Positions 1 through 64,000 of a DNA stretch of 64,000 bases are shown here, piece after piece (position 1 is the first letter of the stretch; every line of letters starts with the position of its first letter). The notes beneath the pieces are model-generated. The model made no database searches. It was given only the letters and a program-made list of their open reading frames with translations, and was not told the origin of the DNA. The position numbers were made by a program, and so were the translations under genes. The stretch is from Raillietiella orientalis (lineage: Eukaryota): assembly GCA_036172245.1 (NCBI GenBank), contig JAYWIR010000011.1:2666001-2730000 (forward strand). Reading direction: 5' to 3'.

Positions 1-199
1 GGACCTCTCTCTTCCTCTTTAGAGGAAGTTGGAGTTCGGCCGGAGACCCATGGTGCCGTCCGTCTACCGCAGGATCGCCTCTCAAAGGTCTGAGGTCAAA
101 GCAGGCAAGGACTGTACGTGAGGGGGGGCTCCGTCGCCCCTTCTCAGGCTGTTTTTCACAGCGGGCGACAACCTTCGCTTCGCTGCTTGGTGCTTCCTG

Positions 200-1100
200 C
201 GCCCGTGCGACAGGACCGTGTCCTGATACCCCGGAAGGCCCCGTTAACAGACAGGCCGCACCGAGGTTGCGCGGCTCGGAATGGGGCCCCCCAACCGCTC
301 GCTTCACAAAGAGGCCCTCTCTTGTAGGCGGCTGAGCACGATGCCGCTGCGAAGCGGACGTCATCGTCCAAGTGCGTCCTCCATAGGGAAACTCTCCGGT
401 AGGATGCTCGTGGAGGCCAGGCCCAGTGCTGCAGAAGCGCTGCTGTCGCCCGTCAGCTAGAGACTTCCGTGCCTCCGGAATGCAAGAGAAGTGCGACGGC
501 CCGGACGCCTGCCCACGGGCTCCTGACCAGGAAAAGGCTCGCGGCACGTAGTGAGCGCGCGATCGGATCTCTAGGATGCTGGGAGCAACCAGACGACGCA
601 AGACCTTTGCGCGAGGCAGGAGCCCCAAGGCTGGGTACGGAGAAAACGAGGCCGCCACCGGACGATGGTGGTTGGAACGTCCTCTGGATCACTCCCCCGA
701 CGGCGTCTGCAGCCCGGTGGCATACCGAGGACGAGAAGGCGTCTCCGGGCAGCAGGTGTACAGTGGCGGATCCCAAGGAGAGCCTTCAAGGACGGAGACC
801 CACCCCGTCTTTTTTCCTCCAGGCCCGAAGGACTCGAAGATGGTGCGGAGCCATCTTTTTGGTTGGCCCGCGCACGCCTAGTATTCTCGTCGCTGAAATC
901 CGCCTGCCACTGGGTCCATCTGGGCGGGGAACTCTGGAAGGACAGGCAGGTATTCCAGATAGGAGTCGTGGGAAAAGGGGTGTTTTTCTAGGGTGGAACT
1001 CTTTCCCGAGTGTCCCAAAAAGAACCTCCACCTTCACCCCACTCGCGCCCCACTCCCGAAACGGAGGAATTTCCTTTGTCTCCGACTCCTGTGCTCGGAG
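200..1100 (+). mobile_element. Decayed L1/Tx1-like LINE ORF2 reverse-transcriptase remnant
   Basis: Degenerate RT motifs occur in the expected order: RKAPLTDRP (~KAPGxDG, ~232-258), KRLAARSERAIGSLGCWEQ (~KxLAxRLxxxxxxLIxxxQ, ~532-588), SLQGRRPTPSFFLQA (~GLRQGxPLSPxLFxLA, ~781-825), QAGIPDRSRGK (~SGLxINxxK) and VFLGW (~YLG, ~982-996). Most lie in ORF 469..1224. The catalytic YADD is not intact. Matched by eye. Confidence 0.55.
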
Positions 1101-4100
1101 GAACCTCTCCTGGACCACTTCTTGGCGCCGCCCACGCCACTTCCCCGCCTGGGAACTGATGGGTCAACGCACCTCCTGGGAGCAAGAAGGAAGACCCCCT
1201 ACCTTGAACATCCCTCCTGAGTGAAGGTCCTACATGAGCAGGACCCTTTTGCCATGGTCCGCTTCTCCTTTGCATCCGCCTTCAAAGCTGCCGTGTTCCT
1301 ACGGGAGGAAGAACTTTCCTTTCTACGGAAGGCCACTCTCGTTGCTCAGCAACCCCATCCAGGCAGGAAACGCTTCTTTCCCTTCTCATACGGGGAGCTC
1401 CGTTCTCCACAGACCCCGAAGCGGAAGGATGCAAAGGGGAGGGACGGTTGGGTTGCCCAGCAACAACACCTCTTTTCGTCCCTCCCCTCTTCCACAGCTT
1501 CCTCGGGCCACCTTCAGAGTCGCTTGGCTGCACGACACCGGCCGCGGCGGCTAAGGAGAGGGGGAGGACTCATGTCTCGCGGTCGTCAGGGCAACAGGCG
1601 ACCCCTCTGGCGCCGCCTTGTCTCTGCAGCTTCTCCCGGAAGCAGCTGCTGCCGCTGCTCCACCTGCGTCCAGCAAGAAAGGCGGGCGGAGAACCGCACA
1701 GACACCAAGGGATGACCTTCCTTGGGAGCCCGCGACCTCTCCTTCCGGGGGATTCGTGTGGGAGGGGGGAGAGGTTGAGAGCGCTCCTCTCTCTGAACCC
1801 ACCCGCACTCAGCGAGGATGTAAGATCAGATCACGCCCCTCCTCCTCGCCATTATCGGTAGAGTGGGGGAGGTCCCAATCGAAGGGGGTCACAACTTCCA
1901 AGAGCGGGTCTGACCTTCGTCCTCCCCCGTCGCGGAAGGCTGGGCAGATTTGTCGGCGGCGGCGTGGAGAAGCCCAGCCTCTCGACTTTCCTGCACCGCG
2001 CGCGCGAGATCATACACAACGAGCGGCCACGGCTGGGGAGGAAAATTGGGGGTGAGGGGTGGGGGGAATCCGGCTGCCTCCGCTGTCCGGCGGAGGTTGG
2101 CTCCTCCCTCAGGAGCAGGACGACGATCGCCAGTGGAATAGCACGGAGGAGGAGGAGGAGGAAGAGGAGGGGAAAACCATGGCAACGGAGGGAGCCCTCG
2201 CTCCCGGGAGAGCGGCCGGCGAGTATTCCCGGTACCTCGGCTGACTCTTCGCCGGATCGGGAAGGAGGAAGGATCTCAGGAAGAGGCGGAGCAGCTCCGG
2301 CGTCAACCCGAGCGTCTCCCCTCGAGAGCGTGAGCGCAGACGGGGTGGCTGGCGGAGGTCGAACAGTGGCTGGCGGGTTCTGGGGAGACCCCCCTCCCCT
2401 CCTGCGTGCAGATCGCTTGGGCACGCCGGAGGGAGATGAAGGGGAGGGGAGGGGTGGACGGGGAAGTGACGAGCCGCCCGGATGCTTCTTCCTCCTCCAT
2501 GGAAACGGACCAGAGCCACCTCAGTCGGCTAAAGCGGGAGGGGGGCCCCGCCGCAGGATCTCTCCCGTGTTGTCAGGCGTCGGCGCCACCCTTCTTCCTT
2601 ACCACCCCATCCCTCTGAGAGAGTCCCATTTGAGAGGGTGCTGCTATCGGGAGAGTCCGAGGGGCGAGGAAGGGGGTCAGGAGACCGGTCGTGAGTTGAT
2701 CCCCCCTTCAGGGGTCGAGGGACGGCTCCGACAGGAAAGAAGACCGCAGGGCTATCGATCCCCCGGTCGCAACCTCCGGATGGAGAGTAGATCGGCTTCC
2801 CGCCGTCTCCTGGGAGGAGCAGGTGTGGGGGTCGAGGATGGGGGCTTCTTTGCTCTTCCGAAGCTGTTGCCCGCGAACCACAGACCGCGGACCCGGGAGG
2901 AGGGGAGTTGCCCTGAACACCAGCCGCGCACTCGGACCCCACGGGCAGTACCCCTTCCTCCCTCCCTCCCCTCGAGAGGCGAGGCGAGCATGGCGGGTGG
3001 CGATCACTTGATCTCTTCCTCATCCTCCCCCTCGGCGCCTACCTCGGATGAGGGAGGAAAGGCAGCTCGCCGAGCAGGGCCACCGCAGCCCTTGCACCGG
3101 TCCCCGGGAAGCGCTTCTCCACCCAGACGCCACAGGGAAGGGGTAACACCTCCCATTCGCCCCAAGGCCACGTGCGAGCTCGCGCCTCGCGCGGAAGGAG
3201 GGAAGGCCTGGGGGTGAGGAGGGACGGGAAAGCGCTGCTCAGGAGCACCCCGCGAGCTCCCCTTTCGCTCCCGGCCCCTGCCCTTTCCGGAACGTCCCCC
3301 CCGCCGAGTCGACGGGGAGAGAGCGCGTCGGTGGCCCGGAAACTTCTGGCATTCCCCCTCCGCGCCAGTCTTGAGCTGCGGGCAGCCGCCTTGATCGCCC
3401 GTTCTTCGTGGAGAACAAGGAAGGGGGTGCAGGGGTGCGACTCTTGTGACCTCTCGAGGCACCTCACGCGTGGGTCAGCAGACTGAAGCGGTTAGCGCGA
3501 GTGGAGACCAGTGAGAGGTCATTGGTCATAGCGAACGCAGGGGGTCATGCGGGCCTCGATGCCAGTGGCTCCTGCCCCCGCCGGGATTGCTTGCTTGCTC
3601 AGGGCGCCAGCAGGAGTGCGTGACGCTTCCCGCCCGTCTTTGGCGCGCGCAGGGAACGGCGGGGAAGGAGGGGGCACGCGGCATCTCCCCCCAGAGGGAA
3701 GAAGGTTGCGCCCGCTTCTATCGAGCGCGCTTGGGAGATGGCGCCAGGAGACTTCGTGCTCCCCCCTTCGGCTTCTCTCGCGTGGTCTCCCCCCTCCTTA
3801 CCCTCAGAGAGGGTGCTCTCCAAATTGGCGGGTCTGGGGAAGCCGCCGCCCTCCAGGCGCAATCGGCGGCCCCTGCGTCTTCCATCCCTCCCCCACGGCT
3901 CTTCTCTCCCCCCCCCTCTCTCGCGCGCTCCAGGAGGGCTGCTGCCGTCCTTCCCCGCGGCAGCCTGGCCTCCCCCTCCCCTCTCGGGGTGTGAGAGGTC
4001 AAGGTGGGCGAGGGTCGTCGTCTCAGGCGGCCTCGGCACCCGCTGGCCGACGGCCGGTCTCCTGGCCGAGGGCGGCGGCGGACCTCCCTCCGCACGCGTG

Positions 4101-4313
4101 CTTCCGCCGCCGCCTTCCCCCTCGCTTCTCCCCGTGCCAGGACTTTCGCCACGTGGGCAGAACCGGAGACAGACCCCCCCCCCTGCCCCCTTCCCCGGAG
4201 GGCAGCGGCGCGGGAGCACGGCGACTGGCGGAGGCTGCGACGCGCTGCGCGCGTGTCTCCTCAACCCGCCTTGCCGACTACGTCCGACAGGGGGGACGGG
4301 CCTGAAGGCCGCA

Positions 4314-4518
4314 CTGCGCAGGCGCCTGCGAGCTATCGATTGGAGCTCGGCTTGCGCGAGGCAGCCTCCAGCCAGTTGACGTTTCAAAGGCCGTGTGGAC
4401 GCGTCTGTTTGCACGGGCGTGATGCTGTCGGGCAGCACAAAAGATCCTGTGGTTTTCTGGTAGCCGCACGCTCGCGATGGCGGAGTCGAGTAAAGATCTC
4501 GTGGTCACTTCGGTAGGT
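4314..4518 (+). promoter_or_regulatory. Candidate Pol II promoter and first exon
   Basis: NRF1/Ewg-like CTGCGCAGGCGC (4314-4325), DRE-like TATCGATT (4334-4341) and Inr-like CCAGTT (4372-4377). These are followed by an ATG in good context (GCGATGG, 4477) reading MAESSKDLVVTS up to a strong donor CG|GTAGGT at 4512/4513. Confidence 0.35.
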
Positions 4519-5605
4519 GCCCCTCTCTCTCTTTTTTTTTTCTTGTCGATTCCTTGCTTGCGTGCTTGACCCGTGCCCCGAGTGCTGACCGAATTTCGCG
4601 TGGTTCCCCCTGGGCCTAGTCTGTTTGCTGGGGAGCGCCCTCGTCGTGCCGCCAAGTTCTGCCGTGGCTTCCGAGGCTGTCGCGGCCTCTCCACGATTAC
4701 GAACGGGAGTGCTTGCAGGCGACCGAGGTTGCCTCGCAACCGCTTCCCACCGTGCACCGCCGGTCTCCCAAGTTTCCGACGAACGCGTGTTTCGCGTGAG
4801 CCGCCGCCCGCGTCGGCGCATCCGTGGTGTGCCGGGGGTCCTGTCGGGGAGGGTGGGAAGGGAGATCGGTTCCCGTCTCTGCTTCTTGTCCCGGTGAAGG
4901 CGCGAGACGGCGGTCTTTCTCGTGGTCGCTCCTGCTTTCGCGTTCTCCTAGGCGGTCCCCGAGGAGAGGGGACCGGGAGCGAGTCGTCCGCGCTGCTCCG
5001 CCGGGCGCGCAGAGTTGGCTTTGCGCGGCGGTTTCGCTGTGTTTGCATTCCTGGAACGCGCTCAAGGCTTTGAGGAATGGTTCCTCTGCTTCTGTGGCGA
5101 TCACGCCGAAAAGTCTTTGTGCTAAGCTGGGATGATCAATTGTGTTGCATGGAGGCTGATTCCCCGTTCATCTTGCTGTCTTGCCCGGGAACATCCTGCT
5201 GGCGAAGAGCCACGGAAAGTTATCGCGTTGTTTTCTTCTTCTTTCCGTGGATCCACAGACAGGGAGAACCTTTTTTTTTTTTTCTTTTTTTTTGCGCGCG
5301 CGTTGCCGTCGCTTCCCCCCACCACGTCCCGCACCAGCCAGGAGAGCGCGAGGCGGGATCTCCTCACGCCGGGATTCGCTACTAAAAATGAAACGTCTCT
5401 TGCAGCAGAGGAAACTTCCGTCCTGCCCGCGAGATGCGTCGGGTCGCGCTTTCCTCTTCCTCGCTGGTCGCTCCGAGGAAGAATAAACTTCACATCTTTC
5501 TCACAGTCGGTGGGGCCCGTCGCAGCGCTCCCAGTGTTTGCGCGCGAAAACGCGCGTAAATACATGTCGCTGCTCACGTGCTGCTGCCGCTGCTGCTCCA
5601 TCCGC

Positions 5606-5625
5606 GTGTGTGTGTGTGTGTGTGT
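5606..5625. repeat. (GT)n microsatellite
   Basis: Uninterrupted GT run read directly. Confidence 0.85.
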
Positions 5626-8600
5626 GCTGTCAAACCCCCGAAGTCGGTCGGATGAAGGGAGTGAACGCAGGCTGCATAAAGAATGCGCATCAGATGCGCC
5701 GATTCGCTGCGAAATCGGGAGCCTTCCTGCTGCCCTGGAGCGTGCTGCTAGGTGTGCCCTGGGAGGGCCTGCCCTACTTCCTTCCTTCCTTCCTTCCTTC
5801 CTTTTTCGCGATTTCAAGATGAAGTGCCCCTCCACCCCTCCCCACCCCCCTTTCTGTCCTTCCGCACCGAACCTGATCGCTCCGGGATCAGACGTCGCCG
5901 TCCTCCGTTTCGCGTCCGGGGTGTGCGTGCGTGCTGCGTTGCCCGGGACACGCCTCCCCCGGCGAATTCCCTTGAGAAGAAACAGCAGCGGTCGGGAGCA
6001 GCATTGCGTCTCCGAGGCGCTGCTTTCGCATCTCTCATTTGTTTGCCTCTCGTTCGGATTCTTCGGTGCCACACTCGCGCGCGTTTCCCTCGTGGAGTGC
6101 ACGGAAGAACCGCGGTTTTTCCCTTCCCTTCCCTTTCCTACCTCCCCCCCACCCCTCCTCCCGAACTTTCCTTGCGATGGAATGGGATTCCGCGGGCACG
6201 GACCCGTGCCCGCGGAATCGATAAGCCCGCCCCATAGTTCCGTAGGAAGTGTGTCGTGCACCTCCCGATCGGACGAGCGTCGTCGGCCAGTGTCCTGCAA
6301 GCAGGAACACCGTGAAACGCTCTTTGTCCTCCAAGGAGCAGCTCCCGATGCTGCGGATACGGAGGATCAATATTTCATTTTGAGAGGGGGTTATTCCATC
6401 CTCGCTTCCGCCAGATCTTGCTATCCAAATTTTGCAATCTAAAAAAAAAAAAAAAGAGAGAGAGAGAGAGAAAATCGACCGTTTCCGAATTGCGGTATCG
6501 ATCTCCGCCATCGGATGGCTGCTGCCATTACCTGAATCATCGTTTTCATCTTCGGGCGATTATTCATGTAACGAGTGTCCAGACACCGAGTTGCCTAGGT
6601 GATCAGCTGCACTTTGTGTTTATCCACTCTCGCCTTTACGGCAGGACACGCGTTCGACACGGTCAACAAGAGCCCAGTGGTGGATTTTTCACGTGATGAA
6701 AGATTCCTCTCGCATTAATTGGAAACGCCGGTAATTGGAAAGTGCGTGGAGGAGACGGCGCACGCGCGGTCCGCCCCGCACGGAAGGCCTTCTTCGTGTA
6801 CGGCCACGTACCACGAGCAGACCTTTCCGGAGAAAAACGCAAAAAGCAACAAAGAGCAAGAAGAAGAGTTGCCCTACTTTGTGTTTATGTCCTGCATTTC
6901 ATTTTTTTTTGCGTGGTGGATGGGGGGAGGGGAGGAATAAAAGGTCCCTCGGAAAATTCGGGTTTCGGCCTGGGTGTTTTCCGGGAGTGAAGTTTCCTTC
7001 CTTCCTGATCAGCGCAGGTGGGGCTGCCGACCATCCCGCGAAGAACAGCTGAGGCGCGTCCTTCGCTTTAGGCGGAGGGGGGACAAACCGTCTTCGGGAT
7101 GCGGGGCTCCTGTGCCCGCCGAAGCGGCTTCCGGAATCCGTGGGTCTCGCAAGCGCGGTCAGTCGGCTGCAGGGCGGCGTGCAAATGGCCGCCCTGCAGC
7201 TGCGGACGTTCCGATCTCGTTGACGCCGTCGTCGTGGTGAGAAGATGCGCAAGGGGACCGCGAGCTGCCAGCCAGAAAAGGGCGTCTCCGTGGGACAGGG
7301 TGCAGATATCTCTCCGTTCCGTGTCCCATCCGCCAAGAAGGCACTTTGGCCGCACTCAGGTGCGCGTGCCGTGGGCACCCGGATTTCTGTCCAGACCCCA
7401 AAAATCTTCTTTCAGTTTACACTGCTTTCTTTCTTTCTTTCGCGTTTTTCCCTATCACTCGACAAGAAGTGCCTCCGGAAGTGTCGAAATCGCGCTTCCG
7501 GACAAACAAACAGATCGAAAAACCCATGTAACTCTTCCTCTGTCTTTCTGGTCCGCGTTTGCGGAGCTGCATTGAAAAATCAGAAGAACGGCTCGTCTCA
7601 TCGGAAGAGAAGGAAACGTTCTCGGTGCTATCGATTCGGTTGCTTTCCTCTCACGCCAGGAATGGCATCCATGCACATCTGTTTGGGATTCTGTCCAAAA
7701 TGGAGTGAGCTCCCCTCTGACGCGATGATTCCTTTTTTTTTTTTCCTTTTTTCCTTCCCCCCCCCCCCCTTCTCTTCATGCGATGTACCAGCTCCAGGAC
7801 TCGATCGAACGAAATCGTGTGCCGCAAGCACCCATACCACTGTGAGCGTGCGTTATCCACTGCGGCTGTTGGATTCGTCTTAAGAAAGCACACTGTAGTG
7901 TTCACGAGAGCAAACGTCGAAAGATTGGCTTCGCTTCGGCACCATCAGCATGCCTACTGTCATCACGGTCCCAGATCGTCGTCGTCAGGGGTTGCTTAGC
8001 ATCCACTTTGGCCGGTAATTTGCCTCCCGCCGAATTCCTGCGTGTGATGAATTAGTTTGGTCGTGCTAAATGGGTCCCGTAAACGATTTCGACCTCGAGC
8101 GTGTTCTTGGGACACGGCAAGCCCACACTGTGCTGCTGCACCCATTCGCGAAGGAACGTCCAGCTCGAACACCACTTCCAGCCATATCCACGACGAGCAG
8201 GAATTCAGCAGCACGTGCCGTCGTTCCGAAAGCCACTCTTAAGAAAACGAAACGTCCTGCAAACGTTGCTGCAGCTGCAGAGATCGCTTTGCTAAGGTTT
8301 CAGCCGCAATCGTTCCTTCTCTTGTGCGGCGCTGGTAATTCTAGGAGACAGCATCGCATTGGTTGCAAGGTAAAAGGAAAAAAAAAAAAAAAAAAAAAAA
8401 ATGGTGTCTGTTTTCATCAAAGCTAATGAATTGCAAGCTCCTGTTTACGAGTGATGCCTTGGTGCCACGTTGAAATCTTTGTGGCACGTCGAAAATGGGA
8501 GAGTCGTGGCCTCGCTTGCCTGTTTTGCGCTGCTTCGTAAGATTGTGGCCAAATTCGCTTAATTGAGCTGCACGCTTGCTGCTCTCCCTGCTGCCTCCCC

Positions 8601-11600
8601 CTTCCGGGATGGAGGGAGAACTCGGCGCCGGGGTGCGTGGAGGAGTTCTTGCGGCGTTTCCTCGGTTGCGCGCCTTGCGCCGTGTTTCCGGCCGTCGCTT
8701 TCCTGCCGCGCAGAGATGCGTGTACACGGGAACCGTACACGACCGTGCCGTCGTCATCCCTCCTCGGTCGGATCGCCGCGCGTCACCTTTGTCCAGCTTT
8801 CCGCCACGGAGCGCCTTCGGGCGCGTCCTTTTCATTCCCTGCTCCCTTCCCCGGCGGCTGACGGAGGAGGCTTTTCCGAGTCCGGGTCCCGGCTCCTGCA
8901 CGTCCTGGGGCGGATTTTCCCGCAGCCGGGAAGTTCGAAATTCCACGTCCTCTCATTGTCCCTCAAGGAGGAAAGCCAGAGCGCGGCTGAGACGCGTCTC
9001 CGCCTTCAGCGTTTCTTTTGTTGGGTGTTGCATCCGTGGATGCTGGCTCGGCGGAAGAGCGACGCAGTCGCATTCTGACGGCTCCCAATTGGTGAAATAA
9101 GTTGGCCAGATGGATCGGAAACGCTGCGATGCTCCCACAAATCACCTCCGTTGCGTTAATCTTTCATCCCTTGTATTACGGTTTGTCGCTTTCCCGAGTG
9201 AATTCCAAACTCTTCGGGCCCCAAACGCTTCTCTCGTATTTCTTGTATATCACCTGTAAAATGATTGGAATCTGCTGCGTCTGAATCAGAAGCCTCTGGC
9301 TGCCTATTTTTAAAGTAAATTGAACGAAAACCCGTCGTGCCTTTCTTTCTTTCCTTTTTTTTTTTTTTTTTTTAAAGAAATATTTGATTGCACAAATGTG
9401 GAATCAGTTGAAAGAGAACCAAATAACAGCAGGCGTTTATAAGGCATGATGTACGGCTGTCCTCACACGATGATACAAAGTGATAGCATATACGGAAACA
9501 TTGTGGAATGCTTTCCGCACCCGTGCCGTGCCAATCTTTCGTAGAAGGGGGGGAAGGTGTCCTTCCTCGATGCACGGCAAAAAGGAAAAAAAACGTCCTC
9601 AGTTCCGCTTGACGACGTCTTGCGTCCTCTCGCCATCTTCCATACTCTCCACGGCAACCGGCGTAATCTGGGGAACAGGCAGAAGCAGCTGCATCTAGGG
9701 TCGAAGCTGGGGCGTCAGGTTGGGAACCTGGTTCTCGGAAATAGATCCGAGGTCAGCTAATAAAAGGTCCTCCTCGAACAGACGCGTATGCGTAGGTTCC
9801 CTGTTGTAGGTCGTCGTCGTTCGAGGAATGTAAGCGAATCACTTGCACTTTGTATTCGTTTCAAACGCAGCTTGTGATTTTTTTTTTTTTTTTTCCTCCT
9901 GCTGCGCAAATCAACACGCATGTCATGTGTGCCACGCTTCGGAATGTATTGACGTTCGTTTGTGATTTATGTTATGATTATTGTAATTATTGTGTTTATC
10001 ATTTTCGCCATCATAAGCACAAGAGTTATGCGCTTGGTGGTCGGGACGTGTGCCCGTTGGTTGCTCGGTTTTTTTCCTGTTTTCCCTCGCACTGAATTGC
10101 TAGCATTCGTATTATTTTTTATTATTTTTTTTTCCCTTGTATTTTCACATACATTTTTGTTTATTCCCATGTTTTACTGTCGTTTGTCCTTCCTCCTCCT
10201 TTTTTCGCAACTATTTTTCCCAAAGACTGATAGATCTTTGCGGGGCGGAGGCCGGTGGAAGCCGTTGTCTTTCAGCGCACACCGAAAGGCATATGGCGAA
10301 ATGAAGCACACGAGAAGAGTACGAAGAGCACCGATGTCTTCTTGAGTTGGTCACAGTCGGATGTGTAATGACTGCAATGTATGCTAATTTCTGGGAGGTC
10401 AGTGCGTGCATCTCCAGAGTGGGAATGAAAACACCTCCCCCCCCCCCAAAAAAAAAAAACAAGAAAAAAAAAAAAAAACACCCTCATTCCGAAGGTACCT
10501 ATTCGTTTCCAAAGGTTCCTATGAGTAAGTCGCTTCTCATGTCAATCGCGCAGGTTAAAAGTGCATCTATTTGGCATGCAGGAAGGATGCGGATGTGAGA
10601 CACGGAAGGTTTGCAAACGAATCAGTATGTTGGGAGGTCGAGAAGAAGAGTGCAGCAACTGCTAATCGCCCGCTTTTCGTAACCAAGGATTCGCCACTGC
10701 ACAATTCCACAGCAAGGAAGATTTCGAGCTTCGGACTGGCAAAGAAGTTCGGAGCAGCCAAAGAAGGCGGAAGTTTCAGCCGGAAGCGAAATGCGTGCCG
10801 GAAAGTTCCGTGTCCCATCTGTCGCGGGTGTGAGATTTTGTTTTTCAACTGCCTTTCCTCTTCCTGAAATCTTTTCTTTATAACCGATGTGAGCTTATCA
10901 CATCTTGATCGCGAGATGCTCGCATCGACACAGGAAGAAGACTGCCGCCCGAGTGGTAAGCGCTTGGTCCCAGGGTAGGGCTTACTTCACGGAAGAAAAC
11001 ACTGTACCTTATGGCGAATTGTGTTCTCCTTGGAGCTCGGCATCGTTTGGTACAATCGATACGGTTGGTTTAGGCCCGCAAGCGAACGGTATCTTCCCAT
11101 GGTGTGCTTAAGCCGCTGACCAACCCTACCGTTTCCAATGGGCCGAAATTGTCATTTGCACTCAACGAATGCAAAGGAGAATGCGCTTCATCAAAACGAG
11201 GCATCCAAAATCATTTGTATTGAAGCTGCTGCTTGGTGCAGTGTGTGCTGCTTCCGAGGAACAGACGGTCCGTGGGAGGTTTTAGCCTGTTGGAGGGGGG
11301 GGGGTTCACTTCTGGCACTCATGTGGAGCTCGAAAGCCCTCTGCAGCACGCACGCACGTGATGCTGTGTATGCGTTCTTCGGGCAACCGTGGCGATTGAT
11401 CCTTGAAGTTCGCTGCGCCGCAGCGCAAGAAAGTCTAATGGACAGCAAGGGTAGCCTTCCGAAGGTGACTCGTGAACACATTCATCCGGAATCCCATGCG
11501 GGAATATCCTTGATAAGTAATTGGAAGTCAGCCTGAGAAAATTGCCTTAGGTTTTCGCGTGCAAAATTTCGAACCGAAAATAAAGGAAAAAAACCTCTCT

Positions 11601-14113
11601 CATTTCCCTCGGAACGCTTCGCCGTTTTGGATCCGTCGTTTTTATGAATCCTGCAGGCAGTTTCCCGAACCATCTGGCAGCCAACATACTGCTTACATGG
11701 ACTTTCGGCGGACCGAAGTTTTGTCACACGGACGAACCTCCAAGTCTGGGTGGATATTCAGTCTCGCCTTGAAAGTCTCGAGAGGAACTCTTCGGGCAAA
11801 CAACAGTTCTGGAACGGAAGGCACGTCCTGCCCCTACGAATGCGGGGCAGCTCATTCACCCATGCGTTTTTGACCGATTCCTATTGATGATGTGGAGAGT
11901 GAAACATGAGTTTCACGTGCGTGAGCTAAATGGCTCCGTTTCGGCTGCATCCTGCGGATGCAGAACGAGGAAAAAAAAAAAAAAAAGAAGGAAAGAAAGA
12001 AAGAAGAAGTCTTTTCCTTGATTGCTCTAAAAGTTTATCGTTGTCGCAAGCATTTGGTGGAGCTATAAGTTTCTCAGGATCGACTTCAAGATGACATGAC
12101 AGGGAGGAGAGGGACCCCACTGTGTTTGCACTCGACGAGGTGGCTGCTGCTGTCGGATAGCGTGAAATGCCATAAGTTCTGATGCTGTCCCCACTTGCTC
12201 CTAGCCGGAGATGGTTCCTCTCGAATGTTACATGCTTGGAGCAACACACTCTGATCTTGTTATTAGGTCGCGACGACCCCTAACAGTCGTGCATGTGTGA
12301 CCGGAAGTATCGATTCTCGTCTTATTCGTGGAAGCTGCGGCGATCCTGAAGCAAAAATGTGAAAGCCTCCGTTACCCGAGAGGGGGTTTAGCCGTGTGGC
12401 AGGCAGAGGATCAGGAGAAAAGGATTTTATGGAATCGGCTCCGCTAACTGTGGACGTTTTCGCCCACGTACTGTGCATCCTTGAGTGGTTGAAGGCGTGG
12501 GGCAGTTGGCAACATCTCACTGGAGGCGACGAAGAGGCACGCAAGTGACCATTGTAAAAAGCATCGCTTCGTACGCCTAGTCCGCGCGCGATCCCAGCGC
12601 CAAGCGAGCTGACCAGGAGCCACCGGAAGCGGTAGCGAGAAACTCGAATTTGACGTAGCCATTCCCCCCTCCGGTAGCTCACCTCTCTCTCAGAGTGGTG
12701 CGCCTTGAAACACTGCTTGCAAATCATTTTGTAAGGTGTTCCGTTGGAAACTGTAGTCATTTATTTGTCTTTCCAAAACGTTCCGTACAAAGAGGGTAAA
12801 CGAAAATGGCGAAGGTGGCTTCAGGGCGAATTAATCGGGCATTCAGCATCGATTTGACCCTGAGTATTCAAAGTTCCTTCCTTCGACTGCTAATGTATGC
12901 CCATCAACCTCATTATGTGACTTTGGTATGATGTGCGAGGAGGATACATCGTTGTTATGCAGCTATGGCTTTCAGGAGCACTCGTTGGCACAGCTCTATC
13001 TTTATTCTGGCATTGACAGCATAAGGGACATGAGGGACCTACTGGAAACAAAGAGACAGTGTCTAACTGGATTCTGTGAAATGAGGCACTTCATGGGCGT
13101 AGAAAGAGCCATAAATCCGTCCCATCAATTAGGAGAGCAGAATCACGAACTGTGCATCACAGACAACTAACGCACTAAAAACCTGTAGAAGGACCTCAGA
13201 TACCATCCTATGCTTCGCATGGCATCACTTACGAGATGTTAACAGATTGGTGTGCGTGTGCGTCTTTTTTCCCCTTATTTCCCCTATTGGGGGGGGGGGG
13301 GGTTCCAGCTTTCATTTGCCTGCTACACGAACTACGGGAACTGCAGCCAAATGGTATCTTCGATGTGAATCCACTGTGCTCCCCAGAAGTGATCTCTCGT
13401 CCTACAGCGCTTACTACCAGTGTTTTCGTGGTATGTTGTTCAAGTGGTTCGGTTCTGTGCCCACCGATCACATTTCTCGCCTCGATGTAAACTGTCCACA
13501 AGTAGCTGGAAGAGGAAAGCATTTGCAGTAGCCGTTGATCGTGGATTACGTTTTGTGAGCAACAGTGACCTCCATCGAAGAAATCTTTGCATTCTTTATC
13601 GTTACTTTGCGGAGGGAGGCAAAAAAAGAAAAGAAAAGAACAGCACAGTGTGTTTTCCAAGTTTCTTCGAGAGTGCACGAACGCATGAGCCACCCTGCAT
13701 TGTGTCAATAAATTCTTTTCGTTTGCGTCACGACGTTTGGCCTCGGAAGATTACTTTTGCGAGGTGGAGAATGCTAGGTTGCAGATAGGCGAAGAGGTTT
13801 CCAAGTGGTTGCGAGCAGTTCTGCCAGTCATCCACCGCAACCAAAAGTGGTGCACAGAATTGCTGGTACGGTGTTCTAGAAAAGGCTGGGTCGCTGCCGT
13901 CGCGCTCCCGACGTTTTAAAAGTGCACAGGAAGGATAAATAGAGCTGCAGAGAGCGCAATGGCACTTTGAAAAATCAAAGGGAATGGGTCTGCTGTTGCC
14001 GCCGCGTGCCCGTGGATCCCGGGAGAGAATGCCCACGCTGTCAGCTGTGTGCCGAGTGGATGCGGAGGAGGAATTCTCAGGAAATGAAGTCGGGGAATCC
14101 TGAGCACCCTTTT

Positions 14114-14145
<32 letters not shown>

Positions 14146-15854
14146 TTTTTATCCTGTAGTAATGCGTGCTGTAAACGGGAAAAGAGAAGTCGCCGTGCGT
14201 GCGGGACAAACAGGAGCACAAGACGCGTGTCCGTGCTGGGTTCACGGGATGCGCAAGTTTGTTAAGCAACGAACCGGGAGAAGAGGAAAGCCTTTCGATG
14301 GGTCCGCAGGCGTCGCGAGGAAACGCATTCTGCGGCGCTGGAAACTTCCCGAACGTTCGTTGTCCATTTTCGAGTAGGTCTTTTTTTTTTTTTTTTTTTT
14401 CTGCCCTGAATCCGCGGGTTTCCTTTGTACTGCGCTTTCGAGTACCATTATTTTATTCCGGTCGGACCGTCTATCATAGCGAATGTGCCCAAGAGTAAAC
14501 TCGCGTCCATTAATGAAAGAGGTCAGAAATCACAAGATTACCCGAGAACTCGCCCGTGCCGTGCCTGGCGCATCCTCGCGAACACGTCCGAGCACGCTCT
14601 CTCCCGGCGCTTCCCTCTTCCGTGTGCTCCTCTTGCGCATCTTTGTGGTTTCGCAGTAACACCTTCCCTTTGGGCTCCCCTCGCGCCGCGTGCCTGGGAA
14701 GTGTCAACTGTCCATCCCCGCCCCCCTCCTCCCCCATGGCCAAATCTTGCGTCGAAGATTCCTCCTCTTGCTGGGCGCCTTCTTGACCCACCACCTCTCC
14801 GGCGGTCCTGCGTCTCGAGATGAGCTTTTCCGCTCTCGCTCAATTGGCCACGTTCGCTCAGAATATTCCTTGCAGCATGCGAGCTTCGAGCACGATGTGT
14901 TTTGTGCGGGCATCAAATGCTCTTGCAGTTTTATGACGACGGGACGCAGTGGAAGTCTTTGACAGGCAATGTGGAACCATCTGCACCCCGAGCTAAATTT
15001 GAGAAACGCCAGCGCGCGGAGCGATCTGTTCCTCTTGCACGAGTCATCGCTGCTGCATTTTGCGTTCTCCCACTCTTTCCTTGGTGGTATGCCTGTACCT
15101 GTTTTTTTCCTCTTCAATTGGTTTGTCAGCTTCGGACCATGGTTTTGTACCTTCGGAGTTGTACTGGGTTACCGCGTTCTGATAGGTGCCAGCCGTTGGT
15201 GAATATTGGCTGTTGGCGATAGCCGTGTGCTTGGTTTCCCTCTTCCACCTGTGGGAGCGGAAGGCGTGGCCTTTCAGGCAGCTTGGATTCCGTTCTTAAA
15301 AGCCTTCAGTGTTTTGCTTCCACAGATAGGTGGGCCAGGCCGTTGACGAACCTCAGCTCGTCGTGTCCCGGCAACATCCAAGCAGCAGAGTTCGAACGTC
15401 CTCTAACGCAGCGCCTCGCTCGTTCCAAGAGGAACAAAGGAAACCTCTCTTCGTTGCCTCTCGGTGTTTCTCAGTGCCGGAACACCGGACCAGCCTTGCG
15501 TTTCTTTGCGGAGGACCTGTTTCTCCTGAGACGCTTCTCGCCTGTTCCAGCGCTGCCGTTCCTTTCTTCACCCCTTTTACGCGTTTTCCCGATCTTCGTG
15601 ATGTAATCCGCCCGATGCTGTTGGGACCCCCCCCCCCCTTCCGCGAACGTGTGTGTGTCCCCTTTCAAAAAACGAAAGGTGTTTGGGTTCCAAAATGTGT
15701 CTTCCGCCGTTTCCCAAGACGCTTTCGTGTTGACTGACCTCGCTGTCGGGACCTCATGCTTTGAGTTGCTTGTTAATTCTAGTCATTGGAAGCAGTGGAT
15801 CGTGAATTCAGGTCTTGTGCCGATTGTTCGTGTTCACCTGCAGTGTAGGCAAAA

Positions 15855-15882
15855 AAGAAGAAGAAGAAGAAGAAGAAGAAGA
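15855..15882. repeat. (AAG)n microsatellite; similar tracts near 16283-16310 and (CTT)n near 19384-19405
   Basis: Tandem AAG units read directly. Confidence 0.85.
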
Positions 15883-17271
15883 AAAAAATCGCATACTTGC
15901 TGACTATCTCCGCGACCGCGTTAGGTGCTTTAGCAGCGTCACTGCTGCTCGAGAGGATGGTCATGAATAATAAGTGGGTTCTCAGGCACGATTCGAGACG
16001 CACTCCTACCTGCGAATCCCAGTTGCCTAGCAGCGTAGGCAGTGGGTTGCATGTGCGTGTGTGTGTTTGCTTACCAGTTTGAATTCATGCATTCTGTGAT
16101 AGGCCGAGGAAGCGATGGTCACGGAAAGAACACGGGAAAGACACCCACCATACAGAACTTTGTTTCACGGTACGCGCGCGCGGTGCATTTGGGCGTTTTT
16201 TCTGCGTGTAATTTTCACTTTGCGACCGAAAACATTTCCGCCAATTTTTTCCTTTTTTTTTTTCTTCTTTTTTCCTCCTTTCGAAGAAGAAGAAGAAGAA
16301 GAAGAAGAAGGAAAAAAATGGGTTCCGTTTGCCGCGAATAGGCATCGAGGGGGAATGCAGTTCGCTATCTTCATGGTATCTGTGCGGAATAATCCCTTTC
16401 CTCCGAGCTCCATGTTGTGAATTTCGGATGTATAAGATGTTTCCTGCTCGAACGTGCTTTCACGTTTTCGGGAATGAAAACGTGTCGAGACGGCACTGCC
16501 GTGCGTTTTTATTTTTCCTGCGTTTTCGTGTTCGTCCGCTCTCCGCTTGTCATATCTGCATTTCGCCCCTTATCGGAAGAGGTGGATTCTCGCATGCAGA
16601 TTCGCAACTGTCAGGATGATTTGTATAGCATCTTTGTGTGTGTGTCACACCATCACCAATGTCGACAGCACGGCCTGAGATTTTTCCCAGTGCACAATGC
16701 CAAATATCAAAAAGAATGGGTGGAGATTTAGGGGAAGGGTCGATCACTGTGGCAGATAAAGGAAATGCAATCATGCTGCTATGCCCTATGGGCAATGCAA
16801 TTAGAAAATAGCTTTCATTATGCTTAGATTCGATAATGAACAATCCCGAACGAGCCGGAGGAACCCGAATCGCACGGCGTCTCCATCCCTTGCCAGTGGC
16901 ACCATTACTCAGTCGAATCGCGGGGAGCACAAGAGTGAGGCAAACATGTTTGCTCGGTACTGCCCCGCGGTTCGAGCTCGCGTGCTGATTTCGAACCATC
17001 AGAAGCCCAAAGACCTTTTTCTTTCTGTCTTCCTTTTTGTTTGGAAGGGTGCGTTAAGTAGTGTCGTACGGATGGTACGTACGGAACGCTTGTGCCCTCG
17101 ATGTCAAACCCCCCCCCCCCACCCACCCACGACAGCTTCCCCTCTTCTGATGTCGTGATTTGTTTCAGCACTGAAGCTGCTGGCGACGAAGAAGTGATGC
17201 AGGTGTGTTGCTCGCAAGGAGTGCACGCGTGTCCTCTGAAGTAGTGCACAGGAACTCGCCAGAGACCGATC

Positions 17272-18981
17272 ATGAATAAGGTTCCACTGATCTGGGTGTT
17301 CTTCTCGGTGTGCTACCTGAAGGTGAGCGGACGCCGCTGCCAGGAAATCACTGTGCCGATGTGTCTGCGGATCGGCTACAACTTGACCTCCATGCCGAAC
17401 GAGTTCAATCACGACAGTCAGGATGAAGCCGGCCTGGAAGTTCACCAGTTCTGGCCCCTTGTGGAAATTAAGTGCTCCCCCGACCTCAAGTTCTTTCTCT
17501 GTTCCATGTACGTTCCCATCTGCATGGAGGACTATCCCCAGCCCCTACCCGCCTGTCGCAGCGTGTGTCTTCGAGCCAAAGCCGGCTGTGCTCCTCTCAT
17601 GAAGCACTACGGTTTCCTCTGGCCTGAACGCATGAACTGTGACAAACTCCCCGTGTACGGAACACCCGGGCGTCTGTGCATGGATCACCTCAATGGCTCC
17701 AACGAGGTGCCAGTGACTCAGGGGGTGCCCCCTGCCCCCCACTGTAGAGGGAAGGGGTGTGTGGACGAGGCTAGTGCTGGTGAATGCTCCTGTCGGTGCC
17801 GATCTCCTTTGATTCCAGTCCTTAACACGAGCAAGAATTCCCCCAGCTTGATCGACGGGCTGTCCGGGTGCGCCCTCGCTTGCCACAGTTTCTTCTCTGG
17901 AGAGGAGCTGTTTGCTTTCGTGAACATGTGGCTCGGCTCCTGGGCCGCGGTGTGCTGCGGGGCCACTTTCCTCACCTTGCTGACGTTTTTCGTGGACACC
18001 GAAAGGTTCAAGTATCCGGAAAGGCCGATCATCTTCCTGAGCGGATGCTATTTCGTGGTCAGTGTTGCATATCTGATCCGCGTCGTCGCGGGTCACGAAG
18101 CCGTCGCCTGCGACGGGGCGATAGCCCATCAGGGAGCCGTCGGGAACCCGCTATGCCTCATTGTGTTCTTGCTGCTGTATTTCTTTTCCATGGCTTCTTC
18201 CATTTGGTGGGTCGTTCTGTCCCTGACGTGGTTCCTTGCTGCCGGACTGAAGTGGGGCAGCGAAGCCATCTCCGGCTACTCTCGCTATTTCCATCTGGTC
18301 GCCTGGATCATCCCGGCCATACAGACAGTGGCAGCCCTGGCGATGCGCGCGTTCGACGGCGATCCTGTCTCCGGAGTGTGCTTCCCAGGCGCCCAGGGAG
18401 GGCCCGCGCTGACGGGATTCGTGCTGGTACCGCTGTGCATATATCTTTTTCTGGGTACCATGTTCTTGCTGGCTGGATTCGTCAGCTTGTTTCACATTCG
18501 TTCTGTCATCAAGCACCAGGGACGGGCGAGGACTGACAAGCTGGAAAAGCTCATGATCCGCATAGGCATCTTCAGCGTGCTGTACACGCTTCCGGCTTCC
18601 ATCGTGGTTGCGTGTCTCGTGTACGAACAAATGAATCGCGACTCCTGGTTGCGTGCGTACGCATGCCCCTGTGCCGCGAACACCACGTCCCCCTATTTCT
18701 CCGTTTACATGCTCAAATACCTAATGTTTCTGGCAGTCGGTATCACCTCGTGGTTCTGGACTTGGTCCAGCAAAACTGTCGGTTCGTGGCGTCGGGTGTA
18801 TGCCAGAATGTGCGGAAACCCTGAAGAGGAATCCAGGAAGGTTTCAGTCCCCGCGTACGACGCCAACATTTACCTGCCCCTCCCACGAACTTGCAAGCAA
18901 CCGATCTGCTCCAGCGTCCAAAGTGGCAGTCACACTTGCATCGGAGCGATGCCCAAGCAGCTTCCATTGAGTCATGTATGA
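17272..18981 (+). CDS. fz2: Frizzled-5/8 subfamily Wnt receptor (Drosophila fz2-like), single coding exon, 569 aa
   Basis: Signal peptide; cysteine-rich domain CQEITVPMC...YNLTSMPNEFNHDSQDEAGLEVHQFWPLVEIKCSPDLKFFLCSMYVPIC; 7TM region with ERFKYPERPIIFLS, MASSIWWV, WFLAAGLKWGSEAI and KLEKLMIRIGIFSVLY; Dishevelled-binding KTxxxW (KTVGSW); C-terminal PDZ ligand PLSHV typical of FZD5/8/Dfz2. Confidence 0.97.
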   Translation: MNKVPLIWVFFSVCYLKVSGRRCQEITVPMCLRIGYNLTSMPNEFNHDSQDEAGLEVHQFWPLVEIKCSPDLKFFLCSMYVPICMEDYPQPLPACRSVCLRAKAGCAPLMKHYGFLWPERMNCDKLPVYGTPGRLCMDHLNGSNEVPVTQGVPPAPHCRGKGCVDEASAGECSCRCRSPLIPVLNTSKNSPSLIDGLSGCALACHSFFSGEELFAFVNMWLGSWAAVCCGATFLTLLTFFVDTERFKYPERPIIFLSGCYFVVSVAYLIRVVAGHEAVACDGAIAHQGAVGNPLCLIVFLLLYFFSMASSIWWVVLSLTWFLAAGLKWGSEAISGYSRYFHLVAWIIPAIQTVAALAMRAFDGDPVSGVCFPGAQGGPALTGFVLVPLCIYLFLGTMFLLAGFVSLFHIRSVIKHQGRARTDKLEKLMIRIGIFSVLYTLPASIVVACLVYEQMNRDSWLRAYACPCAANTTSPYFSVYMLKYLMFLAVGITSWFWTWSSKTVGSWRRVYARMCGNPEEESRKVSVPAYDANIYLPLPRTCKQPICSSVQSGSHTCIGAMPKQLPLSHV

Positions 18982-21900
18982 CCTGCGGACGGTCCTGGGA
19001 TCATAGCCCTGTCATCCCAGGGCCGCCACGTACAGCAACATCAATACGTAGTGTATGACCAACTGTGATCGAAGCTTTGTGATGATATCAGTCCAGTAAT
19101 TTATGTTCTGCAATACGTAAAAAGAATGCTTTTCTCCCAAGCAAAGGAACCCAGCAGTGTTTTATAATTCCAATACGTAATTATGTTTTAAGAAAATATA
19201 TATAGAACCGATTTTAACAAGTATTGTCACAGCGCGTGTGTCGCGGAAGGAAGGTGCATCTCCAAGCCACTTGGATGACAGTCTGGATGCAAACGACGAA
19301 TCAGCAGGTACATCCCAAGACAGCGGAGTGGCAATAAAAGTATTCTCAACAGAATGTTTTTCCTCGGCGACGGAGATCATTTTCTTCTTCTTCTTCTTCT
19401 TCTTCTCCTCAAGACCTCCCGCGCCCTCTGATGCACTTGGTGGACATTTTGCGTATCGGTCAGATCCGGCGATGTTGGTCAGCGCACCTCCGCAGAAGAG
19501 CGTTCGGCTGTTTGTCATCCTCTCTCGAGTAACGTGCGGTTGGAATGCATCCCAAGTTGATGGTGGCCGTGCGCGTTGCCTTGGCGAGCGGTTTGCTAGG
19601 CGTCGGAACGCGCTTCGCATCCGCAGGCATTTATTTTGCCTCTTTTGGAACATTTTCATTTTTTCGGTTCCTTTTTTTTTTTTTTTGCGATAAATAAGCC
19701 GATTCGGTCTCCTCGGTTTCGCTTCGTTCGCAGGAGCTCTTGGACAGTTTTCGGGATCCATCGTCATTCCTAAATTGAGTTTCGTGTTTCGGGGGGTTTG
19801 ACAGGAGTCCTCCACCAACGGTCCCGTGGCGGCCTCGGGAACCGTGAAGTGGTCCTGATGCACGCGCATTACCACTTGTCATTACTCTGCTTCGTCGTTG
19901 CCGTGGCGGAACGGTGCGTTTCGTAGAGGCGCAGTTCCATCACACTCGCGACTAATCCGAAGTGAAACCAGCTTACACGCCCAGCAAAGTGGGCGATACG
20001 CCCACTGCTCATGTGACATGTGAAGCAGAGGCTGTTAACTCAAGTAAGTCGTCAACTTCCCGAAGCATGAAACTGATATTCATGCAAACTCCTTCGGGGT
20101 GCTGCTGCCCTTTCCAGTGCAACCAACACTCCCCAAGTAAGAGGAGCAGATGGAAAATTCGGAGTGACCACAGTGAAACGCGGACGAGTTCTTGCACACC
20201 CCGCTGGAGGTTGTGTGGAAGAGCCGCGAGGACACGAATGGGGACATTCGAAGCCGGAAAGCAGGGCACGAGGTGTCTGGCGACATGACCTTCGGGGATC
20301 CGAGATGCGAAGTCTTCTGTGCATGTGTGCTGTTTTTTTCATCATGGTCATCCGCAGTAGCACGCCTGTACTGTGCAGCATCGGCACGGATCGAACATGA
20401 GCCTTCGATGTTGCGAGCAAGCTCGTAGAATTCGCGGTCGGAAAAGCTTGCCAACAGCTTCCCAGCCTTGTAGTTCAAGAAGAAGTGCACTCCACGAAAG
20501 CATCGGTTGTAACACACCTTGGTTGCGGGCCTCTTCGCACGTAGCACGGCGATGTTCGGTCTCCGCCTGTGCTACCGAAAGGGTAACTTCTGAAGGTACT
20601 TGCAGTCAGGCGGTGGTGTGGCTTAGCACGGTGCGTGTTGCCAAGTGACATCAACCGAAGGTTAAGGAGCAGCCGTGAGGTGACTGGTGCGCGCGGCCAG
20701 CTCGTGTCCTTTCAGTGCTTTGTTTGAAAACGACCCGAAGAGCGGAAAGAGTATCAAGAGCAGTCTGTAAAACAAGAGGACCTTCGGTTCAGCTTCTGCG
20801 AATTTCGTTCTCAGGCAAAACACTCGCGAGCCTCGGAAGTATTGAGGAAGTGACGACACTTGGGGACAAAAGCAAGAGTGGCAGCCGCCTGTGCTGAAAA
20901 TCCCAAGGTCCGTCCTGTGCGAATGTGAAGTTGCGACGTGATCTTGTCGGATGCGGGGATCAGGCACCAGCGGAGATTTCGGAGGAAAACAAGTTTGAGC
21001 GAAGGGGTCGACCTGCAGGTGCAGGGTTTTCTCCAACTCGTCCCTGCCCGTGCTCCAACGAGATTTCCCCTCACGACGTCTTTGTTTTCCCTCCCGAAAC
21101 CGCGCACCATTCTTAGGCGCTCTTTCCACAGCCAGGTAAGGCGATTAAGTCACAAACCGGCCGGAATAAGCAGCCAGACAATGCATGCCTTATTGAGTGC
21201 TTTTCTTAATTGTGCACTTCGATGACGTGCTCACAAGAAGCAGAGATTGATGGTTGCGGATTCATCGGGCACTGCAGTTTCGACGTTCCACACTAAGTGG
21301 ATGGATGACTCACCAAAGTTCGGAGCGACCGCTGCCAGTTTCGCCATCTTGCAAAGCTTGAAGGCACGACGGGGATTAGCTCCCCAGTCGGCGGACGGGC
21401 CTCGCCCTTAAGGTCTTGCCCTTTCTGAGAAGGAGCAGACCAGATGATTCTGGGGGACGGAATGGAACGACACTGAAATTCGGAAAACGCACATTCATCG
21501 GTGTATGAAACCTGGCTAGGCTGCCTGGCGGCTGCTCTTCACTTTCAGTGGTGATTACAGAAAATTCGCGGACAGACCGGACGGGTGCGGAGCAGCTTCC
21601 GTTTCCGTTATGGGCCGGTTAATGAAGGCGCACATCCTTTTTCCGCATCGCCCAAACAGCTGTTGGTCCCAAACAGTTTGGACAGCGATAAGCCGAGCAA
21701 GGCACGCATGCTCGCTTGGAAGACTCGTATTCCTTCCGTTTCTCCTCCTCTTGACTATCGGCCTTTGCGCATGGCGCGTCCTTCTTCTAGTTGTCATGGC
21801 AATCTTCGTCCCTTTGTTTTCTCTCCTCCCCCCTTCCCAGATTTGTGAAATTAATTGTAAAGATTCGCGGACGGTTTCTCCCCGTAGGCTGAGACGATGG

Positions 21901-22282
21901 AAAGGGATGTTTGCTCTTGATGAGGGGCACGCGCATGGAAACGTCCCTTCGAACCACGCTGGTGCGCAGGCGAACCTGCAGCCTCCCAACCATGCTAACG
22001 ATACGCCGATCTCCTGACACGCCTTTCGCTGGATTCGAGGAATGCCGACGTCACCCACGTGGCCAGAGGAACGGCCAAACTTTGGTCGTTCATTGAGAAC
22101 CACCCTTCTTCCTTCTCCCCTCCTGTCCTTTCTTTTTCCGTTGACCTTTTTCATATGCAGCGAGCCTCACCTTCGGTGGGTACGGTCCAGAGGCGCCATT
22201 GACTTCAACGTGAAACGGATCGACCCGTCCGCGCACAGGAACTCTTGGAACAGGCCGGCAAAACAGTTCCCGAATATAGGAA

Positions 22283-23420
22283 GGCCCGCATTGGCGACCG
22301 TGCGGCTGCAGTCTTTGCGGGCGGCACCGAGCGTCGCGGGTTCGAATCCCGCCCGGGGAAGGGTCGACGCTCCGAGAGCGGGCGGTGCGCCGTGGGTTTC
22401 GGGTCCCCCCTCCCTCTCGCAGGGTGACGCCGATTGGCCTATTCGGGTGCGGCACTCATGGCAGCCGGATGCCTCCGTTGACTTGCCGGGAAGGCGACCC
22501 TCCGAAGTCCTTTTAGGAATCCTTCGAGGATCTCCTCCTCCGGCGGCGAACATGGAGCCCCCCATCGCATACCATGCAACGGGGGGCTGGTTGGTGCCTC
22601 TCCAGAGTGTGAAGAAGCGCGCTGCTCCCTCGGGGGAGCGCCCTCCGGAGACATTTAAAAGCGTCCCTTCGAGGTTCTCTTCAGAGGAGGGAGCGAAGAG
22701 CCGTTCCCGTGCGGGCGGTCCCTCCGGAGAGAACAAGGAAGAGGTTCCCTTCGGAGACAACCAGGACGAAGGTTCCCTGCCAAACGTGAGAGGAACGGAC
22801 ACTCCTTCCTCTGGAGCATTCCTGATTCCTGGATTCATAGGGTGGTTTCTCCGGGTTGACGGCGTCCCCACACCTACCCTTGTTTACCCCACGCCATCCG
22901 AGGGTGGCGCAGGCAGTGTCAAAGAGCTTCGTGAGCCTCCCCCCCCCCAAAAAAAAAGGCGAAGGGTTCTAAAGCGCTTTGCAAACTGGAAAAAGGAAAA
23001 GTGGGACAGCGGATTCCCTTCCTGGAGGTGCTGATGAGTGCGAGGAGCGGTTTTCGGGTTCCTTCGGCGATTCGCCTTGCGTCGTCTGCTCCGGACCCGG
23101 AGGGCAACCCACTGGATTCCTCGTGTAGTGAACGAGGAACCGGAACAACCAGGAGACGGCTCAGAATGCGCCGTATTTTTATTCCTTGCAGAGACGACCA
23201 GGTTCCCGAAACGAAGAGTGGTGTAAACCTTGCTCGGAAGCACCACCGACGGGAAGAGCGCGTCCCGGTCTATTTTTAATGCTTCCTCTTCGTCGAAAGT
23301 GGCCCGTCAGCTCCGGAGCCGCCGCGCGGTACAGTCATACCCGCAGCAGCGACCTTACCGAGGTTTCCGGAAAGACTCTGGAACGCCGAAGACGCCTGGA
23401 ATTCCAAGTTCCGGCGCTGC
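22283..23420 (+). mobile_element. Composite tRNA-headed retro-repeat, copy 1
   Basis: B box GGTTCGAATCC at 22339-22349; body with CCCTYCGGAGA-type subrepeats; conserved block GGGTGGCGCAGGCAGTGTCAAAGAGCTTC (22902-22930); tail with blocks shared with copy 5 (CACTGGAT, CTCTTCGT, GCCTGGAAYTCCA). The 3' end is approximate. Confidence 0.8.
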
Positions 23421-24601
23421 AGACATTTACGATGCCTTCGCATTTCCGTAGTGCTTCTCCCCCCCCTCGAAGACGCCTTCCTCCGTCCCGCGACACTTCC
23501 CGACGGGTCGACGGAGGCGGTGCTGCCATCTCTGCAGCGAACGTTGCACGCGGCTTTCATCGACAAAAACAAGAGCTGGGACAAAACGAACCGAAGGGCT
23601 CATCAGCGGGGACTGGAACAAAAAAGGGAGAGAGGAGGAAAGTGCAGGCGAAAGATCCAAACGAAGCGGAGGAGCGCCCGTCGCGGGCGGAAGGCATCCG
23701 CGGAGAAGCAGGCGAACGATTTGAGGTATCTCATCCGAAGAGCCGACAGGGGGTCTTTAACACCTCTCCTGTTCTCGGGGACCTGGATCTAGTCTGTGCC
23801 CCCCCTCCCCCCCGAGGGGGAGGAGGGAGAGCGTCGATGCCGAGGTGAGTCTCAGGACGAGTGAGGAGGATAAAAGGCCGCTGTCATCGCCCCCTGCCTG
23901 CATCCCCGATGGGGGGGAGGCGGATTCCGATTGGAGACGCTCGTCGCGCCCACCGCCACCCCAGACGCTCTATCGAGTGGCGCGCGCGTCGATTCCCGGT
24001 TTATTTTTAATCGCCCCGCTCCTGCGAGTCGCCTCCCGGCTGCGGTCCCGGCATCTTCGCCGGGGCGGAAGAGCGTGCGCTCCGAGGGACCAGCTGCCGT
24101 CCTCCCGAGAGGAGAACCCCTGCTTTCGGAGTGTGGCTTCGTTTCCGGATTCCATCCCGGCTCCCCCGGGTGGGGAGGCTTCCCTGGGCCGGTCGGCCGT
24201 GCGTCGAAGATGACCACAGAAAGACGGCTCCTTCGCGGTCCCTTGCCAAGAGCGGGTGGGATGGGGACGGAAAGTCGAGCGTCTGTCCCTCAAGACCGGA
24301 ATCGGCCGGTGGCGGGCCCAAGCATCCTGGTTCCTGGCTGCAAGTCGACCGACAAAACAGCCCCCGCAGACTCCTCCTTCCCAGCTGATGCGGGGGACGG
24401 AGGGGGTGCGGACGACGTGCACGCCCAGTCCCTGATAGCACGCGAAATCTTGTGTGTGTGGGGTTTTTTCTTTTTGGACGGTGGGGCGTGGGCCGCGGAG
24501 AGGTAAGGAGGGAGCAGGGGAGGCGGCGTCCTTTTTCCTTTTTTTCTTTCTTTTTATCCCGCGAGCGCCGCTATCTGCTCCCTGGCTCCTGGCAAGGGCG
24601 G

Positions 24602-27493
24602 CTACGACGGCATCAGCTTGGGCCAGGCTATCTTTGCGTCTTGGCGCTTGTAAACAAAAGCGCAGCTCGTGCCACCACCACCCGTTCGCGCCGCGGCCAT
24701 CTCCTTGGGGCGGTCGCCGTCGGCCAGCTGAGTCTCCTGGTCCCCGCACACGAGGAAGAGCGCGTAGTCCTGAGGGTTGGTGATGCGCTGCTTGTGGGCG
24801 ACGAGCCGCGCAAGGTCGCGGCACAGGGAATGGGGTCCCAGGGGAAAGGTGCGCGCCACGATGGCGCCGTGTGCCTCGTCGGCGATGTACACCCTCACGA
24901 AGCCGTCCAGGGTGGACGGGCAGGCGGAAGGGGAGTCTGCCAGGGACTTGAGGGCCTGCACCGCACCAAAGAGCATGGACAGGTAGTAGCCCGACTCCCC
25001 CTCCTTCATGGACCCGGGGAGCAGCGCCCACATGTACTCCGCCTCGACCTCCAACCCCAGCATCCCGACCTGCGACAGCAGGTGCTCGAAGAGGGGCAGG
25101 AAGTCTTCCGCCCCCAGGCTCAGGGCGGGATCCGTGCAGAAGCGGAGCTGAAACGGATGGTGAGGGGGTGATCCGAGGATCGGGGGGGGGGGGACACTCA
25201 CGCAAGTGAATATGGCGGAGACGGCGGACATCAGGCGGTTGAGCTTGTGGATGGGCGACACGTGGCGCTGCATGGCGCGCAGCGCGTGCAGCACGAGGTA
25301 GGCGGCGGCTTTGCACGGGAACACGAAGTCCGGCTGGCGTGAGCCCGGGAAGGGGAGGAGACGTCAGATGCGGAGGGAGGGATGGCCACCTACCCGCACG
25401 CCCAGGGATTCCGGGGAGCGACCCCTCGCCACCTGCATCCCGTTCCTCAGGCGCTGCAGCTCTCCGGAGTCGCCCACGTGATCCAAGAGGAGCTTGTAGA
25501 AGCAGGAGTGGAGGGGGGCGAGCACGAGGGGATAAAGTGCTTCCTCCAGGATAGAGCTCAGGTTGAGGAACTCCCCGGCTTGCAGCTGGAAAGACACGCG
25601 TCGGTTCCCGGTCGGGAGAGAGGGAGAGGGGTGGGGAGCGAACCTTCTGGCGTTCCTCGTCCACGAACTGCCGGAACCTGCCCTCGCCGTGCAGGGTCAG
25701 GTAGTTCTTCATCCCGGACAGGAACTGTCGGGCGTTGCGCATCACCTGAAAGGGCCCACGCCCGGGCACGAGGCGGGTGCACTCGACGAAGCGCCGGATG
25801 GCGTTCGAGAAGGTCGTGTCGGCGTCCCGCGCCAGCTCCCCCACGTGCTGGGCCACCCGCGCGCCCAGCAGGGCGTTCCTCTCGTGCTTGCGCAGCGTCA
25901 GCAGCTGCGGCGACGGGAGGGGGTTGACCCTGCGGCCCCCTCCCTTGCCCGCGCCCCCGCTGCGCAGGTTGTCGTAGTCCTGGAACTGCAGGTCGAACGG
26001 GGGCAGTGGGAGGTCCGGGTAGCGGGACGCGATGAGCTCCTCGACGGGACGGACGTTGCCGCAGTCGTCTTCCTCTAGCGAGGAGGGGCCGCCGCCGTCG
26101 CTGCCCTCACGCTTCCTGACGAACTCCCAGCTGGAGTCCAGGGTCCAGGACGCTTCGCACGACCAGTTCTTGACGAAGGGGAGCAACGCCGGAACGTCGC
26201 CACCGTTGGCGGTGGCGGCGGCAGGGGTGGCGCAGGTTGGAGGCGGCGGCACGGGGTCGTGGCTGCGGCTGAGCTGCCGCAGCCCGGGGGAGTGCACGGA
26301 CTTCCAGCTCGCACGGAGGTGGGGAGTGAGGAGGTTGTCCAGGCTGGAGAAGCCGCAGAGGAAGGGTCCGTTGCGGGCGCGCCTACGAGGCAGGGAGGGG
26401 GAGCCCCCCCAAATGTCCTCGTAGTCGCTCGCCTTGTCGTGGATGCGGCTGCGGTGGGGGAACTCGGGGACCGGGCAGCCGGGCAGCGTGCTCTCCAAAT
26501 AGTGCTGCGAGGGCTCTCTGGAGGAGGCGCTGTCGGCGCTCGCGTCCAGCTGGCAGGAGAGCAGGGTCGAGCGACTCCACCTGGGTGGAGGATCCGGGAC
26601 GGCTCTCGTGGCGTCGTCGTCCACGGACTTGAACGTGCTGAAGGTGGGCTGCTGCTGCTGGGGCCCGGTGTCCAGGGGGCCCGGCACGGGAGAGGAGGCC
26701 GAGTAGTGCTTCCAGAAATCTGAAACCGCACGACCGTCGAGGAACTTTTCTCCCGGCCTCCTCCACCGTCTTCCGCTCCATCTCCCCGGGAGGAGGAGGG
26801 GACGGAAGGAACAGGGAGAGGAAGGGGCTTCCGCGAGACACGTACCTTGTCCCAGGAGCGAAAGGGAGCGCAGCTGGCGGAAGGACGCCTCCATGATCGC
26901 GCCGGGCAGCCGCAGCTTCACCGGCAGCTCGTCGCTGGCGAGAGGAGGGGGCGCTGAACAGCGGGGCGGGGCGCGCGCGCGGGGGCGGGCGGGCATACCA
27001 GTGGGTGCAGTAGTAGGTGATGAGCTCGGCCAAGCAGCGAAAGTAGTGGGTGGAGCGCTCCAGCCGGAAGGGACCGTCGAACCTGCCCTCTATGAGGTAG
27101 TGCTCGATGTACGGCCCGCGGCTCGGGGGCAAGCGCACGGAGAGGGCCAGCGACTCGGGCTTGCGGGAGTGCCGGACCAGGAAGTTCTTCGAAGAGAGAA
27201 AGGGCAGGCTGCAGGAGGCAGGGCGGGGACGGATCGCCCCGCCGCCCCTCGTCACTTACCCCTTCATTCTTCCCCTGGAGCAAGTGGATCGCTCCCGGCC
27301 GGGTGACCTTGGGCAAGAACCAGATGTTCTCCGTGCGGATGAGACGTTCGAGCAGCTGCAGCTCCTCGGCGCGGCCCGACGACGACGACGGCGACGAGGA
27401 GGAGGAGGAGGAGGAGGAGGAGGACGGAGGACGCGGCTCGCTCTCCTCGCTCCTCTCGGAGGAAGCGAAGCTGGAATCTTCTCCGTTGCGCAT
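24602..27493 (-). CDS. spri: RIN-family Ras/Rab5 interactor (Sprint-like): SH2 + VPS9 + Ras-association domains
   Basis: Frame-consistent GT-AG exon chain: 27493-27260, 27186-26999, 26934-26846, 26719-25644, 25585-25394, 25333-25202, 25147-24602 (TAG). Motifs: LLERLIRTENIWFLP...GNFLVR...IEHYLIE...LITYYC..DELPVKLRLP (RIN SH2); QVMRNARQFLSGMKNYL; GAEDFLPLF...EAEYMWALL...GESGYYL (VPS9); ITNPQDYALF...FVYKR (RA). The true N-terminus may include upstream exons. Confidence 0.93.
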
Positions 27494-28189
27494 CTTGTCT
27501 TCGGAGGGAACGCGGGCGAAACCATCAGCTGGGCGCGCCCGAGGGCGGATCCGACATCTCTGTGAAGACCACGATCAGCGAAAACGACAAGGTGGTACCG
27601 CAAGAGACCCTCCCTGCCTGAAGCCGGAGTTGGTTCGACCCACCGTCCCACCTTCCGCGACGACCCCGGGCCTGGTAGGCGCGTCGGCCAGCGCCCACAG
27701 GGAGAGTGTGCCCTGCTCCGTCCGTCCGTCCGTTCGAGCGAGCGAGCGAGCTTCATCCTCCCCCCCCTTCTCCACCATCTTCTCCGCCCACCGAGGTCAT
27801 TCCGTCCTTTCCCCCTTTTCGCCGGCCTTCCTTCTCCCTAATGCTTTCGGGATCGGTCCTGGCAGTGGGATCTCCCTCCCTCCCTCATCTCCTGCCCGTG
27901 ACCCGTGACGAAGTCTACCGTCGCGCCCAGGGAACGGTCGAGTCGAACAAGAGTATCGTGGGGACCGCATGTTTCGTCCGCCACCGCCGCATTTCGCCTG
28001 CACGCGGGAGGCGCCGGTGCGTACGAGGGAAGGGGCAGGGGATTTTCATGGGCTCAGGAGGGGGGAGAGGGGCTGCACGAGTGGACAGCTCGATGCTCGG
28101 TCGAGATGGTTTCGCACGGGTCACACACACGCACGAGAGGATGGGGGGCAGCGGAACGGACGGGTGCCCACCTGCACAGTGCAGCCGCT

Positions 28190-28197
28190 TGACGTCA
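28190..28197. promoter_or_regulatory. Canonical CRE palindrome TGACGTCA about 700 bp upstream of the first recognised Sprint exon (others at 38971 and 49816)
   Basis: Exact motif match only; function not shown. Confidence 0.25.
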
Positions 28198-29279
28198 CTG
28201 CCTCGCGGAAAGCGGGGGGGGGGGGGGGCACTACTGCTTTCAGGAGGTTTCCTCAAGGACGAGGTCAGCGTGGAAAGTCTCGTTTTCTCGGATGCAGCGC
28301 AGAGTACCGCAGAAGTGCTTGGCCAGGCAAAGAGAAAGGAAAGAAAAAAAAGAAACCGCGGCAAATGAGAGATTCTGCTAGTCACGTTGCCAGAAGACCC
28401 CGGTAACTCGAATGCAGCGGGGGAACCGCCGCACAACAGATGGAATCGCAGCAGCTCCAGGGAACTCGGACTTTCGGGGTTCGAGCGAGCACGCAGGGAG
28501 GGAAGGAGGCGACGGGGGCTGTTCCCAAAGGACCGCCGCGTTCACCTGCGCTTCCGACGATGACGAGATCGATATGCGATGGCGAGGAGTTCGAGGCAAA
28601 AAGGGATGAACGTCCTCAAGGGGACGGAGGTCCCTGCAAACTTCCGGGACCCGCGAACGGTCCCATAGAGACGTGTCTGAGGTGAATCTGCTTGCGGACG
28701 CTGAACGGCCGGGCTGTTTAGCCAAACTGCACTGCAAGAGCGGTCCCTGCGACGGCTGCGTCCATCTGCAGCTTCGCATGTCCTCCCCCTCCCGGGGGAA
28801 GAAATTGAAATAAAACCTGGAAGGGACGCGAATTTTTGTCGCTTTCTCGCGAGATCACGTGCTGGAAAAAAGCAGACGAATTTCCTTCCCCGCCACTCAT
28901 CATCCCCTTCGCCGGGCGATCCTTTCGAATGATCTCCCGAGAGCCATCTATAAATTTTTTCGCGAACCGCCGCGACCTGTCTCGTCGTTTGCCCTCGTAC
29001 GCTCTGAGTACCGGGACGCTTCCTCAGGATGCTGATTCCAGAGTTGCATCAACCTCATCATCAACAAGCTGTAAGCTCAGGGGAAAACGCATGCACTTTT
29101 CGTATGTGTGTTTCCTCCTAGTAGCAATGGCGTGCAAAGGACTCCATCTGCCTTCTGGGCTCGCAGTCTTGTGCTCGCAAGGGCGACCCTCGAGCGCGCG
29201 TCCCCGGGCACTGGACCTGCCTGAAAGACGGCACGTTCGCAGCAAGCAAACAAGCAGGGCCGCCTGCAGAAAATCGGAG

Positions 29280-30409
29280 GGTTCCCGAGCGGGACGCCAG
29301 CAGGACGGGGGATCTCCAACGGATTCGACCGTCCCGGCAAAGGTCCGGCCAAGTCATGCCTGTAGCAGGTGGCTCTTCGCCACCAGCCGGAAACTCGAGG
29401 CGGAGAAACGAGTTACACAACACCGTGAAAAGTCTGCTGGCTCCTTTGCTTCCCCAGGAGCAGACGGTGCAAGTGCGGCAATACCCACGAGCTGCCGAAA
29501 GGATCGGGGAGGACTGGCCGTAGGGAAGCGACGTGCCGGGAGCACGAAAGGAGTTCTGGCTTATCGCCTCAGGCGGATGCGCCTCGGAGCGAGCTCTCGC
29601 GAGACGGCTCCAAGCACATGCAGTGCTCCGACCGGGGCTCCAACACCGGGGTTTCACGCTCGATTCGCCCTTCCATGGCTGCGTCGCATCGGTGGAAATC
29701 CTCTGGGGTTCTTCTGCTTTCGCTGCTTTCCTTCCGATTCCTTTCTTTTCTTTTCTTTAGTTCGCAAAGCGCTGAAGAACGAAGGTCTTTCAACACTATC
29801 CGCGCCACCCGAGGGTGACAGTAAACAAGGGTAGGTGTGGGGACGCCGTCAACCCGGAGAAACCACCCTATGAATCCAGGAATCAGGAATGCTCCAGAGG
29901 AAGGAGTGTCCGTTCCTCTCACGTTTGGCAGGGAACCTTCGTCCTGGTTGTCTCCGAAGGGAACCTCTTCCTTGTTCTCTCCGGAGGGACCGCCCGCACG
30001 GGAACGGCTCTTCGCTCCCTCCTCTGAAGAGAACCTCGAAGGGACGCTTTTAAATGTCTCCGGAGGGCGCTCCCCCGAGGGAGCAGCGCGCTTCTTCACA
30101 CTCTGGAGAGGCACCAACCAGCCCCCCGTTGCATGGTATGCGATGGGGGGCTCCATGTTCGCCGCCGGAGGAGGAGATCCTCGAAGGATTCCTAAAAGGA
30201 CTTCGGAGGGTCGCCTTCCCGGCAAGTCAACGGAGGCATCCGGCTGCCATGAGTGCCGCACCCGAATAGGCCAATCGGCGTCACCCTGCGAGAGGGAGGG
30301 GGGACCCGAAACCCACGGCGCACCGCCCGCTCTCGGAGCGTCGACCCTTCCCCGGGCGGGATTCGAACCCGCGACGCTCGGTGCCGCCCGCAAAGACTAC
30401 AGCCGCACG
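29280..30409 (-). mobile_element. Composite tRNA-headed retro-repeat, copy 2 (inverted relative to copy 1)
   Basis: 29821-30409 is the reverse complement of 22299-22887 with one visible mismatch; the ORF track gives matching translations in several frames. It continues into a diverged A-rich linker and a tail encoding SFRQLVGIAAL...SHLLQA, similar to the zf-RVT tail of copy 5. Confidence 0.85.
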
Positions 30410-33400
30410 TGAGGGCTGCTCCCGATCCTTGAGATACCGGTAGCTGCCACTGAATCTTCTGCGAATTTGAATTGAGCGAAAGCACGAGAAAATCACGATC
30501 CACACGCCAATCAGCGAAGCAGCTCCCAAGAGCTCTGGTGTGCCCGTCCTCTAACCAGCACGCCCATCACAAACGCCAATCGATAGAGGAGTAGCCGCCA
30601 AAGAGACGCGGCGCGTGTCCTCATGCTCAACAACTCCATGATTGCTGAGGACTCCCGCACTGAGCCTACTCCTTCCGGATGGCGATCAGGAACCAGGACT
30701 GCGACCTCCCTCTGCATTGAGGAATCCCAAGTTCGAGTCATCGGTTGGGCACATCGATGGCTTCCCTCGATAACTATTCACGGTAACCTGCTGAGAATCT
30801 CCATCAGGGGAGATTGCACGAGCAGTCTCATCTGATGGAGAGGCTATCGGTGGCGTTGTTTCGGTAGGAAACGAGGTTGGCTCTTCCTCGATCCTCGAGG
30901 GAAAGAGGCCGCGGTCCCAGAGTCAAGGGTAGAAGGACAACCCCACAACACCCTGAGAAATACATGCGCGTCGGTCATCTTGGGACGCACTGCGTTCTGG
31001 GATCACGTAAAGTTTTGTTTCAGCAGTGGGGAGCTCCTGAGAGCCCAGTTGCTGCTCCCTCTTTGTCCTGCAACGGACGGAAGAGCTGCGGCCCCAAGCT
31101 GCGCCCCCCGCTTTCCCTCCGGGACAACGAAGAGACGCAGCAGTATCAGTCAATTGGGAGCACTCACAGTTCGCACGGCTGGAGACGAGCCACTCGGCGC
31201 TCGGTGGTGTGGTGGATGGGAAGTGGCACCGTTTCGCGTTGGACTCCGCCGGCCACCAGTCGGCAGTATTCGGATCGTCCGGTCCAGCCGCCCGATGGGG
31301 GAGAGTCGACGAATGGCAAGGCGGGGATGCGCGCGCGCGAGCTGACCCAACGTCGCCGCCCACGCCAGAAGCAAGGTTCTCGAAGCCGCGCGACGCCGAA
31401 GGCAGTTGGAATGGGAGGACTTCAGCGAACTTCACCGGCAGTCCAGCCAGCGGAGGGCGATCCTCTCTGTCTGTAGAGAGCGGCGCGGACTGCCGCAAGC
31501 GGAGCCGGGTTAACCAACGCCTACCGAACGAAGCGGAAAGGACTCCCTCACGCGATATGCCCCCAGTGGCCTGTTCTGCGGCCGAGTCTTGCTCGACTTC
31601 TTCCCCCTCGTCACACTGAGGGATGCGAGCGGTAAGGCAAGCCCGACGAACTCGGTAAGATGGATCGCCGAAAATTCCAAACCTTTGAGCAAGAAGAGAG
31701 TGGATGGTGACAACCCTTGCCTGCTTCCGACAGCGCCTCCTCGATACCCTTCCCTTCCTCTCCCCAAAGTCAGAGAAAGCCGTCTCCCTCACGGCTCCCA
31801 TCCTGCAAACGTCTTCGACCGCGCTGTTCGTCTGAGACTCCGGCTAGTGGGTCCTTACTACGGGCCGGAGGGGGGCTCGCGTGCGGGCGGACGTTTCTAT
31901 CTTCCCCCGCACCGTGGAGCCACTGTTGCAACGCCCCCCTTCCTGCTCCTGGATCGCCCACGCGCGAAACCGCCTTCGCGCGGAGAGCGTGGCCGGCTCT
32001 ACGCGCCCTGAGGCCGCTCGTTCCGCACGCCAGCGCCCCCTCTCGCTGCGGGCAGACGCAGCCCACGGTCCGGTGGAGCTCGTCGTCGCAGCAGAAGGAA
32101 ACATCTCGAGAGGTTTCCGACCTCAGGAGGGTGAAAAAAACAGCGACAAGGAGTTCACAGCGCCGGCGGCATCTGCTGCTCCTGAGCGGATGTTCGCTAG
32201 GGAAGGAGGAGGAAGAGGTGGAAGAGGAGGAGGGTGCATGCCTGCTCCCGATAGGATCCTCGGCCGTCCGCAGCGTTCTCACGAGGCTGGGACGGGAGAA
32301 AGGCCAGAAGCGGTATACGAAGATCCTGCCACTCCCTCCTTCCCCGACAGAAAAAAGCGGCGCCCGCTGGCGGCTCCCGTTCGGAAAGTAGGACCCTCTA
32401 AAGTCGTTCCTTTCGGCGCGGCAACTACCCGATCAGCGGGGAAGAGACGGCGAGAACGAGATGCTTACGGGGCATGAAGAGGCGGACGCGACGCCCCCGC
32501 ACCGTCCGTCGTTTCGTCCGCGGCCTTCCATGTCCCAGGAGAGCGAATTCCTTCCTTCCTCTCCTCCTCCCCCCTCTATTTCGGGGCCACCCTTCGCCTG
32601 CTCGCTTCCGCCTCCAGGTCTGCGGCTCCAGCATGCGTTTCGGGAGAGAGTTTTCTCTACTCGTCCTCCGGCGGGGCGACTCCGGCTAGGGGCCCGATGT
32701 CCCCAAGCCAGCCGCCCCGTCAGTCCCTCCCTGCCGTCCAGATGGAGGAGCAGGCAACAGCCACGCAGCCTGCGGGACGGCACGGAGCCCGGGATGCCTG
32801 TGTCTCCAGGGCGACGCGAGATCGAAGGATTCCCTGCCTTGGGACCGAGACGCAGGGATGACAAGCTGCTGCCAGTGGACTCTCGAGTGGACGGCCAGGT
32901 GGGAAACCCATCGGATCGCCAGGAACGGAAGGAGAGATGAAGAGGACGTCTGCAGAAACGACATGCAGGATTTGTGGCGCAGAACCAGAAACCCGCAGAG
33001 ACAACTGAGAGGGAGGGACGGGGACGGAGGACTTCCGGGAACGGGTTCGAGAGAGCGCCGGTCCCGCCAAGTGAAAGAGCCGAGAAAATGAAAAAACGGG
33101 GAGAAGCCGAACTCGCTCCCCCCCCCCTCCCATTTCACCTCTCTCTTTTCGTTCTTCCTCCGATCCCCTTGGACGTCTCCGCTCCGACGTGAATGGGGAG
33201 AGGGATCCACGGAAGAATGGCAGAAATGCGCACCACGGGAATGCAACGATTCGCGTCTCGCCTTCCTGATCATCAACCAGGAGAGGAAAACGGGGGAAAA
33301 AACGAGGCAGCCGTGGAGACGTTGCTGTTGCCGGACCGAAGCAAAGCATGCAAGGAAGCTGTTGCTTCCGATCTGAGTGTCAACGCCGTCTCCCATTACT

Positions 33401-36400
33401 ACCTACCTATCCCAATCCCTTTACGATGTGCCTACAGCCATCGGAAGGAGAGAGAGAAAAAAAAAAAACATCTATGAGACTCATAACCACACGCGCGCTC
33501 GGTGAGCCTCCGGGGACCGAAATTTGCGGCCACGGCGGCGGGTGCCACCACCAAAATTCCAATGGCGGGCGCCCGCCCGCATTGGTTCCTCCTTCCCGAG
33601 GCCTCCCACGCGCGTTTCTACTGCCATTCCCCCAGCCGAAGCGTTCCCTCCTGTTAACTAATGGCGGCCGCGAGTTCTGGTGGGAGGACCGAGCAGCAGC
33701 TCTTCCGCAAGGATGTGTGTGTGGGGGGGAGGCGGGGAGGGCGGGCGGAGACCACCCGTCCATCCCAGCAGATACGAGGAACCTGCGAGATTTCGGGAGC
33801 TTCGGAATGTATGAGACTTCGCGGCGGAGGCTGTTTTCCTACCGCAATGAGTGCAAAGTTCCTTCCACGACTAGCATCAGATGACAAAGACCGGCCGCAA
33901 AGGCAGTATAGATCACGATGCTGTACACAGATGGCAGTGTGCCCATGCTGTCCGCGTAGCGCTGCCACCATCATGCTTTCCAGTGACAAGTGCGCTGGAT
34001 ATAGGGTATATGAAAATGGGCGAATTCTTTCTCGAACATGAACGCATTCGCAAGTAACCACGCTTGATCGACTTTAGCAAATTTTAGCAAATTCCATCTT
34101 GGGTGAATACGGCAAGCACCATTTTGCGCGGACACTCATTACTCACTTCAGCATATGAAATCCTAAAAGGGGAGCCCGGATAATCAAGAAAACAACCGAA
34201 AAAGAACTTGCAAGTAGTAAGCGAGCTTTCATTTTCCTACTCCCTGAGGTCCTTGTATTTTAAGAAAGGAATAGAACAAACACCTAAAGCTAATTTTAAC
34301 CCATAATGTTCGAAAAACAATTGTGACTGCACTATTTTCATTTCTGATGAAAAAAGGCGAGAAAGCAGAAAGAAAAACACATGACTTTAAGAGGCAGCAA
34401 GGTTTTGTGGTTTTTCATTTCCCTTGGAAATGTAGGTAATCTTACAGTGAGATGAGAAAAATGCGATCAAATAAGCAAGCAAGGCACAGTTCCATACAGA
34501 TCTACAAAGAGCAATTTTGATGCAGCTCAGGGTTCTTTTTGGAAGGAGAATATGAAGCTACTTTGAATAGGAGCTTCTTTTTGCTCCCGGCATGTGTTGC
34601 TAAGCGAATTTCATTTTTCCCATGCAAGATAATGCATCAGACACTTGATCACAACTCAAAGTACTATGAGAACACAAACACAAAGTTTATCACGTCCCAG
34701 AATAGGGTTGTTAAATTTTCGAATCGAACACTATCTTATCGGTGTAGTTTGTTGGTACGCCACTTGAAGCTTGGAGTAATTTTCTCAACTTTCCCAAGAT
34801 GGGATTCAATTACAGACGAGACCGTGGCAACCGTGGGATGGAAGCGCTTTTCGCGAGGCGTCACGGAAACCCAACAATGAACTCGTCAGCGGAAGTGCTT
34901 TCCATGCTGCGGCTGTCACTATTGCCAATTCTGCTAAAGCGTCATTTGATTTTTTGACAGTTTCATTACAACATAACACTTGTGATTACGGAACTGTTTT
35001 CAAAGAAACGAAACCAATCAATCCACGGAATGAGCAAGCAAATGTCATTTTTTCACAGTGGGTTTGCTCTTAAGAGAGCGGGTTTCAGTTTAGTGCTTTT
35101 CATTTTATCATCAAAAGGAACAAGCAATACACAAAGTCAATCCCCTTAATAACAAAAAATGATTGGAATGCCCAGAGCTGGATACAAATACGATCGATGA
35201 TACAGCAGAAAAAATAAATAAAACATTTCCCTAGATACAGTGTGCTAGTGAACACTGACGGAGGGAAGTTTTCATCGAAACAGATTACGGATGGAAGAGT
35301 GCAGGAGTCAGAGAGATCGCTAATGCTTTAACTTTTGGATACCGGGAGTCATGCTAGAGACTGTAGCATTACGAGCTTAGGATTCTCGAATGTAACTTCA
35401 TATGCGCTTCCTAGAACTTGCGTGATAACCCTAACCGATGCCATGCATCGTACAAATTTCCATGCATTTTTAATTATTAATGAACCCATTGGTACACCCT
35501 TGCAGCTGATGTTGGAGGTTTCTGGACTGGTCAAATTTCTTATGCGTAGGGTGAGAGATGGTGGTCAGAAAGATCAAGACAGCTTCCACTTCCACTTCCT
35601 TATTCCTCTTATTCATGGGCGTGGAACATCGCATGATCATCGGCCACATCCGCATCCTATCCGATCAGCCGTGATCAGTCAAACTTGAAGCAAAGACACG
35701 CCAACGACCGAATTAAACGAATTCGTTTGACTCCTTACAAGAAAAACACAAAAAAAAACACGAAAGCCCATTCTGCAAGAGCGCCTTCTTGTAGCCGTAT
35801 AGTGGTCGTCTAGCTTGAGAATCATTTATTCATGAGACCTCATCACAAGATTTGAGGGATGATCGAGCGTTTCCAATTTGGAAATCATAGAATCTAAAAC
35901 ACCGTAAAATTCGAAATGGAAGAGCTGAAAATGCCGTAAAATACCCAAAGGAGGAATAAAATTCCAATACCACGTCTACTGCATACGAAGGCAAATTGGA
36001 ATGGGGCAAAATAAAAACACACACACACATACACAAGGAGTACTCCAAAATTTTCCAACTGCGAAACTTTAAAAGAATGGTTAGGAACGATTAAAATTAA
36101 TCAGAGGAAATGGCGCTCAGTGAAAATCGGACACAACATGGAGAGGAATTGGGCGATAAATGAGCTCAGGATGTGATTTCAACTTTTTCACCTTTTATTA
36201 CGTTGTTACATTATTTGTGAGTTTCCTTACTTATTAGACTCTTCGCTCTTCTCACTTCCAAATCATTCTTTCTATGCGCCAGATGAGCTTAGCAGATAAT
36301 AAATTCATTTCTGCAATCGCAGTTGGTACACACACACACACGCAAAAAAAAAAAAAAAAAAAAGGGCAAAAGCGATTTTTACTTATACATAATTGCTTCA

Positions 36401-39400
36401 GTTTTCCGCAGATTAATAAGTCTTTCATCTTTTCATTCCATTGCCAAATCGGCTAGCAGGCAAAACAGGGCTCTTTCCAGCATCCTTCCCCGGACTGGAC
36501 CGATGGGTTTCGAACGATCGGATCGGAAAGCAGACCTCGAAACACGTGTATGATAAACTGAAAGGGAAAAAAAAGTTCCACCTGTGGATGTTCCTGTCAG
36601 TGGAGTCGGAAGGAACATGCAAAACACAACGGAAGGGATCCGTTGATTCAATAAAATAAAATGGAACTCGGAGGATCCTCGAGTTTTCCACCACGTTAAG
36701 GAATTCCCAGGAACAGCAGCGGTGTCGAAACGGAAAAAGGAATCCGAGCAGCAATGCCTCCATCAAAGTTTCACGAAAATAAGCAACACAAATGTAAACA
36801 CACGGAGATTATGTTTTCCATAAAATCGAAATGACAAAGTTTATGCCGCATGGTAAAGCAGGGGCGCCTTTGAATAGACTTTCGACGAGGGCGCAAAGAC
36901 GCACGCGGAGTTTCTATGGCAACAGTGACGATGCATCTGATTTTCGCGTATAACAACGGTGCGTTTGTACACATATGCAACATCAGGTGATTTTGTTAAC
37001 AACGGAAGAGAAGCACAAGAAGACGATAGTAAGATGGTAAGAAGCGTACGTTGCTAATGAACGTGAAAGTACGTTGCCCGTACTTCCACGTTGCCGTTTC
37101 TGACCAACGTGCTGTATCACGTCACCTCATTCAGTTAGACCCCATCAAAGATCTGCAGTCTGTAGGGCTCTGACTTCACGATCAAGAAGAAATCGGAGCC
37201 AGTCATGTCAATAACCCTTACACATTTCCCTCCTTAGATGATACTCATCAAATGATTCGTACGCCGAAAATTCCACAGGTCCAAGCGATAAAAAAAAGAA
37301 GAGGAATGACGATTTCTATGGCCTCAATCCTTTGCAAAGCAACAACTTGAAATGGCAAAAATGTCAGTAACGATTTGGAGGTGACAATCTCTGCACCAAA
37401 GAGGCAATCAGGTTATCGGCGTTTATTCCGTTCCTTCTGGGACTCTCTGCCGGCAACGGACTGCAAGCTGATGCTTCCTCTTCCTTCCGCGGTTCACATT
37501 ACATAGTAACCAGGCAACGCGGGTGCCTGCCGTAGTGTGCTCCAACACGTCAGGGAAAGGTTTGTTTATCTTTAAGAAATGATGAATTGCAAACTACGCT
37601 TTTTATTTATTTCTCACCATTTGGTAAATACCCATCCAAAAGAATCCAGGTGACATCAATCACCGCTGAGTTGGCCCAAGTTCGAGTGGATCACCACAGA
37701 ATGAATAATACATAGGACCCACATCATGATACATAATGTGGATCATCATTCGGCCTATAGTTACTCTTTCTCCAAGAAATGAAGAGGATTCACGTCCCCT
37801 AATGCAATGCATGTTCTAATTTCGATGTCAATCTCAAAAGCAATCCCATCCACAATTCAAATGAAGGGTAGGGGAGAGGGTAGGAGGGAAGGGATTTTAT
37901 AAATAGAAAAGGATCGAACCTCAGCACACGGATCTTAAATGATCGCTCCTACGAGGGCGAGACACATCCAAGACGAAATTCTTGGACAGAAACGCGCCTG
38001 CAATACGATTCAAACACCTAGAGATCCAAAGGGAAGGGGGGGGGGGGATTCATACAAAAAAAGTTGTCCCAGGATGCATTCCTTTAGCAGCAGCACCACG
38101 TAGATGAGTGAAGAAGACACGATAATATTAGACGTACGGAAGTGGGGGGGTTTCGCGCAAGTACCAGGCTCGCGAAGAGGCACTCTCCACGTCAAGTTCC
38201 AACTACGCTGGGGGAGGGGTCTCCTCCTCATACCCCCGAGCACGTGCCTCACCAAACCGTTAGCAGCCCTGAAATCTCTTGTATCAGAATCTCTTGCGAT
38301 GCTGGCAATCCCAGTCGCCTGAAATCTCTGAAAGTACGCGTTTGGAGAATCACGGGGTGGGGGTGGGGAGGGAGGGGGCGTCCCCAGCGAATGCCGTTCC
38401 CAACACATTTTTGACGGGCTAGGTGTGTGAACTCTACACGATTCGTTCCATTGCAGCTTTAAAGAGCACGACTGCAAGTGCCGACTCTGAACTCCCCAAG
38501 TATTTGTGGAATAGTCTTATTATTAGGTTCCAGTCAGCGTCTTTTCGTGCGGTTCGTTACGACGATGCGGCGAATAACACGGGAATCATACGGGCAGTCC
38601 AATGGATCCAAAAATCTTCTCCCAGCCACTGACCAACAAAGTACATTCACATCGAGCATAGAGATAACGACCACCACTGGAATACAAAGTCATTCGACCA
38701 AGTGCTAACGGCGCGACTTGCACAGTTCCTCAACTTTGCTTGCGAAAGTTTCAAGCGTTTTCGATGACCACCTCTTAAACGATACTCTCCTATTCATATC
38801 TAAAAAGGGGGGTGGGGAACAAAAATGGAGTGTACGTCGAGTGTGCAAATGCTGAGCGAACTCTTGGCGAATGACGCAGAATTTCCGATACTTGGAATGC
38901 ATCCACGTACCTCACAGATTTGTGTGTATGATACGGGAACGTAAACCTACAGAACGTACATAGTAATTTATGACGTCATTACAGATAATACACGTTTTTC
39001 CGCAGATCAACTTTATTACTGCACCACACAGACTCTCTCTCTCCCCCTCCCCCCCTTTCCCTGTCTTTGGATGGATGGATAAAGGTGCGGACTCGGTTCC
39101 CGAAGATAGAAAAAAAAAAAAAAAGAAAGAAAAAAAAAAAAAAAAAAGGTCTGTCGGGTGGAAAGCGTTTCGCATCCCAATCCCCCCCCCCCCCCCGTCT
39201 CCGCGGCGTTTCTTTCGGCCTGCCCCGATGACTTCCCGCTCACACGTCCTCGGGTACCAAGCCGGGGTAAACGAAACACCATCCCTCCTTTCGCAGATAT
39301 CCAATTTCAGAACGGTTTCAAAAGCCACAAAGCGAATGTCAAGGTGGACTTCCCTCCGGTTCAGGTTAGCTGAGCTCATGTTTTCTGTCATTTGTTCGTT

Positions 39401-39601
39401 ACACACGCACGAAGCCAAGCTGCCTCGCATTCCCCGCGCGTGGGCGCAATCCAGGAGGGGGTGCACCCCCGGTGCACCCCGCCGCCGTCTCTCTCGCCGT
39501 GGGTGTACACCCCCCCCCCCCGTCATGAATGGCGACCTTCCTGCAGAACACAACGTGCAGCAACTCCGGGGAATGCAATCGGACGCGACCGTAACGATTG
39601 A

Positions 39602-39602
<1 letters not shown>

Positions 39603-39637
<35 letters not shown>
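39603..39637. repeat. Poly(A) tract (~35 nt), one of many A/T and G/C homopolymer runs
   Basis: Read directly. Confidence 0.85.
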
Positions 39638-39640
<3 letters not shown>

Positions 39641-40622
39641 TCGTTCCTTTTTTTCTTTTTTACACGAAATCATCTCTCGCCGCAGTGCAAAGTAAAGACG
39701 TAGGAAAACATTAGGTACGTACATGACGTCGGTGGGTTCGACACTCTATTTTCCCATTTTTTTCCTCCTCGTGTTCCAATCAGTCATTGCGAGCGGCAGC
39801 GTACACCACTTGTGCGGGAAACCGGAGCACCGAAAAACGGGGACCACGATGCTTTTTTCACACTCCCGCTGCAAGCGCGGCTGGACACCATCTTTCCGTG
39901 CACGGGGAGTCTTCCTGTGAACACCACCACGACCCGCGGACTCCCCCGTTCACGCCAGCCGCTCGCGACTCCCGGGGACCACCGCTCGGGACGGGAGACA
40001 CGCGTGTCCGGGAGGGGAGTTCACCTTGTTTACCATCGGCAACACCGCGCGACGCTCGGGATGGATGGGGCACGTCCACACCTCGGTGAACACGGCGGGG
40101 AAAAACACGCCGGGCCGTGCAAACCTCCGAACACTTCGGGGCAGCAAGGCTCGTGGGTATGTTTTTATCAGCAAGAGTCGGTTTCGCTTCCGAGTGCAGC
40201 AGCAGCAGCGGCGGCATGCAGCAGGGATTGGTAGTGGACTGCTACCCGTGTACCGTACGGTTCAATTTATACCGGACAAACTTGCCGTGGCGTAATCATT
40301 TGAGAACAAAAAAAAAAAAAACAATAAAAAAAAAAATGCGTCTATTTCGTTCCGCATGTACTCCCGTTGTACGATGCCGAGGGATGGATACAGAAATAAA
40401 GGCTCATGCTCGGGAAGAACGAGAGCACGCGATCAAAAGATAAACTCAAACACCCGAATTTTTTTACCGTTCCTCTCAGATTCGCCATATCCGTAATACT
40501 GCAATGGGGGAAATACACTACCAATGATATTGTAATTGATTTGAATGGATCAGTACGTACACTACCTTTAATAGTATAAATTAAGACATAAGTTTGTGCT
40601 TGTGTAAATGCAATTATCCAGT

Positions 40623-40626
<4 letters not shown>

Positions 40627-40652
<26 letters not shown>
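40627..40652. repeat. (AG)n microsatellite; similar tracts near 6455-6470 and 59197-59222
   Basis: Read directly. Confidence 0.85.
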
Positions 40653-40653
<1 letters not shown>

Positions 40654-40858
40654 AAATGGGTGGTCATGTTTAACACAATTGTTGTTTCATAACTGCTTTA
40701 CGACGAAAGTCTTATTTGGATAAAATAAAATTTTCATTTTTATATTTAATTCCATCAACAGGGTTTCGAGTTGCTGACAAAAATAATTATCATGAGCTCT
40801 AATGCATTCCAATAAAAGTCATCTTCATTAGTTCTATTATTTTTCTCTGAAAATTCTT

Positions 40859-42879
40859 TCACCGATTTCCTGCAATCTTAAGACACACCGTAGGAGATAT
40901 AGAAGCACTCTTGAACAAACACAACCAATTAGCTGGCTGATCAAACATGCTAACGAGACTTCCATCATTGTAAGGAATATGCAGGCAATCATGTGCAAGA
41001 TGTACATTCAGCTTGTGAAGATTTCCAGGCTGCAGAGAAATAATTTTTGCAACATTTTTTTTTCTTTTTTTACCCAAGTGATATTCAAGAGCTACTCACT
41101 TTAAGCCTTGGTTCTCCTTTCACTCTTCCTAATTCCAACTGATGTATCTGCTGCCAACGGCCAAAGAGCAATTTAAGAGCTGGATCTTTCAGTTGCCAAA
41201 TATGGTCTCTAAACATATCTGCAGACACAAACTTTGCATTGTAGCCTCCATGCAATGCTGCATACAGAAGGAAGAGATCATCCTTTGAACTATATGACAG
41301 ATTACAATGAAATGACTGGAATTCCACAACTTTTTATGTATGGTATAAGTTGTAGCCAACTTCTGCAGCTGTGTAACTAAAATTTCGTTTCCTCGAAATA
41401 AGTATCCCTTGGCTAACACAAGGACTTTCATATGATGCTTTATAGCTAAAGATTCCACTACATTTAGCAACTACAGAATGGGACTTGTAAGCAAACACAA
41501 TATCCGAGTTTGTGTTACCTGTTTCATTCTTTGCTTCTGACTTATACTGCTTTTGGGTAGTTGGGCATAGGAAACATTCAGCCCATCTAGAACCACATCA
41601 TAGTGGCCAACGTGAGACAGGAAGTTCATGAAGTGTTTCAGCTCATGTGGGTCGGTATTCAGAAAAATGTCATCTCCTTTAATCATTTTTTCCATTGCAG
41701 ACCTTAGTGTTGTGTAATCCTGTTTGCACAAAGACTCTTGTTCTAATTTATGCTCACAAGCAGGACATATTCCACTACAAGTAAGCAAATTACGTGTATC
41801 CCCATCTTTCAAACTCACCTTAAACCAATGATTACTTTCTGCCCTTGCCAAGATTGTTGTGGATGATTTTCAAAATATACTTGTAATCTTCCAATCACAT
41901 CTTCACAGGGGTAAATTTTGAACTTCTGCCAAAGAACCAAAAGTTTCTCAATAATTTCATCACTCAGCCGTTTGCGACTACGAGCCATGGTCGTCTCTTG
42001 TTTCCGCAAATTAGTGCAATACTGGATAAATTCTTGATACACATACTCGTAAGGTTTTAAACCATGTGTTATCAAATTAACAAGGAACTCAAAAGCAGTA
42101 TTAATCTCTCCCGCTTTCAAGGCTGCAACTGCTATTGCACAGTAAGCTAAACGGTTGCGGTCTTGAGAAACCTCATCAAGAGTCTGTACGTGTTTGAGAC
42201 TATCCTTCCAGCGATCTGTACAGCATAATGCAGCAATCACATATGAAATGCTGAATGCATCCAAATAAGAATGTTTCTGTAAAAGATGGTCTACTGCCTT
42301 CAAGATTACTTCGTGTGGAGCTTCTTGGCATAAGCTGCATAAGAACAAAAACAAAGATGATGTTCCCAGTGTCACACTGCCAGGATCTTCTTGGAGGAAA
42401 TTCATCAGGGATAAACCACATGCAAAAGACTCATGCTTACAACACATTTTCATTACAATACCAGTGCACTTGGAAACAGCTATATTATTTTCATGGGCTG
42501 CATTGCTAAGAATATCTTTCCATTGTGATGAGGTCAGTGATTCATTTTTCATAACAATATCATTGACCCACAATAACTTAGTGGGTAGGGTTAACGGCAC
42601 CCAAGGTTTCATTTCATAAGGTATCTCTAATTCCTTAAATCGTTTTTCTTGGAGCTCTAGCCTCTGTTGTAATTGGTACTCTGAAATCACTTCATGTTCC
42701 CTTGATTTTAAATTTTCAAATGTTTCCTTTTCATTCCTTGCATCAACACATTTTGAATGTGTAGGGCTTATTCTCAACGAGGAACCTATAAATTGTTTGA
42801 GATATTCTTGATTGCTTAGTGATTTTGGATAAGCCGTCAGAAAATGAATTTTTCTCAACTTCCAGATATGCTTGAACAT
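40859..42879 (-). CDS. PRORP: Mitochondrial ribonuclease P catalytic subunit (PRORP/MRPP3), 605 aa predicted
   Basis: Exons 42879-41819, 41774-41519, 41470-41331, 41289-41100 and 41029-40859 join in frame (1818 nt) across GT-AG introns. Basic N-terminal presequence, PPR-like helical region, Zn-site GICPAC, NYN nuclease motifs YDVVLDGLNV, SKDDLFLLYAAL and FVSADMFRDH, and C-terminal HIPY...PANWLCL. Confidence 0.95.
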
Positions 42880-44999
42880 CGTGACATTTATTCAAAGCTT
42901 TCGTGGGGTAACATTCTGCTTGAAATAGATTACAAAATCACCGAGATTCGAATGCATTTCCAGTGATTCACACAATTTCTCGCCTCTCGAATATATTCTT
43001 CAACCTGCCATTTGCTACCATGTGTTCAAATGACTGACATTGGATGTGATTCACTGACAGCTAAGGCAGAATGCTTTCATTGTACACCTACGCATTTTTA
43101 TAAATGCTCACTGTATTTGCAAAAAAAAAAAAATCAACAAAGTGCGAGGTGGAACGTTAGATACGGTTACCATTTCTGTGTACGAAAAGATGCTTATGAG
43201 ACAGCATAATACACCCGTACTCAAGCTTACAGCATGGTAGGACTACCATGTAGCCAAAGATACCAACTTCAACAAGACAAGAAATTCGATTGTATGGAAA
43301 GTCTTTAAAAATCGCAGTGTCATTAAAATCCAGACCTTCAAATACTCAGTGGAGTAAAAATAATAAAGGTACTTATATATAAAGGTAAAATTATATGAAC
43401 ACAGGTACACAATGTTTCTTAAATTCTTATAAGAATCAGGAAATTTTTTTTTTCTGTTTTTCCGTTTTTGGATATGTAGTCAATACTATGTTTCAGTTCA
43501 AATATTTGAAATTCTGAATTTGATCGATTAACTTTTATGCTAGTTAAACAATTTCATTACGTTCTCATCATTTTCATAAAGGAAAAATAAGCTTCACTTG
43601 TTATTGAATAAAAAGAAACAAAATTTATCATATCCTTCATACAAGAAGGTATTATTGAAAATAAGAACGATTCTTAGTATTTTTTAATTTTTCAATCTCA
43701 GATGCACTCAAGATCGTAAAACAAAGATTTTATGAAAAAAAAACGCTTGGTGGGTTAAAAAAAAAATAAACATTTGCGCATATATGTCCAGGTCTTTTCT
43801 TTTCTTTCTTACTTTTTTTTTAAAAAAACCTGTCTCATTTACTAGCAAGTCTCAAATGCAATTTCTATCAGATATGCACATATGTAATTATGACTGTTTC
43901 CTAGCACTTATAGTGAAGCATCTGTATGTACTTCTGATACATAAAAACTGTATGCTGCACAAAAGTTTAAGACATTTCGAAAATCCTTGCTTTTAAAAAT
44001 CTGTTCATTGTATGTACCTTTTTACTAAAAGTGAAAAGAACATTTTGCAAATATGAGTGAGGTACGAAAATGTAAAAGGAGTCAAGCTGGAGACGCACAA
44101 GTGAGTTTTTCCACTAAGAATCTGGACGTGAATTAATATTTACACAAATAACGGTAATGGAAACAATTTTATACAAACGAAAGGTTCAGGAAACTTGATT
44201 AATTGTTCTTATCGATGTCTCAATAAGAATTTTTTTCAGTCAGAAATTCATATCCTTAAGTTTAATTTTTCAAACGGAAGTCTATTTTTGAAAATTGGTT
44301 TTTGAAGAATACCTTTAGATTGGGTTAGTAACTTTTAAGTCGGATTAGTTAGATTTGTCACATAGAGATGGTAACTGATTCTAACAACACATCTCACGCT
44401 TTGTTGGAATTCTTTTCCCAAACACTATGCACAATTAAAGAAATATGTTAGTTACTAATTTAACGCATATTTATTTTTAAAAGACGGATTTCTATGAAAA
44501 AAAAAAAAAAAATCATTCAGAACTTGAAATGCCAATGCGTCAGAGGCAGGATTAATAGTTTCTTTGGACTACAAGCTTCCATGGTCAGTTCTCGTAGTCT
44601 CCAGACTACTAAACAGTGAATCTATCATTACATCCTGCTACAGTGAAGCAGATTAAAAGTTTGTCTGGAACAGATGACATAAGTGCTCCTGATTGTGTTT
44701 CAGCAGATTCTTGTGGGAACGGGACCGCCCTCAGTTTTCCCCGAAAGTTTGCCAAAAAGCAGTTGGAACTCCGCGCTCCCAACAGCTCGCTTAGAAGGGA
44801 CTTTCATAAGGATTTCCTCACTTACAAGGTACCAGAATGGAGAACTGGTAGAAGGTGATTTGAAGTTGCCTTGGTGGTCCACATTGGGCGCAACCAACAG
44901 ATGAGTTTGTCTCATCGCTGCAGACAAAAGAAAGGCATGACGAGTAATCTTAGAGGAGAAGTGTGACTAGAAATCAGAGTCTCAGCTTCAGTGTTGGAT

Positions 45000-46050
45000 C
45001 CCCTGCTAGTGGAGTAAGCAGTTTGAGGGGACCCGGGAGAGAATGGTGCTCCAAGATGTTGATGCTACAAATAAATTCCAAAGAGCACTGAGGTGGTAGG
45101 AAAGATGGTCATCTTAAAAAAGAAGCTCGTATGAAGCGATCTCGTCAAGTCCAGGGGGAATGACTCTAGGCTCCCCGTGCAGGATGGGAGGCATAGTGGG
45201 ACAAGTAGCAAAGAGAGCAGGAACATTCAGCACACGACTTGTAAAGAGATTCTGGTTCTCTCAAGACCAATTTCCGGTTTTGCGTCTGCAGATGAAGCTC
45301 CCCTTTTCATAACGAAATTTGTCTCATTCGGAAGGGATCTCTGAATCCTTCACGGGGGATGTAGGGATGCGAGGCTGCATCGGGTTACCGGACGAGATAG
45401 GAGAAACAGCAGATCCACGCAAAGGATTCCTGGCTCGCCTAGGAGAGGATCCACACCACTCGAGCTTTCCTTCTGTGGCAGGGTGACTCCTTTTGCTGGC
45501 TGCATTTGTTTTCTCCTGAAGGATCCCCTCCTTTCTCTTCCCATCCTTCTCAAGTCATCGCGCCCTGGAGGCGAACTCCTCTTAGAAAGAAATACCGATA
45601 TAAACTATGACCTTTCTCCACTGCTCAGCTCTCTTTGGCTTATCGTCCGGCCACATCCTGGGTCTTGAGAGAGAAAAAGGTTGGCTGAACATTCTTTTCA
45701 GGAAACGGGAGCCGACCAAATCTCCTGATCCTGGGAGTATGAGCAGGCAGATTGTGCTCGTGAGTTCGTTTAAGAACCCCGTAAGGAGGCCACCTATTTC
45801 ATTCTGTTGGGCGCTCATTTGCTTGCCCCACAAGGAAGGCGTCGTGTGGATTGGGTGGCTCAAGTTGTGGAAGATGGGATCGGTCGAGGGTCGTCCAGAG
45901 ACGACCTCTGGAGACCGGAGGGCTTCGGCATTTGCAAGAGGATTCCCTGGAGGAGAGTTTTTGCCACTCCCATGGGGGACTCAATACCGTGTGTTGGGGT
46001 GTTCGATTTCTTCCTTCTTCTCAGAGCTGGGTCCCTGAGCATCTTTCAAT
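45000..46050 (-). mobile_element. Possible highly decayed LINE ORF2 (RT N-terminal region) remnant
   Basis: ESPMGVAKTLLQGILLQMPKPSG (~PITxxELxxALxxMxxxKxPG) is followed by GGLLTGFLNELTSTICLLILPGSGDL (~GxLxxSxxxxxIxLIPKxGD). Weak, by-eye match. Confidence 0.3.
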
Positions 46051-46959
46051 TCCTCGTTCCTACCTCATCCTGCTTTCTTTTCTCGCAGCTCGCGGGAGCA
46101 GGGAAGACTCCCAAGTGGTCCGTTCAAGCGAAGGCGTGATTCTGGGGGAAAGGAAAGGAAAAATATGGGAGGTAGGGATGAGAGTGAGAAGGAGGGCTTT
46201 TCCTTCAGAGGAGTCTGAGGAAGGGATGCTCTTAGGAGGCTTCGCACGCGGGATTTTCTTTCTTTCGCTCCTTATTCCTTCTGCGCGAGGAAAGCGCTGG
46301 GGGAGAACAAGGGTGCATCGAAATCATGGGAATCGGGAAGGACCAGAGTGAGGGACGGCTGCATCGCGGAAATTGTGGTAGCTGAGCAGCGGTCTCCCGT
46401 GAGATGCCTACGCTGAATCTTCTGAATGGCACTGTGGCTCCTGGATCGAGCTCAATCGCCGTCTTCTTCCTTCCTTCCCCTCCTCCCTTTCAGAGCCTCC
46501 TTGTCTTGACCAGGCGCGCTCGACAACAGACCTTGGTCGTTCGTTCTGTTACGCTACATCCAGAAGATTTCCGTGAGGATGAAGAGAAGAAACGCTCCCG
46601 TCTGGGCTAGAGGAACGGTCGCAGAGACTCTTCCTCCGGAAGATTCCTGGTTCGGAATCGAGATGCTCGACAATCAACCCGATCAGCTGCTGTCTTCGGT
46701 GCCCGCTCCTCCCCTCCTCCACTTTGCCACCTTCCTGCAGCTTTTTTTTTCTTTTCTAAAGGCCAGTAGCGGCCTCACGGTGTGATCGTTACCACTGGGC
46801 TAGGGTAATTTTCACCTGGTTATGCCGGGGCATTCATTATGTAGGGTAATAAAAATACTTTGGTATGGCGGCACCCTTGGTTCTACACGCGCGATGAACC
46901 TGCCGAAGAGCGCTGCACAGACCGGCGGGGTCCGCCTCGGCAGCGTGGGGAAGAGAGAA

Positions 46960-48235
46960 ACAAAAACACAAAAAATTAAAAAACAGGGGAGGGGCCACAA
47001 TACGCTGCCGGGCGTCCTCTACATCCAGTTCAGGATGTTGGCAAGTTCCGGCCGTATAGCATCAGGGTGGGGCCATCTCGAGGCGGTCCTCAGGATGATC
47101 CGCGCCCAGTGGATAGCATCCCTGCCATTTCGGCTTTCTTCTCCTGGAGTTCCAGGCCGCCGTGATCCCGCTGAGACAGCAGAGGACTACGAGGGGTGCC
47201 GGCAGTGCGGCACCACGCACGAAGAGAAGTTTGAAAATGTCCCTGGGGCTGCTCGCCGGGATTCATAGGATCATCGCGAGGCGATCCCAAAGGTGTCGGA
47301 AGGCATCACAGTCCAGCAGCAGGTGCGGTAGGATCTCCTTCTTCCCGTTCCTGTCGCACTCAGCCTCCACGCTCCCTCTGTATCCAGTGTGAAGGCATGC
47401 TTTGCACGGGATTCCACCAAGCAACACCAGCAGTACCAACTCCCGCCACTTGAGGGAATGGCTCAGAATGATGGAAATCCTTTGGGGCTCTCCTATCTTT
47501 GCTGTTTTCCCTCCAGCTTTCTTTTTGTTTGGTTCGCCCAGTGCCGGAGGACCGTCCGCCTCCTTTGGAGCACTTACGCAGCTCTTTGACACCGCCCATG
47601 CCACCCAAGAGTGCGTGTGACTCTTTGAGTTAGGGAGCAGCCCCAGAAGGATCTTTCTGTGAATCCAGGAGGGACTCCAGATGAAGGAGCTCCTTCCTCT
47701 TAGGATGGAACCCTGAGAGGACCCTCTTCTTTATTCTCTCCCGAGGCATTCTCCGCTCCTGGAATTTCTTTCTCTGGAGAGAACCCTCAAGGGAACCTCT
47801 CCTCGTTTCCTCAGCCTCTGAATACAACCCCGTAAGGACGCTTCCCAATTTCTCTGAAGGAGCAGCACGCTTTTGACCTTCTGGAAAGGCAACCCCCAGA
47901 GGGAAATGTCAACTAGTTCCGTAGTACCGCCCTATTTTCGAAACCGGAAGGGGAAACTCGAAGGGAACCGGCTCCCTGGTTCCTGGAAGATCCTCGGAGG
48001 GTCAAGATCCCCTTCCAGTTCTGGACAGTCAACGAGGTCAACCAAAGGACTTCCATCTGTTTCCAGCAGTGTCGCACCCGAAGTCCGTGGGCCAACCGGT
48101 TTCGCCCTGCCTGGGGGACTCAGAACACACAACATACCCATTTCTCAGCGTCAATCCTTTCCCGGACGGGATTCGAACTCACGAGGCTGGGTGCCACGCC
48201 CGAGCCACCCTGACGACAAAACGGTCCGCAGGGTT
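46960..48235 (-). mobile_element. Composite tRNA-headed retro-repeat, copy 5, with the clearest LINE zf-RVT tail
   Basis: B box AGTTCGAATCC (48169-48179, minus); body collinear with copy 1; block GGGTGGCATGGGCGGTGTCAAAGAGC (47581-47606). It then reads KWRELVLLVLLGGIPCKACLH...ECDRNGKKEILPHLLLDCDAFRHLWDRL and, after a stop, ITAAWNSRRR, matching the zf-RVT/CCHC C-terminus of L1/Tx1 ORF2. Confidence 0.8.
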
Positions 48236-49499
48236 ACGGTCCTGCAACTTTTCGGGTCCTCGAGGATTCTCCGGAACGCTAAGGACACGACGGCTTGCAT
48301 CCAGGGACGCCCCTCCTTCGGTATGGGTTGCAGGCTCGGGGGATGGAGGACCTCACCGCAAGATGTCCAGGTGCTGCGCACGGTGGGGCCAAGAGAGCCG
48401 ACCATGATGGAGCGCCTCCCAGTTTGCCATACTGCCACAACCACCGTTCGCTTCTCCTCCCCCATCTGGTTGGGTCTTCGGATGTCCAAAGTAGTTGCAG
48501 CAGCACGCGGCTTTTTTTCCAGCCACCTCCGCGGTCCTGGTTACGGCCGAAAGCCCTCTGGCATTCGCTTCCTCGCCGCGGCTTGGGAGGTCTTCGGGGG
48601 GGAAGGGGGGAGGTGGGCGCAGTTTCTGCTCCCCGATGGAGCCGGAGGCGGGACTTTCTTTTTGCCATACTTCGACGCAGGAGGAGTCGCGCCATTCTCT
48701 CATCTCGCACGAGGTCTTCGGGAAGAGGGTGGGGGAGGAGCGGAAGAAGAAGTCTTCTCCTATGGGCGCGAAGCTCGAGCTCCAAGATGGCCTCCCCGCA
48801 CTTCGCCCTGCCATGAACGGACTGGCATGCGGGCCGCAGTTGGGACCGCCTTCCTCGAATCCTCGGCAGGGTCACCAAGAGGGTCGCGTTGTGCCGGAGG
48901 CATCATCGGGAAGGGTGTCAGGCAAACAACTGAGCGTGACCCGGTGGCGTCTCCCTCCACTCTCGCTGCTTGCTTGAGTCCATCAGATAGGCAGAAGGAA
49001 GCTGCATTGGATCCCTAAGCACCGGGCCAGGTGCTCATCGGACACCGGGCAAGATGCGGGTTGTCAGGACGACAGCACCGACCTCGGTGCTGTGACCAAC
49101 GCTCTTATCTGGACCGGACTGCATGGAAACGGGGAAGACTTGCGGGCAGCAGGAGGATTTGAGTGTGGAGCTATTGCCTCTCTTCGCGACGACTCTTCGG
49201 CTCCAGGTGCCTGGTCGGTGCGCGTCCGTTCCCAGCAGCAACTTCTGCGGCCGCCCTGCCTCTGAGGCGACGACCGACATCGCCGCTGCTGGTTCCATGA
49301 AGAAAGCGGCACTGCTTGCCACGAGGCTCCTCAAAAAACGAAAAAACCTGCCGGCTCCCCCCCCCTTCCTCTTGAGGTGGGCGCACCGGTAGGTTGTTTT
49401 GCCTTTTTTTTGCTTTTCCCCTCGGCTGGTCCTTGCGGACGATGCCCATATCTTCGCTCTGCCAAGTTCAGGGCTCCCCGCCGCCAAATTCCGGGCCCA

Positions 49500-49680
49500 T
49501 CTGGTCTGTTCGTTTGAACGGGTGGAACAGATGTGGCGCCCCTCGCATAAAGGAACCTCTCTTCACTTTCATGGAAAGAAGGAAACTTCTGGCCCCTCTC
49601 CTCTCGTTCCCAGCCTATCCACGATCTCATCTGAAGTTCCCTCTGCCTACTCCCATGGGGAACTTGGTTCACCCCCCGGA
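49500..49680 (-). mobile_element. Possible LINE ORF2 linker remnant
   Basis: MRSWIGWEREERGQKFPSFHESEER resembles the L1/Tx1 motif RSRxxWxxEGExxxKFFxxxExxR. Single motif only. Confidence 0.3.
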
Positions 49681-50887
49681 TGAGGGACAGCAGGAGGGGA
49701 CGGTGAGGCCTCAGTGATGGACTCTTTAGCAGCCACAGGCTATCGGAGAGGTCAGAGAGTTAACTTTTCGTCTAGGAACGCGATTCTCCATTCCCTCCGG
49801 AGCGAAGCTGTGAGATGACGTCATCTTCCTCCTCCCTCATCCGTTTTCGAAGGGGAATGACTGCTCCCCGACCTTTCTGCAGTCATCTGACCTCTCAGCA
49901 TATGCGTAAACGTGGGCTCGTAGGGAAAGAAACGGGATGGAAAATATGGAAAGTAGAAAGAGAGGACTCTTTCTTCTTTCCATCCTTTGGTCTTGAACCC
50001 CTCCCAATCGAGAAGGCCGCTGCGGCTAGAGTGTGCTCCCGGCGTTCCTTCAAAGAGATGACCATGGGTCGCCTCTGTAGCGACTCAGAGGCCGCAAGGG
50101 ACCCTTCTCCCTCTTCTCCCTTTGCCAGTGTCGTGAGCTGACCCGAAAGCGTCGATTCCCTTCTCCTTTTCTTCTCGGAGTCCTTCCTAGATGGATAGGA
50201 ACCTTCAGCATCAGGAGGAGCAGCTACAAAAGAAAGAAAGGGCAGAGAAGGAGGGACTCGGGCTCTTTTCAGGCTCCCAGAGCACGTGAGTTGAGGTCAG
50301 CCGACGCTCACCTTCCGTGCTCCTTTTTTATCCCAGGCGTTTCCCTTCATTTTACCCCTAAAAGGGGGAGAGGAAACAAAAAAGGCAAGGATGATACGGA
50401 AGAATTTCATCCATGGAAGATCAGCTTTTCCCGAGACCCCTGCAGCTGACGTTGCTGTGCCATCGCCTCTTTCGATTTTTTGAACGGGCACATCGGTTCG
50501 AGGTCACGTCCTTTCCACAGGGATACTCACTGCCTCCTCGCGGTGGAAGAATCTGGGTGGTCATTCTAGAAAGAGAGAGGCGAGCTCCCGTCTGACCTCC
50601 GTGGCATAATTTCGCCAAGACCTTTCACTGACCTTTCCGATGAGCAGCACGCATGGTCCCTCCCCCCCCTTTTTTTCTCAAGTTCCCTCCCCCTCTCCCC
50701 TCAGTTCCCCTAGCTACTCTGTCCGATGGTCTCAGAGGTGCGGCCAGAACCTCGGCTTCGAAGCTCTGGTTGCTTCGAAGGCCGCGGACTCACCTCTGCG
50801 GTGTATCGTTTCAGTCTCTTGGAACTTCCCCAAGGACTCCTCGCCCTCGCCTCCATGCCAAGGGTGGGTAGCCTCCATCGTTCTGGG

Positions 50888-50925
50888 AAGGCCTCCTGAT
50901 TGCCGTGGGGCAATCAGGAGGCCTT
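50888..50925. repeat. Perfect 17-bp inverted repeat with a 4-nt loop
   Basis: AAGGCCTCCTGATTGCC-gtgg-GGCAATCAGGAGGCCTT. Confidence 0.9.
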
Positions 50926-51289
50926 GATTGTCCTCCGACAAGGTCAGCAGTCTCTCTCGAGCGTTCGGAGCAATATGACTAGAGGACGGTGCGGGGCCTC
51001 TAATCGTATTGCGCGTCAACACCTCTATGGTCCAACTGAAGAGCCGTGCTTGCGGAGGTCCTGATGCCGCTGCTGATGGTCCAGATTTCTCAGCTTGCAC
51101 CATCCTGCACTGCGCCCGCTTCAGGGAGGGGCAATACACCTTCCAATTTGAAGAAGGGGGAGCCTCGACTTGGACTCTTTGAGCAACAGGAATCTCCGAA
51201 ACCTCCCCCCGGTTGCTGGGACGAAGAGGGAGAGGGGAGGCGGGTGGGTGCGAGCCTAGGGAGGCTGAAGGTGAGTAGGCGGGATTGTG

Positions 51290-52600
51290 GCGCCCGCGTC
51301 GGAGGCTTTGTGGTTAAGACTTCCGCGTGTGACACCATGCGTCGCGAGTTCGAATACTCCAGCATGAAGCTGACGCCACTGCGTCGTTAGGTTCCGGGTT
51401 TCTCCTACAATGGCGCTGGTTGCCGAAACATCCCGGCGTGGCACCGGTAGCGGTTAAATCCCGGAAACCCCCGATGTAGGCCTGAACAATGGGAGTCGAC
51501 CTTCGGGTCTTTCCAGGAATCCAGAAGTGGGAAGTTCCCCCTCCGGTCTTACATCGGAGAGCGAACCCCCCTCACCGGCGGACCCCTCCGGTTTCAAGAT
51601 GGAGCAGGAGCCTTCACAGACACCTCTCCAGTAGTTTAAAGGAGCTCACCCCCATCTGTTGGAGGGGGACCCTTTGAGTCGCCGTCTCTCCAGAAGAGTG
51701 CAAGGAAGCAAGCGAGAGCTATCCCCCTGCGGGAAGCTGCAGCGCCCCTTCTGAGTTTCGGAAGCGTCCCTTCGGGGCTCTCTTCAGAGGAGTGAACAGG
51801 AGCAGTTCCCTTGCGGGTTCCCTCCGGAAGAGGAATTCCTACTAGCGGATCCTTTCCGGGTTCCCTTCGAAGAAGATGAAATGGAGAGGACCACCCCCCT
51901 TCCGGGGGGTCCCTTCGGAGAGAATGAGGAAGGAGATTCCCTTTTGGGTTCTCCTTCGGAGACAACCAGGGTGGGGGAGGTGCGATCCCCCCTCCCCAAG
52001 CGTGAGAGGAACGGACTTCGATCCCTTCCTGGATTCATAGTGCGGGCCCCCTTCCGGGGTGTCCCCTATCTTGAAGAATACACACACCCTCCGCAGGTGG
52101 CGTGGAACAGTGTTAAAGAGCCACGTGCGCCGCGAGGCACGCGACCGGCTCTTGAGGTACTTAGAGAACCAAAAAAAAGAAAACCTGAAAAAACTGAAAA
52201 AAAAAATGCTGAAAGGGAAAAAACAGCGAAGACAGAGAAGAACCCAAAAGGATTTCCTCGCTTGCAGGTGCCTCTGCGAGGGCACGAGGGAAACCTTCCT
52301 CGCGCGTGCGCGGCCCTGTCCAGCCGCTCCGGGTGTCCTCGCGGCGGCTGGCACTGCGATGGGGGCCACCTCGGGTGCACTTGCTCTCTCGCGGAGGGGT
52401 AACGACCTCCCTCAGGCTAGTGTACCTTCCCACTTCTCGGTAGCGCGCTTTCGCACCAGCACTTCCTCCTCATCCTCATTGCCATCCTCGCTGCTTCCCC
52501 ACCCTCGGGAGCCGGGTCCAAGGGGACTTTTGGGTGCCGCCCCGGACTCTCGCGACCGAGAGGTGGAACCCTGGCTCTGGTAATGGCACTTGGATGCGGC
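51290..52600 (+). mobile_element. Composite tRNA-headed retro-repeat, copy 3 (diverged, expanded subrepeat array)
   Basis: A-box-like GGCTTTGTGGTTAAG and B-box-like AGTTCGAATAC (51347-51357); about five TCCCTTYCGGGTTCCCTYCGGAGA-like units at 51765-51965; TCCTGGATTCATAG; GGTGGCGTGGAACAGTGTTAAAGAGC (~52096-52121); A-rich linker ending AACCCAAAAGGATTTCC as in copies 2 and 5. Confidence 0.75.
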
Positions 52601-52619
52601 ACTGTCTTCTTCGCAACGC

Positions 52620-53180
52620 TATCTAACTGAGATCTGATGGAGGAAGGCCTCTGGAAGGGGACCCGTCGGCCCCATGCAGGCCTCTACCAGACCCATCAGC
52701 GGACCCCATCTCCGCGATCCGTAAGATGGAGGTTCTTTCGTTCCTTGGGGCAATGGTCAAAGGAAGGAGCTTCCTGGGGGTCGGCAGCTCTGCTCCCCTG
52801 AACCTTTCCAGTAGGTCCGAGGAAGGACACGGCTGCAGTGGAAAAAATATCCCAGTCCTAGACACCGCTCTATTGACCAGCCGCTCGGGGCAAGGCGAGC
52901 ATTCCGATCCGTCGATCCCATCACCACAGGGAATCTGGATGAAGCGCTCTATGGTGCAGTCTGAGCTCCTGCCTCCCTTTTTCTCCCTTCGTGGGGCTTC
53001 CCCAGACGAGGAGCAGGGATTGAGATCCTCCCTAGGCCCTCTCCCCTTCCCTCTCAGCAGCAGAACCTCCTCCCTGCCTTTCTCCGCCTTCTCCAGGACG
53101 AGCCTTTGATCCCAGAGTTCCGTCGCTGCCGGATCCTCCAGGTGAACTTCTGCACCTCGGCGCCGCCCTCTTTTTGCCAC
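52620..53180 (-). mobile_element. Possible decayed LINE ORF2 remnant
   Basis: LLLRGKGRGPREDLNPCS...REKKG...TIERF and, downstream, RIAEMGS...LHGADGSP loosely match the pre-RT linker and the MxxxKxPGxDGxP motif. Confidence 0.25.
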
Positions 53181-53536
53181 CCCGAAGGAAACATTACGAA
53201 AGGGAAGAAAAACGACAAACTGTGGGGGGCGTCTTCAGGGGTACCATTAAATAATTCATTCATTGCGGGAGTAACCGGAAAAAGATTAATGGGTTCGATC
53301 GGTCCCATTACGGGATCGGTACATTCCCTTGCGCATGCTTTGCGCCTCGCATCCCGCATCTTTGACAGCGGCTGTATCTCTTCCTTGGAAACGGCTGTGA
53401 GCGAACCCCTTCCTCCTGAAGTGCGTCATCACTCATTCCCGGCCGGGAAGAGAAGGAGGGAGGGTCAGGGAGGAGGAGAGGACGCTTCCCTCCTGCTGGC
53501 CCCTTCCTCCCGGAAGATCCCCTTCTCCATCGGTCA

Positions 53537-56500
53537 TCACACGGTGCTCTCCAAGGGATAGTGGAGGAGCAGAGGGAGCGAGGCGTTCCTGACGGCTTTC
53601 GGGCGGCTGCTGCTCCTCATGAGCTCTGGGTACACCCGGTCAATGGAGCCGTCCATGCAGCCCATGCAGAGGGCGTCCGTGTCGGAGAACTGCAGGTCGT
53701 CGGCCGAGGGCTGGTGGAGGTGGTGGTGATGCAGCAGGCGCTCCTGAGGGAACAACCGCGCGCGCGGTGGCCGTCAGCAAAGGGGTGGGTGACAGAATGA
53801 GGACATCGTCCTCCCTCCCCGCTTCCTCCCTGAACTAGGCGCGTCCCTCGGCTAGAAGGGGAGCGACTGCTCCGATCAGGCCATCCATCTGAGGGCGTGC
53901 AGGGCCTCCGCGACGGCGTGGGTCGGGAGGGGAGGGACAGGTCTCGGAGCGTGGTCCCGTCGACCAATCCCGCCCATCTGCCATCGATCCTCCGGAGAGG
54001 CGGCTATAGAAAAGCTCCACTGGCGCTCGGGACGTAAGGGAGGGGTGGATGGGGGATAAGGGCTGCGAATAAGGAGGACTAGGAAGGAACATCTTCGTCC
54101 CGACCCGTGGTGCATCTCTACCTCTTCCTCATCCATTGCCTTCTCACCACTCGCCAACCTTAGCTGAAAGCCATGACCGGTCGCTCGACTCCTCCAAGCG
54201 ACGCCCACCCCCTTCCCTTGCCCTCGTTCCGATTCCGGACCTCCGACCTGAGATGAAATGCCTCCTTCCCTCCCCATAGGAGGCGTCGCTCCACCCTTCC
54301 TTGCTGATCACGCCCTCCCCAGGAGGTCTCTTGCATGGAGCTCTTTGCCTATTCCTGGCTTCAGCCCAGGGGTCCTCTGACGTCTGAGAGCCGTTTCCAG
54401 AAGCCAGCAGCTGTGCGCGCCGCCGCCGTCGTCGGGCAAGTGGGGAGGAAGGGGGTAACAGGCAGGAAGATGATGCTTGGAGGATGCTCCTTTACCTCTC
54501 TGACGATGCTCGGAGGAGGAGAAGCGGTGAGGTCGACCCAAGGGTGCGGTCAAAGGATTAAACAGCCTCTGAACCCTGCAGGCTGGGAGAACGAGGAGAG
54601 GCGATTGTCCAAGGGTAGAAGTGGGGGGATCGGAGCAAGGGAAGGAGGGATTCATTTGGCGCTGAAGGGGGAGAGAGACTTCTGAGACATCTCTGCCCTC
54701 TGACGCGAAGGAGACTCCGCCACGCACGAGAAGGTGTGCGCGCGGAGGCTCCTAGCTGTCGCTGATCCACCGGAGAGGTCTGAGCAGAGTTTCCTAGGAG
54801 ACGATCCAATCTTCCTCCGTTAGGTTCCCATCACAGCTTCCGGACCGCGAGTGCCAACAGCAGGGTATAAAGCAGGGAGGGAGACAGTGGTGCGAGTCCC
54901 AGGCAGGGGTGATGGAAAGCGGCTTCGAGATCCACCCGACCCTCAGCTGTGCGGGGGACGTAGGAGGGGTTTATCCGGATGCATCATCATCCCTAATGAC
55001 TAGGGGGCATGTTGGTGGCTGGAAGGTGGACGCGACTCCCGCCCAACCCCTCTGCGGTCTTCCTTGCTTTCGAGGCACGCTGTCAAAGGCCAGTGACCCA
55101 GCATCTGGTGTTTCCAGCAGACGCTACGGGAGTTCTGCAGGCTGGAACACGTGCCATCAAACCGGGGTGTGTGTTTCCGAGACTTCAGGGTCGTTTTTCC
55201 CCGGGATCCAGGATCCTGGGATTGGTGAATTCTTGCCATGAAGGGTGCGGTGGCCCCTTCGGACGAGCGGCGGGATCCGGAAGGGCGGTGAAAGGGACCC
55301 GTCTCCATGGCCTTGCGAGTCAGGGAGGAGGGGATAGACCCCGGGTGGAAGCAAAGTAACAGGGAAAGGACAAGTGAATAAGCTTCTGAACCAATCCAGG
55401 AGGGACGGACAGACAGGAATGCGAGCCGGAATAGGTCCAGGACTGAGTTTTTCGATGCGGGAGGCAGGCGGCAAGGAGGTGCCCGCCAAACGGGAGGCCA
55501 AGGTCATCCCGAAGACCGGGAGGCTTGGACTCGCTGGAGGAGGCGAAGGAGGTGGGCGCTCTTCCTCAGATGCTGCCATGGAAGCAAGAGGAAAGGGGCA
55601 ATGGAACTAACTAATCATCTCCATCTCCTTCAGGTTGAACTCCGGTGACCAGCGAGAGTTCACCGAGAAGCTCCTGCCCAAGGAGGTCCATTCTCGCTTT
55701 AGCAAACTATTGCAGCGCGGATTTCCCTACAAGCTGGGGGAGAAGGGGTACAAGGCAACTGGTGGCCAACTTTCCTGTCGGCAGGTCAATGCCTGGTCAT
55801 GCTGCGCAAAGTGCCCGGCATCGCTGCAGGCCACACCGTTCTTCCCGCAGCTTCCTTTCCGCTGTCAGCTCGGCTCGCTTGGATCGACAAGGGCTCAGCG
55901 CGCCCTTGCAACCTTCCTCATGTCTTCCGAGAACGGTGAATCGAGAGTAGTGAAGCAGACCGCTGTCCGCAGTCTTGCGCTTTCGCCTCATCCCCCTGTC
56001 CTCCCCGTCTACCCCATCCTCGCACGGGACCGCGAGGAGAGACCTGAACGGGGACGGGAGCCGCGTCCCCGAGGAGGGATTGGGGTCGCCGAACAGGCAC
56101 CGCGCGTTCTCTCCTCCTTCTCTTCCCTCGGTTTCGTAACCTCCCCTGCTGAGGGTCGCGACAGTGCCGGGATTTGCGCGGGTCCGCCCCCTCCCCTCCC
56201 CGTTCGACCTCTCTCCGTCCCCGGGCGTCCCGCCAAGGGAGGAGGAACGCACGAACCTGAATGGAGCTCACGGGCGTGTCCAGGCTGTTCCAGGGCATTC
56301 GGACGTTGCCGCTGGTGCTGCGTTCTTTCGCATGCACCGAGTAGCTGATGCTGTCCAGAGAGGTGAGGGCAGAGCCTCCGGCCTTGTCCTTGGACTCGCA
56401 ATCGTTCCCGTGGAGTAGGGGCACTGGAAAGAGCATCATCCCTGTTGTGAGTCCCCGTCCTTGCCTGCCCCTGTCCCCCCCTCCATGGGTGCTTCCGTCC

Positions 56501-59500
56501 CCTCCTCTTCCTCCCCCCATCCCATCGGGGGCCCTGCCCGCAGGCAGGGAAGGCGCGGAGGGAGCGACACGTGCAGTGGTCGCGGGAACGAAGAGCGTCG
56601 TGGTCGGTCCGCTGGCCGCCGCGAAGGGGGGGCAGATGGTGTCCGTTCCTTGGCCTCCGTAGAGGGAGCACCAGCATCTTCTCTCAAGGATTCTGTGACG
56701 CCACGCAGACGTCATGAGTCCTAGGGGAAACGCTCTCGCTTGCTCGAACGCTTCCGGGGCTCGTCGCCGGGAAGCGCTAGCCTCAGGAAGAGAGGATGGG
56801 AGAGAGCTTTTTGCCCCTGCCTCACCATGGCAACGCCTACTCTCCGCTCACTCGTCTTCCTCTGCTAAGCTCCTTCGCACTGCCTCTTTGGCCTCGGAAA
56901 GAACCCCCTTCTTTCCACGCGCGCAAGTACCAGGTCGGGCAGCCGGCAGGTCTTCTAGAAGCGAAGACCGAGGTCCCCTTCCCCCTTCCTCCGACGGGCG
57001 TCAAGGGATGCACGGGAATTGCGAGGGGCCGTCCCTCCCCTTCGCCACCGACTCAGGGGACTCCTCCTCTTCCTCTGCCATCGACCGCGGGGAAAATCCC
57101 CCCCCCCTCCTCTCCACCCTCACTTTCCCTCCCGTTCTCCCGCGTTTCGCCGGGGGACGCGGCTATCGGGATCCATTACTCTTCCCCGGAATCTGAAGCG
57201 TTCCCGCAGGAATCCCTTCCCACGGGTGGGAGAGCTCGGAGGAGCCCTGCTCCCTTCCTGGTCTGGAGCCTCCGTCGCGGCAGTGCTCCCATCTATCATA
57301 TGAGCGACGGCGTTGCCCTGGAAACGCGAAGGACCACGCGCGCGCGCCCTTTCTCTGCGGTCCCGCGATCTCTTCCTCTTCGGACAGGGGGAGGAAAAGT
57401 TCCCTGGAGAAGAAGGGGACAGTGGAGAGAAAATTAGGTTCTCGAGGGGCCTCGGGAATCGAGGGGCCTAGTGCGGAGGCGCTCCGCCCATCGCGGCTCA
57501 GGGCAAGGGTGGAGGGAGGGGTACATGCTCCCAGGGTTCACTTCCCTTTCCCTTTCCTCCCTGGGGAGCCCGCTCACCTTTCCTGCTGGGGATGAGATCC
57601 GGGTTGGCGGAGCACGCGGCCTTGGTGGTGTCCTTCCCGGCCACATGCTGCCACCTGCTGGCCGGGGCGGACTTGTAGAAGCGGGGTCGGCGGTTCCTCC
57701 GGGCGCAGAAGCGGACGACCAGGCACGTGACCACGAGAAAGAGGATGGTCCCGCCCATGCAGGATAGGGTGATCTCCAGGAGAGGGGACTTGTCGACCAG
57801 ATTGCTGATGCTGGACGGCCCTACTCAGGGGAGAGAGAACAAAAAGTCACGTGCCAGCAGCGAAGAGTATCCCCCCCTTCTACTCCCGGAAGGGAAGGAC
57901 ATGACCTCCCCCTTCCCTTTCTCCCGGTTTCCTGCATCCGGCGGGAAAGTACGTTCCATGAGGGCATGCGCGCGCATCTTCGGACACGGAGAGGGGGGTC
58001 ACCCCCCTCGCCTTGCTAACTTCGGGGTGGCGGATGCGGTCGGGGTGGGGATGTATGGGGACGGAACGAACCGGGGGTTCAGTATTGGAAGAGCAGGGTG
58101 GCACCGCGTGGAGAGAGAGTTGCGTCCCGCACGAAGACTCGGGAGAAACCAGGACTCGAAAGGAGCAAGGGGCAAGAAGGGAAACCGGAAGGAGACGTTG
58201 GGTCGGGAAGCGGGAGCGGGAAGGCAGGGAGGATGGAGGAGGGGGAGGGAGAGGGCGAAGGGAGGATTCTCTGTCCCCTCTCTCCTGGTTGGGAAGGACG
58301 CCCCAAGGGGGGCAGCGGGCGCGAGTCGACTTGACCGCCGGGACGCGCGCGCGCACCGTCTTCCTTCTTCCGGGCGCCTTTTGGCACCCCCGTCGACAGA
58401 TGGGCTGGCTTCCCCTGCAGAGCTTGGAGGCGGCGATGAGGGAGTGCTCCAACTTGGTCGTCACCCTCCCGTGGGTTGGAAGGCTGCACAACCCTCCCCT
58501 CCCCCCTCCCCTGCCGACAGCAGCACTTCAACGAATCTGAGCAGACCCCACCTCGAGAGAGTCCCGTTCCGTTCCCCGGGGTGGTACTTCCTCCGGTCGG
58601 AGGAGGGAAGGAAGGAAGGCGGAAGAGTCGTGTAGGGAGAGGGGGGAGGTGAACGCCCCTGATAAGGGGGGAGGAGGGGCGGAGTTTCTCAGGGAGTTTC
58701 TCTCTCAGAAGGTTCCCCTCTTATCGCCGCTCGAGGGGTGGCGGCAGCGGCTGTGGAGAGATACAGCAGGGCGCGGGAAGAGGAGGAGAGGAGGATGCCG
58801 GGGGAAGGAGGGGGGGAAGGAAACCCAGTGTGCTTACTTGGCTCCCGCAACTCCCCGCGGGGCATCCGAATCTCCATAAACTTGGAGTCGCCCACTCCTT
58901 TCACGTTTCTTGCGTAAACCTCCACGACGTAAGGGTGGCCTTCGTTCAGGCCGGTGACATGAAAGTAAGGAGTCTCAAGATTGGCCAGGATGCTCACAGG
59001 AACACTACTGTTTTTCTCGTAAACGTGTATCACGTATTCCTGGGGAAGCCCGCCGCCGCCGCCGCCGGCGTTCCCGGGATCGCACTCCATCTCCAGGGAC
59101 GTGATAGTCGTGTTCCAGATGCGGCAAGTTTTCAGGCTTTTGGGCAACTCTTCAAATGAAAAAGAATTAGGAAGAGGGGCAACAGTGCTGTCCTTTAGAG
59201 AGAGTGAGAGAGAGAGAGAGAGGGAGAGGGAGGGAGGGAGGGTCACTGTGTGTATGGTTGGGGGAGAAGGGGTGGTGCCGTCACCGCCACGTGCCCTCGA
59301 GGGAGGAGAAGGGGGGGGGGTATACGTGGGCTTTTCCTCTCTTCCCTGCTTGCTGCTGCTGATGCCGGCTGCTTCTCCGGATGTCGCCTTTCCGGGACCG
59401 CGGAAATGCGGCGTGGTGGCTGAGACTCTCCCGCGTACCCACGGGAACCTGGGGCTACGTTAGGAGGAGGCGAGAAACAAAAATAAAGTAGGCGGTGGAG

Positions 59501-60548
59501 GGAGGGGAACTTCCCGCTGGAAAGATCCGCAGCGGCGGGAGTTCTCTCGAGAAAGGAACGCTCGGGTTTTCTTTGTCGGAGAAGGGGAGGACGGCAAGGA
59601 GCAGGGAAGAGCGGGCTTCCTCGTCACTATGAGGCCGCTTTAGGGGGAAAAGTCACGGTCTGCACTGAATTCCTGGGAGTCGGGACGCGGAAGGAAGGCG
59701 CGCCCGAAGCGATCGGGAGAAGAAGGCAGGAAAGGCACCGGTGCGCCGTCCCCATCGGTGCGGATGCGGCCAGATAGGCGTCGTCGGCAGGCAGGGATTC
59801 GAGATTTCCGCTCACCCCAAATGCTGAGGGAGATCTGCCAATCTTCGCAGAGGTTGGGAGAGGAAGGGAAGGCAGCCCTCCGCGGAGCAAAGGGGTGGCT
59901 CGCGTCCGTCGCAACGGGAGGGAAGGATGGAACAGGCCGCAAGGGGGCGAACGGACGGACGGAACGACAAAGGGGGAGGAGAGCTCTCCAGGACGCGCAT
60001 GGGGTTCTGTTCCAAGAATCCGTTCCCGGTAACCTCCCGCGCCTCTAGCTGGGGCACCTCTCCCTGCGTCGGAAGGCACGGCCGGCGTGCAAGAGCGTTC
60101 CCTCATCTTCTCCGGAGTCCTCCCGACGGAGTCGCTCCGAAAGCGCCCTCGACGTGGGAAGAGCACACGGGCAGGATCCACTTTCGGGAACGCGGGAGGG
60201 GAAGGTGGTGCTTGAACAGGGAAACAAGGAGACAGGGCATCCCTTGTCTCGCCCACTCACCAGCGTACGTTATGTTGTACCGGCAGGGGGCTTTCTGCTT
60301 CCCGACGTCGTTGGTGGCGGTGCACTCCAAAACGCCGTAGTTCTCGGGCACGTCGATGCTGAAGTTCAGGAAGTTTCTGCCCGTCTCGAACTCGGAAGTG
60401 GGCAGTTCCGTCTTGTCGACCAGACGGTTGAAGATCCACTGGTAAGAGACCGGAGGCGGGTCTGCCTCGACATCGCAGTAGATGGTGGCGACCTCGTTCA
60501 GGGAGAGGTACACGGTCCTGGTCTCGTCCGAAGTGCACGTAGGAGCGT
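53537..60548 (-). CDS. Sidestep/nephrin-like Ig-superfamily membrane protein, 3' part (5' exons not found in window)
   Basis: Phase-compatible exons: 60548-60261 (Ig: APTC...ATIYCDVEADP..VSYQWIFN...NYGVLECTATNDVGKQKAPCRYNI), 59149-58838 (FN3: C.IWNTTITSLEMECDPG..GLPQEY...FHVTGL...VYARNVKG), 57820-57578 (TM plus NPDLIP motif), probable 56441-56257, and probable last exon 53743-53537 ending in the PDZ ligand ESTV*. The two cytoplasmic exons are less certain. Confidence 0.85.
54330..55870 (+). mobile_element. Decayed L1/Tx1-like ORF2 remnant, antisense within an intron of the Sidestep-like gene
   Basis: Degenerate motifs in collinear order across frames: QPRGPLTSE, PLNPAGWEN, EQSFLGDDPIFLR, YGSSAGWN, SRILGLV, IPKTGRLGL (~LPxxxGGLG) and LPKEVHSRFSKLLQRGFP...C...KCP (zf-RVT-like). 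Confidence 0.4.
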
Positions 60549-61899
60549 CTGGAATCGACAGACCTTATCTTCACAAAGGAATGGGAAGGATATGCGAGGT
60601 GCAAGAACTTCCGCCCGAGGACCCGTGGGCTCTTCGCTTCCACCTTCCCTCGCTCGAAGGCCTGCTGCGTCCTCGCGCCCTGAAGATCTGCTGGCGCTTC
60701 TGTGACCTCCTCCTCCTTGCTTCGAGTGAAGCGGGTAGGAAGGACAGCATTTCATCTCTAGCTCCGCCTGGTTCCCCCTCCCCAACCCCCCCAACCCCCC
60801 AGAACCGGCCGTCTCGCTTCTGATGCGAGGTTCCAAGTGAAATGGGAGAAAGGAAGGGGAAATGGGTTCGGTTAGTGGAAGGAAACTTCAGGACATTTCC
60901 CCGGAACCCCTTCTGCCCGGAAAGTTCGAACGGTTCGACTCTCTCGTGGCTCCTCTTCCGTCCTTGCGATGTGACTCTCTATCTGGGTGCATCCAAAAGC
61001 TGTTTTTCTGGTTGGGACTGCGCTCTACTGCGGAGTGGCAACAGGTGCAGGGGAAGCAGATGTGCACGTATAGATCGATCGATGAATTCCTCCGAGGAGG
61101 GGATGGAGTTCCCAAAAGTCGAAAGAAGAAAAAAGAAAAGAGAATGATGAATGCAAGAAATGAACTTCCGGAGTGCCGGAATGCAAGTCCGACAGTGCCA
61201 AGCGATCAAAACCGGAGCCATCAGATGAGGGTCAATCTCGAGAGGGAAATCCAAAGGATCATGCCAACTGCCGAAAGCTCGATTCCCTCTATCGTCAGCA
61301 GGGCTGTCGCTGGTGAGTAGGGGACCGCCGGCTGGTTTGGAAGAGAACCAGCGACGTGCAGTGCTTCGTCAGGCCTCTTGCTCTTGAAGAGACCCAAGGC
61401 GGGCAAGGAACACTCTATCCCGGCTCAATTCTTGCCGTATCCCTGTGTCTTCTCTCAGAATGCTCGCGCGGCAATCACCGGCAGCTGAGCGGCCAAGTAC
61501 GTCGTCTTGCAGCAAAGGGCGAACTGTGTTCGAGCTGCTCCAGGAGGAGCAACGTCCCAGAGTCTGCCCTTCCCGTCATCTCGAGTCCTTATCAACGCAC
61601 GTGCCGGTGCGCACGAGGGGAACGCACGAACCTTCAGCTCCTCGGTGGGCACCCCCATTGATTTAAATTGGTAAGCGTGTGAGTCAATGCTGACGAATCG
61701 GAAGGTCTGCTGCCTCTTTCCGCCGTCCGATGGAACAGGATGCCCGAGGGGTGTGACTTCGGTAGGAAGGTGTTCTGGTTCATCTCCGGTCGCGACGGTC
61801 ATCAGCCGAAAGAGAACACGCTGCCGCCACCATTGCCAGGCACGGATAGAAGCGGAAACGTGCAAGAACGACCACCGAACTCCATTGCTATGCGACCTT

Positions 61900-62700
61900 C
61901 GTCACCCACTGCCTGCAGTATTTGGCTTCCGGATGACGAAAAATTCATGATTTTTCGAGACCAACGGCACTTTCAAGAATCGTCCCGTCTTCACTAGCCT
62001 GGAGTCGTACTGGTCGTATGCGTTCGCGAGCTCCAGATCTGTTCGACCCGCCGAAGAGGGCCTCTGGTGTGGCAAGCAAAGTCTCGGATTTCCAGTCGTC
62101 CAGGCACCTCCGTCGCCCCGCGACACCCCCAGAAGGTGCCTGCCAGCCGCCTTGCTGCAAATCCGGAATCCGGAAACTCGAGGAAAGTGAAAGTGGATCG
62201 AGGTGGAGCTCGTGTTGATAAACGGAACGAGGATCTTGGAAGTTTGGACGAAGCCCTCATTACGAATGCAATCTCGTCATAAATGTAGGCAGGAAATGGT
62301 CGCTCGTCCTCTCGCGGGATCCTGGAAGTTTCTCTTTTTCCACGTGCGAAAAGCTCCAGGAATCCAGTAGAATCAAATCATCAGATGAATATTTAAATCT
62401 ACACAACTCTATTCGGTCCGAGGGAGAGCGGAAGGATCTTCGAAGAGGGAGAGGGAGGAAGGGAGGGAGAGACGACGGAAAGCTGCTTCCTCGTCCACTG
62501 GAAACCTTCAACAGGAAGAAGTGGAAGAAGAAGAGTCGAGACCTCTGGTTTCTGCTTCATCTTCAGAGCATCCCTCATACAAGATTGATAGGAATTTTTT
62601 TCCCCTTTCTTCCAGACAATTTCGCAGTTGGAAATGGGAGCTCTCCGACGAAGAGGAGTTCTTTCCCTTCCTGGAAGGAGGCAGCTGTGACGTCGTCGCA
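61900..62700 (-). mobile_element. Decayed L1/Tx1-like ORF2 remnant directly downstream of repeat copy 4
   Basis: LRNCLEERGKKFLSILY (~WLEEGEKxxxYF), KLPGSRERTSDHFLPTF (~KxPGxDGxTxEFYxxF) and CLDDWKSETLL (~NWRPIxLL) occur in the expected order. Confidence 0.4.
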
Positions 62701-62929
62701 GAACTGCGAGTGAAACGAACGGTGGAATCCATTACGACGTGCTGTGTGAAACCGAGGCGAGGCAGGTGTGGACGAGCTAACGCTTTTTTCTTTTTTCTGT
62801 TTTTTCCAATGGTTTCCCACCCCTACCCCCTTCTGCTCTTAAAGACAACCAAGGAATGAAAAGATGAGCTGTGATGACATCATAAGTATCCAGTTTAGGT
62901 TAGCTGGCTTCACGGATGCGCAAGACGTT

Positions 62930-63635
62930 TGTCCTTGGTTCGCCAAGGATGAAGAACCGCTCGGAAGGAGATAAGAGCACATGAAGCTCTTTAGCACCGT
63001 CCACGCCACCAGGCGCTACTCTTCAAGTCAGGGAGCCATCCCGGGGGGACCACCTGATGAATCCAGCAAGAGCTCCGGAGGAAAAACTCCGTGCCTTCCA
63101 CGCTTGTTAGGGGAACCCTAAATTCAACCTCTTCCTTGTTCTCTCCGGAGAGACCCCCCGGTTTGTGGGGGCCACTCCTGGAATTTTTTCTTCGGAGGAA
63201 ACCCGGAAAGAATCCGCTCCTCGTTTTCTCCTCCTCTGAAGAACTTCGAAGGGCCGCTTCCCGATTTTTCTGGAGGGCGCTGTCCAAAGGGAGCAGCGTG
63301 CTTCTTGGACACTCTGGAGAGGCAACGACCAGCTCCATGGGACGCGATGGATGATCTCCATCTTCAGATCCGGAGAAGGTGAAAGCCCCGAAGAGAACCG
63401 GCTCCTTGGTTCGTGGAAGAACCCCGGAGCCAGTCAACGGGGGCATTCGGCTTCCACCGGTGCCGCACCCAAAGCGTATAAGGTCAACCAGCGTCATCCT
63501 GCAGGGAGAGGGACAAGAAACCCACGGAGCACCCCCGTTCTCGGGGCGTCGATTCTTCCCCGGGCGGGATTCGGACCCGCGAGCACTCGTTGCCACGCAC
63601 AAAGACAGCAGCCGCACGGCCGCCCACGGGTGAGA
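62930..63635 (-). mobile_element. Composite tRNA-headed retro-repeat, copy 4
   Basis: The minus strand reads CCGTGCGGCTGCTGTCTTTG...CGCGGGTCCGAATCCCGCCCGGGGAAG, TTCGGGTGCGGCAC-like, CTCCGGAGAGAACAAGGAAGAGGTT, CTGGATTCAT and GGTGGCGTGGACGGTGCTAAAGAGCTTC, all collinear with copy 1. Confidence 0.8.
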
Positions 63636-64000
63636 GCGCGCGAGAACGCTTGAAAAGGCACGGGGAAGATGGCGGTCCTCCTTTAGAGACGCCAGGAGGA
63701 CTTCAGAATGAAGACATCGAACGAGTAACATGATTCGGTGCAGAAGTTGATCACCATCGTTACGGGACAGATCAAACGTTTCAGTGGACCGTTCCGTATC
63801 AGCATTTTCTCTCCTCCCGGGTCGGGACGTTGCTTCCGAAAAGCCCTTACTGCGTCGTAGTTCCCTCTGCCGAACGAGGAAGGGGAGGAGGAGGATCGAG
63901 ATGCAATCCCTTATTGAAACGGGAGATGGTATGGGAGAAAATGGAAGAGAGGGAAGGGTCCGCTGCTCCTCGGAGCGCCTCCTCCGTTCAATACCACCCG

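Follow-up and report, generated by a model that had tools for sequence, protein, structure and literature searches.

Among LINEs with a preferred target, Zepp inserts into itself. Members of the Tx1 clade target DNA transposons, LTR elements, snRNA genes and microsatellites: Tx1 of Xenopus lies in Tx1D, Tx1-Mar in Mariner-N4_AMi, Tx1-9_AMi in Harbinger, and Tx1-8_Crp and Tx1-4_AMi in LTR elements (PMC4494074). The same source regards a LINE as target-specific when more than 20% of its copies lie at one target sequence, and it describes R2 as co-transcribed with its target (PMC4494074); no SINE is among the Tx1-clade targets named there. In the shared-tail model, tRNA-derived SINEs carry a LINE-derived 3′ tail (PMC3747384; PMC4494074). 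The U6/L1 chimeras (PMC6789731) and the WEIRD/Mg-SINE/MGL chimeras of Magnaporthe (PMC2104539) are described as products of the RNA or cDNA step, with one duplication around the whole.

The DNA analyzed here is a stretch of 64,000 nucleotides (the window) from a eukaryotic assembly of 210 Mb. A preliminary description had taken five repeat copies in it for one non-autonomous Pol III element of 1.2–1.4 kb with a borrowed ORF2 tail. Part of that model stands, namely a tRNA-derived, presumably Pol III-transcribed SINE family and an L1/Tx1-like ORF2 that is joined to it many times across the genome; the single composite element does not. It is well supported that there is no new composite family here and that a target-specific L1/Tx1-like LINE has the 3′ end of a tRNA-derived SINE as its target. 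Two elements are nested, an abundant SINE and 5′-truncated copies of a LINE (family A) that were inserted at the SINE 3′ end with target-site duplications, and a minor composite was probably copied again. The probability of this reading is put at about 0.85.

Repeat Copies in the Window

Self-BLAST recovered one repeat in five copies, collinear and at the places given earlier, and profiles of the head and the 3′ end match 5/5 of them. As first described, the repeat has a B-box head, a body, a GGTGGC..AAAGAGC block (47606-47581) and an A-rich linker, and the body contains degenerate subrepeats of ~43 nt (D1/D4/D9 in the copy at 51290+). The copy at 48235- leads into sequence for an ORF2 C-terminus, in which the peptides of the preliminary description and one in-frame stop are found; this LINE piece is 44% identical to residues 1055-1164 of an intact ORF2 from a sister LINE family (E 3e-26). 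The interval first assigned to it, 46960..48235, marks the right locus, but the element extends further, to 46746. Degenerate counterparts of the LINE had also been proposed 3′ of other copies. These could not be upheld, as the scores 3′ of the other four copies against the LINE reference are 23-27 with shuffled maxima of 25-30, versus 777 for the copy at 48235-, and a tblastn search with ORF2 across the window gave a match at 47454-47004 only. LINE sequence is present in one of the five window copies (48239-46746), and the other four are without it:

22283..23000, + strand: SINE copy without LINE, its 3′ end lost within the A-rich linker (head and 3′ profiles, LINE-reference scoring)
29690..30409, - strand: SINE copy without LINE, its end being GGATTTCC (self-BLAST, profiles; 97.5% identical to the copy at 22283+ over 635 nt)
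51290..52258, + strand: SINE copy without LINE, of a younger, longer subfamily with a consensus of 963 nt (subfamily alignment)
62930..63635, - strand: SINE copy without LINE, its 3′ end interrupted (profiles, LINE-reference scoring)

Some neighboring copies are near-identical over the SINE only, with unrelated flanks. This is seen between 22299-22932 (+) and 30409-29779 (-), at 97.5%, and between 51290-52190 and a copy ~90 kb downstream (L038), at 98.5%; typical SINE copies are 70-87% alike. Such pairs suggest gene conversion between nearby copies or local re-insertion. The window also holds a stop-free frame of 1039 codons at 23970-27089 (-), in GC-rich DNA that lies between the first two SINE copies, and a T-rich/A-rich inverted repeat at 16240-16320 with chance microRNA matches in Rfam, all far under the cut-offs.

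Anatomy of the Joined Copy

The copy at 48239-46746, in which SINE and LINE are joined, comprises the following parts:

48240..48252, - strand: outer target-site duplication, 5′ copy, from the SINE insertion (13-nt direct repeat with 46733-46745, 92% identical)
48160..48239, - strand: tRNA-derived SINE head, with the B box at ~48168-48180, decayed here (head profile match)
47607..48159, - strand: SINE body with degenerate subrepeats; it holds the antisense site that family B uses at other loci, after GCGGCACTGGT, at ~nt 170
47473..47606, - strand: GGTGGC..AAAGAGC block, A-rich linker and the constant SINE end motif GGATTTCC (47480-47473)
47459..47472, - strand: inner duplicated target, left copy, decayed, ATCATCCTAGGCCA (by eye 11/14 identical to the SINE tail consensus)
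46810..47456, - strand: 5′-truncated family A LINE insertion (ORF2 C-terminus at ~47456-47004 with a stop and a frameshift, then a T-rich 3′ UTR, a poly(A)-signal-like hexamer and the end GCCCCGG..CCGGGTG, 46838-46813)
46758..46809, - strand: inner duplicated target, right copy (46809-46796), then the SINE's own terminal inverted repeat and T-run
46746..46757, - strand: A-rich tail of the SINE
46733..46745, - strand: outer target-site duplication, 3′ copy (direct-repeat comparison)

A search for target-site duplications, proposed in the preliminary description, was borne out: the 13-nt direct repeat (48252-48240, 46745-46733) encloses SINE and LINE together and surrounds head, LINE and hairpin tail. 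The inner duplication of this copy is weak when taken alone (0.33 in the duplication test), and the claim of an inner duplication is carried by the genome-wide test given below.

The tRNA-Headed SINE Family

The window copies are members of an abundant tRNA-headed SINE of ~0.8-1.0 kb. There are 1446-2461 first-look candidates and 259 exact genome-wide copies of the SINE end 16-mer, and the head profile matches in 6 of 20 arbitrarily chosen 10-kb stretches; the genome may, on a rough estimate, hold several thousand copies. Old-type full copies measure 681-877 nt up to the end motif (n = 27) and are 81.5% identical to a consensus whose mixed subfamilies inflate their apparent age. The young subfamily (n = 24) has a consensus of 963 nt, an identity of 92.6% and no T4 run.

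ARAGORN and Rfam found no tRNA on the window copies or at the head locus L078, and the tRNA-like head of the earlier account holds at the level of the family, where the consensus of 28 heads folds as a tRNA in ARAGORN at a relaxed score. This consensus contains A- and B-box-like blocks, and its best match is the genome's own tRNA-Arg(CCT), with a score of 66 versus a maximum of 60 in 200 shuffles, a small margin with which the isotype is not firm; nhmmer gave E 5e-5 among 60 tRNAs, the comparison set being 60 of the 62 tRNA loci found in the genome. The head of the young subfamily has a tRNA score of 62, below its shuffled maximum of 72. Judged by its sequence, the head is tRNA-derived with A and B boxes, as in SINE2 elements, and the family is dispersed, high-copy and non-coding, without an internal Pol III terminator, as SINE2 elements are.

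LINE-free copies stop at or near GGATTTCC-ATCATCC, or continue through an inverted repeat of 45 nt into a T-run and then poly(A); full copies ending in poly(A) number 6/40 and are also found at L061 and L066. The SINE is complete without the LINE, its own end being the hairpin, T-run and poly(A). In the terminal hairpin 88% of cells pair versus 24-51% in slid controls, and folding gives a median z of -2.2 over 26 tails, with the structure drawn from the consensus; compensatory changes were not seen in it, and RNAalifold kept 5 pairs only. The terminal element is an inverted repeat with predicted pairing rather than a proven RNA structure. Target-site duplications of the SINE itself are visible in a minority only (4/24 young copies score, versus 34/552 control pairs). 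In addition, several SINEs have internal deletions past ~nt 55-120 of the head (L263, L268, L271, L240, L269 and L122), and at L268 a 58-nt head is joined straight to a LINE piece, a minimal tRNA-head plus LINE-tail structure. Two tandem SINE copies occur at L064 and a repeated head at L040; SINE-after-SINE joins are rarer than LINE-after-SINE joins.

LINE Family A and Its Sister Families

The joined tail is LINE sequence, with RT sequence upstream of it at L031. The LINE copies joined to SINE ends form one star-like clade, family A (support 99/98, 23 rows), whose pieces are 87.5% identical to their own reference (76 pieces) and ~69% identical to the sister families in the 3′ part of ORF2. The longest copy, at L035, measures ~3.1 kb, begins inside the endonuclease domain and lies at a SINE end. 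An autonomous LINE with the same 3′ end had been thought worth seeking; queries with the RT region found no intact family A copy and returned sister families at 71-77%. Family A is seen as decayed copies only and is long dead. The copy at L170, a candidate for a solo family A copy, was rejected, as it groups near family B. At five loci (L247, L248, L249, L270 and L276) one family A copy has identical flanks and is therefore carried in a larger repeat or duplication.

The sister families contain intact ORF2s of ~1200 residues with PF03372, PF00078 and a weak PF13966, and their ORF1s carry zf-CCHC, one above the cut-off. The zf-RVT domain had been expected on the LINE tail: Pfam returned none on the window fragment, and the intact sister ORF2s match weakly, at 24.5 and 22.6 bits versus the curated cut-off of 27.5, in the region that aligns with the window fragment. 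By their predicted domains, the intact sister families have the APE endonuclease, RT, C-terminal zinc region and upstream ORF1 of L1-group LINEs; the ESM Atlas gave the domain content again and nothing further. The best database matches of the RT are unnamed, fish and lizard proteins at 32-34% identity. In an RT tree of 26 rows chosen from 83 matches, a set without a labeled Tx1 reference, plus two of our own, the latter sit on a long branch; the fork from which it arises is open and also leads to animal and plant groups, and Tx1 and plant L1 are not separated. The LINE may be called L1/Tx1-like, with a Tx1 clade placement that is not firm in this tree. The notion that the SINE is the 5′ UTR of the LINE was rejected, there being no SINE upstream of 10 long sister LINE loci and the SINE having its own end. 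Young sister LINEs occur at L147-L156, with 95-97% identity between copies, intact ORF2s of ~1200 residues and nested clusters. Five of these loci (L149, L150, L152, L155 and L156) have one 3′ flank in common, namely the endonuclease region of another LINE in antisense, which is due to either LINE-into-LINE targeting or duplication.

Target-Site Duplication and Order of Insertion

When only the LINE 3′ end was used as a query, a SINE end was found directly upstream at most loci. The 10-16 joint bases from ATCATC onward recur 3′ of the LINE end, with locus-specific bases and shared substitutions. This was tested on 59 two-ended composites, 37 short-ended and 22 hairpin-ended, of which 31 short-ended loci with at least 10 SINE-side bases were testable: 14/31 match their own 3′ flank, versus 38/930 mismatched control pairs, and 0/50000 permutations reach the observed total. 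An earlier, smaller test gave 11/23 versus 3% of 506; it dropped 3/53 loci without a 3′ anchor and included some decayed hairpins. The left edge of the duplication is at ATCATC, the SINE-side stretch has a median of 14 nt, and the inner duplication is visible by eye at L108, L262 and L269. Family A thus has a target-site duplication at a fixed position, as target-specific LINEs do. Because joining at the RNA level cannot copy a locus's downstream flank to the upstream side, the LINE entered SINE copies that were already in place.

The 17 testable loci under the duplication threshold include some that are mis-anchored or tandem and some that have probably decayed. No flank match was found at L003, L100, L111, L117, L245, L273 and L035; L258 has hairpin sequence on the SINE side and a short, unrelated 3′ end, and among hairpin-ended loci the SINE side is hairpin-like in 8/15 only. 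Decay of two 12%-diverged copies explains the duplication-free loci in part only. At L104, L119, L242 and L246, later LINE insertions entered the same motif behind earlier LINE copies. The order of ages fits the nesting, because old SINEs stand at 81.5%, family A at 87.5% and young SINEs, which are without LINE (0/30), at 92.6%; the young subfamily postdates family A.

Target Specificity

The exact end 16-mer of family A contains ATCATC and no SINE-specific upstream sequence. It occurs 48 times genome-wide; 47 occurrences were examined and 6 were dropped as duplicated regions. For 27 of the 41 independent ends the location is a SINE end, as a script showed for 25 and inspection by eye for L244 and L269; the chance of this location is ~0.03-0.1% per insertion. 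The remaining 14 comprise 4 on a truncated SINE, 2 unclear, 3 that run past the stretch examined and 5 without SINE. With 27/41, above the 20% rule, family A is a target-specific LINE. Viewed from the other side, 7/37 distinct exact SINE ends are followed by LINE, in a sample of 40 of the 259 exact ends taken first in contig order with 4 skipped.

To which element the shared end belongs is indicated by its neighbors. Among 26 exact hairpin tails, 21 follow a SINE, 4 a LINE and 1 neither, and no other LINE with the shared 55-nt end was found among them. The sister LINEs end a few bases past CCGGGTG, with ATCAT next in 0/25, and at family A ends ATCAT is next in 13/13, some with substitutions; this survey used a narrow motif (38 ends) that misses the ends of families B and C, so that the sites of these two are taken from single-locus reading. 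ATCATCC and the hairpin are best read as target, that is SINE, and not LINE, because the sisters lack ATCAT, the tails mostly follow a SINE, and family B, which likewise ends a few bases past CCGGGTG, has its own target next to that end. At L013, L019 and L243, family A copies that have the hairpin but no SINE upstream suggest that LINE transcripts may read into the tail of the target.

Other LINE pieces lie inside the SINE. Family B is antisense right after GCGGCACTGGT, at ~nt 170 of the SINE, at 4/4 loci read, with a clear 18-nt duplication at L007, and a third type of LINE piece (C), in sense orientation, occupies one site of the SINE body at L017 and L119:

L002:445-1100, antisense to SINE: family B insertion
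L007:270-540, antisense to SINE: family B insertion
L010:1-520, antisense to SINE: family B insertion
L172:7648-8457, antisense to SINE: family B insertion
L017:390-985, sense: LINE piece in the SINE body
L119:165-795, sense: LINE piece in the SINE body, same site as at L017
L241:155-961, sense: LINE piece in the SINE body, at another site, with a 9-nt duplication

The SINE thus appears to offer two further fixed sites, each used by a different sister LINE family (4 and 2 cases).

Proposed Mechanism and Alternative Explanations

In the mechanism that we propose, the full SINE RNA would end in GGATTTCC-ATCATCC-hairpin-T-run-poly(A), most genomic copies stopping at or near ATCATCC. Family A would have inserted by target-primed reverse transcription at the ATCATC of resident SINE copies, in the same orientation. 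Its endonuclease would nick the bottom strand where ATCATC begins on the left; the LINE RNA, which would end just past the poly(A) signal and often read into the SINE tail, could pair with the freed primer; and a second nick would follow 10-16 nt downstream. A small minority of the composites would have been copied again as a unit.

A single insertion per locus would suffice if the reverse transcriptase had jumped from LINE RNA to SINE RNA, or if the two RNAs had been ligated beforehand. Like the U6/L1 and Magnaporthe chimeras (PMC6789731; PMC2104539), the copies described here combine a fixed small-RNA 3′ end with a variably 5′-truncated sense LINE; the outer duplication in the window surrounds both parts, and some loci are without an inner duplication, with L258 fitting such an event. 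Unlike the chimeras as these sources describe them, the LINE part has a further duplication of its own and such joints account for most of the LINE family's copies. The single duplication around the whole that marks the U6/L1 type does not hold here, inner duplications being present in about half of the testable loci, although a minority is compatible with it. Moreover, co-insertion cannot put the flank bases peculiar to a locus both before and after the LINE, as is observed in the 14/31 loci and by eye at L108, L262 and L269, and the young SINEs, the likeliest RNA donors, are those without LINE (0/30). Chimeric co-insertion is therefore an improbable general account that may explain a minority of copies. 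Less credible still is the reverse order, in which SINEs entered the 5′ edge of older truncated LINEs or both elements favored genomic ATCATC sites. The 5/41 family A ends that have ATCATC 3′ and no SINE upstream agree with it, but SINE 5′ flanks rarely repeat ATCATC (2/24 with a one-mismatch match), the composites have no LINE sequence upstream of their SINE heads, the outer duplication in the window includes the hairpin tail downstream of the LINE, and family A appears to be of later date than its old host SINEs.

Whether the tail could be a fixed, ORF2-derived part of one Pol III composite that spread as a unit, as was first described, can be judged from the joints. Their SINE side is constant, but 65 joints have 55 different LINE start positions, with 215-1485 nt of LINE retained (~3.1 kb at L035); the upper bound of this range is set by the length of sequence examined. 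Two groups of starts could be taken for traces of a spreading unit: position 893 is common to three loci, and 16/65 joints cluster at 931-950 nt from the LINE 3′ end. The latter lie in a C-rich stretch with differing SINE-side stretches that match their own flanks, and LINE identity is 0.801 in this group and 0.813 in the 893 group versus a background of 0.809 (1236 pairs). The 931-950 cluster is on this evidence a truncation hot spot, not the product of one master; a pause of the reverse transcriptase or microhomology with the target is a possible cause. A case for spread as a unit is made by L119, L241 and L279, the only three loci that share a diagnostic joint. Because these have one joint in common, including non-reference bases, and differing, unrelated flanks, they are probably a minor composite copied again as a unit; L279, with a SINE part of only ~20 nt, resembles a 5′-truncated retrocopy. 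The LINE 3′ UTR contains T-runs of 4-12 T that should stop Pol III, and re-copying of composites through Pol III transcripts should therefore be rare; four of the five window copies are tail-less as well. The single-composite model is thus very unlikely as a whole and is true of a small sublineage at most.

Comparison with Described Systems

Two nested elements, a SINE and a LINE aimed at its 3′ end, share much with the target-specific Tx1 LINEs: the sister families have an ORF2 with APE endonuclease, RT and weak zf-RVT and an ORF1 with CCHC, and family A favors one position of a dispersed repeat, at 27/41 far over the 20% rule (PMC4494074). Unlike the Tx1 elements described there, family A has as its target the 3′ end of a SINE, in sense orientation, and each insertion consequently mimics a LINE-tailed SINE; other sites within this SINE appear to serve two sister families, and the clade placement of our elements is not firm. 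The SINE resembles the shared-tail SINEs in its tRNA-like head, body, putatively structured 3′ end and poly(A) and, probably, in mobility by reverse transcription with occasional duplications, and differs from them, as they are described in PMC3747384, in that the 55-nt end common with family A appears to be owned by the SINE, the sister LINEs being without it. As in R2 and Zepp, target sequence on the element's RNA may aid targeting, and insertion is repeated beside earlier copies; R2 has a restriction-like endonuclease and an rDNA target, whereas here the endonuclease is presumably of the APE type and the target a dispersed SINE. No report of a SINE-targeting LINE came up in the literature search, which took in neither Repbase and Dfam nor most subscription papers, so that novelty is unproven.

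Implications

The surprise is limited, as LINEs with site specificity form a class already known and the targeting family died out long ago. For annotation, the locus is a warning that repeat finders will merge nested SINE-LINE pairs into a false composite family. Views on the origin of LINE-derived SINE 3′ ends are usually drawn from the completed elements. In the present genome such joins arise repeatedly as a LINE lands at the 3′ end of a SINE; the marks of duplication can still be read, and a further round of copying seems to have followed for one product. It is also tempting to speculate, and no more than tentatively, that a radiation of LINEs divided one SINE as target, with the 3′ end taken by A and a body site by C, both in sense, and ~nt 170 by B in antisense, that family A aimed by means of the SINE tail on its own RNA, and that composites were made of which at least one spread, so that the replacement of a SINE tail would be seen in progress, hundreds of times. 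SINEs join the list of targets of sequence-specific L1/Tx1-like elements, and the sister families, with intact ORF2s and apparently different targets, are a natural series for change in the specificity of an APE endonuclease.
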